Origin: Mycoplasmopsis agassizii | GTDB taxonomy: Bacteria; Bacillota_I; Bacilli_A; Mycoplasmatales; Metamycoplasmataceae | Direction of reading: 5' to 3' | Assembly (NCBI RefSeq): GCF_002272945.1 | Contig: NZ_NQMN01000001.1 | Span: 507,027-531,026, forward strand | DNA length: 24,000 bases | Part shown: piece by piece, positions 1-24,000 of the stretch | How positions within the stretch are numbered: the first letter of the stretch is position 1 | How the letters are laid out: each line of letters begins with the position of its first letter | Translations under genes and position numbers: made by a program | The notes under the pieces: model-generated | The model's database searches: none | What the model saw: only the letters and a program-made list of their open reading frames with translations | What the model was told of the DNA's origin: nothing

Positions 1-630
1 TTAAAATCACTAATCTTTTTTAGATTAGGTCGCATTATGATGTTATTGGCTATCTTTGGTCCTTTTAAATTACTGATTAGAGTTTTTACCAAACAATGAA
101 AAACATTGCTTTATGTTTTTATTACGATAATTGCTTTAATCTTGATTTTTGCAGCTATTATTTTAAATGCCGAAAGAGTGGATAATAATAATTTAAAAAC
201 TTATTGAGATTCGGTTTATTTTGTCACTATTTCGATGGTGACAATCGGTTATGGTGATATTACACCTGTTACATCTTTAGGAAGAGCAATTGTTATTGTG
301 ATGTCAATTATTGGAATTGCTTTATTCGCTATCCCTAGTGGTATCATCGCTTCTTCATTTTTATTAAGTGTGGAGAAGAAAATAACTAAAACTAATTCAA
401 ATAAAGCAACATCTTTTATTCAAAGAAAACTCTTTCAATTTAAAAAGTTTTTCTTAACAGAAGAAAAACTTCATGAAATTGAACTCAAAGAAAAACAACT
501 TGAAAAAGAAGATAAAGTAGAAGTAAATTTTGAAGAAGAATCTTTAAAGTTACAAAGACAAATGATGGAGGAAATTAAATACTTAAGATCTAAAATAGAT
601 GATCTTGAAAATAATTCTAAAAATGTCTAA
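1..630 (+). CDS. Voltage-gated-type (6TM) potassium channel, 5' end outside window
   Basis: Frame 1 is open from base 1 once TGA (103-105, 205-207) is read as Trp. K+ selectivity filter TIGYGD at 241-258 within SVYFVTISMVTIGYGDITP. S4/S4-S5-like segment FRLGRIMMLLAIFGPFKLLIRVF, hydrophobic S5 and S6 helices, charged coiled-coil C-tail. Stop TAA 628-630. Confidence 0.85.
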
Positions 631-633
631 TTA

Positions 634-667
634 AAATCTGGAGCTAAAAAACTGCTCCAGATTTTTT
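634..667. terminator. Rho-independent terminator between convergent genes (likely bidirectional)
   Basis: 11-bp stem aaatctggagc (634-644) / gctccagattt (654-664), 9-nt loop, T-run 662-667 on + and an A-run on the other side. Lies between the K+ channel stop (630) and the minus-strand stop (689). Confidence 0.75.
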
Positions 668-688
668 GATTCAAAATAATTTCAAAAT

Positions 689-1294
689 TTATTGCGTTTG
701 TTCATAATTTTCTGAACTAGATGGTTGTTGTTGTGCCTGAGCACGTTTTCACTCAACAAATCTTCTATTTTTACGCTTATAGTAATAGTAAACAAGTGAA
801 AATCAAATCATTGTTATAACAATTGCTACTCCTAAATAAATTCCAAGGCGAATTAAATAATTGACATAATTAATATTAATAAAGGTTGCATAAACCTCTG
901 AATTTTCATTTACTAGTGCTTGTAAAAAAGTTCAATCACTATAATAAAGTTGAAATAAGAATTCAAGGTTAATAAAGAATGCTAAAATAGCAAAATAAGC
1001 TGCAAAAGTTCTTGAGACAATCGTATATGTTCTTCTAGGTAAAATATAAAAATAGAAGATCAGATAATAAAGCATCAAAATTACTAATGAAACTGTTAAG
1101 CCATAGATAAAAAACTGATTAATAATATAATTCTCGCTTGCCGTGTAACTTTTGATCTGCAAGACATTAAAAGGGTAAATCTCTTTAATATTGATAAACA
1201 CTACTTGTAAAATAAAATAAGTAATTGCTAGAACTGCTGTTACTACAACGAAGATATATGAGTTTCGTACTCACTTGTTAACTCTAATAGCCAT
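689..1294 (-). CDS. Small polytopic membrane protein, unknown function (201 aa)
   Basis: ATG (complement of 1292-1294) in frame with track ORF 932..1201. Reading TGA as Trp extends it to TAA at 689-691. Several long hydrophobic helices (e.g. YIFVVVTAVLAITYFILQVVF, LTVSLVILMLYYLIFYFYIL) and a polar Q-rich C-tail. No family recognised. Confidence 0.6.
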
Positions 1295-1333
1295 ATTCTC
1301 TTAATTATATTTTTATTTAGAAAAATTACACAG

Positions 1334-1373
1334 AAATAAAAAACTTTTTACAAAAATAAATTTGTAAAAAGTT
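1334..1373 (-). terminator. Rho-independent terminator of the helicase gene
   Basis: Perfect 13-bp stem aactttttacaaa (1342-1354) / tttgtaaaaagtt (1361-1373), 6-nt loop. On the minus strand it is followed by a U-rich run (plus-strand A-run 1334-1341). Starts 17 nt after the helicase stop codon. Confidence 0.75.
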
Positions 1374-1389
1374 CGTCATTAAAAGCAGT

Positions 1390-4300
1390 TTATTCGATTA
1401 GATCTTTTTCACCTGAAGAAAGAATTTCCTCTTCAGTAATTTTAACTTCATTTAACTTATGTAAGTTATCTGAAGTTACTTCAACTACCTTATGAGCAGT
1501 GTGGGTGAAATCTTCTTTTCAGCGATTTAGATTAACTAAAGGTGTAATAATTTCAACTGGATATTTTTTAGCTCTTAAAAAATTTATTTTGTCTTGGAAG
1601 ATAATATAGTCTTCATAAGTTGAACCAGGAAGAGCATAATCAAAATCATCAAACATAATCATTCTGTCTAATTTATCAGAAGCATTAAAAAGAGCTAAAT
1701 CAGCAGTTAATGTTCCTAGTGAAAAATTTAATTTAGTATTTAATTCAGGAAATCTTTGACCAAATTCATAAGCACTTTTTTTGATATGTTTTAAGTCTTT
1801 ATTTTCATCCATTGATGTTTGTAAATAATTTTTCTTTTCTTCAGAAGATAGTTCTAAGAATTTTAATCAGACTTTAAATAAAGAAACATCTTCATTATTT
1901 TGCACGTTATTTAAATCATCTGCTTTGATTGTTTTAACAACAATCATTTTTTCACGTGCCCTTGAAATGGCAACGTTTAAAGCGTTAGCTCCGCCAGGTC
2001 TACCAACATAAGTAGAATGTACTTTGCTAGTTGCATCATAAACTAAAGTTGCAATAATTAAATCAGCTTCATCACCTTGAATATTTTCAATATTTCTTAA
2101 TAGTAATTGATCATCATTTAATTTTTTCTCTAGCTGTGGATATGATGAAAAAATACGATTTGTAATTTCATTTAATTGTTTTGTGTTGAAAGCTAAAATG
2201 ATGATTTTCTCGTATTTCTCGTGGTTTTCGACAGCTAATTCAAGTACAGATTCAATTTCAACTGTATTAACTCCATCTTCTCATTGACCATTTACTTCTA
2301 AAACATCAATTGATTTTTTACCAATAACTTCAAAATCATCGATGACATCTAATTGTGATTTATAAAAATGTTTTGAACTAAAAGTCATTAAAGCAGCAGA
2401 GCGTGAACGATAGTTTTTATTTAATAAAATTGTATGCACTCCATAAGATAAAGCATAGTCTAATAATGAATCTACATTACCAAAAGCCGATTCATCATTA
2501 CTTCTTACAGAGAATCATCTTGTCGGTTTCATTTGCTTATCATCACCTGCTAAAATTTTAGTTTTAGCTAGATATAAAATAGGTAAACCTTTTTCAATAA
2601 AGATCTGTGAAGCTTCATCAACAATTGCATAATCAAATTCATCTTTTTCTCATCCTGATAAATCTGTATCAGGTGTTGTGATGATAATAGGGAACAATAA
2701 TTTAATAATTTCTAAGTGTTCTTTTATAAATTTATGGGGAACCATATTCCCTAATTTTGCTGCAGAAGAAAAGGCATGATATTTTTTATATAGATCTGAT
2801 TCATGATCTAAACTTTCAATTTTTGAAGCAATTTTTGCCGCAATCATATTTTCTAAAATGTCATCTGTGTAAGTAAATGAATCAATTTTTGTATTTAGAT
2901 TTTCAATTAAAATTAAATGCTCAAATCATTTAAAATCGTGAGATTTTACAAGGGGAATTAAGTAGTTTAAATCACCACTAAAATTTGGAAAATTCTCTTT
3001 TAAAAAACTTATTAAGTTATTTAATTTTTTTTGCTTTTCAGTTAAATTTAATTTAGATAAAAGAATATTTGAATGGTTTAATTTTAAAAATTCTTTTTCA
3101 AAATTATCATCAAATAATTTCATAGGGTATCTTTGATTTTCATCTAAAGCATTAATGTCACTTAATAATTTCAAATCAATTCTAGCTTGGTATTCTTTTA
3201 ATTTAGCAATTAAAAAGAATAATTCGTTATGCTTTTCATATTGCAATAATTCACGAAGCAATCTTACATATTCTTTAACATCATCACTCATGATTGCTGT
3301 TGGTTCATACTCTTGAGAACCATTAAAATTTTCTAAAAACTCTACGTATTCTTTAATAGGTTCATAAAAATGAGACTTTTTCATGTTTTTATCATTAAGA
3401 ATAAATAGTCCGAATTTACTTAGTTTTGCAATACGGTTTTTAATAACTTCTAGTGCTGCTTTTTTCTCACTAACTACCAAAGCAGTTTTTTCATAAGCTA
3501 AAATATTCGCCAAAATATTTACAATAGTTTGACTTTTTCCTGTGCCAGGAGGACCTCAAATAATTGTGTCCTGATTTAGTGCACTAACTACTGCTTTATC
3601 TTGTGAATAGTTAGTTGCAACAATTCTATAGAATCCAAAATTTCTCTTGAAAATTGAGTTAGTTACAATTTCACGATTGATATTTTTATTAAATTCAACT
3701 TTGAAAATATTATCAATATCATTTCTTTTAATGATCTCAACCATACGATTTCTAGCATAACCTCCAAGAGGTTGATATAGCCCTAAAATCATTCCGTTAT
3801 GGAAAGTAATTTTCTCACTTGTGTTATTTTCTGGTTTTTTAATTTCTGCTAGTAGGTCGATATTTACATTGTAAATATTTTGTCACACTGTTGAAACTTT
3901 ATTAATAAAAGCAGCAATTGAATCAGTTGCAAAAGGGAAATCAACTGATAAAGCAAATGATGAATTATTTAATAATCAAAGTAGTTTTTCATTAACTTTT
4001 AATTCACCATTTGATTTTAAAGTAGCAACTGAGTTAGCAATTTGAATAGTTACTTCTTTTAAAAATAACGGTGCAAAAATACTTTTTCCATCGATATTAA
4101 CACTAACAAATAGGAAACCAATATGCATTGGTCAAATGTTATTTTCACTATTAATTGATGTTGCTTCATTTAAGAATACTTTTCAATTAACAAGTGATTT
4201 TTGTGATTGTGATTCAACATTATCAATAATTTTTTCTAAGGTTTTTTTAAAGTCAACACTTAATTCTTTAAATTTATTTGATGAAATTTCTAAACTATGT

Positions 4301-4611
4301 TTTTTAGCAATTTCTAAAACTTCTTCAACAGTTGAAGCAAGTTTTAACTCTTCAATAATTTGTTGAAATTCATTAATATCTAAACGAATTGAAAAATTTT
4401 CATTATTGATAATTTTCAATAATGATTTTGCATCTAGTTTTTTACTTAGATCAAAATAAGTTTTGTCGTTAATAGTTGTTGTTATAGAAGGATCATTAGG
4501 ACTAATATCTAGTAAGTTATCTAAAATAATACGATAACGATCTAGTTTTTCCTTGGTTAAATTTTTAGTATTTAAAATTTCTAGTAGTTCATCTTTTTTA
4601 ATTATTTCCAT
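1390..4611 (-). CDS. Superfamily 1B helicase, Upf1/DNA2-like (AAA_11/AAA_12 type), with a long N-terminal domain and a possible C-terminal Vsr/DUF559-like endonuclease-fold domain (1073 aa)
   Basis: Track ORFs 4183..4611, 3556..3792, 2926..3513, 2650..2847 and 1519..1812 share one frame. I checked every codon across 1390-1521 and 1801-2655 and found only TGA, no TAA/TAG. The other junctions rest on the shared frame (TGA confirmed at 4183-4185). Walker A WGPPGTGKSQTIV (about 3533-3556), motif II IVDEASQI (about 2600-2630), AGDDKQMKP, NKNYRS, motif VI GGANALNVAISRAREKM (about 1940-1990). C-terminal 130 aa carry a D..(D/E)xD..QDK..L pattern (ADLALF / MFDDFDY / FQDKINFLRAKKYPVEII). First ATG after an in-frame TAA. 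Stop TAA 1390-1392. Confidence 0.85.
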
Positions 4612-4960
4612 TGTTTAATTCCTCATTTATTTTTTGTGCAATCACTCTTGCAGCGTTACCAATAATAATTGTAACTGCGTTGCTACTTTCTAATGTACCA
4701 GTTACATCTGGATATTTTTTAATTTTTTCTAGGTTAACAAGTTTTTTATCTTTTAAATAAAACTTGATTTTTGATAAAGATGCTTCAGCATTAATTAAAT
4801 TATCTTTACCACCTAGATTATCTAGTAGTCCCTGATATTCAAATGATGTTTTGACATTTACATCAAGTTGATAGGTGTTAGTTTCAAGTGCTTTTTTTCT
4901 TAATTTTCCAAAAGTTAGAAAATTTAAAATTCTGGCTAGGATCTTCGTGAATTTGTTCAT
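4598..4960 (-). CDS. Small PTS EIIB-domain-like protein lacking the phosphorylatable Cys (120 aa)
   Basis: Track ORF 4598..4981 starts on TTG; the first ATG is at 4960 (MNKFTKIL...). LLDNLGGKDNLINAEASLSKIKFYLKD...VTGT....VTIIIGNAARVIAQKI follows the glucose-family PTS_EIIB pattern (GGxxNI..xxhCxTRLRfxlkD...qviiG). Ser (codon 4778-4780) replaces Cys and Lys replaces both Arg. Its stop overlaps the helicase start by 14 nt. Confidence 0.6.
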   Translation of the reverse strand: MNKFTKILARILNFLTFGKLRKKALETNTYQLDVNVKTSFEYQGLLDNLGGKDNLINAEASLSKIKFYLKDKKLVNLEKIKKYPDVTGTLESSNAVTIIIGNAARVIAQKINEELNNGNN

Positions 4961-5050
4961 AAATTTATTATATAAAAGCAACGCATTTATTAATATAATT
5001 TTTCAATTTTAATATTTTGTTTTTTATCATTTTTACTAGCATAAATTTAT

Positions 5051-5073
5051 AAAAAAGATCCCATTTGGGATCT
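5051..5073 (-). terminator. Rho-independent terminator of the GDSL lipoprotein gene
   Basis: Stem agatccc (5056-5062) / gggatct (5067-5073), followed on the minus strand by a U-run (plus-strand A6 5051-5056). Sits 2 nt after stop TAA 5076-5078. Confidence 0.7.
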
Positions 5074-5075
5074 AA

Positions 5076-7930
5076 TTATTTTAGGTCTTTTCAATAACCT
5101 TTTACTAGTGATTCTTTTAAATCTTTAGCATACATAGGATACCATTTATCATAAATATAATAAGTTGCATAAAGGGGTGTCCCATCTTTTTTTCTTTTAC
5201 TTTCTTCACCCATAGAAAGTTCTTGCAATTTGTAAGATTCAGATTCTTCAGAACCACTTAATCAATTATTTATTAAAGGATAAGCTGTGTACCACGCAAA
5301 TACTGCCCCAAGGTATTTAGTTGCAAAAACATAGAAAGTTATTTCAAGTCTATAAATTGCTTTTTTGTAAACATCTTTTATTTTAGAATTACTTTCTTTA
5401 AAATATTCTCTAGCAAGTAAAATTGAAAATTCACTTATTACTTCTTTTAGTTTTTCAAACACATTTCAACCAAAACCAATCTTTGATTCTGAACTAGATG
5501 AAAAATTTTTTTCAAAAAGTTCTTTATATAAACTGCTTGTTTCTGTATCTGAGGTTTCAAAGAAAATATTGACTAAATTTGCAAACGAATGAATGTCAAA
5601 GCTATTATCTTCTTTAATTAAATTTAGATTAAATAACATTCCATCTAAATTAAATATTTTAGATTTAATTAAATCTGCAAAAGGAAGATTAGTAATTTGA
5701 TTTAAATTAGTTAGATCAATTTTTGATAAAACATCTTTTATCAAAACATCAAAAATATCTTTAGTTAAAAAGCCGTCAACTACATTTGCTAAACTATCTT
5801 TGAATAGTTTAAAATTAGCATCTTCAGGTTTAATTTTTAATCCGGCTTCTTCTATAACTTTTGCAGTAATTGATGTTTTAAATGAATCATCTTTTAAAAG
5901 AAGCCTAAACAACTTTTTTATTAAATCTATAAATTCTTGCTTATCTTTCAATCTAGAAATTAATTTAGATAAGAACTGATTTAATGATGTAAGCGAAACA
6001 TATTGATCACTATTTTCTAAAAAATCATTAACTGATAAATTTATTAAATCCAGTAGGTTTTGATTTTTTAAAATCCCTTTAAAAGTTGTTTCACTAATTT
6101 CTAATGGTAGTTTTAATTGTTCAACTAATTTGAATAATAATGTACCCATTTGATCATTTTCAAATGTTGATTTTAGAAAGTCAGAAACAACTTTTTTAAT
6201 TGCTTCTTTTTGTTGTTCTGTTTTAGTTTTTAATCCTGAAACTAAGGTATTAATAAAAGGTAAAATTGCATCATCTTTTGATAGCATTTTTACTAATTGA
6301 TCTTTCAGAATTGCAAGTGTAATTTTTTGTGTTCCTGCTATTCCATTTTGATCTAAATCATCGGTATTTACGGCGTTTTGTAAATTAAATAATAAATTTG
6401 TTATGACTTCAGAATTGATTAAAGAATCAACTATTCAGTCAAAATTTTGGTCATCATTTATGAAGTTTAAAATCGATGATAAATCAAGAGGAAAACCAAA
6501 AGATGCTGCTTGTGAAAACATAGTTTTAACAAGCATTTTTACTTCTGTTTTATTTGAGTTTACATATGAAGAAACAACATCTTTCATAGATGAATGTTTT
6601 ACATTTTTAAATTTAGTTTGTAGCTCATCTAATTTTAATAGAATATCTTTTTCATCTTTCCCATAAACTTTTTGAACTAATTCTCTATCAGAATATTTTT
6701 GATTAAAAAGATTTAATTTATTAAATTTATTTTCATCATTTGCAAAGTAAACTTTATCTCAATTTGGAATTAAACTAGACAATTCTTTTTGACTATTTTG
6801 TTTTAAAAATAATTTTAAAAATAAATCTTGAGCAATCTTTTTATAACCAATTGTACCAGGGTGAATATCAAAAATTGTTGGTGCAAAAGTATCACTATTT
6901 TTTGCTCAATCATCTTTATCATAAACATCTATATAGTTAATATTTTGATTATTAGTTCTTAATTTTTCAACTGCTTTTTTAATTGCATTATTTAAGAAAC
7001 CTAAAATTAAATCAGCAGGATCATCAAAGAAACTAATTTTAGTTTTTATAATTTCATTTAATGTATTAGTTAATCTTAGTAGTGGCATTGGATATGATAA
7101 AAATACAACTTGTGCATTTGGATTCATCTTTTTAATTAACTCACTTACTTTATTAATATCACTTTGAATTACTGAAGTAATTTTATTAATATCACCCATT
7201 AAACCAAAACCAACTTTTCCACTAAAGATCATTGGAAATAAATTTTTAAGTGCATTTAAATAATCATTTGCTCCTAAATTAATTGTAATTAAATTAGCTG
7301 ATTTAATTTTTTCATGTAGCTTATTTAAATCATTTTTACTAAATGATCCAAATTTTTCTTTTACAGAATCTTTAAAAGGATTATCTTCTTTAGAATCTAA
7401 AGAACGCAAAAAATTGAAGCTAGTTTGGTTAGATTGACTTTGATCATCAATATTTAAAAGGTATAATCAGTCTTTTAAAGTAGACCCTGTCAAGGCATAG
7501 TTATCATATGTTTCTAATTTTGTTTCATCAACTGATTTAACAAAATTAGCTAAGAAATCAATGTAACTTAGTCCTGTATTCTTAGAATCACCTGATAATT
7601 GATAACCATATTCACCGTTAAAACCTGCAGCAACTGAATCACCTAGAGCAAGTAAATTAAGTTTTTCTAACTTAATTCTTGAATCAGGAATTGTCAGTAG
7701 GTTATTATTAAGATTATCCTTACCAGCTGCTTTTTGCTCAGCTGCTTTTTGCTCAGCTGCTTTTTGCTCAGCTGCTTTTTGCTGGTCTGTATTATCTTGA
7801 TTTACTGGTGTAATTCAGTTGAGCCTGAATTATCTCCATTGACTGCACACGCAGTTGCGATTAATGCACTTGCTGATACTATTAAAGAACCTGAAAGTGC
7901 AATTAAAAGTCTTCGTCTTTTAATTTTCAT
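5076..7930 (-). pseudogene. GDSL/SGNH-hydrolase (lipase/esterase) lipoprotein with a ~595-aa helical C-terminal extension; signal peptide and body are in different frames as sequenced
   Basis: ATG at 7930 encodes MKIKRRRLLIALSGSLIVSASALIATAC (lipobox ATAC) and hits TAA at 7802-7804 after 42 codons. The body frame (shared by track ORFs 6906..7409, 5466..6287, 5262..5462) opens at 7829 with no ATG/GTG/TTG before the catalytic Ser. SGNH blocks are all intact: LLALGDSVAAG (GDS 7632-7640), LGANDY (7263-7274), FDIHPGT (D 6867-6869, H 6861-6863). Stop TAA 5076-5078. A 1-nt insertion anywhere in 7805-7829 would restore one ORF of about 951 aa, so this may instead be a sequencing error. Confidence 0.65.
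7725..7783 (-). repeat. 15-nt tandem repeat, 3.9 copies (agctgctttttgctc on +), encoding (QKAAE)n just after the lipobox
   Basis: Three perfect units at 7725-7739, 7740-7754 and 7755-7769, plus 14/15 of a fourth. Translates on the minus strand as QQKAAEQKAAEQKAAEQKAAG. Unit length is a multiple of 3. Confidence 0.9.
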
Positions 7931-8100
7931 ATTAATTTATTAAAACCTTTCTTAATTTTTTGGAAATCTCTTCTCTCAAATTTGGTGTTTAATTAAACAT
8001 AAAAATATTATCGAATTAATATTTTTTCCAAGATTTTTTTAAAAAATATTTAGGAAAAAATATTAAAAAAATATTTGTATTGCCACTATCTTATTATTAG

Positions 8101-8150
8101 TCAAAAAATTGGTTTTTTATCTAAAAATTAATCAAAAACCAATTTTTTGA
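8101..8150. repeat. Perfect 17-bp inverted repeat with a 16-nt spacer in the ADH / GDSL-lipoprotein intergenic region
   Basis: tcaaaaaattggttttt (8101-8117) is the exact reverse complement of aaaaaccaattttttga (8134-8150). Confidence 0.85.
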
Positions 8151-8315
8151 CATTTTTGATTTTTTTGTGAATAAAAAATAAAAAAATTGAAAAAAGTAAT
8201 TAATTTTTTTATCTTGGCTTTTAAAAATTTTCTTGATATTGCTTTGGTATCGCCCACAAAAAATTCTTATTTTACAAAATAAATGAGTTAGTAAAATATT
8301 TTGAATTTTTGAAGC

Positions 8316-8347
8316 AAAAATAAAATCACTCAAATAATTTTGAGTGA
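8316..8347 (-). terminator. Rho-independent terminator of the alcohol dehydrogenase gene
   Basis: 9-bp stem tcactcaaa (8326-8334) / tttgagtga (8339-8347), 4-nt loop, U-rich tail on the minus strand (plus-strand aaaaataaaa 8316-8325). Confidence 0.7.
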
Positions 8348-8425
8348 CTAAATTTAATTATTTATTAATTTCAATTTCTAAAATTGAATGTTTAGTTTGG
8401 TTCAGTTTAAGTTTAAGAGTTAAAG

Positions 8426-9520
8426 TTATCTTTCGATATCGTTTCTGATAATAACCTTCATGGCGTGATGTTTTTCAGCATTTTCAAAAATATCAAATGC
8501 TTCATTTGGTTGATCAATTTTGCTTAGTTTAAAATTACGGTGTTCAGGTTTTGATAATAATTCAGTTGAAATTTTGCCTGCTTTGATTTTACTTAATAAA
8601 TCAACTGTTGTGTTAGCACTTACTAGCCCTGTTGAAACAGTAATATTTTTAATTCATAAATTATTTAGGTTAAATGGCACTGGTTTACCATGTACTCCAA
8701 CAACTGAAATATGCCCACCAACTGCTATAGTAACTTGTGCTAGATCAAAGGTTGCAGGATAACCTACAGCTTCAATTGCTACATCAACTCCTTGACCATT
8801 AGTTAACATATAAATTTCTTCAGCAGCTTTAGAAGCATCACGGCTATTAACTACGTGAGTAGCACCTGATTTTTTAGAAAGTTCTAAGCGATCATCATTA
8901 ATGTCAGCAACTATGATCATTTTTGGATTAAAAGTTAACGCAGTTAATAAAGCAGCAGTTCCTACTGCACCTGCACCAACTATTAAAACTGAATCAGTTG
9001 GTTTAATATTTGCTTTTAAAACACCAATTTCATAACCTGTAGGTAAAATATCTGAAGTAAAAATCGCCTGATCAACAGCAATATCTTTATCTAGTTTAAT
9101 TAATGAATGATCAGCGAAAGGCACTCTAACATATTCAGCTAAAGTACCATCAATTTTGTAACCAAAGATTCAACCACCACCATTTGTACAGTGAGCTTGT
9201 AGATTTTTTTTACAATTATCACAAATTCCACAAGTGCTAACAGCTGAAACTATAACTCTGTCACCAACTTTAAGATCCTTAACATCAACTCCAACTTTAA
9301 CAATTGTTCCAACACCTTCATGACCTAAGGTTGTACCTTTATCCATGTAAGGTATTTTATCGTGCTTGATACCTAAATCAGTACCACAAATTGTGGTAGT
9401 TTCCATATGCACAATTGCATCTGAGTCTTTAATTAATTTGGGCGTATCTTTATCAATTAATTTAACTTCACCATTACCTTTCCAGACTAAAGCCTTCATT
9501 TTTTCGGGTAAATTTGACAT
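8426..9520 (-). CDS. Zn-dependent alcohol dehydrogenase (medium-chain dehydrogenase/reductase family), 364 aa
   Basis: Track ORFs 9170..9625 and 8654..9124 are in one frame, joined through TGA codons. GHEGVGTIVKVG catalytic-zinc motif, structural-zinc cluster CGICDNCKKNLQAHC, Rossmann LIVGAGAVG. Start taken at MSNLPEKMKALVW (ATG 9518-9520), preceded by AGGTTAGGA. Stop TAA 8426-8428. Confidence 0.9.
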
Positions 9521-9914
9521 AATATTCCTAACCTTTACTTTAAAAAAGTAAATTTCTATATATAAAAATCTTACAACTTTTACAAAAAAATTAAAAAATA
9601 ATTGAAAAAGTTTAATTTTTTTCATATCAAACTGAAAATTTTAAATTTATTTAAAAAATTACTTTTTTAGGTGTATAAGAGCATAAAAACAACTTTTTGA
9701 TTAATTTCAATATTGATTTAAGTTGCTTTTTCGAAAATTTTAACCATTTATTAACGTTAAAAATTTATATCTTCAAAATATTAAAATTATCTTCTTATTT
9801 AAAAAAACGATTTTTTGGATACTGAAAAAATCTTCTTAAAAAGAGTACTGTTGAATATTTGCTTTGTTAAAAAATATTAATAATTTATTTTTAAAGTCTA
9901 TTTTGGAAATTTAA

Positions 9915-9920
9915 TATAAT
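9915..9920 (+). promoter_or_regulatory. Candidate -10 box (TATAAT) for subtilase S8-1
   Basis: Perfect TATAAT 31 nt upstream of ATG 9951. GAGG RBS at 9942-9945. No convincing -35. Confidence 0.3.
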
Positions 9921-9950
9921 TATTGCATTAAAACTAAATTTGAGGTAAAC

Positions 9951-11951
9951 ATGATAAAAAATAAAAAATTTAACATTTTAAAAAAACTAATTCTTCTGTC
10001 TTTTGCAAGTGCTACATTTTTGTCTAGCTTTGCAAATATTTCTGCAAAGAATGACAATACAATGGAAGAAAACAATTCTGTTAAAGATAAAAAAACATTT
10101 TTAGATAATCTAATTGAAAAAATAAAAAAATCTGATTCAATTGAGGAAATTCTTAAAGGTAGCATAATAAACTACAAAAAAACTGAACAACAATTTAAGA
10201 CTAATTCTTTAAGCGATTACATTACTTCTTTAAAAAACGGTGCTAATCGATTCGATATTGTTTTTAAAGCAGGTAGAGATTCAAATTTAATAAATCATTA
10301 TGTTGAAAAAATAAAATTAGCAATAAACAGCCTTTCTGCTAAATATATTTACTCTGAAAATTCTTTAACGTTTTCTATTGCTTTTGATTCATTAGAAAAT
10401 TTTAAGAAAATATTTTTAAAATTGCTAACTATAGAAATAGACTCTCAAGATATATTACAAGTCAATGTAAATGAAACAGGTAAAACAGTAGAACAGTTAA
10501 AGCCTGCTTATTATAAAAATATATATAAAATTTTGCTTGGATCAGATCCAGACATAGGTGGTAGCCCGTTTATTATCTACGATGGAGAAAGTTCTTTTTG
10601 AGAAAATTATAATTGATTAAATCAAGAAAGATACAGACTCATAGGTTTGACATACCCAGTTCTAAGTGAAGAAAGAAGAGATAGTGCACCCATAGTTGGA
10701 AAGAAAAAACTTGTGAAAGTTGGAATTTTAGACCCTTCTGGGATTATTGATACAAGTGCAAAACAATTTTGAAAGTCAACAAAAAAGGTAACTCATGATG
10801 ATTTTTTTCTTTCTGAATCTGTAGGACTTCACGCAAATCGTGTAGCCGAAGTTATAATAGGTAAGCAGGGCATAACGCCTTATGTGGATCTTTATAGTTC
10901 TCAGTTTGAAGATTGAAATGGCATAGCAGGTGAGTTAAATTGATTTATAAATAACGGTGTGCATGTAATTAATAACAGTTGGGGATCGGTTTATCAAAAT
11001 CTTACAGCTTATAATGCTGATGCTCAATGGCTGGACAACTTCTTACTTCAAAATAGTGAAGTAGTCTTTATAAAAACAGCAGGAAATGAGGGGAATCCGT
11101 TAAAAAAAGGATATAAAAAGGGCAACGAATTTCTTGAGCACAGATCATTATCTTTTAATTCAATAATTGTTGGTGCATTAGAAACCCAAGAGAGAGTAAA
11201 AGGACAAGCATTTAGCGAAATTTCTAAAAACGTTAATTATGTTACAACTTCAGCACCTGATCTGTTCATATCTGAATTTGAAGATGAAAAAGGGCTTCAT
11301 GCAATAGGTGGTACAAGTTTTGCAGCACCTTCTATTACAGGGATTGTTGCACTTCTTAAACAGCCAAAATATCAAGCAAAACTTAACCAAGGAAAAGACT
11401 CAATAATTATCAAAAGTGCTATTATTTCTGGTTCTAGAAATAATCTAGATGACTATCTATGAAATAATCAAGAAAAATCTGTATGAAATCATAACTATAA
11501 TAACAAAACTGGATTTGGTAGAGCAAATTATTCAAAAATTCAAGAATCATTAAATAATTTAGAATATTTTAGACTAACTTCTCGCTATACAGAAGACAAT
11601 AAATACGTAAAAAAAGTTTATATAGACAAGGGTAAAAAATACCGTGTTAATATAACATGACAAGTTAGGGATTTACTTCATCGCTTTCCAATAGATAAAA
11701 GTGTTTGACTTTATAATGTACCTACACCCGATGATACTTTTACGCCACCAGTATCAATTTCACTAAATGTAAGATTTCCAGGGAACTCTGGAAAAGTAGT
11801 ATCAGTAGACAACAACCTTTGAAATACAAAGATTGTAGATTTTGAAGCAACAGAATCAGGTTATTATAGCTTCGAGGTATTCTATAATTCAATACTAAAA
11901 GATCCAAGGCTAAAAGATTATGATGTGGCGATGACCTATTCTCAATTCTAA
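9951..11951 (+). CDS. Subtilisin-like serine protease (peptidase S8) with N-terminal signal/anchor, I9-like propeptide and C-terminal beta-rich domain (666 aa)
   Basis: Track ORFs 9951..10601 and 10959..11462 share frame 0; I read all intervening codons and only TGA interrupts. Triad and oxyanion motifs: VKVGILDPSG (Asp codon 10731-10733), GLHANRVAEVI, INNSWG, TAGNEGN, GGTSFAAPSITG. Propeptide-like RFDIVFKAG...YIYSENSLTFSIAF...LQVNVNE. Hydrophobic N-terminus LILLSFASATFLSSFANISA with no Cys lipobox. Stop TAA 11949-11951. Confidence 0.88.
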
Positions 11952-12858
11952 ATTTAAAAAAAATAAATACATATTTATCTTATTTTCACCTATAACAATT
12001 ATTTCCTCATTGGCATTAGTCTCTTGTCAGGGATACTGGGCAGAAATGAGAGACAAACAGTATACAGGTGATACTGCTGCTATTTATAGTAAAAAAACAT
12101 CTAACAACCAAGAATATGTTCAACTTAATATTGTGGGATATAATCGCTATTTTTCCTTTAGTGATTGATATTGGTCATACCAAAGATACGGTGAAGACGA
12201 TACAAATGATCCTAACCAGTATTTTAACAATGTTGTTAAAAAGAATAAATGAGAATATGATAATAAAAAAATTCACGAGATAAGTTTAGAAGGAATTGGT
12301 AGTTCTAATTGAGTGGAATTTAATGACTTTGATTCTCAGAAAAATTTTCCTAATTACTTGAAGACTGTAAGTTTAATCAGCAGCCAAGAAAACCTAAAAA
12401 AACAATTAAGATTAACGGCAGATGAAGAGAACAAGTATAAAAATTATCTAGAAAGAGTTAAGAAAAAAACACTGACTAATGATGAAATAAAAGCACTAAT
12501 GCCATGGAGTGATAGTTTTAATGAAAAATCCATCAACTCAAAATTAAATTTAGAAAAGTTTGATTATATATTTTTAAAAGATCTATGAAGATACATTGAA
12601 AGTCCTATGATTCAAGTTTCAAGAGTAGATGCTGGTATCGAAATTATTGATTATATTGTTAATTTAGAAAATAAAACAATAAAAATTAAAACTTATATTG
12701 TCCCTGAAAAATTTCAAACTAGTGGAGTAGTAAATCAGGGAATATCATGAGCTAATCCACCCAGAACTACATCTTTTTTAATACCTGTTGAAAAAGGTAA
12801 AATTTCTGATTTTAATATGAATGAGTGAAATATAGTTTTAACTAGAAGTGATATTTAG
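11920..12858 (+). CDS. Lipoprotein LpA, uncharacterised paralogous family (312 aa), start overlaps the S8-1 3' end
   Basis: Frame 1 opens after TAA 11911-11913. ATGATG at 11920-11925 preceded by AAGG (11906-09). Signal peptide KFKKNKYIFILFSPITIISSLALVSC with lipobox Cys at 12025-12027. Track ORF 12313..12588 is in the same frame; only TGA interrupts. Stop TAG 12856-12858. Start choice is the uncertain part. Confidence 0.7.
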
Positions 12859-12903
12859 AAAATCATTTATTTAAAAAATTCGATTTTACAGAACAAACAT
12901 TTA

Positions 12904-12935
12904 TACTAAGCCAAAACAAGTGGCTTAGTATTTTT
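12904..12935 (+). terminator. Rho-independent terminator after LpA
   Basis: 9-bp stem tactaagcc (12904-12912) / ggcttagta (12922-12930), T5 run 12931-12935. Confidence 0.7.
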
Positions 12936-13265
12936 AGTAAAAAAAATTCTAAATACAGATATACAGAGTTTTAATTATGTTTCAAAGTGCAAAAATATTT
13001 ATTCAATTAAAGCACTAAAACTATTATTTATAGTTACTTCAAATTAATATATAAAATTGTACTCTTATTATAAAAATATTTAATAATCAATAAATAATTT
13101 GCTTTTTAAAAGTGATTAATTTGCACATGAATTATAATTTGCTTGCCTTATTACTGGATTGGAATAAAAGTATTATAAAAAATTTTAGGTAAAAGAATTT
13201 CATTATTAATTGCCTAGTTAAGTGTTAATAAAAAAATACAAATAAATAAAAATGTTAGGATTAAA

Positions 13266-14192
13266 ATGAAATTACAAACTCAAAAAATTAAGAAAATATT
13301 TCTCCTTGCTGCCTTACCAGCTGTAACATTTTTTGTTTCATCACTAGTTGCATGTAGTAACTACTGAGCAGAAATGCGTGATAAACAATATGTCAGTGAC
13401 ACTGTAGTTATTTATAGTAAAAGTACTGACTCAAAGAAAAACTATGTTCAGTTGAACATAGTTGGGTTTAACAATTGATTCTCATTTAGTGATTGATATT
13501 GATCATACCAAAGGCAAGGTCCGAGTAACATAACTGATCCAAAACAGTTTTTTAATACTTCAGTTAAAAAAGATCAATGAATTTATGAAAACGGTCAAGT
13601 TCATGAATGATCAAAAATGGACATAATTAATGAATTGATGCCTCAAAAAGAATTTAAAGATTTTTTAATTCAAAAAGGTTATCCTAATTATTTAAAATCT
13701 ATTAGTTTGGTTACTGATCAAGAAAGCCTTAAAAAGCAACTAAGATTAAATGATGAAGATCAAAAAAAGCATAATACCTATTTAGAAAGAATTGAGGGGA
13801 AAACTTTAACAACTGCTGAATTAGCAAAATTAAAGCCTTGATCAGAAAGTTTTAATCAGCAAACTATTGAGTCAAAATTAACTTTAAAAGATCACGACTA
13901 TTTATTTGTTAAAGATCTTTGAGAATATTTTTCTTCCACGGCAATAAGAGTTTCTAGAGTAGAAGCAGGGATTGAATTATTAGATTATATAATTGATATT
14001 GAAAATAAAATAATTAAAATGAAAGCAGGTTTTGTTGCTGAAAAGTTTTGCTCTAATTGTGCGCATAATGCTAGAGCTGTATATGCTTATCCACCTAGAA
14101 CTACATCTTTTTTAATACCTGTTGAAAAAGGTAAAATTACTGATTTTAATATGAATGAGTGAAATATAATTCTGACTGAAGGTGATCTTTAA
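13266..14192 (+). CDS. Lipoprotein LpB, paralog of LpA (308 aa)
   Basis: ATG 13266 after an AGGA RBS. Signal peptide MKLQTQKIKKIFLLAALPAVTFFVSSLVAC (lipobox LVAC). Collinear with LpA throughout (YWAEMRDKQY, YVQLNIVG, FSFSDWYWSYQR, PNYLK, LKKQLRL, PWSxSFN, VSRVxAGIE, PPRTTSFLIPVEKGKIxDFNMNEWNI). Stop TAA 14190-14192. Confidence 0.82.
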
Positions 14193-14207
14193 ATATTAAT
14201 GCAAGAA

Positions 14208-14236
14208 AAAATAACCGTTTCAATAACGGTTATTTT
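14208..14236. terminator. Rho-independent terminator after LpB (convergent with tRNA-Ile)
   Basis: 12-bp stem aaaataaccgtt (14208-14219) / aacggttatttt (14225-14236), 5-nt loop, T-rich 3' side. Confidence 0.7.
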
Positions 14237-14270
14237 GCATTTTATTTTGGAATTGATTATCTCTAATATA

Positions 14271-14347
14271 TGGTGGGAACGAATGGACTTGAACCATCGA
14301 CCTCACGATTATCAGTCGTGTGCTCTAACCAGCTGAGCTACGCTCCC
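14271..14347 (-). tRNA. tRNA-Ile (anticodon GAU), CCA encoded
   Basis: Reverse complement reads GGGAGCGTAGCTCAGCTGGTTAGAGCACACGACTGATAATCGTGAGGTCGATGGTTCAAGTCCATTCGTTCCCACCA. 7-bp acceptor stem, GCTC/GAGC D-stem, CACGA/TCGTG anticodon stem with loop CTGATAA, GGTTCAAGTCC T-arm. Confidence 0.92.
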
Positions 14348-14405
14348 ATAAATGATTTACCAATTATAAAGTATATAGTAACTGGTAAATTTTTTAATAA
14401 AATTT

Positions 14406-14798
14406 CTAACGTTTTGAGAACTGACGTGCTTTACGAGCTTTACGTAAACCAGGTTTTTTACGTTCTTTAACTTTTGAATTTTGAGTAAGCATCCCTTCAG
14501 GGCGCAGTGTTCTTCTGTGATCTTCTGATACTTCTAGTAAAGCACGAGCAATTCCTAAACGAATCGCACCTGCTTGACCAGAAAGTCCTCCACCTCTAAC
14601 GGTTACTTTAATGTCAAATTTATTAACTGTGTCAGTAATTCCAAAAGGTTGCAAGGCATCTTTAATATAGATGTCACTTTTTAAGTATTCTTTTGCTTCA
14701 CGGTTATTAACTACGAAAGCACCACTACCAGGTTTTAAAATAACACGAGCAACAGAAGCTTTTCTTCTTCCTAGCCCTCTAAACATTACATCAGCCAT
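14406..14798 (-). CDS. rpsI: 30S ribosomal protein S9
   Basis: Track ORF 14406..14798. GRRKASVARV...GGGLSGQAGAIRLGIARAL...RKKPGLRKARKARQFSKR is the canonical uS9 sequence pattern. Confidence 0.97.
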   Translation of the reverse strand: MADVMFRGLGRRKASVARVILKPGSGAFVVNNREAKEYLKSDIYIKDALQPFGITDTVNKFDIKVTVRGGGLSGQAGAIRLGIARALLEVSEDHRRTLRPEGMLTQNSKVKERKKPGLRKARKARQFSKR

Positions 14799-15232
14799 TA
14801 TTTCACCTCAATTTTCACTGGTTGTTGTGCTGCTTGTTTGTGTTCTGGACCAACATAAACAAATAAGTTTTTAAATTGTTTTCTACCTAAAGCAGTTTTA
14901 GGTAACATCCCTTTAATTGCTAATTCTAATAAAGCATAAGGTTTTTTTTCTCTAACAACTGCCGCTGTTTGAGATGTTAATCCACCTTTATAACCTGAGT
15001 GGCGGTGGTACATTTTTTTAGATTCTTTATTTGCTGTTAAAACAATTTTTTCAGCATTAATAATTACTACATTGTCTCCCATGTCAACATTTGGAGTAAA
15101 AGTAGGTTTGTTTTTTCCACGTAAGATTGTTGCTACTTGAGCTGCAACACGACCTAATACTTGCCCTTCAGCATCGATTAGATATCATTTTTTGTCAACT
15201 TCAAGGTGCTTAACAATAGTTGTTTGACGCAT
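14798..15232 (-). CDS. rplM: 50S ribosomal protein L13
   Basis: Track ORF 14798..15082 extends upstream through TGA (DKKWYLIDA) to ATG at 15230-15232, preceded by [46 protein letters not shown] is classic uL13. Its TAA overlaps the rpsI ATG (TAATG). Confidence 0.95.
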
Positions 15233-15663
15233 GATTTCTCCTGAATATATTCATATATAAATTTAAATTTGCCTAGAATTTACTTTTATTAATTTACGAA
15301 TAAGTCGCAAAATGTTGTTTAACGGGACAACAATCTTGAACTAAAAGTATAAGTTCGTTTTTTTATAATATCAGAAAAAAGCGTTTTTTCATCAGAAAAA
15401 TTACGCACTTTTTCTGATTTTATTTTTACTACTTTTATGAGTGCTTTACCTAGTTAAGTTTGAAGTTATTGTTTCTTAGTTTTAAGAGCAAAAAACTTGT
15501 TTTTTAATTAATTAAAAGTGGCTTTTTTAATACTAAAAAAGATATTAAACTAGACTAGCAAAATTACTAATCCCTTCTATTTATATAAAGGGAACAACTA
15601 AAACTTGACTAATCAACCATTTTTAGGTAAAAAATCAACTGAAAAGCCGAAAAAATTTACAAC

Positions 15664-15687
15664 TTTGTCCAAATTTGTGGTTAAATA
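15664..15687 (+). promoter_or_regulatory. Candidate mraZ promoter -10 with two 10-bp-phased TTTGT(C/G)(C/G) repeats (possible MraZ operator)
   Basis: tttgtcc (15664-15670) and tttgtgg (15674-15680) are exactly 10 bp apart and abut TTAAAT/TAAATA (15681-15687), about 20 nt upstream of the mraZ ATG. Confidence 0.3.
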
Positions 15688-15705
15688 GAAGAGATAGGGG
15701 GAAAA

Positions 15706-16158
15706 ATGGGGAATTTCGGGAATTTTGAACGCACCTTGGATGACAACCTTAGAGTTGCCATCCCGACTAAGTTTAAAGACCATTTTGGGTCACGATTTTT
15801 CTTATTTAGAACTTTTAATAATGTCTTAGAAATGTGAACTGATGCAGACTTTAATGCTGAGTCACAAAAACTGGACTTAATTGATTTAAGAGATATTGAA
15901 GCAATTAAATATAAACGTGCTTTTTATCAAAGAATTGAAGAAGTTACAGTTGATAAAGTTGGTCGAATTAAATTGACCAACAACATTGTTGAAAAAACCT
16001 CTATCAAAAAAGAAGTTGTTTTTGTTGGAATTGGAAACAAAGTAGAGATTTGATCAAAAGAAGCCTACGATTCCTTTGACGATGAAATGAATGATGAAGC
16101 TTATGCTAAAGCAGCCGCTGCTATTTTTAATCGTAATGATAAAAAAGGCAGTGAATAA
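15706..16158 (+). CDS. mraZ: Transcriptional regulator MraZ
   Basis: MGNFGNFERTLDDNLRVAIPTKFK... and ...VDKVGRIKLTNNIVE are the two SpoVT/AbrB-type DxxxR repeats. GGGGGA RBS. In-frame TGA = Trp twice. Stop TAA 16156-16158. Sits immediately upstream of rsmH. Confidence 0.9.
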
Positions 16159-16161
16159 TTC

Positions 16162-17055
16162 ATGGATTTGCACATACCTGTTTTGTTAAAACAAGTTTTA
16201 GAACAAATCGAACCTGATAAAAAAGCACTTTATGTAGATGCCACCTTAGGGTATGCTGGTCACGCCAGAGCAATATTAGAAAAAAATCCTAACTTGAAAT
16301 TAATCGGTTTTGATCAAGATGACTTTGCGATAAAAAATAGTCGAAAGCATTTAGAAAAATTCCCTAATGTTACTTTTATTAAGTCGAACTTTGAAAATAT
16401 GAAGACTTATTTAGAAGAATTAGCAATTTCAGAAGTTGATTACTTCTTATTTGATCTAGGTATTTCTAGCGTTCATGTAGATGATGCCCAAAGAGGATTT
16501 AGCTATAACAAAGATGCCTTATTAGACATGCGAATGGATCAAAATACGCAACTAACTGCGCAAGAAATTATTAATCATTGAGACTATCAAGATTTATTAA
16601 AGATCTTTAATAACTACGCCGATGTAAAATTACCCCACGTAATTGCGAAGGCCATTATTAAAAATAGACCTTTATATAGAACTATGGAACTAGTTGACGT
16701 GATTAAAAAAGCACTTCCTGCAAAGATTTTGCGTGAAAAAAATCCTGCTAAAACAGTTTTTCAAGCACTAAGGATTGCTGTTAATCGTGAATTTGAAGTC
16801 TTAGAAAAAGTTTTACCAACCTGCTTAGAATTTATGCGAAAAAACTCTAAGTTAATGGTGATTACATTTCATTCAAAAGAGGACAAAATTGTCAAATATT
16901 TTTTTGGTAAATTAATCAAAAATAAACATGATTCAAAACTTCCATTAATGGAAGTTAAAGAATATAAAGTTAAAAGTTTTACAGCTGATAAAAACGAAAT
17001 TGAAACAAATAAACGTGCTCGCAGTGCCAAACTGAGAGTACTACAAAAATTGTAA
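16162..17055 (+). CDS. rsmH: 16S rRNA (cytosine1402-N4)-methyltransferase RsmH (MraW)
   Basis: Track ORFs 16162..16581 and 16684..17055 are in the same frame, joined through TGA. HIPVLL, YVDATLGYAGHA, FDLGISSVHVDDAQRGFSY, DMRMDQ, FQALRIAVNRE, ITFHSKEDKIVK are RsmH hallmark motifs. Confidence 0.94.
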
Positions 17056-17080
17056 AAATACTTAAGAAAGGAGCAAATTA

Positions 17081-18307
17081 ATGACTTTTTCAAGGGAACC
17101 AAAAAGCTTTATTGAAGTGGATCTTTCGAGTATTCGCTTTGTTACTTATGTAACCGATGAAGTAAATTCTTTTAAGATTATTGATGAAAAGTTTTATCTA
17201 GATATCACTAATTTAAATGAAGAAATTTCTAATGCAAGGCGATTTATTGTCTTGCATAAAGAAAAATTAGGATTTGCTCCAAGTAAAATTGACGTTGTTT
17301 ATAAGGATAATTTTTTAAATGCTCGCACAAAAGCTATAAAAAGTACCATCCATATTAAAAAGAACAGCGAGCAAGCAGACAGCGATGAAAATCTAGATTC
17401 TACTGGGGAATTTTTAAAAAGCATTGACAGTGATTTTAGCAAAAAAAATCAGGAAGACTTTGCAATTAATATCACTCCTTTAGAATATTCGATATCAAAA
17501 CACAGTAATTATTGACAAAAGTTTGATAACTGAAATGATGTTAGCGAATTAAAACGTGTTAAAATCAAATCACTAATTACCTATGTTGAAAACGATAAAT
17601 ACTTTGAACTTTGTGAAGCACTTGAAAAATTAGGCTTAGTAATTAATAAAATCTATTCCTTTGCTGAAATTTCAAACTCACTTTTAAAAGATAATGGCAG
17701 CGATTACATCAACGTGCATTTATCAAGCAACGCCACATTTATTACGCAACGTAAAAACGACAAAATCGTGAAAATTGAGCAATTTAGATTTGGCGAAAAC
17801 TACTTTATAAAATGGTTACATGACAAATTTAACCTAAATGCTTTAGAAGCTGAAAAAACACTTTATACTTATGCTTCAAAATTTGATTTAATAGTCGAAA
17901 ATCCTGAATTAAGAAATAATCTCAACTCTCTCTCTCCTCTCTTATCATATCCAGATTATTTCAAGGAAATAGAAAATTACATCATCTTATACTGAGAAAA
18001 ACTGCATGAATTTTTAAGTGAAAAATTCAGTGACTATGCAACAAAACAAGTAGTTGTTTTTAGTGGTGCTTTTAACTTTATGGGAAAAGCATTCCGAGCA
18101 AGTGATGCTTTTATCACAAATTCTAAAATAGTCTTTATCGAAAATCAAAACACCGAGTTTGAATTCAATGAGAATGAACTTTCTCATCAATATTTAAACC
18201 GTATCTATCAAAAAGCAAATGTGACTTACAACTTTGAAAGTACTTACACTTTCCCTGAATTTTTTTACGAAGTCAAAAGTCCTAATAAACTGAAGAAGTA
18301 TCATTAA
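17081..18307 (+). CDS. Divergent FtsA-like / dcw-cluster protein (408 aa), identity tentative
   Basis: Track ORFs 17081..17515, 17714..17995 and 18080..18307 share a frame; intervening codons contain only TGA. AAAGGAG RBS. Occupies the position between rsmH and ftsZ. Weak actin-fold-like spacing (IEVDLSSIRFV; INVHLSSNATFI...FRFGENYF; VVVFSGAFNFMG), but the canonical phosphate-binding Gly/Thr residues are missing. Confidence 0.5.
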
Positions 18308-18326
18308 CTAAACCTTGGGAGGTCAA

Positions 18327-19523
18327 ATGTCAGAAAAAACAAACACAGCTATTATTAAAGTAGTCGGTGTTGGAGGATCAGGAACTAATAGTATAAACAA
18401 CATGATTAACAGCGACTTAAGTGGCGCTGAATTTATCGTTGCCAATACTGATAAACAAGCTCTTGATGCTTCACCTGCTTTGGTAAAACTTCACCTTGGA
18501 GCAGATAATGAAAACTCAACCAGTGCTCGTGGTCTTGGTGCAGGAGCTAATCCTCAAGTAGGAGAAGAAGCTGCACAATCAAGTATCGCTGAGATTAAGC
18601 AAGCATTAAAAGGTGCTGATATGGTTATCATCACTGCCGGAATGGGTGGTGGAACAGGTACTGGAGCAGCACCAGTTTTTGCTGAAATCGCAAAAAGTTT
18701 AGGAATTCTTGTTGTGGCAATTGTCACAACTCCCTTTATTTTCGAAGGTAATAAACGTAAAAACAATGCTTTAGAAGGTATTGCTAAACTATCTCAGAAA
18801 GTTGATTCAATTATTACGATTAGTAACGAAAAATTACTAGAGCAATATGGCGATGTACCGATGAATGATAGTTTTGTCTTTGCTGATACGATTTTAAAAC
18901 TAACGGTTAAAACACTAACAGATATTATTTCTGCTCCAGCGCATATCAATTTAGACTTTGCTGATGTTAAAACAGTAATGTCTAATAAAGGTAATGCAAT
19001 TATTGGAATGGGAAGAGCTGTTGGTGAAGACCGTGCTACTAAGGCTGCAATTCATGCAATCAGTAGCCCTATAATTGAAACTTCAATTAAGGGTGCAACT
19101 GATGCAATTGTTAATATTAGTGGCGCTAATATTACGCTAAAAGAAATCAACACAGCAGTAAGTGTAATTACACAAGCTGTAGGTGAAGATTGCAACATTA
19201 TTTTTGGAACATCAATGGATAATAATGCAGGTGATGATATTTATGTAAGTGTAATCGCTACTGGAATTAAGAGTAATCAAGTATTATCTACAATGGAAAA
19301 ATCTGAAGAAATTAAAGAACTTATCAAGACAATGGAAATTGATTTAGAAAATAAAAATACCAAAGAATTTTTATTCGATGAACCTCTTCCATTAACTGAA
19401 AAACTTTCTTTAACTAGTAAATTTGTTAATAACATTTCTCTAACAAGTGAAACAAAAACAAAAACAGTCCAAGAAGATGGGCATAAGAGCAAATTACCTT
19501 CATGATTTAGTAAGAAAAATTAA
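18327..19523 (+). CDS. ftsZ: Cell division GTPase FtsZ
   Basis: ATG 18327 after a GGGAGG RBS (the track ORF begins at an upstream non-ATG codon). [17 protein letters not shown], tubulin signature [24 protein letters not shown]. The ORF runs through TGA 19503-19505 (Trp) to TAA 19521-19523. Confidence 0.97.
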
Positions 19524-19594
19524 GGCGATGTCTTAGAAGCAATAATTTTAGTAAAATTATTAAACATAAAATTTGCTTTTGGCAACAAATTTTT

Positions 19595-19627
19595 AAGTAA
19601 TAGCATTTGCTGTTACTTTTTATTTTT
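19595..19627 (+). terminator. Rho-independent terminator after ftsZ
   Basis: 10-bp stem aagtaatagc (19595-19604) / gctgttactt (19609-19618) with one G-U pair, 4-nt loop, followed by ttttta ttttt. Confidence 0.65.
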
Positions 19628-19660
19628 CTTATTTATAATTTATCATGAAAGTAGGTTCAT

Positions 19661-20137
19661 ATGAAAACAAGAAAAAGTTTGCATCATGCTGATGTCAAAT
19701 GAGAATTAAAAGGTGAAGAATTTATTGATGGTAATTACAATAAAGCAATCAATATTACTAGTCATTTAAATAATAAAGAAAAAATCACTGGTGGTTTTTC
19801 TGAAACTGGATTTCAAAATCACTTTTGAAATCCTGAAGAATTATTAGCTTCAGCTTTAAGTAATTGTTATTTACTAACTTTTTTAGCACTAGCTAAAAAC
19901 CGTAAAATTACAGTGTATGCTTATGAAGATAAACCAACAGTTACTTTAGAAGGTACTAGTGCAGCAGATACCAAAATTACTGAAGTAGGTCTTTATCCAA
20001 CTGTCTTAATTAAAGATCAAGAACACATTTCATTGGCAAATGAAATGATGGAAAAAGCTCATAAATATTGTTATGTTGCGAATGCTTTAAAACCAGAAAT
20101 TAAATTTGAATTAGACTATAAAGTAAAATCAGTTTAA
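19661..20137 (+). CDS. OsmC/Ohr-family peroxiredoxin-like protein (158 aa)
   Basis: ATG 19661 is in frame with track ORF 19913..20137 through TGA codons. NPEELLASALSNCYLLTF and AHKYCYVANAL match the two conserved Cys-containing OsmC motifs. Confidence 0.8.

Positions 20138-24000: not shown

Follow-up and report, generated by a model that had tools for sequence, protein, structure and literature searches.

Mycoplasmas lack a cell wall, and both their feeding on the host and their evasion of it rely on surface proteases and lipoproteins. Among the Mollicutes, the multi-copy MIB-MIP system pairs a protease with a non-catalytic partner at the cell surface. We know of no account of how a secreted subtilase stays on the naked mycoplasma membrane, or is kept from harming it. 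In the dentilisin of Treponema denticola, the subtilase PrtP sheds its acylated N-terminal piece when it is activated and is then kept on the surface by partner lipoproteins, and deletion of prcB leads to loss of the PrtP protein (PMC8167434). In Lactococcus lactis, the lipoprotein PrtM, encoded beside the S8 cell-envelope proteinase PrtP, is specifically required for the activity of the latter (PMC3307742). The potempins of Tannerella forsythia are proven inhibitors of the KLIKK peptidases, where PotC serves the subtilase mirolase (PMC9890683).

The window analyzed in this study, a stretch of 24,000 nucleotides from Mycoplasmopsis agassizii strain PS6, is the source of a gene pair that encodes an S8 subtilase (S8-1) and a lipoprotein (LpA). 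[quoted passage not shown] Genetic code 4, in which TGA encodes Trp, was needed to read both genes; ORF calling with table 11 was discarded, as TGA split both into fragments that were restored under code 4. Literature searches on agassizii subtilisin and on mycoplasma S8 proteases with lipoproteins turned up no description of this S8-lipoprotein pair. The locus is most likely one member of a set of two-gene surface-protease cassettes that M. agassizii carries in multiple copies. We propose, with a rough probability of 0.4, that the lipoprotein is a membrane-anchored binding partner that would hold or stabilise the mature protease on the cell surface. The features of the pair are as follows.

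9951 to 11951, + strand: S8-1, subtilase of 666 aa (code 4 ORF, PF00082)
9951 to 10046, + strand: S8-1 signal peptide, aa 1-32, ending FANISA, no lipobox Cys
10731 to 10733, + strand: catalytic Asp261 in GILDPSG, by motif position
10830 to 10832, + strand: catalytic His294 in GLHANRV, by motif position, invariant in 8 relatives
11085 to 11087, + strand: oxyanion-hole Asn379 in TAGNEG, invariant in 8 relatives
11316 to 11318, + strand: catalytic Ser456 in GTSFAAP, invariant in 8 relatives
11920 to 11951, + strand: overlap of the S8-1 3' end (…YDVAMTYSQF*) and the LpA 5' end, with LpA in the +1 frame
11923 to 12858, + strand: LpA, lipoprotein precursor of 311 aa (312 aa from 11920)
12010 to 12027, + strand: LpA lipobox LALVSC, Cys codon 12025-12027 (Cys35)
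12903 to 12939, + strand: intrinsic-terminator-like hairpin (12903-12931, 11-bp stem) and T run

In S8-1, the signal peptide is followed by about 220 aa of N-terminal region, the S8 catalytic domain, and about 150 aa of C-terminal region, where the N-terminal and C-terminal regions had no family match. The PF00082 search suggested by an earlier, sequence-only reading of this DNA returned a match above the curated threshold (66.2 bits, with the cutoff at 21.8; E 3.9e-18; aa 285-501). The same reading had described a complete S8 active site, and Asp, His, Asn, and Ser were each found where it had placed them. An alignment with subtilisin Carlsberg covered the Asn and Ser regions, and the Asp and His were assigned by motif position only. 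Glu replaces the catalytic Asp in most S8-1 paralogues, and it also occupies this position in a second subtilase of the same family, S8-2 (GVLEYGG, 23856-23876). The I9-like propeptide attributed earlier to S8-1, and assessed here over aa 33-250, was not recovered: PF05922 gave no match in the whole protein at E <= 0.1, nor in the N-terminal regions of S8-1 and S8-2 when these were scanned separately at E <= 10.

The S8-1 N-terminus, MIKNKKFNILKKLILLSFASATFLSSFANISA, is free of Cys and ends in FANISA, in line with the earlier description of an exported-type signal without a lipobox. As an [IV]SA ending is common to most S8 paralogues, a type I signal peptidase site is suggested at this position, where cleavage would be expected. 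Neither a C-terminal hydrophobic segment nor a lipobox was present elsewhere in S8-1. The protein is 100% identical to an M. agassizii record named S8 family serine peptidase, in which it is shortened to 629 aa.

The LpA frame opens at 11914, after a TAA at 11911-11913, and its only usable starts are the ATGs at 11920 and 11923, both within the last codons of S8-1. The S8-1 stop is the TAA at 11949-11951, resulting in an overlap of 32 or 29 nt. The ATG at 11923 arises from Asp-Val codons of S8-1 (gATGt), and its position is kept in paralogous cassettes with the 29-nt overlap. The ATG at 11920 is an extra start, one codon 5' of it. A start of LpA inside the S8-1 end had been proposed before at 11920: the overlap held, but the conserved ATG is that at 11923.

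The Lys-rich n-region of LpA, KFKKNK (11950-11967), starts at the S8-1 stop and is followed by YIFILFSPITIISSLA and then L-V-S-C. The lipobox Cys aligns with the Cys of four paralogues and is invariant among the five aligned paralogues; hence, the LpA start must be upstream of this Cys. This basic n-region, hydrophobic core, and shared Cys agree with the lipoprotein signal recognised before, and LpA fits the sequence criteria of a bacterial lipoprotein and signal peptidase II substrate, with acylation and surface exposure predicted. The mature protein is predicted to have about 277 aa. The database record of LpA has 270 aa and begins with MRDKQ at Met 12046, which is past the lipobox, and the signal peptide is thereby lost.

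Upstream of LpA, the AAGG reported earlier is present at 11906-11909, but as a Shine-Dalgarno sequence it is a weak match (dG about -4 kcal/mol), and Shine-Dalgarno strength did not differ clearly between coupled and independent Lp starts. No terminator was found on the + strand from the S8-1 start to the LpA end. The first one lies after LpA, at the hairpin 12903-12931, as had been anticipated. A promoter scan returned 24 sites against 30 expected and was uninformative in DNA this rich in AT; an internal promoter ahead of LpA is possible. A programmed frameshift that fuses S8-1 to LpA was considered and rejected, as the resulting 970-aa protein would have a signal peptide and a lipobox buried in its interior.

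The arrangement recurs within the species. Directly downstream of each of the 12 S8 genes or remnants that were examined across three M. agassizii genomes lay an Lp-family gene (one junction in the window, one each in L001, L002, L006, and L016, four in L004/L005, and three in L008), for a count of at least 12 cassettes in the species. The S8-1/LpA pair falls within the cassette as defined here, namely an Lp ORF directly after an S8 gene with its start inside the S8 end or no more than 2 nt from it. At nine of the 12 junctions, including the window's at 11923, the Lp ATG lay on S8 Asp-Val codons with a 29-nt overlap. The 11 junctions outside the window comprised eight with the 29-nt overlap, one with a start 2 nt past the stop, one with the ATG lost, and one decayed. 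Of the two copies without the embedded ATG, one had gained an ATG 2 nt past the stop of its S8 gene, and the other also had no lipobox, which suggests that it is decaying. The out-of-frame overlap is beyond chance, as it returns at eight further S8-Lp junctions of M. agassizii whose gene pairs are only 34-54% identical to one another. The overlapping starts are thus real and kept across paralogous cassettes.

The identity matrices of the S8 proteins and of their partner Lps were strongly correlated (Mantel r 0.93, p 0.0012; seven intact pairs, 34-54% identical to one another), indicating that the cassette duplicates and diverges as a unit. Additionally, dN/dS values of 0.10-0.22 were obtained for Lp and S8 orthologues, and such purifying selection points to working genes. 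Together, the 12 of 12 S8 genes or remnants followed by an Lp and the co-divergence lend strong comparative support to the functional pairing of protease and lipoprotein put forward from the sequence alone. The gene of P0025, an Lp picked solely by its N-terminal MxxLxxQK motif, turned out to follow an S8 gene and to overlap it by 29 nt. However, this motif is unreliable as a predictor, as P0017 carries it without an S8 gene upstream. The ACA758 orthologue of S8-2 is followed by an overlapping Lp gene. IS elements and decayed copies occur in the S8-Lp clusters, as they typically do in the surface-antigen loci of mycoplasmas.

The same layout was observed in Mycoplasmopsis bovirhinis, where a lipoprotein gene overlaps the end of the S8 relatives by 26 nt. 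Homology of this partner to Lp found no support: hhalign aligned only the signal peptide (probability 14%), and a C-terminal stretch was weak (E 0.021, probability 2%).

Besides S8-1 and LpA, the window contains three further members of the Lp family, which have no S8 gene directly upstream, and a second subtilase.

13266 to 14192, + strand: LpA2, solo paralogue with 55% identity to LpA, own start, terminator at 14208-14236
20335 to 21384, + strand: LpB1, solo Lp lipoprotein of 349 aa, 36% identical to LpA
21661 to 22707, + strand: LpB2, solo Lp lipoprotein of 348 aa
23016 to 24000, + strand: S8-2, another subtilase of the S8-1 family, running off the end of the window

Pfam and NCBIfam searches with LpA, its paralogues, and 21 family members returned nothing credible, with the best match at E of about 0.005 to unrelated DUFs, and the family is thus unrecognised by either collection, as first surmised. 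A HMMER profile search of 1.84 billion representatives matched 24 clusters; all those with a checked source (10 new ones and four from the first search) were from M. agassizii, and a scan of genome contigs matched only M. agassizii 723. On these searches the Lp family is species-restricted, with every named member from M. agassizii. The 320-aa gene beside a DUF31 protease in L009 was dismissed as a member, as the Lp HMM did not match it.

The structure comparison called for earlier was carried out on an AF2 model of LpA built from 21 sequences, which was confident (pLDDT 83, pTM 0.86); a first model from 4 sequences was unusable (pLDDT 60). Foldseek searches with the model found no match in the PDB (best E 0.54, TM 0.11) or in BFVD, and the Lp profile found nothing among PDB sequences.

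Lp genes are more numerous than S8 genes, and many have no S8 directly upstream. For example, P0015 and P0017 showed no S8 gene on either side within the 6-10 kb examined. In the Lp family tree, coupled and solo members are interspersed, and orthologues of LpB1 had dN/dS values of 0.10-0.15. The abundance of solo copies and their mixing in the tree indicate that the Lp family has a function independent of S8 in cis. The expectation that LpA-family genes would always neighbour S8 genes was therefore borne out in one direction only: every S8 gene or remnant examined has an Lp, but LpA2, LpB1, LpB2, P0015, and P0017 have no S8 directly upstream.

A comparison of three strains (PS6, ACA758, and 723) revealed the S8-1/LpA pair as a PS6-specific allele. 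At the same site, ACA758 and 723 have no S8 gene and carry an Lp gene that has a promoter and a signal peptide of its own. The segment concerned is the following.

9771 to 12036, + strand: PS6-specific segment, with the S8-1 promoter region, S8-1, and LpA from signal peptide to lipobox, absent in ACA758 and 723

Homology between PS6 and ACA758 restarts at about 12037. Mature LpA is closest to the solo LpA2 and LpA', at 55-63% identity versus 30-35% to other coupled Lps. As the S8-1 segment is PS6-specific, S8-1 and LpA may have been brought together by recent recombination instead of having co-evolved. Derivation from the S8-1 5' end through a deletion was rejected for the ACA758 LpA' signal peptide, as the 5' regions were unrelated in nucleotide alignment and ACA758 and 723 share theirs.

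In the anchoring role proposed here, the S8 subtilase would be exported, and its mature form would have no membrane anchor of its own. The long N-terminal region of S8-1 appears pro-like. With the Lp start inside the last 29-32 nt of the S8 gene, S8-1 and LpA would both be made from one mRNA and presumably co-translated, the translation of LpA probably being tied to ribosomes that finish S8-1. The stoichiometric co-expression proposed in the earlier reading, and a physical contact of the two proteins, are both inferred. LpA would then bind mature S8-1 and anchor it to the wall-less surface, in the manner of PrcB and PrcA with PrtP. Some Lp paralogues (P0022 and P0025) have Pro/Lys-rich stalks after the Cys, and the predicted mature Lp of about 277 aa with such stalks is more in keeping with a surface-presenting subunit than with a small inhibitor.

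The main rival to anchoring, which we regard as somewhat unlikely, is that LpA is a cognate self-protection inhibitor that binds the protease active site and shields the cell's own surface proteins, as a potempin would. The bicistronic overlap resembles that of the potempin/KLIKK operons, in which the stop of one gene overlaps the start of the next or is separated from it by no more than 5 bp (PMC9890683). Orphan lipoprotein ORFs and strain-specific presence occur in both that system and this one, the partner families are species-specific and fast-diverging, and a wall-less cell would plainly need protection. However, potempins are beta-barrels of 98-132 residues encoded upstream, while the Lps have about 277-340 aa and are encoded downstream, and the Lp model matched no PDB chain, potempin structures included. 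The pro-like N-terminal region of S8 could itself serve as a temporary inhibitor, and the conserved Lp motifs PWSxxFN and SFLIPVEKGKI are also found in solo copies.

Unlikely, too, is the absence of any partnership, where the Lps would be expanding variable surface lipoproteins that ride on S8 transcription units and the overlap would reflect genome compaction. Solo Lps are indeed numerous, intact, and under purifying selection; the tree shows frequent switching between the coupled and solo states; and IS elements and decayed copies are present in the clusters. The embedded ATG could also be an automatic by-product of Asp-Val (GAT GTN) at the S8 C-terminus in an AT-rich genome. Yet all 12 S8 genes or remnants keep a downstream Lp despite divergence to about 35% identity, the loss of the embedded ATG was followed by a new start 2 nt past the stop, and in M. 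bovirhinis a non-homologous lipoprotein occupies the same overlapping position.

A substrate-capturing adaptor, with LpA binding a host protein and handing it over to the protease in the way that MIB serves MIP in other Mollicutes, seems improbable. MIB-MIP provides a precedent in this clade for multi-copy binder and protease genes, and a varied Lp repertoire that includes solo copies could broaden the range of targets, but LpA has no similarity in sequence or fold to MIB or to any binding domain, and no result points to a host ligand. Finally, a start at Met 12046, which would make LpA a cytoplasmic protein without a signal peptide and the genes non-overlapping, matches the 270-aa database record of this exact protein but is highly improbable, as homology to four paralogues extends 5' of this Met and takes in GYWAE, the lipobox Cys, and the Lys-rich n-region, the same caller also shortened S8-1 and removed its signal peptide, and of the eight junctions outside the window that have the 29-nt overlap, six (L001, L002, two in L005, L006, and L016) were annotated by gene callers with the overlapping start.

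Beyond the anchoring role, a broader picture is possible but doubtful: Lp would be an unseen fold that acts as a dedicated, cassette-encoded partner for the secreted subtilases of wall-less bacteria, either an anchor or a cognate inhibitor; the cassettes would diversify, recombine, and leave orphans; unrelated lipoproteins would have been recruited to this overlapping site in other Mycoplasmopsis species; and most of the subtilases would be Glu-His-Ser enzymes. If this is true, S8 and signal-peptide modules swap onto different Lp bodies, as at the S8-1/LpA locus, and the cassettes behave much like polymorphic toxin-immunity loci. As a test system the locus is compact, repeated, and naturally varied, with at least 12 cassettes, solo partners, and strain-specific alleles, and its lipoprotein has a confidently predicted fold without a known relative. 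It also exposes systematic annotation errors: S8-1 and LpA are both shortened in public records with loss of their signal peptides, and the system is consequently hidden from surface-protein and vaccine-candidate screens.

The S8-Lp cassettes share features with each of the described systems. As in MIB-MIP, the genes are paired and multi-copy, but MIP is a DUF31/PF01732 protease and S8-1 belongs to S8. Pfam and NCBIfam scans found no PF01732 or MIB-type domain in S8-1 (PF00082 only) or in LpA (nothing), which sustains the earlier view that the two proteins resemble neither MIB nor MIP. DUF31 proteases are encoded elsewhere in the M. agassizii genome. Similar to PrtM, the lipoprotein gene adjoins that of an S8 proteinase; however, PrtM belongs to the parvulin-type PPIases of the PrsA family, while Lp has no rotamase domain in Pfam or NCBIfam, and prtM and prtP are transcribed divergently without overlap.

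By eye, the C-terminal half of Lp may resemble the PrcB C-terminal domain (Pfam PF14343). An hmmscan of 21 Lp members at E <= 10 found no PrcB-type domain, with the HMMER filters dropping very weak matches. The likeness to dentilisin lies in an S8 subtilase that is co-transcribed with partner lipoproteins confined to a narrow group of species, and in public annotation that trims the acylated N-terminus of the partner, as with LpA (PMC8167434). In contrast, prcB-prcA are upstream of prtP while Lp is downstream of S8, PrtP is a lipoprotein precursor while S8-1 has no lipobox, and the dentilisin partners have no sequence similarity to Lp. With the potempins, the cassettes have in common tightly coupled pairs of a lipoprotein and a secreted peptidase, present in several copies with orphans and strain-specific members, and one of the KLIKK peptidases is a subtilase (PMC9890683). 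The potempins differ as OB-fold or eight-stranded beta-barrel proteins of 98-132 aa encoded immediately upstream of the peptidase, whereas Lp, at two to three times their size, lies downstream and has another predicted fold; with about 277 aa, its downstream position, and a best Foldseek TM of 0.11 in the PDB, LpA falls outside that group.

The window has a G+C content of 27.5%, and its long open reading frames require TGA to be read as tryptophan (code 4). The genes mapped under this code were as follows.

Minus strand: helicase, GDSL-lipase lipoprotein, and zinc alcohol dehydrogenase genes
9951-11951, plus strand: S8-1, a subtilase
11920 or 11923 to 12858, plus strand: LpA, a lipoprotein
13266-14192, plus strand: LpA2, a paralogue of LpA
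Minus strand, after LpA2: rpsI and rplM
Plus strand: mraZ, rsmH, an ftsA-like gene, ftsZ, and osmC
20335-21384, plus strand: LpB1, a paralogue of LpA
21661-22707, plus strand: LpB2, a paralogue of LpA
23016 to the window end, plus strand: S8-2, a second subtilase

S8-1 and LpA were 100% identical to Mycoplasmopsis agassizii database proteins from a contig with CJF60 locus tags, taken here as strain PS6. In this strain, a 1-nt deletion (CC to C near 7812) splits the GDSL-lipase lipoprotein gene (5076-7930) immediately past the signal peptide; the copy was intact in strain 723 and split at another place in strain ACA758. Its AAEQK repeat (7731-7775) had three copies in PS6, against six in 723 and over 12 in ACA758. 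The product may be a surface enzyme that is variable or phase-variable; alternatively, the split could be an assembly error.

S8-1 matched PF00082 with an E-value of 3.9e-18, and the complete active site proposed in the sequence-only reading was recovered at the same positions (Asp261, His294, Asn379, and Ser456). The His, Asn, and Ser were invariant across an alignment of eight relatives, and subtilisin Carlsberg could be aligned in the Asn and Ser regions. S8-1 is a very divergent subtilase; its top PDB match had an E-value of 3.5e-4. Its N-terminus carried the anticipated signal peptide without a lipobox, ending in FANISA and containing no Cys, while the suggested I9-like propeptide was unsupported, as no I9 propeptide model matched. 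Among the aligned relatives, Asp occupied the catalytic column only in S8-1; most of the clade carried Glu (…VGVLEYGG, …VGILEAKG), including S8-2 (23856-23876), P0007, P0009, P0010, and P0011 of M. bovirhinis. With the His, Asn, and Ser invariant despite this Glu, the triad of the clade could be Glu-His-Ser.

The LpA reading frame opens at 11914 and contains ATGs at 11920 and 11923, both before the S8-1 stop codon at 11949-11951, as expected from the earlier claim that LpA starts inside the S8-1 coding end. ATG 11923 is formed by the Asp-Val codons of S8-1 (gATGt), and ATG 11920, an extra start, by the preceding Tyr-Asp codons. In the public records, the first residue is Met38 for S8-1 (629 aa) and Met43 for LpA (270 aa), which affects 9951-10061 and 11920-12045. 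Met 12046, the public LpA start, was rejected: homology to four paralogues extends upstream of it and takes in both the Lys-rich n-region and the lipobox Cys (12025-12027), which also upholds the predicted lipoprotein signal. This alignment leaves only the two embedded ATGs as candidates for the true start. S8-1, annotated by the same pipeline, is shortened by 37 residues and loses its signal peptide; because the truncated starts remove both signal peptides, the public proteins look cytoplasmic. On the plus strand, no terminator-like hairpin was found between the two genes and one was present 3' of LpA (12903-12931), in agreement with the proposal that the first terminator follows LpA. Promoter-like sites were no commoner in this AT-rich DNA than expected (24 found, 30 expected).

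S8 and Lp (LpA-family) genes were mapped, with HMMs built from this analysis, on loci of M. agassizii strains 723 and ACA758 (complete 1.25-Mb genome) and on other PS6 contigs. The S8 genes or remnants examined numbered 12, from the window, L001, L002, L006, and L016 (one each), L004/L005 (four, two of them decayed), and L008 (three). Every one had an Lp-family ORF directly downstream. At nine of these 12 junctions, the Lp ATG was formed from the S8 Asp-Val codons (gATGt), resulting in a 29-nt overlap; the window equivalent is ATG 11923. One L008 copy had Asp-Ile for Asp-Val and had lost the embedded ATG, with a new Lp ATG 2 nt past the S8 stop. Another had GAC for GAT and had lost both the ATG and the lipobox Cys, which suggests that it is decaying, and the remaining junction was between decayed fragments. 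Among the seven intact pairs, identities were 34-54% for S8 and 25-50% for Lp, and the two identity matrices were correlated (Mantel r 0.93, permutation p 0.0012). Because the matrices correlate and the pairs are highly diverged, the cassette is old and must have duplicated and diverged as one unit. The N-terminal MxxLxxQK motif of Lp proteins is an out-of-frame image of the S8 tail, and P0025, picked by this motif alone, had an S8 gene upstream with a 29-nt overlap. However, the motif alone is not reliable for coupling, as P0017 shares it but lacks an upstream S8. The ACA758 clusters (L004 14738-20505 / L005 18230-22091, and L008 32-1098 and 6470-7535) also included two fully decayed cassettes in tandem, IS-type transposase genes (rve), and an S8 remnant that kept only its N- and C-terminal ends upstream of the intact Lp gene P0021.

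The locus itself varied among strains. Between the dehydrogenase gene and LpA2, ACA758 had no S8 gene and encoded a 303-aa Lp protein (LpA') with its own promoter region, an AGGAG site, and an ordinary signal peptide, while 723 had only a frameshifted LpA'-like gene. The PS6-specific segment (9771-12036) spans S8-1 and the LpA signal peptide, and homology returns just past the lipobox. LpA and LpA' are not simple orthologues, as they share 63% identity with a dS of about 1; they are ancient alleles or paralogues that recombination has exchanged. LpA2 was intact in PS6 and split by a frameshift in ACA758 (L011 9650-10576); the split LpA'-like copy of 723 lies at L001 9929-10840. The interval from the dehydrogenase gene to rpsI is a hot spot for Lp gain, loss, and decay.

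LpA had been assigned to an unrecognised family, and indeed neither Pfam nor NCBIfam contained a model for it. An exhaustive search of 1.84 billion representatives with the Lp profile returned 24 clusters, and M. agassizii was the source of all 10 new clusters looked up and of four named in the first search. AlphaFold2 predicted mature LpA (21 sequences) as a confident single domain (pLDDT 83, pTM 0.86) with a helical insert between N- and C-terminal beta strands. The proposed Foldseek comparison of this model gave no hit in PDB (best E 0.54, TM 0.11) or BFVD, and the family profile found nothing among PDB sequences; the predicted fold is unmatched in these two structure libraries.

The expectation that Lp genes always adjoin S8 genes failed. 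Lp genes outnumbered S8 genes in the M. agassizii loci compared, and LpA2, LpB1, and LpB2 had no S8 directly upstream (solo). P0017 had a terminator, an AGGAG ribosome-binding site, and a start of its own, with no S8 within 6 kb; P0015 adjoined genes for DUF31 proteases and likewise had no S8 within 10 kb. Solo and coupled copies were interspersed in a neighbour-joining tree, and at least one solo copy was still preceded by the 3' end of an S8 gene that has been lost. Solo copies were intact and under purifying selection (dN/dS 0.10-0.22, compared with 0.00-0.08 in neighbouring housekeeping genes). In L009 (373-2882 and 6905-10996), the divergent neighbour of P0015 encodes a 940-aa Lipoprotein_17 and DUF31 (Myco_protease) protein. 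Nearby, a 320-aa ORF, not a family member by the Lp HMM, abuts a 515-aa DUF31 protease gene with a 1-nt overlap; these two may represent a separate type of protease-partner pair.

M. bovirhinis was the only other named species with close S8 relatives in the protein search. In L003 (10001-12599), its intact S8 (30% identity) was overlapped at its end by 26 nt by a gene for a 268-aa lipoprotein, whose family was found in M. bovirhinis only and had no detectable homology to the Lp family. Unrelated lipoproteins were apparently recruited to the same position. Two further S8 copies, both decayed, preceded truncated relatives of this lipoprotein. A faint common pattern (SLI..xE.L, then DF/DY and a hydrophobic strand, then a beta hairpin) was seen between LpA residues 150-300 (about 12370-12820) and partner residues 160-220, with an hhalign E-value of 0.021 and 2% probability. 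By eye, it bears some resemblance to the PrcB C-terminal domain; Pfam gave no match, and the resemblance is a lead rather than a finding.

The arrangement resembles a transcription unit with the second start codon embedded in the first gene. The order is strictly S8-then-Lp, and the two genes co-diverge and are under purifying selection. Shine-Dalgarno matches at embedded starts were mostly weak, but those at the remaining S8 and Lp starts were no stronger; LpA translation would be coupled to that of S8-1. The mature protease is predicted to be unanchored, because S8-1 lacks both a lipobox and a hydrophobic segment at its C-terminus, it has a conserved [IV]SA site resembling those cut by signal peptidase, and its long N-terminal region may come off at activation. 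In dentilisin, a Treponema complex, the subtilase sheds its N-terminal anchor when activated and depends on co-expressed lipoproteins to hold and stabilise it; deletion of the partner leads to its loss (PMC8167434). By analogy, this model appears to be the best fit, where LpA would similarly hold and stabilise S8-1. The main rival is that Lp proteins are cognate inhibitors of their proteases like the Tannerella potempins, whose operons share tight bicistronic coupling, orphan genes, and strain specificity with S8-Lp (PMC9890683); however, potempins are small beta-barrels encoded upstream, and Lp is neither. It is also possible that Lp proteins are variable lipoproteins hitch-hiking without any partnership, or MIB-like substrate adaptors, as in the mollicute MIB-MIP pair.

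A subtilase with a dedicated lipoprotein partner is already known in dentilisin, potempins, and PrtM. The comparative evidence for the S8-Lp cassette is solid, and the functions considered above for its lipoprotein are proposals. The searchable literature contained no description of the Lp family or its predicted fold, of an out-of-frame start conserved in this way, or of the cassette multiplicity, nor of the apparent recruitment of unrelated lipoproteins to the same position in another species.
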